Source: Heptranchias perlo (Eukaryota). Taken from it: a stretch of DNA of 64,000 nucleotides. The position numbers and the translations under genes were made by a program. The notes under the pieces were generated by a model. The model worked only from the letters and a program-made list of their open reading frames with translations, was not told the origin of the DNA and ran no database searches. Numbering within the stretch: the stretch's first letter is position 1; each line of letters starts with the position of its first letter. Location of the stretch: contig NC_090331.1 of assembly GCF_035084215.1 (NCBI RefSeq), positions 17,670,001 through 17,734,000 of the forward strand. Reading direction: 5' to 3'. Positions 1-64,000 of this stretch are shown piece after piece.

Positions 1-1197
1 AGTTTGGTATCAGCAGCAAGTAGTACTTGTAGTGGTCTCCACATTCTTTCAAAATAATATAAAGAGCTAAGCACCCAGATCTGACACCAGCCACTCTTGA
101 CACCAAACAGATGCTGAGAATTTCCTTAAGGTTTCTGATTGGCCTTGTTGGAAGATCGGTGGAAATTCGGTTTATCCTGGGTTTCTGCCAAAGTTACGGA
201 GGACAATTGGGAAAAGTTACGAGGAACTTCCTGGCGAGAATCTTTGATTTCATGATGGTTAATGAAAATGTTTTGTGTGACAGAGATCTGTTGTGACGTA
301 AAGGGGTCGGTTCTAACTCCTGGGCAGAAATGTGGTCTAGCAAGCAACTAGCCCATCTGGGAGGGGTAGCAGTGAGGCTCGGCCGATGTTAAAGGTCGGG
401 CCTCGTTTGCATGCTGCTTGTTGACTTCCTGACCGAAATGACCGTGAAGTTGGCAGGAAGTGGCTGCCCAACTGTTCAAATCTGAGGGCCAACGATCCCT
501 GGTGCAAGGTGTGTGCATCAGAGGACTCGGAGGGGAATCGCGGTCACGGATGGGATGAAAGCCCGGGGCAGAGGAGGCACAAGGTTTCCTTGAGGGGCCC
601 ACAGGAGGACTCTTGTTCCTCCTGGCGAAAACTGTGGAAAAATTTACATTTTACATTTAATTGGGCCTCTTCCGGCCCTGGATCCAGATCCCAACAGCTT
701 TGGCCTGGTGGGGAAGCCACCACTACTCGCCCGCTCAGGCCTCAGGTAAATATAGCAGTCGGGCTCCAATGACATCATCGGGGCTCGATCTGCATATTTA
801 AAGAACACCGTCAGCTTTGGGCAGGTGTCCCTGCCGTCTGCAATTTAAAATTTCAGTCGACAAGATCGGGATGGGAACGCAGTGGGTCAACCGTCCGCCA
901 GTCAGGAAGGGGGGGGTTAATATTCACCCCGAAGTGTCACAAGGCACTGCATTTGCTGTGCTAACCCGATTGAGTTTGTTTGTCAGGTAAGGATTAATCC
1001 ACAGTAGAAAGGACAATTTGCCCTTTAAAATACAAAACCTCTGTTGGCCAGGGTTGTGCACTGAAGAGGATATAATACATTTATTCTATAAAGGAATTAT
1101 AGAATCTTATCATGATTATATCATTGACATACATGTGTTTAATTTTAGATAAAATTTGAATCCTTAATCCTATCTTACAGCTCAGGCACCTCATTAT

Positions 1198-2968
1198 AGG
1201 GAGGAGGAGGCTCTGTAAACATCCCCATCCTCAATGATGGCGGGGTCCAGCACGTGAGTGCAAAAGACAAGGCTGAAGTGTTTGAAACCATCTTCAGCCA
1301 GAAGTGCCAAGTGGATGATCCATCTCGGCCTCCTCCCGATATCCCCACCATCACAGAAGCCAGTCTTCAGCCAAATTCGATTCACTCCACGTGATATCAA
1401 GAAACAGCTGAGCGCACAGGATACATCAATGGCTATGGGCCCTGACAGCATCCCGGCTGTAGTGCTGAAGACTTGTGCTCCAGAATTAGCCGCGCCTCAA
1501 GCCAAACTGTTCCAGTACAGCTACAACACTGGCATCTACCTGACAATGTGGGAAATTGCCTAGGTATGTCCTGTCCACAAAAAGCAGGACAAATCCAATC
1601 CGGCCAATTACCGTCCCATCAGCCTACTCTCAATCATCAGCAAAGTGATGGAAGGTGTCATCGACAGTGCTATCAAGCAGCACTAAGTCACCAATAACCT
1701 GCTCACCGATGCTCAGTTTGGGTTCCGACAGGACCGCTAGGCTCCAGACCTTATTACAGCCTTGGTCCAAACATGGACAAAAGAGCTGAATTCCAGAGGT
1801 GAGGTGAGAGTGACTGCCTTGACATCAAGGCAGCATTTGATTGAGTGTGGCACCAAGGGAGCCCTAGTAAAATTGAAGTCAATGGGAATCAGGGAGAAAA
1901 CTCTCCAGTGGCTGGAGTCATACCTAGCACAAAGGAAGATGTTAGTGGTTGTTGGTGGCCAATCATCTCAGCCCCAGGGCATTGTTGCAGGAGTTCCTCA
2001 GGGCAGTGTCCTAGGCCCAACCATCTTCAGCTGCTTCATCAATGATCTTCCCTCCATCATAAGGTCAGAAATGGGGATGTTCACTGATGATTGCACAGTG
2101 TTCAATTCGCAACCCCTCAGATAATGAAGCAGTCCGTGCCCGCATGCAGCAAGACCTGGACAACATCCAGGCTTGGGCTGATAAGTGGCAAGTAACATGT
2201 GCGCCAGACAAGTGCCAGGCAATGACCATCTCCAACAAGAGAGAGTCTAACCACCTCCCCTTGACATTCAACGGCATTACCATCGCCGAATCCCCCACCA
2301 TCAACATCCTGGGGGTCACCATTGACCAGAAACTTAACTGGACCAGCCATATAAATACTGTGGCTACAAGAGCAGGTCAGAGGCTGGGTATTCTGCGGCG
2401 AGTGACTCACCTGACTCCCCAAAGCCTTTCCACCATCTACAAGGCACAAGTCAGGAGTGTAATGGAATACTCTCCACTCGCCTGGATGAGTGCAGCTCCA
2501 ACAACACCCAAGAAGCTCGACACCGTCCAGAACAAAGCAGCCCGCTTGATTGGCACCCCATCCACTACCATCAACATTCACTCCCTTCACCACCGGCGCA
2601 CTGTGGCTGCAGTGTGTACCATCCACAGAATGCACTGCAGCAACTCGCCAAGGCTTCTTCGACAGCACCTCGCAAACCCGTGACCTCTACCACCTAAAAG
2701 GACAAGGGCAGCAGGCACATGGGAACAACACCACCTGCACAATCCCCTCCAAGTCACACACCATCCCGACTTGGAAATGTATCGCCATCATCGCTGGGTC
2801 AAAATCCTGGAACTCCCTTCCTAACAGCACTGTGGGAGAACCTTCACCACACTGACTGCAGCGGTTCAAGAAGGCGGCTCACCACCACCTTCTCAAGGGC
2901 AATTAAGGATGGGCAATAAATGCCGGCCTCGCCAGCGACGCCCACAGCCCAGGAACTAATTTTAAAAA
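1198..2968 (+). mobile_element. 5'-truncated non-LTR retrotransposon of the CR1/Jockey group (distinct from the HER1-like CR1s), with disrupted ORF2 reverse transcriptase
   Basis: RT motifs are split across frames: [51 protein letters not shown]. Stops and frameshifts are present. The 3' tail reads ggcaattaaggatgggcaataaatgccggcctcgccagcgacgcccac. Confidence 0.9.
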
Positions 2969-2972
2969 TCTA

Positions 2973-4884
2973 TGTAGAGTTAAGAGAGAAATCAGGAGGG
3001 CAAAAAGGGGACATGAGATTGCTTTGGCAGATAAGGCAAAGGAGAATCCAAAGAGCTTCTACAAATACATAAAGGGCAAAAGAGTAACTAGGGAGAGAGT
3101 AGGGCCTCTTAAGGATCAACAAGGTCATCTATGTGCGGAACCACAAGAGATGGGTAAGATCCTGAATGAATATTTCACATCGGTATTTACGGTTGAGAAA
3201 GGCATGGATGTTAGGGAACTTGGGGAAATAAATAGTGATGTCTTGAGGAATGTACGTATTACAGAGAGGGAGGTGCTGGAAGTCTTAACGTGCATCATGG
3301 TAGATAAATCTCCGGGACCTGATGAAATGTATCCCAGGACGTTATGGGAGGTTAGGGAGGAAATTGCGGGTCCCCTAGCAAAGATATTTGAATCATTGAC
3401 AGCTGCAGGTGAGGTGCCTGAAGATTGGAGGGTAGCAAATGTTGTGCCTTTGTTTAAGAAGGGTGGCAGGGAAAAGCCTGGGAACTACAGACCGGTGAGC
3501 CTGACATCTGTAGTGGGTAAGTTGTTAGAGGGTATTCTGAGAGACAGGATCTACAGGCATTTGGAGAGGCAGGGACTGATTAGGAACAGTCAGCATGGTT
3601 TTGTGAGAGGAAAATCATGTCTCACGAATTTGATTGAGTTTTTTGAAGGGGTAACCAAGAAGATAGATGAGGGCTGTGCCGTAGACGTGGTCTACATGGA
3701 CTTTAGCAAAGCCTTTGACACGGTACTGCATGGTAGGTTGTTACATAAGGTTAAATCACACGGGATCCAAGGTGAGGTAGCCAATTGGATACAAAATTGG
3801 ATTGACGACAGAAGACAGAGGGTGGTTGTAGAGGGTTGTTTTTCAAATTGGAGGCCTGTGACCAGCGGTGTGCCTCAGGGATCGGTGCTGGGTCCGCTGT
3901 TATTTGTTATTTATATTAATGATTTGGATGAGAATTTAGGAGGCATGGTTAGTAAGTTTGCAGATGACACCAAGATTGGTGGCATTGTGGACAGTGAAGA
4001 AGGTTATCTAGGATTGCAACGGGATCTTGATAAATTGGGCCAGTGGGCCGATGAATGGCAGATGGAGTTTAATTTAGATAAATGTGAGGTGATGCATTTT
4101 GGTAGATCGAATCGGGCCAGGACCTACTGCGTTAATGGTAGGGCGTTGGGGAGAGTTATAGAACAAAGAGATCTAGGAGTACAGGTTCATAGCTCCTTGA
4201 AAGTGGAGTCACAGGTGGATAGGGTGGTGAAGAAGGCATTCAGCATGCTTGGTTTCATTGGTCAGAACATTGAACACAGGAGTTGGGACGTCTTGTTGAA
4301 GTTGTACAAGACATTAGTAAGGCCACACTTGGAATACTGTGTACAGTTCTGGTCACCCTATTATAGAAAGGATATTATTAAACTAGAAAGAGTGCAGAAA
4401 AGATTTACTAGGATGCTACCGGGACTTGATGGTTTGACTTATAGGGAGAGGTTAGATAGACTGGGACTTTTTTCCCTGGAGAGTAGGAGGTTAAGGGGTG
4501 ATCTTATAGAAGTCTATAAAATAATGAGGGGCATATATAAGGTAGATAGTCAAAATCTTTTCCCAAAGGTAGGGGAGTCTATAACGAGGGGGCATAGATT
4601 TAAGGTGAGAGGGGAGAGATACAAAAGGGTCCAGAGGGGCAATTTTTTCACTCAAAGGGTGGTGAGTGTCTGGAATGAGCTGCCAGAGGCAGTAGTAGAG
4701 GCGGGTACAATTTTGTCTTTTAAAAAGCATTTGGACAGTTACATGGGTAAGATGGGTATAGAGGGATATGGGCCAAGTGCAGGCAATTGGGACTAGCTTA
4801 GTGGTATAAACTGGGCGACATGGACATGTTGGGCCGAAGGGCCTGTTTCCATGTTGTAAACTTCTATGATTCTATGATTCTATG
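2973..4884 (+). mobile_element. Young 5'-truncated CR1 LINE (HER1-like), RT half of ORF2 still open (3024-4796)
   Basis: 590-aa uninterrupted frame with [40 protein letters not shown] and RPHLEYCVQFWSP. It ends in the stem-loop gggccgaagggcc and an (ATTCTATG)n tail. No endonuclease domain is present, so the copy is non-autonomous. Confidence 0.97.
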
Positions 4885-6036
4885 CTATGGTATAATATTC
4901 TCTGTATTGTCCATTAGTATTTATTCTGTGAGTTGTCCATAACAACCTATCTTGCTTTTTTTCCTTTTATCAATGCCAGTCCGGCCAGTGCTCTTGAACT
5001 TTCCCGTCTTGTTCCTTCAAGACTCGAAATACATTGTCCTGGATACTCACCCTCTCTGTATGCACATTGTGTTAAAATCGAGACTGGTCACAGACTCTCC
5101 TATTCTAATTCATCCTTTCTCTAGGGAAATCTGGAATTCTCACCTCCCTCAGTCTTCCTACAATCTTCAGGCTTTTAAAACCCAGGAAAATTTCCCCTTT
5201 AATGTTTTAAAAGAAAACAGTTACTGTTACTATAGCTATCCACACCTGTTGTATAGTGATGACTGATTGCCACTGAGATGAAACAAAATATTCTAAACGG
5301 TGTAAGTACCTATCAAGAAGTATACTTTAATTTCAGTAATGATTTTTGCACTTATTGAACAGATGGAGAATCTCTACTCACCCAGTGTTGCAGAGAGTAT
5401 AATAAGTGACTGAAAATGAAAACGACTACTTTGAATAAATTGTACCCATGTGGGAAGAAGCAAATTGTTACAAATTGTCTTTGTCATCTTGATAATGTAG
5501 GTTTCATGTGACAGTTGTCCTAAGGCAGTTCTCTTGTAATTCTACATAGAAGTCACTCACACAGCTCAAACTAAGCATTCTGATAACTGAATGGTTTCAC
5601 ATTAAGCCTATCAGTAACAAAAAAGTGAAATAAGATGCACTGATATAAAAATAACCCTTTTATATACATCTTCCAGATACAGTAACCTTCCACTTGGCTA
5701 TTAAGTGAAAATTCCCATTATAGTAAGGCAGCATTTTTATTTAGGTTTGGATTCTCACCCAGATCAGTCACATAAGAGAAGTCAAGTAACTATGAGCACT
5801 AAAAACTTTCTCCAACAAGATAGGTTTTGTAGATTAGTTGAGAATACGACATGCAAAGGCCATTGTCATGCTAAACCTTCTTGGACGGTGCTTAATTGTG
5901 TACTAATTGTTTCCTCGAACCTGTGGAGTCTTACAATTTATTGAACCAATTATTTTTTTGATTTCCCTGAAACATCCCAAGAATTCTTTAGTACATTATG
6001 TAAAATAAAGAGCACACTGTTCTTAAAAAATGTACT

Positions 6037-6472
6037 CTCTGGATGTGGGCATCACTGGTAAGGCTGACATTTATTGCCCATCCCTAGTTGTCCTGAGAAG
6101 GTGGTGATGTGCCGCCTTCTTGAACTACTGTATTGTAGCGGTTTGATACAACTTGAGCAGCTTGCTAAGCCACTTCAGAGGGTAGTTAAGAGTCAACCAC
6201 GTTGGTGTGGGACTGGAGTCACATATAGGCCAGACCAAGTAGACAGCAGGTTTCCTTCACTAAAGGTCATAGTGAACCAGTTGCGTTTTTATGACAATCC
6301 AACAGCTTCATGGTAACTTTTACTGATACCAGCTTTTTAATTTCCATATTTTTAAAACTAAATTCAAATTCTCAAACTGCCATGGTGGGATTTAAAGTTA
6401 CGTTCTGCTGGTTTATTAGTATAGGCCTCTGGATTACTAGTCCAGTAGCATGACCACTACAGTACTGTACCC
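6037..6472 (-). mobile_element. tRNA-headed SINE (family B here) whose 3' tail matches the LINE at 1198-2968
   Basis: The minus strand starts with a tRNA-like head (tgtagtggtc...aaatcccacc) and ends in ...caccaccttctcaggacaactagggatgggcaataaatg..., matching 2870-2950. Paralogues lie at 16285 and 48772. Confidence 0.75.
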
Positions 6473-6479
6473 AACAGGT

Positions 6480-9400
6480 AGGAGATGGAGAATTTACAAA
6501 CTTTTTGCACAGAATAAACACAGGAGCTGAACGTGAGGACTGGAGGACAGCAAGAGCTATTCCGATATCCAAAAAAAGAGATGCGGACCTGGGAATTATC
6601 TACCAATTAGCTTGACATCCACATTGGAGAAAGTGCTGGAGAGAGTTTTTCAGGATTCTATGAATGTCTAACCAAAGAATGCGGAAGGCATACAGAGTAA
6701 TAAGCAAGGATTTAGAAGCAATAGGCCATACCTCACTATGCTGAAATTCTTTGGTGAGGTAACTAGACTGATGGATATAATATACTTGGATTTTTAGAAA
6801 GCACTTAATAAAATTCCAGATGTCAGACCTTTAAAGGAGGTTATGGCTCATAGAATTAATGCCAAATTACTACCCCAGCAGTATGAAGCAGATAAATGAA
6901 AGTAATAAACGGAAAAAGCTGTCTGGGGACAGTGGTGGAGTTTTGCTCCTCTGCCACTCATATTGTTCATAAACGACTTGGAGGAGAGTATTTTCTTATA
7001 ATATTATAACATTTGATGATGATACCAAGTTATGAACTAGGTGACAAATATAAGGGAGAGAATTAGCATTTAAAGAGATCTGGGCAATCTATCTTCAAAA
7101 ACAGGTTGATGCCTTGGAGAGATTTGAGAGTAGAATGAAGGAGATGATTTGGAGATTCAGTGCACTAAGTTATGGGGAGGTAATTGCAGAGCTGAACTGG
7201 TTTTTATTGGAGAAATTAAAGTCAGGGGAGGGGACTGGACCCAGGTCTTTACAATGCTGAGGGCGTAAATGTATGCAGGTTATTTTCGGACTGTGAGCAC
7301 AACCACATTAGAAGTAGAATGAAAGTAAAAAAGCAGGTAGTCTTTTAAAGGATAAACTGGATAAATCTATTACAGATGAGCAGGATATGGGCAGAGACAT
7401 AAATAAATTTTACACATCAGTTTTCATAAAGGACTGCAGACAAATTACAGTCATGATAAATAGGACTAGGTGACTAGTTAGTGAAGAATGTGTTATGTAG
7501 AAACTGTAACAATTAAATATCCATAAAACTCCTGGGCCAAACGAGATACATCCTTGAAACTTCAAGGAATTAAAAGGAGGAAATTAGTAACACTTTGACT
7601 AATATTCTTCAGACCAAAATATATAAATACTGGAAAACTGGACGATGGCAAATATAGTTTCAATATTGAAAAAAATAGTAAAGCACAAACCTGGTAATTA
7701 CAGGGTAGTTATACAACTGGCCTGTAATTACCAGGTCTGTGCTGTACTCTTTATTTTGAATATTTAAATTATATTCACTTGAAAAACTGAGTCTGTTTTC
7801 ATTAGAACAGAGGAGATTGTGGGATAATTTGATAGAGGTGATTAAAATTATGAAGGGATGGGATAAAGTACTTAGAAACAGACTGTTTCCAGTCATTGAG
7901 TGATTTAATACGAGGGGATATAGATATAAGATTAAATGTAAAAGATTTAGGACAGAGAGCAGGAGAAACATTTTTTACACAGAGGGTTTTGAGGCATTGG
8001 AATGCACTATCAGAATTAGTGATTGAAGCAGAGACCATGTCAACATTTAAGAATAGGTTAAATAGGGTGTTGAATGAAAGGGGGATAAAGAGAGATGGGA
8101 ACAGAGTGGGCTTATGGGATTAGGGCTACTGCCTGTCTGGAGGGTAAACACTAACACGGACTGGTTGGGCTGAACGGCTTGTTTCTGTGTTGTAATTCTA
8201 CGTAATCCATAGTGGGGAAAACATGAGGTATCCTACATGATACTATAAATGAACATTTAAAAAACACATCATACAGAGCAGTCAACATAGCTTTAAAAGT
8301 AAGAGGTTATGCCTTAATTCTTTGAATGGTAACTAAACTAGTGGCTGACAGTAATCCAGTACATATTGTTCACTTGGCATTTCAAAAGATGTGATAAACT
8401 TCCTCGTACGGGGCTGGTAAAGAGGCTTAAGACTTATGAAATAATTGATAAGCTATTTAGATGGATTGAGGACTAGCACAACAACAAAAGGCAGGACGGT
8501 GACAAGGGGATAATGCTCTACCTAAGGAAAAGTAACGTGGAGTTCCACAGTAATCTATTCTAGGACCCCTGGCTATTTAAAATATTTGTGAATTAAATGG
8601 ACCAGGGCATCTGTGCTATTACAGTTACTGATGACACATGTGGGCAAATGGAGCAAAGACTAACTATCTTCAGAGAGACTCGGTCCAATTACTTAGATGG
8701 GAGTGAGATATGGCAGATAGAATTTAATATGGATAAATGTAGGATAACGCATTCAGGATCAAGTGGCAGCAAACGTGTACAACTTGAAAGGGTCTCCATT
8801 GGCAGGATAGAGGTCTTTGAAATAGAAGAAAAAGAATTTGGGAGTGATCGTACTCTGAAAGCATCTGGTTGGTGTCAGGCAGTCATTAAAAAGATAATTG
8901 GGTGTACTGGGGTGCATCTGGAGGTCAGAAAAATTTATACTGACATTGCACAGAACAATTGCAAGACCGATTCTAGAGTATAGGTGCAGTTTTTTGTCAC
9001 CCGATTTCAGAATATATGGAGATACAGTAAAAATGATTTGCAGAAAACCTACAGGTCTTAGGGGACCACAGCCTCGTGGCAAAACTTATTTTCACTGGAG
9101 ATAAAACTTGAGGGGATTATGATACATTTCATCAAAATTATGAAAAGTAATGATACAAATGAAATGAACAAATTATTTAGATTGGATAATGAATATACGA
9201 CTAAAAGAGAAAAATGAAAAATTCACAAGCTTGAAACAAGGTTAGAGATTAGAAAAAAATATTTAATTTTACTGTACAAGATTGTCAATATGTGAAACAA
9301 ACACCCACAGAAGGTAGACTTGGTACTTGATATGTGGTGAAATTGACACCTTTAAAAAAAGGAGATTGATTGATATGTGTTGAATAGCAGGATTGAGGGT

Positions 9401-9606
9401 TATAGAGATATTAACAGCACTTTTTGATTTATTTTATGTTCGGGGAGGTCAGAGAAGGTAACTAAAGTACCCTAAAGCAGGGGATCAACAGATAATGAAT
9501 GTGTGGAAAGGAAGTCCATGATAGAATAATCAAACATGGATTCTGGATGGAGCAGGACCGAGGGGCCGATTAGCGTTTTCTTGCTTTAAATTTTCTTATG
9601 TTCTTA
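6480..9606 (+). mobile_element. Cluster of old, degenerate CR1 fragments (about 6480-7330, 7380-7710, 7780-8210, 8220-9606)
   Basis: Decayed RT motifs (FFTQRVLRHWNAL, WQIEFNMDKC, ARPILEY) and CR1-type tails near 8200 and 9600 (ttcttatgttctt). Confidence 0.75.
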
Positions 9607-11149
9607 ATCAACATGCCTCATGCAAGCATAGAACTTAATACTTACCAGAGAACAAGTATAGGCAGGAAAATGGGAAACTCTGCTAATCTTGAAGCTTTGC
9701 ACTGACATTTTAATAAAATAAACACCAAGGTTTTCCAAGTTTCTCTGTGCAAATGCACAGCAGATGACATATTATTTGGGAATTTTTGAGATTCTTAGAG
9801 CCATTTTAAAATAAGTAATCAAAAAGCTTTTCCAGTACTTCTTCCATCCAGCAGCCATTGATAATGCTAACATGGCAGATTCCGTCATTATATCTCCATT
9901 ATTTTAGATGAGTAGACTGTCAAAGCAAGACATAGAAATAAAAGCCAAAGACAGAAAAACACAAATAGACAGAGAAAGAAAATCAGCTAAGGGAAACAAA
10001 AAGAGATAATAAGAAAGGAAACAAAGAAAGACATAAAATCAGAGAAAGAGACTGGCAAGTGGTATAACCTTGTGTTCCATATATCCTTAGTGTCTTTGGT
10101 TTAACTGTGCCCATACTTTTCTCTCACGTTATCCCTTGTGTGTGTATACAAGAAAATCACCAAAGGAAATCTAAGAAAAGTACTGGGAAGAAAGTACACA
10201 ATAAACAGGAAACGTCTGATCATGATCTGCAAGTACTGTCACAAACTTGCCTCAGCAATAGCATCACCCTAACTCTCCAGTAAGAAAAATAACACTAATA
10301 AATGACTATATAACATACATAAGATATATCAAACAAAATAACATATACTGGGCTCTGAATTAAAGACAATACTTTAGTTTTAGGGTTCAAGTGATATTTA
10401 GAAAATGCCCAAGCATTTGGATTCTCATCTGAACCACCAAATGGAATTATTAACTTGTAGCTGCTCCTCACTAACTATTAATCTATGGTACGAGTGGTAG
10501 AATTAAGTTCTGGACTTATACAAAACAATGGATTTAACCATCACAAATTTATGGAGATTTGAGACAACCAGAGTACAATAGTTTTAGAAATCGATTGTAG
10601 ACTCTAGGGGTTTGAGGAGAGAGACTATTGAGACTGTGTAATTGAGTAATTAAGGAAGGCTACCAGGAGATGATAAGCAGTAACCATGGTAATGTCAATT
10701 ATCATGATATAGAAACACAGGAACTGGAGTAGAGATGTATAATAAATTCATTGACATATTGATTGCTTTTCATGAGGTCCTTTTCTAGATCCATTACTCA
10801 ACTGGTAACCAGAAATTGGTTGCGATCTGAAAATGGTGATCATTTATTATCTTAACTTTATTAAAGTCTAGATTTTGCTTGGAGTAAAAACAAAAAATAA
10901 TGAAGTTGAAGTGAAGGGAGTGGAGGAGGAGAGATTATGGACTTAAATTAAAAGGAAAATTTGCTAAGAAGTTTTTTTTAAAATGTGAAGACAAAAAGTT
11001 TTGAGTTCTGAATTCTGTGGTGGTGATAGAAAAAATGTTTTCACCTATCTCAGATCCCGCAGAGGTTTGTAGGGGGAAGGCATTAGAAAGGAAACAATAG
11101 GTCCTGATGAGTGTGGAGCAATAACTTTAATTTTTACAGTAGTCTTCCT

Positions 11150-11330
11150 GCAGAGAAAACATTTCAAGGCAAAAAGAATGGACACCAAGGAGGAAAAAGA
11201 ATTTGGCGGGGTTAGTGGGGGGGGGGGGGGGGCGTTGAAGGCACTGTGAAAGAGAAGGGGTTTTAGGAGACTTCTGAAAGTAGGAAGCAAGGCAACGATT
11301 CAAAGTTAATTTTGGAGAGAATTCCAGAAG
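11150..11330 (-). mobile_element. Degenerate L2-like 3' fragment
   Basis: The minus-strand frame LPTFRSLLKPLLF resembles the L2 ORF2 C-terminus. Confidence 0.4.
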
Positions 11331-14300
11331 GCAGTGTTACCCCTTGACTGAACAGCAACTGCACAGAGGTAAAAGATATGACCCACAAGATCCCCTATCT
11401 GATGTTACTGGCATCTATCTGATTCACTTTCACGTGGATTACCATGTTGTATGCTGGAACTGATGGATGCACCCTTCAATATATAAATACCCTGCAAAGT
11501 AAGGAGATTATTAAAATCTGACAGTGCGGGACACATAAGAGGGTAGTATCTTTCTGCTACCTTTTAATTAAAATAAATCAAAATAATTTAAATGGTGTAC
11601 AAAAAACCACACAAAATATGTTAATTACAGTAGCTGTCTTCTTTGCATGATAGGCTATAATAAGCCAGCAGCAGTTTTGTGATCTCTGACACGCATAGGA
11701 TCCCTATGTGATTTGATCTGATGCTGTTTTATCCTGTTACACTATACCCTGGAATGTGGGCCACTAATACTCTAAAAACCACTTTAGTCTAGTACAGGTC
11801 ACAACATTATCTAGCCCTCTCCTTCACAAGACTGAAAATATGTATCAATTCCTAGTGCACAAAAAAAATTACCAGCAAACATAAGAAGTGTCTTTTCTAT
11901 GCTACTGGGTAGTAATCAATGAGAACATGTATTTATTATGGATTGAGCATTCTGGTGGGCCAAAATCTTCAGGCACCATGGGGATTTAATGTATTGTCAT
12001 TATATTATATTTACATCTAAAACAAGATGATCTGGATTAAAAGGCAATGTGGACATTTGGAAACTTGAGTACCTTCAGTTTTATGGTCTCAAACTAATCA
12101 GAATAGTCATGCAGTACTTTTATTAACTATAACATCAGGTGAGCTGTACCTATGCATTTTAATAACACAACATGCAGTGGAGAGTCATAGGTACAGAATG
12201 CCTTTGTGATTTAGAAATAACTGAAAAGATGGGCAAATCCATCTTCACAACTTCCAGGACCCAAATATCTAAAGCAATGCCAGCCATTCCTTTATAAATT
12301 AAGAAGCATCCTCTTACCGATCCTTGATTGAGAGGAAGGAGTGACACATCAAATCGTACTCATCCTTATAAGTCAATCAGTGTAGTAATCTTTTTCCACA
12401 TGGTAGCCAGAGTAAGATCTGGATCAGACATGATGTCCATGGTCCTGAAAATTGGACTGTTGTTGTTAAGTATGAAAAGGAGGAATGTACTAATTAATCT
12501 GAAATTTCCCTTGGCATGGAATGAACCTCCACTTCTTAAACAGTTGACCAAAACCTACAGTAATTTAAAAGTTTTCCAGCTCTCCTTGATTGAAGGAAAG
12601 CGTTTCATCCAATTTTATATCAAACAGGTTTCATGCTTCAAGACAGCTACAGTTTGCTCAGATGTAATAGTTTACAATCGACATTGTTAGCTCAATATCT
12701 ATTTTATCACAGGCTAACACTGCTAGATCTCCAGAATGTTTCTACATTCATGCTGGATGTGATCTTGCAACTCTTGGGGAGGCTTGAAAGCTTTGCACCG
12801 TTTCCTAGATGTGATAGTTGTATTTGGCCAAATAAGCCTGATAGCTAACAATCCTCATCTGGAGCATTCCAGAGACATGTCTCAGTCTCCTGGCTTTTCA
12901 ATTGAGGTTAGGAATACAATAATTAAATAGGGTAATCCTTTTTAATTTAATGATCATTCTTAAGCGATGGGTCCAAGGACTTCCTGGAGCAACAATGTGA
13001 CTCATTTGGATCTATGTCCAGAGCTCTAGAAATAAAGATTAAGTGTGGTTTGTCCCTAAATGACAGCAAATTTCAACCATCCTGAGCTCTAGTGTATCCA
13101 GGTGGCACTTTTCTCATGCTAAGGATTGGGCCACTCATATAATGGATGAAAAGATCCTGATCCTGAACCAAGGAACTGTCTTGTCAGGCATATTTGCTGA
13201 CTTGGGCAAACTAGTCGACACCAAGAACTCAGCAAATATTTTGGCACATATTGTGTAGCAGTTCATGAAGCAACAGGACTCAGCAATGAGTGCTTATGTG
13301 CCAAAATCATGGTATTGTTCAGTGCAAATTACATCCGTGTTGAAGGCACTGTAGAGCTCAGTATAGGTCATAACAGTGCACGGGAACTCCTATGAGGTCA
13401 GAGACCCATCAACAGAATGAACCCTGGTGCTGAGTGTTTCAGTGTCCTCTGTGAATCAGAACTCACATGTCTAAACAAATTACTTACAGGATGTATGTCA
13501 GATTCTGTGAATAAGTCATCCTGGAAAAGGTGCTTGGTTTAGACAGAGTTGTTAAGTGATTTTTAAAAATTCTCTCCTGATTGCAGATGCCTTAAGTGCA
13601 GAACTACATCTTGGGGAATTTTTGATAAATTCTACATATTTAATTAACTCTTCTTTATAGCCAAGTTGGATTTCACTGTTGCAATGCTACAGTATGGGAG
13701 CATTTCCAGTGCCTGCAGAGCGAAGAGCCTTTGAAGGGGATCATTCACAGAGTTCTCTTGGCAGAGGTTGCACACTCGAGGTTGGCATTGCAAAAATTCT
13801 TATTCGATGTTGAGGCTTGGAATGAAAAGATTGGTAGATGCTGCAATAGACCGTCATATGACAGATTTCCAGGAAAATGATATGTCACTCATTGACACCC
13901 TGAAGAGGTTACTTTGTTCGGCACACCTCACAGTGCTGCATGTCTAACATCTGGTTACTTCTTTTTACACTGAGAATTAGTTTTGGTCAAATTATAGGAT
14001 ATCTATGGACTGAAATTGTGCTAGCATACAACGCTTAACATATTTGTATGAAATTATTTAATATATTTTGAAAGGGAGAGGGACCAACCCCTGTAAGTGT
14101 TTCATCTCTCTCCACCCTGTCTTCAGGCTAGGTGGCATGACAGATATGAAAGTGAGCCTACCGCAGCTGTCACTGTACTACCCACTTCCTGGGATACAGG
14201 GTTGAGTTGCAGAGGATAAGGAACATGTTGCTTCAGTCTGCCCATGGTTTAACAAGTGCTATTGGCAAGGTAGTAGGAAGGACTGGTTCTCCAATACCTC

Positions 14301-26414: not shown

Positions 26415-29240
26415 GTCGGTAAACTTTCATGAATACAAAAAAAAATCCCCGACATTGAACTTAACGTTGAAGTGCAGTAAATGAAAGTGATCCTACCCGC
26501 CTTTATAGTGCTGTCATCACAGTAGCTTATCATCACAGAGCTAATAGCTGGGGTTAATATGTATGGGTTGTTACTAACTTTGGGGTCAGACGAAGAATCG
26601 GAACAGGTTAGAAGTCGTGATTATAAAGACACGAATCGACCTACATTTCGCACTCAGGGTTAGAATTTCCCTCTGCCCTATTCTGTGGTAGCAGTCTGCA
26701 TATTCAAACTGACTGTGTAACTGTAACATTTCTTAACCACCACTAGAGCTGCAACTCGGTACCAAATGAAGACATATGGACAGTAATAGATTTGGGAGCT
26801 TATTGAGATTTTATTGTAAATTATTGAATGAAGATCATTCACCTTTAATTCGATTCCTTTCACTGGAGCAAACAATTTATTGGTTTTCAAATTTGACGAC
26901 AATACATAAACGCCATCATTGTAGCTGCTGCACACCATAAAATGTGTAGATTTTGAAAAAAAAGTCCAAAGTAAAGATAGTACTGAAAGGGTTACAGTCA
27001 AAACGGACGTTCGAGATAATTAAATGAGGCTCAGGATTTGCCCGTCAATGACAAATTAATTGGTAGCGTGTGTGAAGCTCTAATTTATGGCCATTACATG
27101 AAAAAGTGGTTTGATGTCATGCTTTTCCAGCATTTAAAACAGTTCTTAACAAAAATAGTTGAAAAAATACATCACGCACACACCAGGCTCCATTACAGCT
27201 GCTTATTGGAATGTGGAATCAAAGCGAACACACAACAGATGAGCAAAAACAAAGTAAAAATATGCCTTGATTAAACATATTCTTGGCTTTACTGAGGTAT
27301 TTACTGTACAAAATTTGGTTAAATATTTAAACCAGAAAGCAAAATCAGAAACACCCAACTTGGTCGAGATTGACTAGGTAACGTTTCATGATTTTCATGT
27401 ACGGTATTTTGTACTTATGTGGTTGCAGGTAAATTTACACCAAGTTGAAAAGACGGTGCTTTATTTATAACACTGTACACAGGATAATAACTTTACCATA
27501 AAAAATCATTAAATCTACCATGGGGCAGCACTTAAGACGGTGTAATATTAATGATGAAATATTCCCTCTAAAAGAGCAAATGCACGATTCCTCGTATGTG
27601 TGGAAGGAAAACATTTAGAGACTGGTTTATGGGGAAATTATGTTTCGGGATTAAACCTAGAATCATGTTTCGGTGCTATGTTATAATAAGTAAATAGCTA
27701 TAAGTGTACTTTTAAAATAATACCCACCGGTTTGCGGAATCATGGGTAAAGCGATGAAAATTATGATCGTATTGATAGGAGAAAGCGTTTCACCGTTTCA
27801 TGGTTTGTAATGCGCAGACCTTTTGCTGATTACTTTCTTTACAAGTTCTATCGGAGAAAACCCCCAACCATTTACTGAACAGCGAGGTGGTCTTTGAAAG
27901 ATACTACATCCCAGCCGGTAGTCAGCTTCACAATAGCGACGCAAACATTGTTTTTACGACCTTGTAAAGTTTACAGTAGGGCTAAATAAACGCACTTTTG
28001 AAAGTTGAAGTACCTCCATATATTATGAAAGTGTCTTTGCTCGGGCCCTGCGAGGACACGCTACTTTAAAACGCTTGGAACAAATTTGTAGTTTTTTTAT
28101 TGTAGGAACAGCACAATATATATGACACTGAAGTCTGAACTAAATATTTCTCGGCCCAAATCTTGTTTGCATTCGTGATTGTCATTGCCGTTCAGAAAAT
28201 GCTGTGCCTGAGTATTTAAATCTGTACAATACTTCATGTATCTGTGAAGCGAGAATATGCATAGTCTTCTCAATAGATTAGAATCTAAATAAGTAATTAT
28301 TATTTCAACAGAGTCCCAAATACATGTTCTAATTTAGCAATACTAGAGGAATAGTGTATGCAGGACTATTTTATTAAGAACTTTTTATTCACCCCATCTA
28401 TTGCATAAAATTGGATTAATTTGCACTTGGCGACTAAACTGTTTCAGTTTTGCTATTATATATTTATGATAATATTGTTGGGGGCATCGATACATATTAA
28501 ACCCATAATTTCGTGTTTGAATAAGTCACTTGTTGAAGTGTAATGAAACCTTTGATACTTCTGGCATAAAGTTGCGATTGAATTTGTGAATTTACATTAA
28601 TGGTTTGGAACACATCACACCTCAAAAATTGTCCCAAAGTCCTAGTCTAGAGTATTAAAGTGTCGCCCGATTCTAACGTTGCAATCTTCAAAACGCGTGC
28701 AAACATATTTCGATATTCTACAAATGATGTACTAATAACAGAACGATTTACTGCTATGTATTGGATGAAAAATTACGAACTTCCCTCTATTAGTGTCAAT
28801 GAAGCATGTTTCGCCAGCGTAAACTGATTACTTAGGGGGCTGACCTTTACAACATCAGACTGATTGATAATCCCATCTCTGCTTACGTGAACGGACTGTT
28901 TCCGTTAACTTGTAACATTATTCGTAAACCAAGATTTTCCAATTCAATAAGCTGATATAGAGGTCTGTCTTTTAGTGATTCTCTATTAGGCCTTTAAGAT
29001 AAGGTTTTAGGCATTGATCTTTAGAGCTGCATGTAAAGTTCTTAAACACAGCTGTGCCATCTAAACAAAGTTACAATCAGGCACTTTTTTTCACATTGTG
29101 AACAGCACTGTGAAAGTAATCGCGTCTTAACACACGTTTCTCGCAACTTACTGGAGAATTGTCTTGAATACATTTCTGACTCAGAGGCGAATTTACTGCT
29201 AGTCATACAAGGATTAACATTTTCTATTCTCTTAATGCAG
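26415..29240 (+). other. inhbb: Single intron of inhbb (2826 bp, GT-AG, phase 1)
   Basis: GT at 26415, a pyrimidine tract and AG at 29239-29240. Joining the exons restores the conserved reading frame. Confidence 0.93.
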
Positions 29241-30016
29241 ATGAGCTGGCTTCATCCAAATCACGCCTGTACTTTCTGATTTCAAACGAGGGGAACCAAA
29301 ATCTCTTTGTCCAGCAAGCCAACTTGTGGCTCTATTTGAAACTGCTCCCGTCCAACTCTGAAAAGGGCAGCCGGCGCAAAGTGACGGTGAAAATCTATTT
29401 CCAAGAAGCTGGGAGCTCCAACAAATGGGCATCGGTTGAAAAGAGGGTCGATCTGAAGAGAAGCAGCTGGCACACGTTCCCCATGACGGAGCCCATCCAG
29501 GCTCACTTCGAGAGGGGAGAGAGGAGGCACGACATGGAAGTACGCTGCGAGGGCTGTGAGGGCTTGGCGGTGGCTCCCATCCTGGTGGACAGCGCCGACG
29601 AATCCCACCGACCCTTTCTGGTGGTCCAAGCCCGGGCTCTCGACAGCAAGCACCGGATCCGCAAGAGAGGGCTGGAGTGCGACGGCAGGACCAACCTGTG
29701 CTGCAGACAGCAGTTTTACATTGATTTCCGACTGATCGGCTGGAACGACTGGATCATCGCGCCGACCGGCTACTACGGCAACTACTGCGAGGGGAGCTGC
29801 CCGGTTTACATGGCTGGGGCGCCAGGCTCCGCTTCGTCCTTTCACACGGCCGTGGTCAATCAGTACAGAATGCGAGGCATGAACCCCGGGTCCATGAACT
29901 CCTGCTGCATCCCCACTAAACTCAGCACCATGTCAATGCTCTACTTCGACGATGAGTACAACATCGTGAAGAGGGACGTGCCCAATATGATTGTGGAAGA
30001 ATGTGGTTGTGCATGA
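29241..30016 (+). CDS. inhbb: Inhibin beta B precursor, coding exon 2 (C-terminal prodomain, furin site RIRKR 29654-29668, mature TGF-beta domain 29669-30013)
   Basis: The acceptor ttctcttaatgcag|AT at 29240/29241 joins in frame (G|AT = Asp) to give ...[27 protein letters not shown]. The 115-aa mature peptide [16 protein letters not shown]...VEECGCA has the 9-Cys activin pattern and is beta-B type (about 7 differences from the human sequence as recalled). The spliced CDS is 1173 nt = 390 aa + stop. Confidence 0.98.
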
Positions 30017-31580
30017 GGGACTTCCTGAGCGCATTTTAGGGACACTTTTCTTTCAAAAGGGGTGTTGTTGCACACTTTTACTACGCTCAATTGACCAAGC
30101 CGTTGACTTAAATAAACCAACCCAATTTTGTCACTGGGGTCAACTGTGATTTAAAAGTCACCATCTGACTTTTAACCAATCCGGATATACTGTACATAGT
30201 GTGTATGGCTCACGTCAACAGCACCAAGCACAGTGATTTTTATTCTCAACATGGTTTAAAGTGAAGTCCAATAGAGGCTCCCTTAAAAAAACTCCAAATA
30301 TCAAAGCACATCAGTGATGTACTTAAATGGTGCGTGAGTCACCGTTAAGATGAAGTGTTCCTTCACAGCACTCTGCTTCGATGAGAAATTGAACACTTAA
30401 TTATTTATACCGCAAAGACTTCTGTTTTACAATATGTGTGTAAATGATCGGACTTTAAGGAACCTACGTTGTCCTTCAGTAGGGTTACACACAACTTCTA
30501 TTTGAATCATGGACGCACAAGAGTGAACATGAGCATCTAGATATGACTATGGAGAAACTTGAGATACTGATCCTTACTTTCCAGGGAACAAACTACCCCC
30601 ACCCCCCCCCATCTCCCTCAAGTAACGTCTGCTCTATGTGCAGGCAACTCTGAACACTGGGGTCTCTGTTCTCCATACACTCTAAACCTGCTGGGACGGG
30701 GGACGGTCTGAATAGAAACCTGGCGATGATTTCACACGTTTATACAAACTTAAAAAAATCGATTCGACTAATTTTAATACAATTGAACTTCATCTGTATA
30801 TTGAAACCATTGACACATATCTTTCCCTTTCCAGTCTTTCTATCCCTCCTGTCCTGTCTTTTCCCTTTCTCTCTCCACATCCCAACATTATGTTTTAACC
30901 TATCAGTTTTGTCTCTCTCCCTTCTTTCCCTCTCGCCTTTTCTTTCTGCCCTCTCTATTAATATATATATATATAAAAAAACTGTTTTCAGATAGTATGT
31001 GAATTCAGAATGGGCCGAATGGACGAAGCCCTTGGATTGGCACTTGTATTAAAATGGCCCTTCAGTGATAACACAATTCAAGATCACTCCATAGTGAATA
31101 CAATATGCATTGATGGCCATATTGCGTTAAGACGTTGGAGTCGCATAGCACTTACAAAGTACTGAAAGCACATATAGCACTTGCATATCTGAATGCCTTG
31201 AAAAAAAAGTGGTACTTAACGGTGCACTTGTCTCCAATTACCCAATTCCATTCGTTTCTTATTAAATAAGTGCCGGTTGGGAGCTATGCAATGTAAACGA
31301 TTAGCAGTAAACAGGGGAATTAAAATCTTTCCAATTACTTGAAGCTAAATCTTTCGCTTCCTGGATACGGCGAATGATTGTTTATAGAGGTTTTTTTTCG
31401 CGTTTTCTATTTGCACTGAGAAGTTGCGTTGATTAGTTTTTAAAAAAACTGCCATTTTTTAAACAAAAAATGAAAATGTTATTTTTATAGAAAGAAGAAG
31501 AATTCTGGGGGTGGGGGGTGGGGGGTAATCGAAATGTATTATACATATCAATGGATTAAATAATGGAACCAAAGAGGCCA
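30017..31580 (+). other. inhbb: Putative inhbb 3' UTR with candidate poly(A) signals (AATAAA 30111-30116; ATTAAA 31048-31053, 31261-31266, 31555-31560)
   Basis: Repeat-free sequence downstream of the stop codon. The hexamers are seen directly; the true 3' end is unknown. Confidence 0.45.
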
Positions 31581-31875
31581 AGTATTTAGTGTTCTGTAAA
31601 TGTTATTGGACGGCAAGGCCATTGAGATGTTTAGTGGTAGTATGGTTAGCAAGGAACGTGAGTATTCTGTCAGCTTCATGTCACTATGGATTCCATTTCT
31701 CAATAACCCATGCAACTTATCAAAAGCAAGCACATGCTATATATAGCATACCCACAATATCAACCTGTCACATCATGACGATATCATGCATTTCCTTATT
31801 GTTACATATATGGTAATTTAAAACTGGTTCAGATTCATATTCATTTACTAGCTAACTTGGAATATTTGACACTTA

Positions 31876-31975
31876 TAGAATCATAGAATCATAGAATGGT
31901 TACTGCACAGAAGGAGGCCATTCGGCCCATCAAGCCCATGCCGGCTTTTTGTAAGAGCAATCCAGTTAGTCCCAA
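31876..31975 (-). mobile_element. CR1 3'-end fragment
   Basis: (tagaatca)n tail followed by ggccattcggccc. A near-identical fragment lies at 52047-52155. Confidence 0.85.
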
Positions 31976-32454
31976 ACTTCTGTACAGTTTGGCTACAATA
32001 AAAACAAATCTACATCTATGTGATGTGTGTGAGCAGTTATTTGCAGTGAACAAGGTGAGGGTGAGTGGGATACCTTGCAATGTTTATGGGACCGTTCATG
32101 GTGACTTTTGCAATTGCTAGAAATCAACACTTTCACCAGCGAATTCTCAGCAGCCCCAATCAAACATCTGGTCCTCTCAGTCCCGCTGTCATTAGTCTGC
32201 CCACACTGCTTTACAAAAAAACACTTCAAAGTATCAGGTCCAAACACTGGCAATAAAATTACAATTATGTGTAGAACTAGAAGGGGATTGGATTAGGGAT
32301 TCAAAAAAAGTCTCGACCTTTACTTCTCTCTGACATATATTACAATGATCAGATAGGAACAGGAGTAGACCATTCAGCCCTCCCCCTTCACCCCCACCAA
32401 CCTGTTCCATCATTCAATTAGATCATGGCTGATTTGTACCTCAGCTTAATTTAC

Positions 32455-32983
32455 AACAACAACGTGCATTTATATAGCACCTTTAACTTGGCAAAACGTC
32501 CCAAAGTGCTTCACACGAGCGTTATCGAACAAAATTTCACACCGAGCCACATAAAGAAGTATTAGGACAAGAGGTAAGTTTTAAGGAGCATCTTAGAGAA
32601 GGAAAGAGGTAGAGAGGTTTTGGGAGGGAATTCAAGAGCATAGGGCCTAGGCAGCTGAAAGCACGGCTACCAATGGTGGAGCAATGAAAATCGGGGATGC
32701 GCAAGAGGCCAGAATTGGAGGAGTGCAGAGACCTCGGAGGTTTGTAGGGCTGGAGGAGGTTACAGAGAATGGGAGAGGCGAGGCCATGGAGGGATTTGAA
32801 AACAAGGATGAGAATTTTAAAATCAAGGAGTTGCCAGATCAGGAGCCAATGTAGGTCAGTGAGCACAGGGGTGATGGGTGAACCGGACTTGGTGCGAGTT
32901 AGGATACGGACAGCAGAGTTTTGGATGAGCTCAAGTTTAAGGAGGGTGTAAAGTGGGAGGTCAGCCAGGAGAGCATTGGAATA
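32455..32983 (-). mobile_element. L2 LINE 3' fragment
   Basis: KLELIQNSAVRILTRTKSGSPITPVLTDLHWL...FKILILVFKSLHGLA is the typical L2 ORF2 C-terminus. The tail reads gctatataaatgc + (GTT)n. Confidence 0.9.
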
Positions 32984-33076
32984 ATGCTTTGCTCCATATT
33001 CGTTGATACGTTTACCTATATCCGTTGCTGTCATCAAATAATTGACTAATTATGTCAAAGCACATCAATCAAAAGA

Positions 33077-33830
33077 TAAGAACATAAGAACCTAAGAAAC
33101 GGGAGCAGGAGTAGGCCATATGGCCCCTCGAGCCTGCTCTGCCATTCAATAAGATCATGGCTGATCTTCTACCTCAACTCCACTTTCCTGCAATATCCCC
33201 ATATCCCTTGATTCCCTTAGTGTCCAAAATCTATCGATCTCAGTCTTGAATATACTCAGCCTTTTGGGGTAGAGAATTCCAAAGAGTCACAACCCTTTGA
33301 GTGAAGAAACGGCACTCGAGGCCATTTATACTAAACGGCCGACACCTTATCTTGAGACTATGACCTCTAGTTCTAGATGCTCCAGTCAGAGGAAACAGCT
33401 TCTCAGCATCTACCCTGTCAAATCCTCTAAGAATATTATACGTTTCAATGAGATTACCTCTCATTCTTCAAAACCCCAGAGAATATAGGCGCATTCTACT
33501 CAATCTCTCCTCATAGGACTACTCTTTCATCTCAGGAATCAATCTAGTGAATCTTTGTTGTTCCCCCTCTAAGGCAAGTATATCCATCCTTAGGTAAGGA
33601 GACCAAAACTGTACACAGTACTCCAGGTGTGGTCTCACCAGAGCCCTATAGAATTGCAAAAAGATCTCCTTACTCTTGTACTTCAACCGCCTTTCAATAA
33701 AGGCTAACATACCATTTGCCTTCCTAATTGCTTGCTGAACCTGCATGTTAAATTTCTGTGATTCATGTGCAAGGACACCCAAATTCCTCTGACTACCAAC
33801 ATTTCTTAGTCTCTCACCTTTTAAAAATTA
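33077..33830 (-). mobile_element. CR1 3' fragment (ttcttatg-tail subfamily)
   Basis: RPHLEYCVQFWSPY, RGNLIETY and FFTQRVV on the minus strand; tail aagaacataagaa. Confidence 0.92.
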
Positions 33831-34641
33831 TAATGTCTGATGCTGAAAAGTTAAAAATACAAATGATATATGAAATATTTTCAATGTACTGCAGGATTTA
33901 TTTTTTTCTTATCTGTGCTAGTGAATCTGTTTCATCTAACTCCTTTTAAATCGAGACTGGGAGGCCCATCAACCTGTTTCGAAGCACCTTAACTCGTGTT
34001 AGGTCAATCTTGCCATCAAGTTTACCACAAGCACTTGCTTCGTGTCTTACTCCTACACTGCAAGAGGCAGATAGACCTCCTGCTCCTAAACCAGAATTAC
34101 TAAGCCTTCTCAGGGAGTCGCTGCACTTTCCTGATTTAACAAATCCTGCAGTGTCGACTCCTTCTTCACGCATTCATGAAACAAAATAACCAATTTTCTC
34201 TCCCCCGCTTTCTCCCAAGTATTTATGCTACTAAAGGCCGCTCATCTGATTCTTTTGGCTGCTAATGAAGCTTTCACGCTCATTGATCCTCACCGCCCAG
34301 CGATTCACACTCACTGCTGTTACAATATTACAACTTCAATGGGGACCAGAGAAGAAAGGTGGATCAGCAATGGGGGGATTTGCTTTGCATAATCCGCTTT
34401 TACATTATTTTCCAGTCATGTATAGGCCTATTCGATGTGTTTTGTCAGGAATGAAATATAGATGCGACAAAGGTGAGACCTTTCGTCACATTAGCATGCA
34501 AAAGAGGTTTGCGAAGGAAAATTCACCAGGTTCGAAAATACCAAATTATTGGATGGAAAGCCCCCAGCACACACCCCAGTTGTGGGTTGCTTATACAAGA
34601 AGTCTTAGTTAAGGTTGTTGTTATGGGAGTTATGTTTCCTA

Positions 34642-34742
34642 TATTACAACAGTGACTACATTTCAAAAGTACTTCATTGGTTGTAAAGCACTTTGGGACG
34701 CCCTGAGGTGGTGAAAGGTGCTATATAAATGCAAGTCTTTTG
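34642..34742 (+). mobile_element. 3' tail fragment of the Deu-domain SINE
   Basis: attacaacagtgactacatttcaaaagtac...gctatataaatgcaagtc matches 43932-44016. Confidence 0.75.
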
Positions 34743-35259
34743 TGACAATAGGCCACTAGAGGGCCTATTTTCAGACTGTTGGAGCAGATGCGCTTTAGGG
34801 GATGTTTGCATTGCAACTTTGGCTTCACTGGGATGATACAGTTGTAGTATAACTCCAGGGTCATGTCTTGATCTGCCTGGAGTGGAGGGCTGTGAGCTCC
34901 CCTGGGTGAGGCAGATTTAGGTTCTGACATGGCATGCAGTATAGCTGTAGTATGGTACCAAGCTGTGCTTGCTAACAGATCAGGGCATCTGTTGGACCTT
35001 CTGGGCACTTTATAAATGTACTCAGAGCTTATTCAACTGCACAGAGAATGTGGATACTCCTCCTACCTGCACTCTTGATAGTTTTAACAGCCGGGAGCTG
35101 AGCCCTACATATGCATGTAAACAGTATGTGCAGAGCTCTTTATGGACCTGATGGTCTGTATTGCAGCCAGGTAGTATGAAAAAAGTACTGCGACTGTCAA
35201 TGGATACTGTAGTTACTGATCTGAGGGTGTAATTACACGGTGGGATAGGGTTAAGACTA

Positions 35260-36250
35260 ACAACTTGGGGAGGGCAAACAAGGCAAGGGAATATGCAATA
35301 AATGGGAGGATACTGAGAGGTGTAGAAGAAGAGAGGGACTTTGGAGTGCATGTCTACAGATCCCTGAAGGTCGCAGATAAGGTGGTTAAAAAGTGAGTGG
35401 GCAAAAATTTGGCAGATGGAGTATAATGTGGGAAAATGTGAACTTGTCCACTTTGGCAGGAGGAATAGAAAAGCAGTATATTATTTAAATGGAGAGAGAT
35501 TGCAGAACTCTGAGGTACAGAGGGATCTGGGTGTCCTAGTACATGAATCACAAAAAGTTAGTATGCAGGTACAACAAGTGATTAGGAAGGCAAATGGAAT
35601 GTTGTCATTTATTGCAAGGGGAATGGAATATAAAAGTAGAGATGTTTTGCTACAGTTGTAAAGGGCATTGGTGAGCCCACATCTAGAATACTGTGTGCAG
35701 TTTTGGTCTCCTTATTTAAGAAAGGACATAATTGCTTTGGAGACGGTTCAGAGAAGTTTCACTCGACTGATTCCTGGGATGAGGGGATTATCTTATGAGG
35801 AAAGGTTGGACAAGTTGGGCCTGAATACATTGGAGTTTAGACGAATGAGAGGTGATCTTATTGAAACATATAAGATCCTGAGGGGACTAGAAGGGGAAGA
35901 TTGCTGAGGGGACGTTTTCCCTTGTGGGAGAGTGTAGAACTAGGGGCCACAGTTTAAAAATAAGGGGTCTCCCATTTAAGACAGAGATGAGGAGATTTTT
36001 TTTCTCACAGAGGGTCATGAGTCTGTGGAACTCCCTTCCCCAGAGAGTGGTGGAGGCAGGGTCATTGAATATTTTTAAGGCTGAGTTAGATAGATTCCTG
36101 ATTAACAAGGGAGTCAAAGGTTATAGTAGGTGGACGGGAAAGTAGGGTTGAGGCCACAATCAGATCAGCCATGATCTTATCAAATGGCAGAGCAGGCTTG
36201 AGGGGCAGAATGGCCTACTCCTGCTCTTAACTCGTATGCTCGTACGTACG
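35260..36250 (+). mobile_element. CR1 3' fragment(s)
   Basis: WQMEYNVGKC, HLEYCVQFWSPY and FFSQRVMSLWNSLP motifs. A short second CR1 piece occupies about 35260-35394. Confidence 0.9.
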
Positions 36251-37805
36251 TTCATATATGGCACTTTTATCAGATGCCTTTTGAAAGTCCATATATACCA
36301 CATCAACCACATTGCCCTCACCAACCCTCTCTGTTACCTCATCAAAAACTCAATCAAGTTAGTTAAACACGATTTGCCTTTAACAAATCCGTGCTGGCTT
36401 TCTTTTATCAAATCACACTTGTCCGAGTGACCATTAATTTTGTCCTGGATTATCATTTCTAAAAGCTTCCCCCCACTGAGGTTAAACTGACTGGCCTGTA
36501 GCTGCCGGGTTTATCCTTATCCCCTTTTTTGAAGGGTGTAACATCTCCAATTCTCCAGTCCTCTGGCACCACCCCCATATCTAAGGAGGATTGGAAGATT
36601 ATGGCCAGCACCTCTGCAATTTCCACCCTTACTTCCCTTAGCAACTTAGGATGTATCCCATCCAGACTGGGTGACATATCTACTTTTAGTATAGCCAGTC
36701 TTTCTAGTACTTCCTCTTTATCAATTTTTAGCCCATCCAGTATTTCAACTACCTCCTCTTTTACTGTGACTTTAGCCGCATCTTCTTCCTTGGTAAAAGA
36801 CAGATGCAAAGTACTCATTTAGTACCTCAGTCATGTCCTCTGTCTCCATGCGTAGATATCGTTTTTAGTCCCGAATCGGCCCCACCCCTTCTTTTAATAC
36901 CCATTTACTATTTATATGCCTCTGGAAGACTTTTGGATTCCCTTTTATGTCAGCTGCCAATCTATTCTCATACTCTCTCTTTACCCCTCTTATTTCCTTT
37001 TTCATTTCTTCTCTGTATTTTTTATATTCAGCCTGGTTCTCACATGTATTATCAACCTGACATCAGTCACATGATCTCTTTTTCTGCTTCATCTTACTCT
37101 CTATCTCTTTCGTCATCCAGGGAGCTCTGGCTTTGGTTGCCCTACCTGTATCTAAACTGTACCTGAACCATCTCCTCTTTAAAGGCCTCCCATTTGTTCG
37201 ATTACGGTTTTGCCTGCCAATCTTTGATTCCAATTTACCCGTTCTTAACACACTGAAATTGGCCCTTCTCCAATGAAGTATTTTTACTCTAGATTGCTCC
37301 TTGTCCTTTTCCATAACTAATCTAAACCTTATGATACTATGAAAATTGTTCCCTAAATGTTCCCCCACTGACACTTGCTCCACTTGACCCACTTCATTCC
37401 CCAGAACTAGATTCAGTAATGCCTCCCTCCCTAGAAACACACTGATCAAGAAAGTTCTCCTGAACACACTTCAGAAATTCCTCCCCCTCTTTGCCCTTTA
37501 CACTATTACTATCCCAGTCTATATTAGGATAATTGAAGTCCCCATTATCCCTACACTGTAGTTCTTGCACCTCTCTTTAATTTCCCTGCAAATTTGCTCC
37601 TCTATATCCTTCCCACTAGTTGGTGGCCTATAGAATACAACCAGTATTGAAATGGCACCTCTATTGTTTCTTAATTCTAAGCAAATAGACTCTGTCTTTG
37701 ACCCCTACATGACATCCTCTCTCTCCAGCACTGTCATTTTCTCCTTAATCAATAGTGCCACCTCCCCCCACCTTTTTTTCCTTCCCTATCTTTCCTGAAC
37801 ACCTT

Positions 37806-39556
37806 GGGGTCAATTTTAGGATGGCCGAGCGGGTGTGTTTGTGACGGGGGGTTCCTAAAATTGGGGAATCCCGGAGCGGGTCCGGAGCCCGGCTCCAACC
37901 CGCCCACTTCCGGGTTCCCCAATGACGCAAATCGGTGCGGGTGCAGCCCCCGCTGCGGGACTCCCACCGGCAATTAAAGCCGGCGGGACGACATTTTAGA
38001 TAGTTAGGGAGGTACTTGAGATCGTTGACAGACCTCATTGGGAAGAGATTTTAGCAGGGATGTGATTTTGGACTCTCTTCAGCGTGTTTCCCAGGCTGTG
38101 GGAAACACTCCCTGTTGTTGCAGACGTGTTTCAGTCAGCAGCCATTGGGAGATGCAGAGGATTCCTTGACAGTAGGGTGGAATACCTCATTCATTGTAGC
38201 AGGGCACTCTGTCACCTCAGACAAAGTTTCGCCTGCCACACCGTTGTCTCCACATTCAAAATTATTACATCATACCCTAAATTCTGCTGTCCAAACACAT
38301 TTACCTACTTTGCGGACCCCCTCACACTCACACCGTCAGGATTGGGGGGGGGGCGGGGGGTCCATAGCTGCATTCATCACTCCATTGGAGGACGAGCAAC
38401 ATCACCAGCCTCACCCGGTATGCCATCCACCTCCGCCAGGTGGGGTTACACAACACAGTGCTGCGCAACAGGCACCTGCACAAAGTAGTCGTGCAACTAC
38501 ACATACACCCACTGTAGGGTGACCCAATGGATGGCATCAAGGGTATTCATGGAGAACCTCATGAAAGGGCCTTATTGGACAAGCCAGTCAAGAATGGCCA
38601 AGACGTGGCAGTAGTGGTGACAATATAATATGTAATGTGAGTTGATCAGAAATCAAATCTAAGTAAAAACCATGACAAACCCTCAAACACCCTTGTGCAT
38701 CCCCTTCATGCTCACGACACATTTGCCTTATGCTTCCTACTACACATACATGATGCATGCCCTGTGGCTGCAGCACAGGTAGTGGCAGGTGGGGTGAGGC
38801 TGGCCGTGAAAGAGATGCATGAGAGGGTGAGTATGAGACAGAGCCATGAGATTGTATGAGGATTGTGTTGAGTGGTAATGGTGGGATGAGTACTCGGGAG
38901 GTGAGGAAGTGCAGGTAAGATGAGGATGAGGGTTCAGTGGGTGTGAGGAGTGATGTGATAGAGTAGTGTTGGCAGTGTAGAAGGAGATGTGGGGTGGGGC
39001 GGTGATGTGGCAGACGGAGTGTAGGGGAATGAGTAAGAGTACTCACTTCGGCTGACCTGGTTAGGTCATTAAAGTGCCTCCTGCACTGTATGCGGGTGCA
39101 TGATATGTTGGTGGTGCTGGTGACCTCCTCTGCCACCTCAGGCCAGGCCTTCTTAGTGGCAGAGGCAGGCCACTTCCTCCTGTCCGCTGGGTGGAAGATC
39201 TCCCTCCTCCTCCTCCTCCTCCTCACCCTATCCAATAGGACCTGGAGTGAGGCATCATTAAACCTGGGAGAAGCCTTCCCCCTGGGCTGCTCCATGCTGT
39301 AATTTTGCCTATTTTCTGCAGCATCAGTCAGTGGAGGACCGCCCCTTTAAATAGGGCTCCTCCAGCTGACAGCCTATGATGCGGGTGCGCAGTCCGCCTG
39401 CTGCGCAGCTTTCCAGCGTGAAACCCGGAAGCCAAGTTAAGAGGCTTTAATTTACTTACAATCGCGTGCCAAAACCCACCGATTTCACTGGGCACATTAC
39501 CCATGCACCCAGTCGACCCCCCACTGCCAACCCGCCTCCCTCTTAATATCGAGCCC
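37806..39556 (-). mobile_element. PIF/Harbinger-type non-autonomous DNA transposon retaining a Myb/SANT-like exon
   Basis: Imperfect TIRs (GGGGTCAATTTTA vs reverse complement GGGCTCGATATTA) and a 3-bp TSD CTT. Removing it restores the CR1 reading GYK-VFRKDR. Confidence 0.8.
39047..39295 (-). pseudogene. Transposon-borne Myb/SANT-like (trihelix, NAIF1-like) DNA-binding domain exon
   Basis: MEQPRGKASPRFNDASLQVLLDRV...KKAWPEVAEEV...IQCRRHFNDL, ending at a GTGAGT donor (39046-39041). TATTTAAA lies at 39353-39346 upstream. Confidence 0.7.
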
Positions 39557-40767
39557 CTTGTATCCAGGAATATTTAGTACCCAATCCTGCCCTTTTTTGA
39601 GCCAGGTCTCCGTTATCACCACTACACCATATTCCCATGTGGCTATTTGTGCCTGCAGTTCACCAACCTTATTTACCAAGCTTCGAGCGTTTACATACAT
39701 GCTCTCTAAATCTATCTTAGACCTTCTCGTATTTTCTCTTAGTCTGATCCCACCTAATACCTTACTATTTCTGATTCTAGCACTATCTGTCTCCCCCAAT
39801 CCTTTGTGCACCTTGTTTCTCCTTTCTAATGTTAAATCCTGGTGCCCATCCCCCTGCCAAATTAGTTTAAACCTTCCCCCACAGCACTAGTGTACCTCCC
39901 CGCGAGGACATTGGTCCCAGCTTTGTTGGGGTGCAACCCGTCCGGCTTGTACAGGTCCCTCCTGCCCCAGAACTGGACCCAATGTCCCATAAATCTGAAG
40001 CCCTCACTCTTGCACCATGTTTCTAGCCATGCATTAACCTGCCTTATCTTCCTATTTCTGTACTTACTAACGCGTGGCACTGGGAGTAATCCAAAGATTA
40101 CTAGAGGAATTCAAAGCCAAATAGGAAGAAATGCTTTGCCTGTTACAATTTTGTAAAAATGGAGGGGACAATTTCCTCTGGCTTCTGTGTATTAGAAACA
40201 TTGAAAATACAATGGGAAGATTTTCTTAACTATTTCTTGAAAAAACATAAAAGGAATTGAAAAGATATGCCCCAGGGTATCCCTGTGTGACTTGTCTTTC
40301 AATTTTTCTTTTTTCCTAATAGGATAGAGCCTGTGGGCCAAACCTCTGTGGCTCTTCTGAAGTCTCCCATTGTAACTTTGGTAGGAATACACTAGAAGGG
40401 ATGTAAATCAGGCCAGGACCCAGATATGCCAGTTCCCTGCCTTATGTTGGGAGTTCTAGCATGGCATATTAGGGATGAAGTTTCTGCCCATCCCAAACAA
40501 GGCTGTTGACATGAGGGGGAGCAGGCTGAGGGTGGGGACTCCCTATGCCAGGAGTTCCCATGTTCCCAGCCTTTAGTTGGGGTATGGTCAGCAGAGGTAT
40601 GCCTACTGAGACCAGGCATCATTAAAAAGTATTTCTGCATTGTCCCAGTCACTTGTACTTATTTGTTACACCACAGTGTACCATTCTAATAATCATAACA
40701 CAAGCCAGTCACTATGAACCAGACAATTCTTGTGCTTGATGTAATGTAGAACCCATCTTGCTTTGCA

Positions 40768-41125
40768 AACATGCAAACATACAAAATTGATGGGCAGGAA
40801 AAGACCAGTTGGTCCATCAAGCCTGCCCCACACCTCATGATGGCTTGAGGATCGCGTCTAGACACTTCCTTCCCCGCCCCACCCACCATCCCCCGCCGCC
40901 ATGTGATCACCTGGGAGAGGCAAAAAAACAGAAGAAAAACCCGGGGCCAATAAGGGAAAAAATATTCTGGAAAATTCCTCTCCGACCCCCTCAAGCGATC
41001 GAAACAAGTCCAGGAGATCACGTGGAGCAAGTATTATCTATAAAGACACCTTCCATATGATGCGATCTCCGCCTCAGTCAGGAACCAGTCCAGCTCCCTC
41101 TTGACGGCATACAGAGAGTCAGCAC
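40768..41125 (-). mobile_element. CR1-type 3' end with long 3' UTR
   Basis: The minus strand reads ADSLYAVKRELDWFL, followed by a 3' UTR ending in gatggaccaactggtc...(atgtttgc)n. Confidence 0.65.
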
Positions 41126-43056
41126 CTTTTTTAATGGTATCCTTGCTCGAGGTACATTACAACAATGAATTTTGGCACTCGTGGATGATAGCTATGAAGG
41201 GAAACTGCTTGGAGAGCCACCTTTAAAATAGACAATACCTATTGTAAAATTAAAACATGTATTTCACACTAAGACCATAAACAGACTTTATGCATTTACA
41301 TACTTTGATTCTTTCAGGGCAACAGGGCTGACCTCAATGTTTGACCCAGAACCAAATAGACTGATCCAGTCTATATTATCCAGACTTAGTTCTTTGATAA
41401 ATGGATCATACATTGAACAGATTTAATGATCTTGCAGGATTAGACTATTATTAACATGTGAATTGAAATATTGTAACTATTGGGTGAAAAATTGTTGTCA
41501 CACATATCTCAATTAGGTACTCTGAAGTAAGGGGGTCCAGGGCACAAGCTTAACTAAGTTGTAAAATCCTATTAAAGCTATCTCCATGTCTGGACGGCAT
41601 GACCATTCTGTATAGTGCAGTAAACTATATTAACTAAATATTCGGATTGTGATACAGCACGTCATTGTTTACTAAACTGAGGAAGCCTACTTGGCAACTC
41701 AGTCAAATTATAAGCGACTGGAGTCAGAATCTTAGGCAATTAGCCTAATGAACAAATTTCCAAACCAATGCCTTTAACCGCAGTGACCAGCTGCAGTAAA
41801 ACTGCCTTAATAAACCCTTAAACCAGATACAATTCAGATCCTGGTTTGGATTAGATTTACAGAGCGGTTGTTCCCTTCTGTTTACAGCATATCTCTTAAT
41901 TGGGATTAATAAATGACCTTCCGCTTAATTTCGATGTTTGGAGAGGTAATGGAAACTATTGGCAGGGCCACAGATTAGAAAATAGACTAAGATTCAAATC
42001 ATCCCTCCTATAAAAGTTAGAGGTAACTAATCGCGGTAGCAAAGTAGCTAATTCAAAAAGTGCTGGTACATGGCCCAATACAGATTAAAATCACAAAGCA
42101 AACAGGTTTAGTGAGTACTACACACAGAGCTGGGTGAGATGTAAATAAATATGAGAGCAAAGGAAGATATGATGGCTTAACAGCTCATACAGGTGCTTGG
42201 CACGCTGTATCATGGGCTGGCACTGGATGTAAAAGAAATATCAGGACTATTAGAAAAATCACTTGGGCAATTTGCAGCTGTAATAATGTTTATAAAGCAA
42301 CGTGGCAGCTTAGTTATCTGTAATTCTTCCTCTCTGCATGGTATTAACACAGTATAGTCATTGCTCTAATTAAACATTGTAAAACTTTAATTGCTGCATT
42401 AGGGTTGAAGCCGCTTAAGATCAGTTGATAAGATAAAATCCCGCCTTAAAATCAAATATTTCTCACTTAGAAATAAAACACTTCTATTCACTGCAAACTA
42501 TAAGTGTTAATACTTACAGTCAAGTCTGCAAAATTCTACTTAGGAACTAATTTACATTTTTAAACCATAGTCATTAGGGACAAATTGCCAGCTCTCCTAC
42601 TTAAACGACAATAATACATGAGTTAAATCGCTGCAAGAATTGAGTCTTCAAATCAAATCATCACATAATTATTTAATACTGACACAGTCTAATCAGTGAA
42701 CACTGACACAGTATGATAAATTACCACCAACTAAACTAAAATGAAAGATTTTTCCTCATGCTGCAGTTAACAGATTTTGTACCCAAAATGCAATTTTCCC
42801 ATCTGCTGGGGTGCTTTTTGAATTGGATATTAATTATGATAATAAGCTGTTTTCTGGGTTTACCCATGGGATTGCAGTTAATATAATGTTCACTGAAGTC
42901 ATTTTTTTAGTGGAGGCTCAAAATGACGGGCACCCTTTTGCAGCATCAGTCTTTTCTTCCTCCTGCAATGACATAGAATTACATAGAATGATGGGATAGT
43001 CTAACTGTTTGGAGTCCTGATTCCAGAATTATTGAACCTGTCAATGTTAGAAATCA

Positions 43057-43574
43057 GGGGCTTTAAATTCTATTGAGCCTTGAGCAGAACCAGGGTGGAT
43101 CACCCCACAGGAGACCATGAAAATTGGGCAGAACCTGGTTCTGCTGGGATTTTGCCCCATGTTTTCCTTTTTGCCATTTTCCAGTGGACAGTGGAATGCC
43201 CTGGCTGGATCTCTGCCCTCTCCCTATGTCAAACTGGCATGCTTGAGGGAGCCCCCAGGCTAAAGGGTGCCCTTTACACCCTAAAACTGCCTCAGCAGAA
43301 CTTTTGTCAGCTGAAACGTGACATGAGTCCCACTGAGGCAGCAGAATAGGTCCTCAACCTCGCCAGAAGTAAGATCATCAATCGCAGAGGGCATCGGTCA
43401 CCTTAATTTACATATTAATGGCTCTTCTGCCTGGAAATTGGCCCTGCCCTGACCATGCTAATGACCTCATCCCTGAAAGTTGGAATGGGATCTTGGCCTT
43501 CGCTTTGGATGGCCATGACTTTTGCTCCATTGTACATGCATCAGTGGAGCAAATTCATCAGAATTTCAGTCCCC
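43057..43574. mobile_element. Degenerate MITE
   Basis: Ends ggggctttaaattct and agaatttcagtcccc give a 12/15 inverted match around a GC-richer interior. Confidence 0.5.
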
Positions 43575-43608
43575 AAGGCTTTAACTTTTGGTTAACACAT
43601 TCACATAA

Positions 43609-44034
43609 GGTGTCAGCCTTGTGTGGTAGCACTTACAGCTCTGAGTTAGAAACTCGTGGGTTCAAGCCCCTAATCCAGAGACATGAACATATAATCTAGG
43701 CTGGCACTTTAGTGCAGTACAGAGGGTGTGCTGCAGAGGTGCCATCTTTTGGATGAAATGTTAAACTAAGGTCCCGTCTGCCCACTCAGGTGGATGTAAA
43801 AGATTCCTCGGCACTATTCAAAGAAGAACAGGGGAGGTCTCACGGTACCCTGGCCAATATCTGTCCCTCAATCAACACCTAAAAAAACACGATGATCTGG
43901 TCATTTATTTCATTGCTGCCGCATTTCTTACATTACAACAGTGACTACACTTCAAAAGTACTTAATTGGCTGCAAAGCGTTTTGAGACGTCCTGAGGTCG
44001 TTATATAAATGCAAGCCTTTCTTTCTTTTCTTTT
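43609..44034 (+). mobile_element. Deu-domain tRNA-derived SINE, near full length
   Basis: Head gtgtcagcc...gggttcaagccc, Deu-type core and L2-type tail with (CTTT)n. TSD acataa at 43603-43608 and 44035-44040. Confidence 0.82.
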
Positions 44035-44063
44035 ACATAAAATTTTGGGCTACTTAAAATAAA

Positions 44064-44307
44064 ACAATTGTAAACAATTTTACAACACCAAGTTATAGTC
44101 CAGCAATTTTATTTTAAATTCACAAGCTTTCGGAGATTTTCTCCTTCCTCAGGCAAATGTTTCAAGATCTCCTTGAAGCATTTGCCTGAGGAAGGAGAAA
44201 ATCTCCGAAAGCTTGTGAATTTAAAATAAAATTGCTGGACTATAACTTGGTGTTGTAAAATTGTTTACAATTGTCAACCCCAGTCCATCACCGGCATCTC
44301 CACATCA
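44064..44307 (+). mobile_element. PLE terminus, PLE family A, as a 103-bp near-perfect palindrome plus 33-nt tail
   Basis: Arms 44064-44166 and 44172-44274 have 1 mismatch around a 5-nt spacer. TSD taaaataaa(aca) at 44055-44066 and 44308-44319. Confidence 0.88.
44180..44220 (+). ncRNA. Minimal type I hammerhead ribozyme motif (mirror copy on the minus strand at 44118-44158)
   Basis: AUUUGC-CUGAGGA-A-GGAGA-aaa-UCUCC-GAAA-GC-UU-GUGAAU has canonical CUGANGA and GAAA cores, stem I with two G-U pairs, stem II and the palindrome AAGCUU. Confidence 0.8.
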
Positions 44308-44389
44308 TAAAATAAAACAGATTAATGACTGTTTTAAAACAGAGGATAAAGAAATTTTGCTTGAACGCATTAACTGGTGCCACTTTCAG

Positions 44390-44640
44390 ATGACTCAGAG
44401 GGTGGTGAACCTGAGGAATTCTCTACCACAGAAGCCAGTGGAGGCCAAGTCATTAGATGTATTCAAGAAGGAGGAGATAGATATATTTCTTAATGCTAAA
44501 GGGATCAAGGGATATGGGGAAAAAGCGGGAACAGGGTACTGAGTTAGATGATCAGCCATGATCATTTTGAATGGAGGAGCAGGCCCGAAGGGCCGAATGG
44601 CCTACTCTTGCTCCTATTTTCTATGTTTCTATGTTTCTAT
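44390..44640 (+). mobile_element. CR1 3' end
   Basis: TQRVVNLRNSLPQKPVEAKSL; gggccgaatggcc stem-loop; (tttctatg)n tail. Confidence 0.9.
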
Positions 44641-45918
44641 AAATTAAATCCTAAGGTCAATAAAATAGATTTTTTTTAAGCGTTACTTTAAAAAAATAGC
44701 AAACATAAAACAAAAAAGCTGCCAGAGAGAATTTGTTCATTAAATAACTAAAGTTTTAGTGGCAGATAGTTAGCGTTGGTAATTTTATCATCTGGAATAT
44801 GGTATATACTGGAATATATCAGTGCAGGTGACAAGGTATTAATACCACCCTGCATATGATGGCATAGGTTTAACACAGGGTTAACACATAACTGCCCAGG
44901 AACTAAAAAGACCATGTAAACTAATTATAAGAGGGTGGATCCAATTAATTGAAGCTATGCTGCATTTGAAAAAAATAAAATAGTATGTCACCAGTACTAT
45001 AGTTACATGTAAACCACGGTCTATTCATGTCAACTGATTTAATGCAATATTTTCTAAGTTAGATTCATTAGAATTTACAACATAAAGTGTGCACACCATG
45101 CTGATGTATGTGGAGTCATTACGAAGCAATATTGTTAAGTTTCGCTCTCATTGTTGCATGGTACACAATATGTGCAATGAAACTACTTACACTGCATTAT
45201 GTTAGTACATTATTCTGACACATTTCAAATAGAGATGGTACTTCAATATGGTCCGATCCAAAAATTTGCCCATTTTTACTGGAGGTTGGATTTAGAGACT
45301 GTTGGAAACCTCAGGACAACTACATAGGTTACCATTCTGGCCATGGACCTTCTGCGATGCCAAGAGATAATCTGTGCCAGCTGGCAATCTGAACATTACA
45401 TTGCTGGCCCGCGTGGGTCGGCTTCAGGCTCAGTGGGCAGAACAATATATACTGACTCAGATGACTAATGCCACTGGCAATGCTGTGCCTCCAAGAGATA
45501 GGGAATTGCACCCCCTGGTGATGTGGTGGTCTATATCCCCGGGAGATGTGTATGCCACTTCATTCATATTACAGGATAAACCAATGGTTTCTTTATGTTG
45601 GTGCCCACAATGGCATCAGCACTCACTGTTTAACAAAAATATTCCAAAAAAAAGTTAAGAAAAATAGAGAGAAAAGCTCAAAAGTACTTTGCTCCAATTG
45701 AACTTCTTCCACAGTTATTTGTCATTTAATTCCATTAATTTGCATTAAATCTGTACCTTTGATAACCATATCCTATTGCCCATACTCATCCCGACATTGT
45801 AGATAGTGCTGGTGCTGCCTGACTGTGCAAAGGGAAACACTCCAACCCACCAAGACTACAAAAATGGTTTAATAACACTCAGATCTGTAGTGGTGGAACA
45901 TTTACAGGGTTGGTATTC

Positions 45919-47165
45919 ATAAGAACAAAAGAACATAAGAGTAGGAGCAGGAGTAGGCCATACGGCTCCTTGAGCCTACTCCGCCATTCAATCAGATCAT
46001 GGCTGATCTTTGACCTCAACTCTACTTTCCCGCCCGATCCTCATATCCCTTGATTTCCCTAGAGTCCAAAAATCTGTCGCTCTCAGCCTTGAATATATTC
46101 AATGACACAGCATCCACAGCCCTCTGGAGTGAAGAATTCCAAAGATTCACAACCCTCTGCTTGAAGAAATTCCTCCTCATCTCAGTCTTGAATGGCCGAC
46201 CCCTTATCCTGCGACTATGCCCGCTAGTTCTAGACTCTCTAGCCAGGGGAAACAATCTCTCAGTATCCACCCTGTGAAGCCCCTAACAATCTTATATGTT
46301 TCAATGAGATTACCTCTCATTCTTCTAAATTCCAGACAGAATAGGCCCATTTTACTCAACCTCTCCTCATAGGACAACCCTCTCATCCCAGGAATTAATC
46401 TGGTGAACCTTTGTTGTACTGCCTCTAAGGCAAGTATATCCTTCCTTAGATAAGGAGACCAAAACTGTTCGCAGTACTCCAAGTGAGATCTCACTAAAGC
46501 CCTGTACAACTATAGTAAGACTTCCTTACTCTTGTACTCCAATCCCCTTGCAATAAAGGCTAACATGCCATTTGCTTTCCTAATTGCCCGCTGTACTTGC
46601 ATACTAACTTTTTGTGTTTCTTGTACGAGGACACCCGAGTCTCTCTGAATACCAACATTTAATAGTTTCTCACCATTTAAAAAATATTTTCTTTTTCTAT
46701 TCTTCTTATCAAAGTGAATAACCTCACATTTCCCCACATTATACTCCATCTGCCACCTTCTTGCCCACTCACTTAACCTGTCTATATCCCTTTGCAGACT
46801 CTTTGTGTCCTCCTCACAGCTTACTTTCCCACCTAGCTTTGTATCGTCAGCAAACTTCGATACATTACACTCGGTCCCTTCATCTAAGTCATTAATATAG
46901 ATTGTAAATAACTGATCCTTGCAGCACCCTACTAGTTACAGCCTGCCAACCTGAGAATGACCCATTTATCCTTACTCTCTGTTTTCTGTCCATTAGCCAC
47001 GCCTCTATCCATGCTAGTATGTTACCCCGAACCCCATGAGCCCTTATCTTGTGTAACAACCTTTTATGTGGCACCTTATCGGATGCCTTTTGAAAATCCA
47101 AATATACTACAACCACTGATTCCCCTTTATCTACCCTGCTAGTTACATCCTCAAAAAACTCTAAT
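45919..47165 (-). mobile_element. 5'-truncated CR1 LINE
   Basis: LDFQKASDKVPH, KFADD, HLEYCEQFWSPY and FFKQRVVNLWNS on the minus strand; tail cataagaac. Confidence 0.93.
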
Positions 47166-47689
47166 AACTCTTTAGTTACCAATCACTGTAGTGGAATTGC
47201 TAATATTGTGATTCTATCACTAATACTCTACCTATATAAAATAAATAATAGTTTTAAAAAACAATTTGTTTGATTAAAAAATAATAATTAATTTTAAACA
47301 GATCAGCACTCTTGCTACCCTGTCAGGCATTGACACTTTCAATGTAGGTGGGCTCAGCAGGCTGCTTTTGCACAATCCCACCCATCTGTATCATGATCCC
47401 ACTCCTGCGATCAACACACACATGCTATAAATCAGCCTTTTTAGGTCCCGTAGAATAGTGGCTGCTGAATGACTGAAATACAAGCAAGTTAGAAAAATCT
47501 AAAAAGACAAAGATTATGAAGAGGCCCTTCCATTGAGGCCAATATACTGTAGCTCCTTTGCAGAAAATGTACCTTCTATACACAAGCAAAAATATTTCAA
47601 AAACTGTAGTCTCAATCCAGTGCTGAGCCCACAGATTTGGCACTAACTGGCAGTCTAATTCAGAAAGGCTACAAGATGGCTGGTGTGGG

Positions 47690-48090
47690 AAATGGAAAAT
47701 GGCACAATGCTTCAGTAGGTGTTGATTTTCTACGGTTAATTTTTAAAAAAATGAGGTCCTCTTTTGCAAATGCCTTCATGGCCCTTCTCCACCCTACCCC
47801 TGCATCCTCCTCCAGCTCTATGTTCCAGTTTGCACTCTCCACTTTTTTGAATCTGGACGATTGTCATCCTCTGCCCAACAGTGGTAGGGCTTTCAACCAT
47901 CACATCCATACCCTCCAGAAATCTCTTCGTAAATCTCTCCAAACTGCTTCATATTTTTCCACCTTCAAAATTATCTATCTCTTTAGTCACACCCTCTGTC
48001 ACCTCCCTTAACTCCCAATTCTGCAAGCATCTGATTTCCTCTCCATTTGCCCATTTGCAAAGCGCATGATATACTTTGCTACGTTAAAGC
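47690..48090 (+). mobile_element. Degenerate L2 3' fragment
   Basis: Resembles 54360-54700 (ttcatggcccttctcc...ggtagggctttcaacc...ctacgttaaag). Confidence 0.5.
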
Positions 48091-48771
48091 ACTTTGTTGG
48101 GGCAGAGTAGGGGGAACTTTGGTCTACATTTAAACATGCCATACCTGACCCTGGGTATGCAAAATATAAGGCATTCCATTCCCCAACAATAACATTCCTC
48201 ACCTTAATGAACAGAAAATTTACAACAACAAAAAATTCTGACTTTAGGGGACATATTTGATATTATACATCATGGGCAAGGACGTAATATGGAAAAGGTT
48301 ACCTACAGAATTCATCAAACATACAAGAACAGCAGTATGAGTACATTGACACTTCAATACCAGGCAATTTCTCCTTGGTATTAGAGTTTCAGCTGGAAGG
48401 TTGGTTGATTCCATTCAGCTCTTCTTTTTCTTCCTGTTATATGCATGTTCTTTGATAAATTATTAAAAGAAAAACTATACTTTGTGTAACACTGTAAGTG
48501 GTGGTATAATGAAGATGTGAACACTTTGGCCTCACTAAGAAAAGCTTCGCTGCTAGAGTGAATGAAGTACTCAGGTGTCACGGTAGAAATTCTAGCCTGC
48601 GTACACCTTATTCCAAGGAACAATATTGTGGTGTATTATTATAATACCTTGACTGTTAATAGATATGTGTGCAGATATGTGTGCATTGTACACCGTAAAG
48701 AAACAAATGCTTGGTCAGGAATATTTTTTGACTAACATTGTGGTGTAAAAATCCTACCTTTTTAAAAATTA

Positions 48772-49152
48772 ATTCTCAGGATATGGGCATTGCTGGCAAG
48801 GCTGGTATTTATTGCTCATCCCTAGATGCTCAAGCGATTTTGATATGACTGAATGGCTTGATTTGGTCACTTCAGAGAGTAGTTAAGAGTCAACCACATT
48901 GGTGTGAGCCTGGAGTCACATATAGGCCAGACCAGCTAAGGACAGCAGGTTTCCTTCCCAGAAGGACATCACTGAACCAGTTGGGTTTTTATGTCAATCT
49001 AACAGCATCATGGTCACTTTTACTGATACCAGCTTTTTATTTCCAGATTTTTAAAATCTGAATTCGAGTTCTCAAACCACCATGGTGGGATTTGAACTCA
49101 CGTTCTAGCTGGATTGTTAGTCCAGGCCTCTGAATTCCTAGTCCAGTAACAT
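48772..49152 (-). mobile_element. SINE family B copy
   Basis: Aligns with 6037-6472. The minus strand has A-box-like tagtgtagtag and the B-box gagttcaaatccc. Confidence 0.78.
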
Positions 49153-50204
49153 AACTACTACACTACAGTACTCTTGCATTATTATGTAATTATGCAGACA
49201 TCGTAATGCAGTCGTATCAACCGTCTTCATACATTTCAACCGTGGAATTGGATTGGGTTTTAGAGGTGTCAGTATGAATCGGCTTTCCAAACCTGAAGCA
49301 AACTCAGGAGCGATTCGCTCACACTTGCCGGAGTGTGAAAATTCTGTTAAATTATAAAAATTGAAAAGAAAAAGTAAAGCAACGAGTGTTGAAAATTCCC
49401 ACTTGAAATTTCAAAGAATTTTGGAACAAAATCAGTCGCATGTATCCCTTTATTCTAGACAATGCTACCCCATGTTGGGGAAAAAAACACTAAAAAAAAC
49501 ATTTTCTTGAGAGACAAAGGGTTAAGAGTTTTGACACATTGCCAGCATCCAGATCATCAAAAGAAACATTATCTCTTTAAAGCTCTTTATCATATAGTAG
49601 AATAGGAACTGAAGTTATTTCCTTTGAGGGGGAATATTTTTGACAAAGAGTTGCATTTGAGAAGAAATGCACTGAATTGTTTGAAAAAGAAAGAATTTAT
49701 TCCTTTGTGGTTTGCAGAGGGTGGGGATCCTTTGAACTATTAATGTGGTTAGTTAAGTGTATGTCTGAGTATTCAGTCCTCCATGTCCTACCTAATCCTA
49801 CTACATCGAATAATTTTCAACATTGTGGGCTGTGCTCAGATAAAGGAAAGGCGCAGGAATGATTTTTCAAAGATGACTATACCAAAAGGCACAGATTTAG
49901 CAAATGGGCTCTTATGTAGTTTTAAGAGTTCTTCTAGGATTTAAGTAATTGTTATATATTACATGGGGATATTACTTCACTATTCTCTTTGACAGAGCAG
50001 AAAAGAGGAAGGTAATAGCTATGTAATCTTTAAGCTAACTTCACATTAACTATGAGTCTCAATACAATCTCTTTTGATGTGATCTATTATTGTACACCAA
50101 TTTTATATTTCGACAGTTCACTCATAAACCATCTCCCCATTGTGTGCAGTTGGTTTGTGGGAAAGCTCAGCACGTGACGTTGCGTTATTTCACAAAAGTT
50201 TTTT

Positions 50205-50810
50205 AAAAATTCAATCTGTGGATTTGGACCTCGCTAGCAAGGCTAGCATTTATTGCTCATCCCTAGCTGCCCTTGAGAAGGTGGTGGTGAGCCTTCCTCT
50301 TGAACCGCTGCAGTCCATTTGGTGAAGGTACTCCCACAGTGCTGTTAGGTAGGGAGTTCCAGGATTTTGACTCAGCAACCATGAAGGAACGGCGATATAT
50401 GTTCAAGTCGGGATGATGCGTGACTTGGAAGGGAACTTGGAGGTGATGGCGTTCCCATACACTTCCCAGTTCGGACGAAAGGTCATCGACCTGAAACATT
50501 AACTCTGCTTCTTTCTCCACAGATGCAGCCTGAGTATTTCCAGCATTTCCCATGTACTTGCTGCCCTTGTCCTTCTCATGGGTTTGGGAGGTGCTGTCGA
50601 AGAAGTCTTAGCAAGTTGCTGCAGTCTATTCTGTAGATAGTACACACTGCAGCCGTGGTGCACTGGTGGAGGAAGGAGTGGATGTTTAAGGTGGTGGCTG
50701 GGCTACCAATCGAGTGGACTACTTTGTCCTGGATGGTATCGAGCTTCTTGTTGTTGTAGCTGCACCCATCCAGGCAAGTGGAGAGTATTCCATCACACTC
50801 CTGACTTGTG
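50205..50810 (-). mobile_element. 3' fragment of the LINE family at 1198-2968, interrupted by a PLE family B piece
   Basis: QVRSVMEYSPLAWM and SKSWNSLPNSTVG on the minus strand match 2450-2950. Confidence 0.88.
50465..50546 (+). mobile_element. 82-bp PLE family B insertion consisting essentially of a hammerhead motif (50468-50504)
   Basis: AGUU-CGGACGA-A-AGGUC-auc-GACCU-GAAA-CA-UU-AACU. A 13-bp TSD with 2 mismatches reads ttcccatacactt (50452-50464) / ttcccatgtactt (50547-50559). Confidence 0.75.
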
Positions 50811-52046
50811 AACCAATCATCCGATTAAACCAGGTAACCTTTGTTCCCACTTTCCTCTCCCCATGAATTTTCCACTCTCCACTTTTCAAAGTCACCTTCA
50901 TTTTCATCCTTTTCAGAGAAGCCTTGTAGGTGGTGGAGAGGCTTTGGGGGATAAAAAGAGAAGCATAAAGAAGAAAATGTTCCCCCTCATATGATGAGAA
51001 AATGCAGGATTACTAGTTGGAGTACTTGACAATTCAACTACACAGTTTGCAGCACTTTTTATAGGAATTAGTTTGTGACAGCTACCCTCAGTGTAAAAAG
51101 TCACCTTTAGTACACTAGTGTGTCATTTATTGCCACAAAATTAAATTGAACTAAATATCCTGTGGAATACCACCGGAGGGCCTATATATTATTCAAACCT
51201 ACACATCTTTCTGAAAAGTTTTATAAAGACTATAATGAATATTCTTGTAAAATTTAATGCATAGAAACCTATCTTACCTGAAGGCTTTTGTGTAAAACAG
51301 AACAAGCTGTAAAACATTGAACTATAGTCAGGGGCAGACTGGCCATATTGGATCCTGACACCCCCGCTGTATTATCGTTGCCCCCCTTTTTACCTTGAGA
51401 ATCACAAAGAACCCTGTGCTCTTCTGGGGAGTCAGTCCACCCCTGACTATAACTATTTAATGTCATCTCTCAACCCTTGGAAACTACTGCTTGTTTTTAT
51501 TTAATATAAAGTGTTTGCTCATCAAAGACTGTTCAGTATTATTTAATTTTGCTTATCCTTACTTGCACTTGAGCAGGTGGTGGTGAGCCTTCTCCTTGAA
51601 CTGCTGCAGTCCCATGTGGTGAATGTACTCCCACAGCGATATTAGGTAGGGAGTTGTCATTCTGAGTACATTTATTTAGCTAGTTAAATTGCATTTTTTT
51701 AATGATATTTTAAATCATATTCTTTTTAGTATACTCTATAAGAGGCTTTTCTTCCATTTTATTTAATTTGACTAAGAATTATTGTGTAATTGTTTATTGT
51801 GGTCAATGCCACTCACGTGCATAATTATTCTGAAGCAGCCCAGCTATAGCATTAGAGAATCCAAGACCTGGTTAGTCTGACCCAGGATTTACTGCTGCCA
51901 AGTCCTTTATTTTCAATGAGAAATGTGTCAAATGCAACCAGACAAAATTAACAAAAAAACAATTTAGCTCTTCTTGGCAGTCAACAGCAAATTCTGCACT
52001 ACATCCCTATAACATGGCGTGAAATGACACTTGGTATCACTGGAAT

Positions 52047-52155
52047 ATAGAATCGTAGACTCATAGAATGGTTACAGCACAGAAGGAGGCCATTCTGCCC
52101 ATCAACCCCATGCCGGCTCTTTGTAAGAGCAATCCAGTTAGTCCCATTCCCCCAA
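52047..52155 (-). mobile_element. CR1 3'-end fragment
   Basis: Near-identical to 31876-31975. Confidence 0.85.
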
Positions 52156-52579
52156 ACTTAATGTAGTTAGAATTGCACAATACAGTTGCTGAAGCGGCTT
52201 GTCCATTTGAAACATTTTTCCAATCCAGATTTTAATGTGTTAATCTCTATAACTGGCTTATCTGTGCTTACTTGTATAAGTAAGAACTGATTAAATGGGT
52301 GTATCTTATCAAGAATAAAACTGGCAGGAGTACGTTTCAAGACAGTACCATACCATGGGGTTCAGATAACATTGCTAACCTGCTTCGGTTTCACTTTTTT
52401 AGTTTATAAAATCATGAGCCCCTTGATGTGTCACTGCCATGTAAAATATTCCAACTTATGTGTAATTTTTACATTTTTATTTCAGATTGACATACACATA
52501 AATAATGATAGTTGGGGAACTGGTTGACACAGTGCGTTGGGCACATTCATCCCTAGGATGAACATCTATGTTGTTTGCT

Positions 52580-52925
52580 TACTGTAAGGGCCCCATTTGA
52601 AATGAGTTTGGGCAATCTCAATCTAGTCCTTAGTAGGCATGGGCATGGGCCTAAAGCATGGTTCTGTCCCTAATGTGGTACTAACTGTGAATCTTATTCA
52701 GGGAGGCTGTTGTGGGAAATGGAAAAATGCCACATTAATGCAGCAGGAGGTAGGGGGAGGTGGACTTATGAGTTTAGTGTTGCGGCATGTTGTTGGGACA
52801 AAGTAGAGGGTGCTTTACTCTGCATCTGGTTGTGCTATATCAGACTTGCGGTTGTTTGATGCTTGGTGCTTTAAATGGGAAGAGTTCCATTCACGAGCAC
52901 TGACATCCCTCACCTTGATGAGAAC
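52580..52925 (+). mobile_element. LF-SINE-like relic
   Basis: gaaatgagtttgggcaatctcaatctagtccttagtagg, gttgcggcatgttg...gtagagggtgcttt and ttcacgagcac resemble, in order, blocks of the LF-SINE consensus as recalled. A related piece lies at about 48097-48160. Confidence 0.5.
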
Positions 52926-53387
52926 AAATGCATGTTTAAAAATAAGTATTTTTTAAAAAAAAATCAAGATTTGAAATACTTATTAAACCCTGTTATTGGA
53001 TCTGAATCAGCAGATTCAATGGCGGAAGCATAACAGGGCAAATTAATTTGGGGTGAATTCTATTTCAATATGCATGCCTAACTGTGATGAACTTCACAAA
53101 TTGGTTGGGAATTAATTCAGAGCAAATAACTGTAAATCATGGATTCAAATTCATTTTGATTGGAATCAGCTGTTAATTTGAACTTTGTTAAGAAGCAGTA
53201 CTTACTGTCTGTCTTGTGTAACCTGCCCCACAATCCCATCCTTGCATCCTTTAGAATTTCATAGGCACTTGGTCATACTCAGATAATAAGATCAAAGTGA
53301 TTAATTTTTCAGAAAATTTGATTAGCAGTTTATGTGTACATACAGTTTTCAAAAATAAACTTGTTCAAATCTAAAAATCATCCCTTT

Positions 53388-53411
53388 TATATATATATAT
53401 ATATATATATA
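53388..53411. repeat. (TA)n microsatellite
   Basis: Direct TA run. Similar runs occur at about 24723-24739 and 30962-30975. Confidence 0.9.
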
Positions 53412-54258
53412 AAATCTTTTCCACTTTAAGTTCCTTCATCTCTTTAAGAACTTTATGATGGGGCTCTGATTTCCTCTGATCTCCAATCTTCCTGCTCCTC
53501 TGACATAAGTTCACCCCACTCCTAATTCCTCTGACCTCTGTTCTCCCCCAAAAATTGTCCACATTTGCAAATGTATGAGAAGATCAAGTGGTGGTATTAT
53601 AAAGTACCTGGTGAGCCAAGAACTGGAACATCCCAACACACTTACACCTCTGGTTTGGGTACTTAATCCTGCCTTTATTGAAATGAGAAACACTGCTCCT
53701 ACTATCATTTTGCACACAAAAAAATGCAACTAAAAGCATAACATCTCCTCATATCCAAAGTCTAATGTTTTCTTTAATATTTCTTAACATAAAGGTAAAA
53801 CACATAATTAAAATAATCTCTTGACTTGATTCACTTTTTGTGTCGTACAAAGGGCTATTTACCCTTTGAGGACTGAAAGACCTTTTTATCTTTGAGAAGA
53901 CATACACTGCTTTTCTTTCTAGAGCATCTGCAAAGATGGTGATCTGTGAACTCCTAATGCAGAATAGCAAGTAGAATCAGATAAATGCACAGAACTATAG
54001 AGCACTTCTTAATTCATCGCATCCTGGGGAAAAAGCTCCAATAATTGAAATCCTGTTATACAGTGGGAATCCTTTTATAATGAAATCTTGTTTGGCACAA
54101 CAACATTTCACTATGTGAGGAGCTAAACTGTTTTTGGAGCAGTTCCAGGTTCTTGGAACACGCTGCTCGGGATTTTGAAACTTTTTGTTTCAAAATGAAA
54201 GTCAGTGTACTTGGGTTCATTACAGCATAAGGATTTTTAGGAACAGGAAAAGACTTGG

Positions 54259-54730
54259 TAAACTTGAGCTCATCCAAAACTCAGCTGCCCGTATCCTAAC
54301 GTGCACCAAGTCCTGTTCACCCTTCATCCCTGTGCTCGCTGACCTACATTTTCAAATCCCTCCATGGCCTCGACCCCCCCTATCTTTGTAACCTCCTCCA
54401 GCCCTACAACCCTTCGAGATCTCTGCGCTCCTCCAATTCTGGCCTCTGCATATCCCCAATTATAATTGCCCCTCTATTGGCAGCCAGGACCCTCAGCTGC
54501 CTAGACCCTAAGCTTTGGAATACCTTCCCTAAACCTTTCTGCCTCCTTATATCGCTCTCCTCCTTTAAGACACTCATTAAAACCTGCCTTTTTGACCAAG
54601 CTTTTGATCACCTATCCTAATATTACTCATGTGGCTCGGAGTGAAATTTTGTTTGATAATGCTCCTGTGAAGCGCCTTGAGACATTTTACTATGTTAAAG
54701 GCGCTATATAAATGCAAATTGTTGTTGTTG
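54259..54730 (+). mobile_element. L2 LINE 3' fragment (same family as 32455-32983)
   Basis: KLELIQNSAARILTCTKSCSPFIPVLADLH; tail gcgctatataaatgcaaa(ttg)n. Confidence 0.9.
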
Positions 54731-54907
54731 ATAGTCTTAAAAAGCATTTTTCGTAGATGAACCCCCAACTACCAGCCGTTTCACCCTAGCTCTCAATCCC
54801 TTCTCTCAAAAGAAATGCATCTACTTTTCTTTTGAACCTATTTACATCGTCCACTTCAATAGCTTATTGTTTCATTACATAACAATAGTCACTGTGCTTC
54901 TAAGGTA

Positions 54908-55191
54908 TGATGTGGAGATGCCGGTGATGGACTGGGGTTGACAATTGTAAATAATTTTACAACACCAAGTTATAGTCCAACAATTTTATTTTAAAATTCA
55001 CAAGCTTTCGGAGGCTTCCTCCTTCCTCAGGTGAATGTCAAGAAATCCTCGAACCTCTCGCATTTATAAATCACAGAACAATACCTGGTGATTACAGATA
55101 GACTTTTCAACTGCCCGTTGCCAAGGCAACGGGCAGTTGAAAAGACTATCTGTAAGACTATCTAAAGACTATCTGTAAGACTATCTAAAGA
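54908..55191 (-). mobile_element. PLE family A terminus with fold-back and reiterated junction
   Basis: 54908-55036 is the reverse complement of 44180-44307 with few changes. Exact 11-bp TSD cttctaaggta at 54897-54907 and 55192-55202. Confidence 0.88.
54996..55036 (-). ncRNA. Minimal type I hammerhead ribozyme motif
   Basis: The minus strand reads AUUCAC-CUGAGGA-A-GGAGG-aag-CCUCC-GAAA-GC-UU-GUGAAU, with a perfect 6-bp stem I and 5-bp stem II. Confidence 0.83.
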
Positions 55192-55224
55192 CTTCTAAGG
55201 TAATGTGTTGTACAAAGTAACTTC

Positions 55225-55672
55225 AGTTATGTGGAAAGACTAGAGAAGCTGGGTTTGTTCTCCTTAGATCAGAGAAGGTTAAGGGAGATTTAATAGAGGT
55301 GTCCAAAATTATGAAGGGTTTTGAAAGGGAGAAACTGTTTCCACTGGCAGGAGGGTCGATAACCAGAGGAAACAGATTTAAGATAATTAGCAAAAGAACC
55401 AGGGTGCAGATGAGGAGAATTTTTTTAATGCAGTGAGTTGTTATGATATTGAATGCACTACCTGAAAGGGTGGTGGAAGCAAATTCAATTGTAACTTTCA
55501 AAATGGAATTAGATATATACTTGAAAAGGAAAAAAAAATGAAGGGGAAAAATTTGCAGGGCTATTGGGAAAGAGCAGGGGAATGGGAGTAATTGGATAGC
55601 TCCTTCAAAGTGCCAGCACAGGCACGATGGGCCAAATGGCCTCCTTCTGTGCTGTAAGATTCTATGATTCTA
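55225..55672 (+). mobile_element. CR1 3' fragment
   Basis: Homologous to 21670-22100; tail attctatgattct. Confidence 0.9.
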
Positions 55673-55849
55673 AGCACTTTGAGGTGTTTTGATGTGATAA
55701 GTTGCTATATATAAACGTAAGTATTATTATTATTTGAACCTTTCACCATGGAACGTTACACTACTGAAGGAAACTGGCTCACTAAAGGAGCTACCCACTT
55801 TGCTAACTATGGATTCTGATTCCATCACAGTTTCTGGTAGGGTTTTCCA

Positions 55850-56170
55850 AATACTTTGTGTAAAAAAAATTGTCTAACTGATTCCTTTTTTCCTTTGGTG
55901 GATAATCTTATAGTTATGGCCTCCAATTACCAACTCACTGACCAGTGGAAATAGATTTCTCTTATTTATCTTCTCAAAATCTCTCATAACCTTGAACACC
56001 TCCATCAAGTCTCTTAACTTTCACTATTCTAGCTAAAAGAGTCACTGTTTCTTCAGTTTCTCCTCAGATCTGAAGCTTCTCATACCTGGTATTATGCTAG
56101 CAAATCTCTTCTGTATCTACTCCATGGCCATGACCCCATTCTTAAAGTAGGGCGCACAAAACTGGACACA
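55850..56170 (-). mobile_element. Degenerate CR1 fragment
   Basis: The minus strand reads CVQFCAPYFK...DLMEVFKVMR. Confidence 0.65.
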
Positions 56171-57206
56171 ATGGGCTGAATATTACCCCTCTCCCCCACT
56201 CCCGACGACAGGCGGGACAGGGTCAGCGGTGGGGGAGAGCTAAACCGTCAAATGCGGGAAACGCAACCTGTTGCCTTTTTTACGGTGGCGGATATTGGGG
56301 AGTTCGAGTATCCCGCCATGGAGGGGTGGGTCGGTCATTAACATATTTAAATCATTTCTTTCTTTCTATGTTCTTGGCACTGCCCACCCAAGAAGAAGAA
56401 AAATTATGGAAGCAAAATGTTCCACCTAAGATCTCCATTTTCTATACTACTCTGCTATTTTTAGACTGCAGACTCAACTGCAGCATATTCAATCCACATC
56501 CACAATTTGATTCTAAAAATAACAGAGAAGTATGGGAACCAGAGACCTTCAATGGAATATGCTTATTTTCCGCACAGGATGTTGTTTAACTTGTTTCATA
56601 ATCTTTCTCGAGGTAAATAGTTGTGGCCAGAGGCAACTATTACTGGTAAATAGTCACAAAGAATTATTTTGGGTTGACTATTTCAATCAGAATCCTGAGA
56701 CTTGGAAGTGTCACTGTTCGTGCAGTGCAGAGAGTCCCTTTTAAGTAAAGCATTTTGATTCAAGATTATAGGCTGGAAATTTTAGTTTATATTCAGTGAT
56801 CCAATGCTCTCAGCAAGAAGCCATACTCGAAAGAAGTGAGTGTGTCAGTGATAGGGCTAAAACAATCTAGCACTGATTCTCCTGTGTTCACTTTTAGTGC
56901 AGTTCCTTGCTGGGAGCTTAGGTTCACTGAATATACCCTCAAAAGTGCATAGTCTAGAAATGATGATTAATTATGTTATCATACAGCACTTACTGTAGTC
57001 AGATCAAATTCCTCTGTCTGCTACTTTATGGAGGCATTAACAGATTAATACTGCCATTAAAATAAGGACAAGGAATTTGATAGGGATGCCTTAAGCATTT
57101 ATACAGCAATATCACAAAGTGATATATGGAGCTGACTGTGTGATGTTAATTTTATAGCCTGGATCATGTTGCAAAACAAAGCAATTCATTGATACTACCA
57201 TAGCCA

Positions 57207-57800
57207 TGTCAGCTTGTCTCAGTTGGTAGCACTCTCAGTCAGAAGGATGTGGGTTTAAGTACCTCTCTAGAATTTGAGCACATAATGTAGGCCGACACAT
57301 TAGTGCATAACTGAAGGGGGTGCTGCATTGTTGGAGATACTGTGGGTAATTTTGACTTTGTGCCATAGTGTAAAATGTGTGATAGCGAATCAGCAGCCTG
57401 TTTTACATCTTTCCCAATTTTTGTATCTGTTGACTTCAATGGAAGTAAAAATCGGGAGAGATGTAAAACGATCTGCCGATTCACTCCCACTCATTTTGCA
57501 CTATCGCACAAAGTCAAAATGACCTCCACTGTCTTTTGGATGAGATATTATATGGGGGTCCTTTCTGCCTGTTGAGATGGATGTATAAAATCCCATGGTG
57601 TTTTTTGAGAAGAGCAGGAAGTTCTCCTGGTGTCCTGGCATTCATGTCTCAACCAAGAACCTCCAAAACAGATTAAGTGCTCATTTATCTCATTGCTGTT
57701 TGTGGGACCTTGCTATGCACAAATTAGCTGTCACATTTCTCTACAAAGTGTCAGCGATTACACTGTAAAAGTAGTTCCTTGACTGTGAAGTGCTTTTGGA
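57207..57800 (+). mobile_element. Deu-domain SINE interrupted by a palindromic MITE
   Basis: 57207-57342 and 57529-57800 align contiguously with 43611-43990. Confidence 0.78.
57343..57528. mobile_element. About 185-bp fully palindromic MITE
   Basis: attttgactttgtgc...ttttacatct...ttgacttcaa (centre)...agatgtaaaa...gcacaaagtcaaaat, flanked by the direct repeat (a)ctg. Confidence 0.75.
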
Positions 57801-59161
57801 TAAGCACTCTTTGCTCCTCTGGAAGTTCGTCTGTTGTTCCTCTTAAATTCCCATTACATTGTCATACACACTCTTACTCCTCCCCACATACTCCCTGTGA
57901 AATTTCAATCAAAATGAAGGGAGTCCAGAATGTTAAATTTCTCCACAAAAGTAGTATAAAATAATACTCCAATGATTTTTATTAAATTGAGAGCATGCCT
58001 GGAAGAAATTAGTTTAAAAATCAAATTGACTTCACTTCTGAGCTCATTTGATAACAATTTATTTCATTACTCATTGTCTAGGCTCACATTTGGGTGATGT
58101 TTGAGTGGGCTACCAGTATCTGCGGAACTGGACCTCAGCATGAGCCACCACCATCAGAAGACTACTTCCTCAAGATGATCTCATGCCTGAAATGGGATCC
58201 CAAACCCATATTGGTTTCTTTCAAGTTGAACTGTACCTTTTGCAATGTTGCCCTACACATGTTGCTCCTCCTGCTCCTCCTAGCCCCACAAAGATGAGTT
58301 TAAAACTTACCTTTTTGTGGGTAACTTCCCTGGCAGGTTTTACTGAGCAGTGCAGCAGCGGACCCACGATTTGCAGGTGTTAATAAGGATTCAGTTGAAG
58401 TCAGGCAGGCACCTGAGGTGCTTAAAAAATGGGCCCAATTAAAGTGGCGGTGGGTGGGAATGGAATGGGAATAGGGCGGTAGGTTTTCCAAGGCATAACT
58501 GTGCTTTAACTGATAACAATTATTTATCCTGTGTAGAAAATAAACTAAAAATGCTTGAATTGTATTTTAGCTGTTCGTGCAAAACTAAACCTTGACTTCA
58601 CTGGGCCCATGACTGCCATGAGAGTTTTTGTGGACATTCGAGAGTGCAGGTAATAGGAGTGTGGATAATCAAGGTTCCAGTGTATCTAAATCTGGATAAA
58701 ATATGCACAAAGCGTTCCAATACTAACCAGTTTATGACGTCAGTAGTTATAGGGTGAAAGAATGCTCTTGTCTTGGAAATATTTGCAGCTTAATGTGAAC
58801 AGGTTTCTCCTTTTTAAACATCACGGCAATGTTTTTGTTGTTACTTGAAACGCTGCAATTGATCAATGTGGGCATGTTTTGACTGACTTTGTTCTCGATT
58901 TTTCTTTTAAGATTTTGGCAAGATTTGAAAACTACAATGAGGTTGAACTTTTCTGTTCATTATTGATTTAGTTTTCCCCCACTATTTCTTTGCCCCTGCT
59001 GTCCTGCAGACGACGATTCCTCTGGGGTGTGGATTCAAAAGGCTTCAGTCGCCTTCCTGCAGTTCACCCAAGTGGTCGCTCCTCACGTGTGTAATCTTAG
59101 ACAGAAAGTGTCCACAGGCTTGGCCACCATGGAGAGCATCACAGCCAAGCCCAATCCTGGT

Positions 59162-59311
59162 NNNNNNNNNNNNNNNNNNNNNNNNNNNNNNNNNNNNNNN
59201 NNNNNNNNNNNNNNNNNNNNNNNNNNNNNNNNNNNNNNNNNNNNNNNNNNNNNNNNNNNNNNNNNNNNNNNNNNNNNNNNNNNNNNNNNNNNNNNNNNNN
59301 NNNNNNNNNNN
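59162..59311. other. Assembly gap (150 N)
   Basis: Run of N characters. Confidence 1.
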
Positions 59312-59599
59312 TCAGGAGTGGGAACCCTGGCAGAAAATTTCCCTCCCTAGCCTGGAGATGCTTGAGGAAAACTGTAGCATCTCCACTGCTTAGATCAACT
59401 AGCTCATCACAGACTGGGCAGCAAACCTGTGATGCCCTTGGTCTTTATAATTCAGCATCACACTGGGTGATGCTGTTACCCATAAATTCATTGGGGAGTT
59501 TAATGTTAATGACTTGAAACATTGTGTAATAACAGAGTAGATGTATTTGTAAGCATATTTAAAGTAATGACTGTTAGATGTAACAATCAAGAGATTGCT

Positions 59600-60420
59600 G
59601 AATGTAGCTATTGGATGGTCCCAAAAGGAATGATATATTCAAGAATTATGGTCACACCTAGCCTCCATAGAATGGTGCAAATCAACTATAAGAGGATCCC
59701 AAATATGATTCAAACAAATCTAGACAGCTGGAGAACCCTTCTTTTATCCCTACAAGGGAAATTCATCATTCTAAAGATGAATGCATTAGTCAGACAGAAG
59801 TTATCCATTCACAATACTCCCTGTGGAGGTCAGGAAGTACAGGAGAAGGAAAATACAAATGTTTTTAAGATTTATTTTCATGAGTCGAGGATCGGGGGGA
59901 AGCTCTGTACTTGAGCCTAGAACAGCTGTAAGAGCTAAGGATGTAGGTTGGGAGTGCTGGATCCATTCCTAGACAATATGGCTTTTACAATGTGTCTTTA
60001 TGGATTAAAAAACCTACAAAGAATTCCCATGTGGCTGGTTTGGGAAGAAGAGGAAGCTCCAAAAGGCTGTCCTTTCAATGATTTGTTTTACTGTCCTCAG
60101 GTGACTATTAAATCAAAAGAACCTGGTAATAAGTTCTTCATGCAATCTGCTGAAGACAGTAGAGGAGGTCTTAAAACTAGCCGTTGACCACTTGATGAAT
60201 GTCCCTTCATACAATAACTATAACCTTTTAGTCAGTGGAAAAATCATGAGGGTTGACAATGGGAGGGAGCATAGAACGTGCAAGGGGAAAATTTGTAATC
60301 AGGAAGGTACGGCATTCTTTTTCTGGTTTGAAAGGATATTTCTCCTTCATAGACACTAATTCTCTGCTTCTTTTTTATTGCCACAAGTTCTGTCAGTACT
60401 TGCAGATGTGATCTCGGGGG
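59600..60420 (+). mobile_element. Degenerate L1-clade ORF2 remnant
   Basis: VQINYKRIPNMIQTNLDSWRTLLLSLQGKFIILKMNAL resembles the L1 motif NY..L...DL..W..LPLSL.GR...KMN.L. Confidence 0.55.
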
Positions 60421-60825
60421 TGTGGGGTGGTGTGGGGATGTGGCGGTCACAACACCTGTGGAGTCAGGGAGCACTCCTGCTATTCCCAGCTTCACAGGAA
60501 GAGTCTTACATTTTTTAAATAAAAAAAGTACCTTTTGTGGGTGGCCATGAGGGCCATTGAAGAATCTTGAGCAGGCAGGCTTGGTGCTTGCCCTTCTCTT
60601 CGATAACTAATTTTGTAAAGGGGTCCTTCAGCAGGCACCCTCATCAACATATTCAAGGGGCCTAACGCCAGTTTTAGATGTCAGCCCATGATGCCTAAGA
60701 AAATGGGCTCCTTGAAATTAGCAGTGGCACCAATGTCTGTGCAGATTGGGCCTAGGCCGTCCCCACTGCTAAACTGGTATGCTTTACGCCCATTTTACAC
60801 CCAAAAACGGATGCAACGCATACCA

Positions 60826-62165
60826 AGACAGGATCTACGGGCATTTGGAGAGGCAGGGACTGATTAGGAACAGTCAGCATGGTTTTGTGAGAGGAAAATC
60901 ATGTCTCACAAATTTGATTGAGTTTTTTGAAGGGGTAACCAAGAAGATAGATGAGGACTGTGCAGTAGACGTGGTCTACATGGACTTTAGCAATGCCTTT
61001 GACAAGGTACCGCATGGTAGGTTGTTACATAAGGTTAGATGTCACGGGATCCAAGGTGAGGTAGCCAATTGGATACAAAATTGGATTGACGACAGAAGAC
61101 AGAGGGTGGTTGTAGAGGGTTGTTTTTCAAATTGGAGGCCAGTGACCAGCGGTGTGCCTCAGGGATCGGTGCTGGGTCCGCTGTTATTTGTTATTTATAT
61201 TAATGATTTGGATGAGAATTTGGAGGCATGGTTAGTAAGTTTGCAGATGACACCAAGATTGGTGGCTTTGTGGACAGTGAAGAAGGTTATCTAGGATTGC
61301 AACGGGATCTTGATAAATTGGGCCAGTGGGCCGATGAATGGCAGATGGAGTTTAATTTAGATAAATGTGAGGTGATGCATTTTGGTAGATCGAATCGGGC
61401 CAGGACCTACTCCGTTAATGGTAGGGCGTTGGGGAGAGTTATAGAACAAAGAGATCTAGGAGTACAGGTTCATAGCTCCTTGAAAGTGGAGTCACAGGTG
61501 GATAGGGTGGTGAAGAAGGCATTCAGCATGCTTGGTTTCATTGGTCAGAACATTGAATACAGGAGTTGGGATGTCTTGTTGAAGTTGTACAAGGCATTAG
61601 TCAGGCCACACTTGGAATACTGTGTACAGTTCTGGTCACCCTATTATAGAAAGGATATTATTAAACTAGAAAGAGTGCAGAAAAGATTTACTAGGATGCT
61701 ACCGGGACTTAATGGTTTGACTTATAGGGAGAGTTTGGATAGACTGAGACTTTTTTCCCTGGAGAGTAGGAGGTTTAGGGGTGATCTTATAGAAGTCTAT
61801 AAAATAATGAGGGGCACAGATAAAGTAGATAGTCAAAATCTTTTCCCAAAGGTAGGGGAGTCTATAACGAGGGGGCACAGATTTAAGGTGAGAGGGGGGT
61901 GATACAAAAGGGCCCAGAGGGGCAATTTTTTCACTCAAAGGGTGGTGAGTGTCTGGAACGAGCTGCCAGAGGCAGTAGTAGAGGCGGGTACAATTTTGTC
62001 TTTTAAAAAGCATTTGGACAGTTACATGGGTAAGATGAGTATAGAGGGATATGGGCCAAGTGCAGGCAACTGGGACTAGCTTAGTGGTATAAACTGGGCG
62101 ACATGGACATGTTGGGCCGAAGGGCCTGTTTCCATGTTGTCAACTTCTATGATTCTATGATTCTA
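60826..62165 (+). mobile_element. Young 5'-truncated CR1 LINE, same subfamily as 2973-4884
   Basis: Colinear and near-identical to 3542-4884, with a 1-bp deletion near 61221, a premature TGA at 61900-61902 and an (ATTCTATG)n tail. Confidence 0.97.
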
Positions 62166-62189
62166 ATTTCTACCTCTATAGGTCCATCC

Positions 62190-62700
62190 AGTCTGCTTTG
62201 TAACCAATGATGTGTTTTTTATACAGTCTAATATCCCATTTGGTTTTATTAAAAGCAGCCAGACATTGGCTTGATGCCTTTAGGGATTAAGCCACTATGA
62301 CTCCCAGATCCCTTTCCTAATTCATCTTTGCCAGCATTTTCCTATTAATCTTATAAATCGTCTACTTATTTATATCCTAAGTTCATGGCTTTACACTTAT
62401 CCACTTTAAACTACATCTGCCAATTGTTGGCCCACTTCCCTAAATAGTCTAGGTACCCCTATAGCATGTCTCTATTTTCCCGCATATTAACCCTTGCTAT
62501 CTTGGTGTCATTTGTGGTTTTGAGATAAAGATACTAACAACCTCTTCCAGTTCATTTATGAATATGTTGGAGAGCACCAATCCTAATATTTCCCTGTGGG
62601 ACTCTCCTCAACCATTAACAGGTTCTGGAATCATTTCTTGTCTCTATTACCAAACCTGGACTTCCTCGACCGTCACTGGTCTTTTGATCACCATCAGACC
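62190..62700 (-). mobile_element. Old CR1 fragment
   Basis: The minus strand has WANNWQM, DDTKI-like and DLGVIV motifs. Confidence 0.6.
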
Positions 62701-64000
62701 TTGGGCCTTGTCTGCCACTCTATTACAGACTCGCATAGCTGTACATTAATAACCCAATTTGTTTATACAACCTACAGCAATTTGCCTGTCCACTACGTAT
62801 GCATTTTGGCTGCTGCCCTGGATCATAGTTTTCCTGCCTCATTTTTCTTGTCAATTGCCACCAGTCATCCTCTGGCCATCTCTCCTCCTCTTGTCCCATC
62901 ATCTAGTTCTTTGGTTTCTGTTATCAATTGCTTCCTATTTCTCGCTCTACTGTCTCATGCGTCAAATCAATCACACTACTCCGCTGACCTCCTTTCCTTC
63001 CACCACTTCAAGATTAAGTCCCTCCTGCATAGTCCATGGCTTCTCTTTGCTCTGCTCTTGGCATTGTCCACCACAGCTATTGCAGTTCCCACAACTGGCT
63101 CTCTCAACGCAGTAATCTGCACAGCCTCATTCTCCTAACCCAGTGTAAAATCAGTCCATCTCCTGCTCTGGGAGCAAACCTCTCCAATCTCCTCTCTGCT
63201 GCTTTCCTCTGTCCTCAACTGACCACTTCCATTGGTTTCCTACTGCCCATTAACTATGCTGAACATTTCGAGATTTCTGACTATTTGCTTACGGAAGGAG
63301 TTTGGTCTAATTTATATTAAAATGTTACTATTAACTGAAATTTAGCTCATTGGAATTAAATCCATAGAGCAGCCACATGCCGGGGGATGTGGATAGTTCT
63401 AGACGAATTAGTTGGAGAAGTGCACCAGGAATTTCCTCGGGGGTTCTCCTGATCGGCTGCAGTAACTTCGGCGGAAATCTCGGATACCTGGATAGACCTA
63501 AACGGGGTTTCCATCGATTTCCTGCTGAATTCATGGCGGACAATCAGGAGAGCCCCTGAATAAATTCTCCGCAATGGTGTTTCCCACATACCATTTCAGC
63601 TTGAGATAATGGAAGTAATTTAGACATTCCTGTAAACATCCGCACCCACTATATTAGGATGGCCTATTTATTTGAGGACAGCAGGGGGTAGTTGCAGGGA
63701 GCTCTCATCTAGGAGAGTGGTAGCTGTTAATTGGCAGCTTAGCTGTCCAATCCCAGACACAGAGAGCCGGGAGAGGGCGAAAGGCCAAATTCTTTGCTTC
63801 CTGTCCAGGTAGGAAATAAAAGGACAAAGGAACGTATGGCCTAGATCAGTGTGTAAGATCCGGTAAGAGAGACAGGCACAGGGGTGGTAGACAAAATCAT
63901 CGGCAGAGAGTCTGCGGAAGGAGGTCAGACACAGAATGTGAGAGCTGCTTGCTTAAGTTTAGTGCCAACTAGTTTCAGAGAGTTCGCTAGTCAAAAAGGT

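Follow-up and report, generated by a model that had tools for sequence, protein, structure and literature searches.

A hammerhead-bearing palindrome downstream of INHBB in Heptranchias perlo as a probable truncated, head-to-head Penelope-like insertion

The window analysed here, 64 kb of Heptranchias perlo DNA (NC_090331.1, positions 17,670,001 to 17,734,000), contains a palindromic unit at 44055-44319 that is best explained as one severely 5'-truncated insertion of the pLTR end of an endonuclease-bearing (EN+) Penelope-like retrotransposon (PLE), inverted head-to-head; we put the probability of this reading at about 0.85. So read, the unit is an ordinary by-product of insertion and is not demonstrated as a mobile unit of its own. 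It does not stand alone: the window holds two hammerhead-bearing Penelope-like families, with at least four insertions between them.

The anatomy of the unit is largely what a first-pass annotation, made from the sequence, had described: a 103-bp inverted repeat with one mismatch and a 5-nt spacer, a 33-nt tail, and a TSD of 9-12 bp. A repeat search places the arms, 103 nt each, at 44064-44166 and 44172-44274, with the spacer at 44167-44171 and a single mismatch in 103 positions (T44160 opposite G44178). This is the strongest inverted repeat of the window, and its predicted fold has an MFE of -173.2 kcal/mol, where shuffled sequences average -42.4 (z = -28; 0/200 shuffles were as stable). The left arm corresponds to the 3' segment of the pLTR on the minus strand and lacks the tail, and the right arm is the same segment in direct orientation on the plus strand; the two meet at a fold-back junction (44161-44177) in which a 6-bp stem encloses the spacer. 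The tail follows the direct arm on the plus strand, at one end only, and spans 44275-44307 (33 nt), or 34 nt if T44308 is included. It is 74% A+C and identical in a second copy of the family; in the predicted fold of single-arm RNA it closes a stem-loop by pairing back onto the arm. Around the whole, the target is AT-rich and the direct repeat short: 44055-44066 and 44308-44319, on the plus strand, are identical at 12/12 positions (chance about 7e-6, allowing 20 positions). As this repeat overlaps the inverted arm by its last 3 nt on the left and the tail by 1 nt on the right, the TSD measures 8-12 bp according to the assignment. As a separate observation, the target at 44054-44064 has 11 nt in common with an AT-rich stretch inside the element (44221-44231), which is not the case for the target of the second copy.

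Each arm carries a hammerhead motif made of a 6-bp stem I, which includes two G-U pairs, the sequence CUGAGGA, one extra A after A9, a 5-bp stem II with a 3-nt loop, GAAA, two nucleotides and UH. On the plus strand (44180-44220), stem I is formed by 44180-85 with 44215-20, C3 is at 44186, the extra A at 44193, stem II at 44194-44206 and an AGCU palindrome at 44210-13; U17 is at 44214, after which cleavage is predicted, at the same position as in the first annotation. On the minus strand (44118-44158), C3 is at 44152 and U17 at 44124, with the predicted cut 3' of 44124. The motifs had been called intact. This is correct for the core, but not for helix III, for which there is no intramolecular helix, only the AGCU palindrome.

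How specific is such a small motif? Our descriptor of the minimal type I hammerhead, written after the motif had been seen and with the features of Cervera 2014 known, matches three times in the whole window on both strands, namely in the two arms and in the second copy (C3 at 55030), compared with a mean of 0.03 (maximum 1) in 60 dinucleotide shuffles; none of the 60 gave a match with the palindromic helix III segment. The class first assigned, minimal type I, is supported. The bare CUGANGA..GAAA pattern is weak by itself, with 10 matches in the window against an expected mean of 4.6. Rfam models, proposed earlier as a check, returned no match at the gathering threshold for the whole window; at E up to 10, the unit, a single arm and the second copy matched no hammerhead family, only miRNA and sRNA models, all driven by the hairpin and below threshold. 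Given a weak bare core and no Rfam match, the motif call rests on the descriptor together with the published features of minimal motifs, of which the core, the extra nucleotide after A9, G10.1-C11.1 and the palindromic helix III segment (15.2-16.2) are present.

In the window, INHBB occupies two exons, at about 26018-26413 and 29237-30013, and its best protein matches are elasmobranch: Heterodontus (95%, second exon), Carcharodon (92%) and Mobula (92%). The unit lies 14 kb beyond the stop codon, between a repeat at 43623-44027, which is present elsewhere in the window too and which we take to be SINE-like, and a LINE 3' fragment that starts at about 44366. A Pfam scan of 150 of the 153 open segments of at least 75 aa in the window found RVT_1 in nine segments and GIY-YIG in none. 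In agreement with the initial description of the unit as free of ORFs, no ORF of 120 aa was found inside or adjoining it, and no Penelope ORF was seen within the 64 kb; an autonomous EN+ PLE was rejected as the identity of the unit, there being no ORF with RT and GIY-YIG in it or next to it. The longest segment belongs to a vertebrate LINE, presumably CR1, whose relatives carry an APE-type endonuclease in a homolog search, and the two segments nearest the unit align with the proteins of this same LINE. Because no parent ORF is linked to the pLTR, the PLE identity rests on non-coding hallmarks. These are the hammerhead, the tail, the TSD and the inverted pLTR, and by them the Penelope link, already proposed in the first-pass annotation, is well supported.

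Other features of the window deserve a mention. Two young LINE copies, at 2907-4796 and 60826-62165, are 97% identical over 1.3 kb, and in the former a frame of 629 aa that encodes an RT domain has stayed open. On the minus strand, 39865-40110 gives a weak Pfam match, under the cut-off, to a GDSL-like lipase/acylhydrolase, possibly, we assume, the remnant of a LINE ORF1 esterase. A lone 28-nt inverted repeat with a 16-nt spacer at 7677-7748 is without a hammerhead core.

A second family copy, overlooked in the first-pass annotation, lies on the minus strand at 54897-55202, 11 kb from the unit. It is flanked by an 11-bp TSD (55192-55202 and 54897-54907, 11/11 identical) and ends at its 3' side at the same base as the first copy. 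It extends further upstream and has a single hammerhead, and its inverted arms, at 55092-55155, are 31 nt long. The fold-back lies 93 nt upstream of C3, compared with 17 nt in the first copy, so that a fixed 3' end goes with a differing 5' structure in both of the family copies available in the window. A TATA-like box at 55068, 38 nt upstream of C3, is absent from the first copy; with the usual spacing from TATA box to start, it would place the transcription start at the beginning of stem I.

Some further details of this second copy are worth recording. Between its short inverted arm and the TSD lie 36 nt (55156-55191) of 11-12-nt near-duplications, which resemble both the arm end and the target and look like repeated slippage at the junction. 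The centre of its palindrome (55117-55130), about 50 nt upstream of the TATA-like box, resembles what we take to be an RFX X-box; the sequence is palindromic by construction, and a match at one mismatch was reached in 13/100 shuffles. The last two letters are shared by both copies and are those with which a start codon would begin (44304-44309 and 54906-54911), and both targets begin with TA; speculatively, the ORF of the parent may begin right at the end of the tail. Two scans for stray copies in bacterial and archaeal genomes gave 0 loci and 6 loci, respectively; the latter match over 21-23 nt only, and were rejected as family copies and taken as chance.

Is the palindrome, then, mobile as such? 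The first-pass annotation had seen in it a fold-back mini-element of its own, and a specific form of this idea can be stated: the ~245-bp palindrome-plus-tail would itself be transcribed and re-inserted by a Penelope protein as a non-autonomous element with a fixed fold-back point. We consider this unlikely. The same low expectation applies to the broader proposal that shark Penelope ends gave rise to a self-propagating palindromic mini-element, a retrotransposed analogue of MITEs, whose RNA would be copied as a hairpin and whose hammerhead would, on either strand, be locked by the antisense arm. The only sister copy speaks against both, since it folds back at a different point and has one ribozyme, although this comparison rests on n = 2 copies. 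The absence from the first copy of the TATA-like box of the second is a further objection, and so is the loss of the tail stem-loop, likely the structure at which reverse transcription starts, in the centroid fold of the full hairpin. Searches of the open literature, which did not extend to Repbase and Dfam, turned up no description of this family in sharks, nor of any palindromic pLTR unit that propagates itself.

There are, however, observations on the other side. Compared with the second copy, the first shows 7 substitutions and 2 indels, all of them present in both of its arms. Five of the changes fall inside the hammerhead and none in its core (p about 0.06), and the four of these that lie in stems preserve pairing, by two G-U wobbles and one G-C to A-U double change. 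The second family of the window, described below, repeats the same plan. In Adineta, according to the accessible text of Arkhipova 2013 (PMC3846280), pLTR sequences are all that mobilisation in trans requires. If the mini-element existed, a subfamily would be marked by the arm variants private to the first copy, and the second family would represent an earlier, parallel instance. These variants leave some room for a separate fold-back subfamily. Yet a different autonomous subfamily explains the variants equally well, and the sparing of the core would reflect the parent either way. Being common to both arms, the 7 substitutions and 2 indels indicate that the first copy came from a different source sequence than the second; this points to a different source copy with a conserved fold, and does not thereby imply that the palindrome was the mobile unit.

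Whether copies share one fold-back point had been named in advance as the test to make. The two copies in the window differ, but with n = 2, and the test is not decisive in principle: a small native hairpin underlies the fold-back, which could for this reason arise more than once independently. The junction of the first copy is in register with a small imperfect hairpin of the second, with the same 5-nt loop, in both MFE and centroid folds, and of the 79 upstream windows of the second copy only 2, this register among them, can close a 5-nt loop with 4 or more of 5 pairs complementary. On the antisense strand of the second copy, a G-U pair of this hairpin becomes an A-C mismatch, and a snap-back scan of that strand, with 13 candidates among 93 ends, does not list the junction of the first copy. 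Both facts indicate that the junction hairpin is weak in the version of the second copy; the parent of the first copy may have had a better one.

The second hammerhead-bearing family offers a useful comparison. At 15496-15753 lies a decayed palindrome whose 80-nt arms have 6 mismatches in 80 and each hold a hammerhead core with a single deviating letter; its tail measures about 46 nt, and its 14-bp duplication has 2 mismatches. A solo copy, non-palindromic and tail-less, is found at 50452-50559, where it interrupts the 3' part of a LINE-like repeat; its own 13-bp duplication also has 2 mismatches. It ends within about 3 nt of the end of the inverted arm of the palindrome, so that the outer end of the inverted arm appears to be used by ordinary insertions as well. 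A very old remnant at about 18420-18540 matches the tail of this family by eye, its palindrome centre apparently deleted. The 6 mismatches in 80 indicate that arms diverge with time, and the near-identity of the arms of our unit (102/103), together with its 12/12 TSD, is on this account fair evidence of youth; the recency claimed for the unit from its arms is thus moderately supported.

What would the unit do if it were transcribed? In four read-through cases, co-transcriptional truncations included, the hairpin is favoured over the hammerhead fold by 62-70 kcal/mol, and the hammerhead-fold share is predicted at 1e-44 to 1e-50; in five cases with a single arm or the second copy it is 0.9-9%, all of these shares being equilibrium predictions and not assays. 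The initial annotation had reasoned that a transcript from either strand would hold one ribozyme plus its exact antisense, which agrees with the one hammerhead per strand, head-to-head, found here; it had also anticipated a competition between hairpin and ribozyme, and this was right in direction but much understated. Owing to the head-to-head arrangement, the antisense arm is transcribed before the ribozyme on either strand, and with the hairpin ahead by this much, cleavage is not expected in read-through RNA. In the folding model, the ribozyme of the first copy is almost certainly inactive within the unit, a passenger that, for lack of helix III, would need a same-sense partner. Read-through would yield a 103-bp dsRNA instead of cleaved RNA, and a transcript initiated within the spacer would escape the masking. 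Even on their own, monomer hammerhead folds are no more stable than shuffles (z from -0.3 to -1.9), and a two-strand cofold has an MFE structure in which stems I and II are swapped between the strands and helix III is not formed, so that the dimeric hammerhead is not recovered. With the TATA-like box cut off upstream, the antisense arm first and no helix III, the unit is most likely inert.

These predictions bear on a reading that we consider very improbable, namely a retrozyme-like or regulatory ribozyme locus that cleaves itself and makes circular or small RNAs. As it would require, neither arm has lost a letter of the catalytic core. U is, on the other hand, the weakest H at position 17, and the site, 14 kb past the INHBB stop and lodged between SINE-like and LINE 3' fragments, does not recommend it, and neither does the predicted hammerhead-fold share, below 1e-43 in read-through RNA. 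From the portions available of Cervera 2020 (PMC7229834) and Li 2026 (10.64898/2026.07.22.740005), retrozymes are head-to-tail tandems with at least two same-sense hammerheads, whereas the unit is head-to-head with one hammerhead per strand. Non-LTR retrozymes do derive from PLE pLTRs and occur in the one chondrichthyan sampled, as far as the accessible text of Li 2026 goes. On cleavage as such, the available text of Frangieh 2024 (PMC11167929) states that the PAc hammerhead of Anolis cleaves with the help of its protein and is dispensable for insertion, and that of Cervera 2014 (PMC4209133) that a single minimal hammerhead does not cleave and dimers do so at a low level.

An assembly or library fold-back artefact is less probable again. 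The window is part of a scaffold and has a 150-N gap elsewhere, and short-read assemblies are known to have difficulties with inverted PLE structures, according to the accessible part of Craig 2021 (PMC8557442); a chimeric read, however, would not be expected to show a TSD, a one-sided tail and one mismatch between the arms, nor would it explain why another family has a decayed palindrome built on the same plan. Last, and close to negligible, comes a MITE or long-TIR DNA transposon, or else a miRNA precursor: a long near-perfect inverted repeat with a TSD and several MIR models at E < 1e-9 would suit them, but the 34-nt tail between one arm and the right TSD means that the repeats are not terminal, the second copy has a TSD without such a repeat, and all the MIR scores fall below gathering thresholds, in alignments that show pairing and not a sequence match. 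As identities of the unit, MITE, miRNA, retrozyme and assembly artefact were thus rejected on the evidence of the tail, the scores, the orientation and the TSD.

Returning to the truncated Penelope-like insertion, the question is how such a palindrome could be made. By analogy with the biochemistry of PAc from Anolis, an RT/GIY-YIG protein from a full-length copy elsewhere would act in trans and make a staggered cut in AT-rich DNA, to which the TSD would be due, and only the last ~140 nt of the RNA would be reverse-transcribed. The tail is likely the stretch between two start sites of reverse transcription, an assignment that draws on Frangieh 2024 (PMC11167929). For the next step we lean, by a little, towards a route in which both nicks are primed, one from the outer start site, giving the tailed arm, and the other from the inner site, giving the tail-less arm, and the two like-ended cDNAs then anneal through the native hairpin upstream of the ribozyme. 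This two-cDNA route is our own proposal and is not stated in the available text of the literature cited here. Priming at both ends would explain why one arm is without exactly the tail, and why, in the second family, the solo copy has its end at the boundary of the inverted arm. The other route, in which a single cDNA snaps back on the native hairpin and is trimmed at the tail boundary, is possible but the less probable of the two. It has one clear merit: the 31-nt arm of the second copy stops short of the inner start site, which the two-cDNA route leaves unexplained and for which snap-back with trimming accounts better.

On the best reading, the locus carries little weight by itself, dead Penelope ends like it being probably very numerous. 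Its modest value is that of a readable record of PLE integration; the accessible text of Frangieh 2024 (PMC11167929) leaves unvalidated both how PLEs finish insertion and why one arm is tail-less. If very short palindromic insertions with intact TSDs were as common in elasmobranch genomes as this one window would lead one to expect, they would allow two-ended priming to be tested against snap-back. Were the unlikely mini-element real, it would represent a new kind of non-autonomous retroelement.

How does the unit compare with the known systems nearest to it? With the non-LTR retrozymes it has in common that it is ORF-less, derived from a pLTR, a few hundred bp long and equipped with a type I hammerhead; it differs in that, as far as the available texts describe them, retrozymes release monomers and circles, whereas here a single head-to-head unit has its ribozyme masked.

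A further comparison is with the minimal hammerheads of PLE pLTRs. As described in the accessible part of Cervera 2014 (PMC4209133), these have no helix III, a palindromic 15.1-16.1 segment, an extra nucleotide after A9 and G10.1-C11.1, they number thousands per genome in coelacanth and frog, and dual motifs on opposite strands are read as probable truncated PLEs. All these hallmarks of the motif are found in the first copy, together with the dual arrangement on opposite strands, although its cores are separated by 34 nt, and those of Schistosoma by about 100-700 bp. That part of the paper does not mention sharks.

As for PAc, a Poseidon element of Anolis, its protein acts on AT-rich DNA, where it cuts both strands and extends them, its reverse transcription initiates in an AC-rich stem-loop at 111-118 nt from the start of the ORF, which itself begins at stem II, and its tail sits between two start sites, all according to the available text of Frangieh 2024 (PMC11167929). 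The first copy differs in that its core is without an ATG and its region without an open frame. It resembles PAc in its tail, its AT-rich target and the order of its parts, a hammerhead followed by an A+C-rich stem-loop end about 115 nt on; the distance from stem II to the end of the tail is 115-116 nt, which falls within the 111-118 nt of PAc.

There are, finally, the inverted-pLTR insertions of EN+ PLEs. The accessible text of Arkhipova 2013 (PMC3846280) describes inverted pLTRs with a 31-bp tail on one of them, TSDs of 8-10 bp in the Adineta examples (11-12 bp in our two copies), and junction palindromes read as self-priming; that of Craig 2021 (PMC8557442) gives the same inverted plan and ascribes the tail to endonuclease resolution. 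The first copy differs from the insertions so described in having no ORF at all and only ~140 nt of pLTR end, a truncation so extreme that the whole insert is one palindrome. Its parts are otherwise familiar: inverted pLTRs, junction palindromes, tails of 30-40 nt, TSDs and minimal hammerheads on opposite strands are all known, in the texts available, from truncated Penelope-like insertions, and the unit shares with the EN+ elements the head-to-head pLTR, the junction palindrome, the one-sided tail of that length, the short TSD, the AT-rich target and the 5' truncation.

Follow-up and report, generated by a model that had tools for sequence, protein, structure and literature searches.

Two minimal hammerhead motifs of a Penelope-like element, probably from successive subfamilies, at a Heptranchias perlo locus

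The window analyzed here is the whole 64,000-nt stretch of Heptranchias perlo contig NC_090331.1 (positions 17,670,001 to 17,734,000, forward strand). It holds two insertions of a single Penelope-like element (PLE) family, called 44k and 55k below, and a core pattern for the minimal hammerhead ribozyme matched it three times, while 100 shuffles gave no match. The features, in window positions and with their basis in parentheses, are as follows.

44066 to 44307, no strand assigned: fold-back PLE stub with two inverted pLTR arms, the tail being confined to the plus arm (sequence, alignment to the full unit)
44118 to 44158, minus strand: second A-U hammerhead, identical and inverted, on the other arm of the 44k insertion (core-pattern match, self-comparison)
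44180 to 44220, plus strand: minimal hammerhead motif of the A-U fifth-pair (youngest) subfamily (core-pattern match and predicted fold)
54908 to 55191, minus strand: 5'-truncated PLE insertion, comprising the pLTR with tail and a short inverted piece beyond ~55122 (sequence, alignment to the full unit)
54908 to 54944, minus strand: optional tail of ~36 nt, which in full units runs up to the ORF start codon (sequence, alignment)
54985 to 54990, minus strand: AAUAAA just downstream of the predicted cut, a possible polyadenylation signal (sequence, alignment)
54996 to 55036, minus strand: minimal type I hammerhead motif of the G-C fifth-pair subfamily (core-pattern match and predicted fold)
55061 to 55068, minus strand: TATA-like box, a putative promoter element that the subfamilies share and that lies 38 nt upstream of the core (sequence, alignment, 5' ends)

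The 55k copy reads AUUCAC CUGAGGA A GGAGG AAG CCUCC GAAA GC UU GUGAAU (54996-55036, minus strand), and the 44k copy reads AUUUGC CUGAGGA A GGAGA AAA UCUCC GAAA GC UU GUGAAU (44180-44220, plus strand; stem II at 44194-44206). The letters at both loci agree exactly with a preliminary description of the window, which gave stem II as GGAGA-aaa-UCUCC at 44k and GGAGG-aag-CCUCC at 55k, stem I as AUUUGC/GUGAAU and AUUCAC/GUGAAU, respectively, and the same core (CUGAGGA...GAAA-GC-UU) in each copy. The changed fifth pair of stem II closes the 3-nt loop, which itself differs (AAA at 44k and AAG at 55k). The motif has a UH cut site and both core boxes (CUGANGA and GAAA), a stem II with G10.1-C11.1 preceded by an unpaired base (i.e., an A between A9 and G10.1 in both window copies), and a stem I that closes the ends, and it sits in the pLTR of a PLE. 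By standard hammerhead numbering, the 55k copy would be cut between 55002 and 55001. Stem III was described beforehand as the palindrome AAGCUU of a dimer-type minimal hammerhead, and this palindrome is unchanged in 62 of 62 copies selected by their downstream flank (see below).

Stems I and II are present in the predicted folds of both copies, at -12.7 kcal/mol for 55k (z = -2.10; 6 of 200 shuffles as good) and -8.1 kcal/mol for 44k (z = -1.23; 21 of 200 shuffles as good), the 44k fold being no better than shuffles. Cofolding energies of two copies are not evidence for a hammerhead dimer and were not used. An Rfam scan of the window at E values up to 1 matched no hammerhead family; six weak matches to microRNA hairpins were rejected as chance matches to palindromes.

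The arms of the 44k locus (44064-44166 and 44172-44274) are 99% complementary, and both insertions are flanked by 11-bp target-site duplications (44055-44065 and 44308-44318 for 44k; 54897-54907 and 55192-55202 for 55k). The 55k inversion junction (55098-55147) coincides with a 12-bp palindrome in the 3' UTR of the element, an end point (-91) shared by 6 of 269 copies in a set enriched for long matches to the 55k copy. Both window insertions are likely inert. Other fold-back insertions lie at 15512-15696, 57335-57534, and 7679-7746, and the core pattern of the PLE hammerhead family matches none of these three; the one near 15.7k is related to that near 57.4k (77% over 120 nt). Two LINE-like fragments, which we take to be of the CR1 type, lie 57 kb apart (3542-4874 and 60826-62157) and are 97 to 99% identical.

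Several of the 12 fetched stretches with spaced motif copies hold tandem units with a 902-aa ORF. At one such locus (L061; G000:C1:4459500-4469000), two tandem units are identical over 3,081 bp, and intact identical units with open 902-aa ORFs are also present at L062 and L063; because intact units are identical over this length, the A-U subfamily appears to be very recent. The 44k arms share 97 to 99% identity with the full unit, and the 55k copy shares 87% over 223 nt (the unit's last 220 nt). In the full unit, the motif lies 251 nt past the stop codon and 121 nt ahead of the next ATG and is therefore non-coding; coding constraint on the motif is thus ruled out.

The 902-aa protein matches Pfam RVT_1 (E = 3e-10), with YIDD at residue 532 recognized by eye. 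Inspection by eye also revealed a cysteine linker (C753-X4-C758-X2-C761) and, at the C terminus, VVY(790-792)...YIG(805-807) with C796, C800, H820, and H836, while Pfam at E values up to 0.001 gave no GIY-YIG match in the protein. A CX2-5CxxC linker between reverse transcriptase (RT) and endonuclease defines the Neptune/Nematis clade in the available text of Craig et al. 2021 (PMC8557442). The linker here conforms to this definition, and the layout of these endonuclease-bearing PLEs is matched by the RT, the cysteine linker, and the VVY...YIG and CCHH residues seen by eye, a likeness in linker and layout. The tandem or inverted arrangement, the pLTR, and the 30- to 40-nt tail of endonuclease-bearing PLEs are present as well.

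Genome-wide, the motif gave 39,596 exact matches with G at N7 and 36,648 with another base at this position, with no match in reversed controls in either case; these totals (~76,000) count the arms of one insertion separately. A non-LTR retrozyme (i.e., short non-coding tandem units with a hammerhead each) was considered and rejected, given that each window copy is a lone insertion flanked by a target-site duplication and that the tandem unit is instead a 3,081-bp coding element. Minimal hammerheads of another family, unrelated to this one and distinguished by its stem II, occur at L057:2177 and L040:2145 (both on the minus strand). A three-copy cluster is present twice, ~9 kb apart (L203:1598-2420 and L204:747-1655), as a local duplication or an assembly repeat.

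Constraint on the motif was assessed in 1.0 Mb of tiled sequence (0.8 Mb of the copy-dense C1 and 0.2 Mb beside the window), where copies were found by their downstream flank and not by their core. A column-wise comparison in alignment A1 (0 of 15 core positions versus 17 of 27 free positions variable) is circular because its rows were picked by core patterns, and we therefore relied on the flank-selected set: 69 matches, of which 65 reach the flank start and 62 cover the motif, these 62 being partly dependent (i.e., paired arms, tandems, and one local duplication). Positions G8, G10.1, and 11.2, pair 4, and A13 to U17 show zero variation in the 62 copies. C11.1 and G12 depart three times each, always by CpG transitions; C3 departs four times, always at truncation or inversion junctions; and the sole change in stem II pair 3 is to G·U (4 of 62 copies). 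G10.2 is altered in one copy, and the additional unpaired A between A9 and G10.1 in two. N7 is G in 42 copies and C in 20, and the five-base cap varies widely. No subfamily with a broken core was found among the flank-selected copies. Contigs from four sequencing runs of other organisms that span the motif region mostly carry C at N7 and are too fragmentary for pair counts.

In 26 haplotypes hand-picked from 126 tailed copies, partly to span the fifth pair, stem II pairs 1 to 4 and the three inner pairs of stem I are intact in every one (26 of 26). This pattern in the core and in stem II pairs 1 to 4 fits purifying selection on the source elements. The proposal in the preliminary description that the RNA structure was selected in the source elements is supported for the near-invariant core and these four pairs, while the fifth pair, which it had offered as the proof, does not carry it. 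The subfamilies differ by just 1 to 7%, and the downstream sequence, the tail above all, varies about as little as the core does (2 of 34 tail columns are variable in alignment A1); conservation alone is therefore not specific to catalysis.

By their fifth pair, the 39,596 matches with G at N7 divide into 9,415 with A-U, 4,668 with G·U, 273 with A·C, and 25,240 others, which are mostly G-C, judged from the 100 listed. Taken alone, these counts favour the covariation first proposed, i.e., that a five-pair stem II is needed and that the swap between the two window copies is compensatory: the broken A·C state is rare next to G·U and A-U. The occurrence of four pair types (G-C, A-U, C-G, and G·U) points the same way, as do the changes on both sides of pairs, which over the whole structure of the 26 haplotypes exceed all 500 shuffles in a control that ignores relatedness. 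A covarying pair is kept across lineages while both bases change, however, and the fifth pair is paired in 18 and unpaired in 8 of the 26 haplotypes. It is A·C in 6,910 matches with C at N7, including ORF-linked copies, and G·G in 3,519 matches without G at N7, and in the G·U subfamily it is not predicted to form. It is thus the least conserved pair of stem II and is unpaired in large subfamilies. Moreover, of the four states that transitions connect, three are paired, and drift alone would therefore yield mostly paired states. We consider a selected, compensatory fifth pair quite improbable. Both lineages that left A·C went back to a paired state, consistent with mild selection; at most, we would allow a mild preference for pairing at this position.

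The order of the subfamilies was examined in a tree of the last 600 nt of the ORF, with 63 copies at first and 53 later (2 mixed loci and 8 copies outside six groups were dropped). This ORF-only tree nests the subfamilies in the order A·C (within-group ORF divergence, 4.8%), G-C of the 55k type (2.8%), G-C with GTTCAC (1.8%), G·U (0.7%), and A-U (0.2%), and a separate branch leads from A·C to A-U. The earlier suggestion that at least two subfamilies were active is upheld, as several were. Since the root is a midpoint and the youngest forks, which place G·U and A-U, are weakly supported (bootstrap unsettled), the divergences are the main basis for this order. The fifth pair would have passed through A·C, G-C, G·U, and A-U by single transitions. 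What had been read as an A-U to G-C double change is rather two single transitions through the G·U subfamily, and its direction is most likely the reverse (i.e., G-C to A-U, with stem I going from Watson-Crick pairing to two wobbles along the same series). Judged from these sequences, the path of the window's change is unremarkable under drift. With this direction, the youngest subfamily would have the weakest predicted fold of the series, and of all 26 rows (-8.2 versus -12.8 kcal/mol for the 55k type).

In ORF-linked haplotypes, a TATA-like box is retained 36 to 47 nt upstream of the core, while the spacer diverges. The 5' ends of 61 flank-selected copies were mapped (4 of 65 were dropped because they lay at tile edges or were unaligned): 33 fall 1 to 27 nt ahead of C3 and 5 between -41 and -299, and 17 copies reach at least 300 nt; of the others, 4 lie within the motif, 1 is close to the predicted cut, and 1 is past it. 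A larger set of 248 copies, mostly core-picked, was reduced to 200 insertions, with L001 to L030 left out as picked for long matches. Ninety-four of these insertions end within -60 to +1, and 37 of the 94 end 29 to 31 nt after the TATA box, whereas 5,000 offset shuffles averaged 18 and never exceeded 31; arms split between loci may count twice in these data. The peak shifts with the box: one of the two best-referenced classes (n = 32) has 15 ends at -17 to -15 and 1 at -11 to -9, while the other (n = 26) has 4 and 10, respectively (Fisher p = 0.0004). A pyrimidine-purine step is found at TATA+29 in 24 of 33 related haplotypes.

The spacing from a TATA box to the transcription start is roughly 30 nt. 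Because the 5' ends peak 29 to 31 nt past the box and shift with it, transcription likely starts 8 to 17 nt before the core, just before stem I; for the 55k copy, the predicted start is ~55039. Alternatively, the pile-up may reflect endonuclease nicking or template switching at A/T-rich sites. The anole PLE enzyme prefers ATT in the available text of Frangieh et al. 2024 (PMC11167929), and the strongest peak here (-17 to -15 in the GTTCAC subfamily) falls on an ATT; many ends are also inversion junctions, and subfamilies without a reference of their own can yield false ends. However, the A-U/G·U class ends at -11 to -9 and not at its ATT at -6, few ends fall inside the A/T-rich TATA box, and both the movement of the peak with the TATA spacing and the pyrimidine-purine step at TATA+29 speak against this alternative. 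We consider this alternative somewhat unlikely and retain a transcription start as the preferred reading of the 5' ends.

At the 3' side, 26 of 61 tile copies end with the tail and 35 without it. A second hairpin lies downstream of the hammerhead (54944-54962, minus strand; alignment A1 columns 84-99), and its 3' side coincides with the tail-less end point of copies. Of the 26 haplotypes, 12 close its loop with A-U, 9 with G-C, and 2 with G·U, and 3 have no pair at this position; RNAalifold recovers just four of its six pairs, with an outer pairing unlike the hand-drawn one. This hairpin is possibly a start signal for RT.

We assign a probability of about 85% to the reading that the window holds two minimal-hammerhead copies from the end repeat of one PLE family, derived from successive subfamilies, whose motif likely cuts weakly, as a dimer or with the aid of a protein; such activity is known for relatives. 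The active source elements, few in number, would be under purifying selection, and the genomic copies would decay neutrally thereafter. The promoter in the pLTR would make an RNA that begins ~29 nt past the TATA box, opens with the hammerhead, and continues into the next unit, and reverse transcription would begin at either end of the tail. On uncut RNA, it would often reach the RNA 5' end and leave many short ribozyme-bearing stubs, while cutting would probably be slow and need a second copy or a protein, as suggested by the available text of three reports (PMC4209133, PMC6765202, and PMC11167929). With 1 of 61 copies beginning near the predicted cut, most copies likely came from uncut RNA, and cut RNA as the usual template is not supported by these ends. 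More tentatively, and at less than even odds, we propose the fuller model in which a TATA-directed start 8 to 17 nt before the core places the ribozyme first behind the cap, cutting 92 nt before the start codon, the stubs, numbering tens of thousands in the genome, are tail-to-cap cDNAs made on uncut RNA, and this cap-removing switch has been weakened in the youngest subfamily.

The motif may instead be kept for a non-catalytic role, as a protein-bound RNA structure or as downstream promoter DNA, with cleavage incidental. A CUU cut triplet, as found here, is a poorer hammerhead substrate than GUC; the motif also stands right behind the predicted start site, and the near absence of copies that begin at the cut would be expected on this account too. 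For the anole element, the available text of Frangieh et al. 2024 (PMC11167929) adds that ribozyme mutants left in vitro insertion unchanged and that no RNA reads ended at the cut site, but it also states that the motif cleaves with protein present and that C3/G8 mutants and their rescue behave as expected of a hammerhead. In our data, the kept sequence is the exact catalytic consensus, and variation is limited to N7, the cap, and wobble-compatible stem changes. A non-catalytic role is therefore unlikely in our view, and a weakly cutting hammerhead is the reading carried forward here.

Minimal hammerheads in the pLTRs of metazoan PLEs were described by Cervera and De la Pena 2014 (PMC4209133), and every feature listed in the preliminary description is already in the available text of that report, including compensatory changes between families and pairs on opposite strands. 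The same text names no shark-type genome and gives about 4,000 to 9,000 motifs in coelacanth and Xenopus, compared with ~76,000 here (search methods differ), and a stem II of 7 to 8 pairs in Schistosoma, compared with 4 to 5 here. A 2026 preprint (10.64898/2026.07.22.740005) includes, in its available text, one cartilaginous fish among the genomes with PLE-derived retrozymes. A literature search on shark PLE hammerheads found nothing on shark PLEs by title or abstract.

Close parallels exist with the Poseidon element PAc of Anolis carolinensis, as presented in the available text of Frangieh et al. 2024 (PMC11167929). Both elements have tandem units, a hammerhead in the pLTR, a 30- to 40-nt tail delimited by two 3' end points, and copies derived (probably so here) from uncut RNA, and the anole RT starts at either tail end in vitro. 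In contrast, the PAc ORF starts within stem II and the PAc tail lies inside the ORF, whereas here no part of the motif is coding and the ATG marks the end of the tail; unlike in PAc, the protein here has the cysteine linker typical of Neptune/Nematis. The family also resembles Drosophila virilis Penelope (Schostak et al. 2008, PMC2377424, available text) in having a pLTR promoter that would drive the downstream unit, but the Penelope promoter is described as internal and TATA-less, whereas a TATA box lies upstream of the predicted start here.

The compensatory change first flagged is thus of an already known kind, and the fresh lead is the likely RNA start just before the ribozyme, as predicted from sequence; by title or abstract, our literature search found no TATA-directed start just before a PLE hammerhead. 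If this reading of the start site is true, the RNAs would be capped at TATA+29 and, 38 to 46 nt further on, would have a 5'-OH end. The value of the family lies in its intact identical tandem units and its dated subfamily series, which together provide a panel for asking what PLE hammerheads do.
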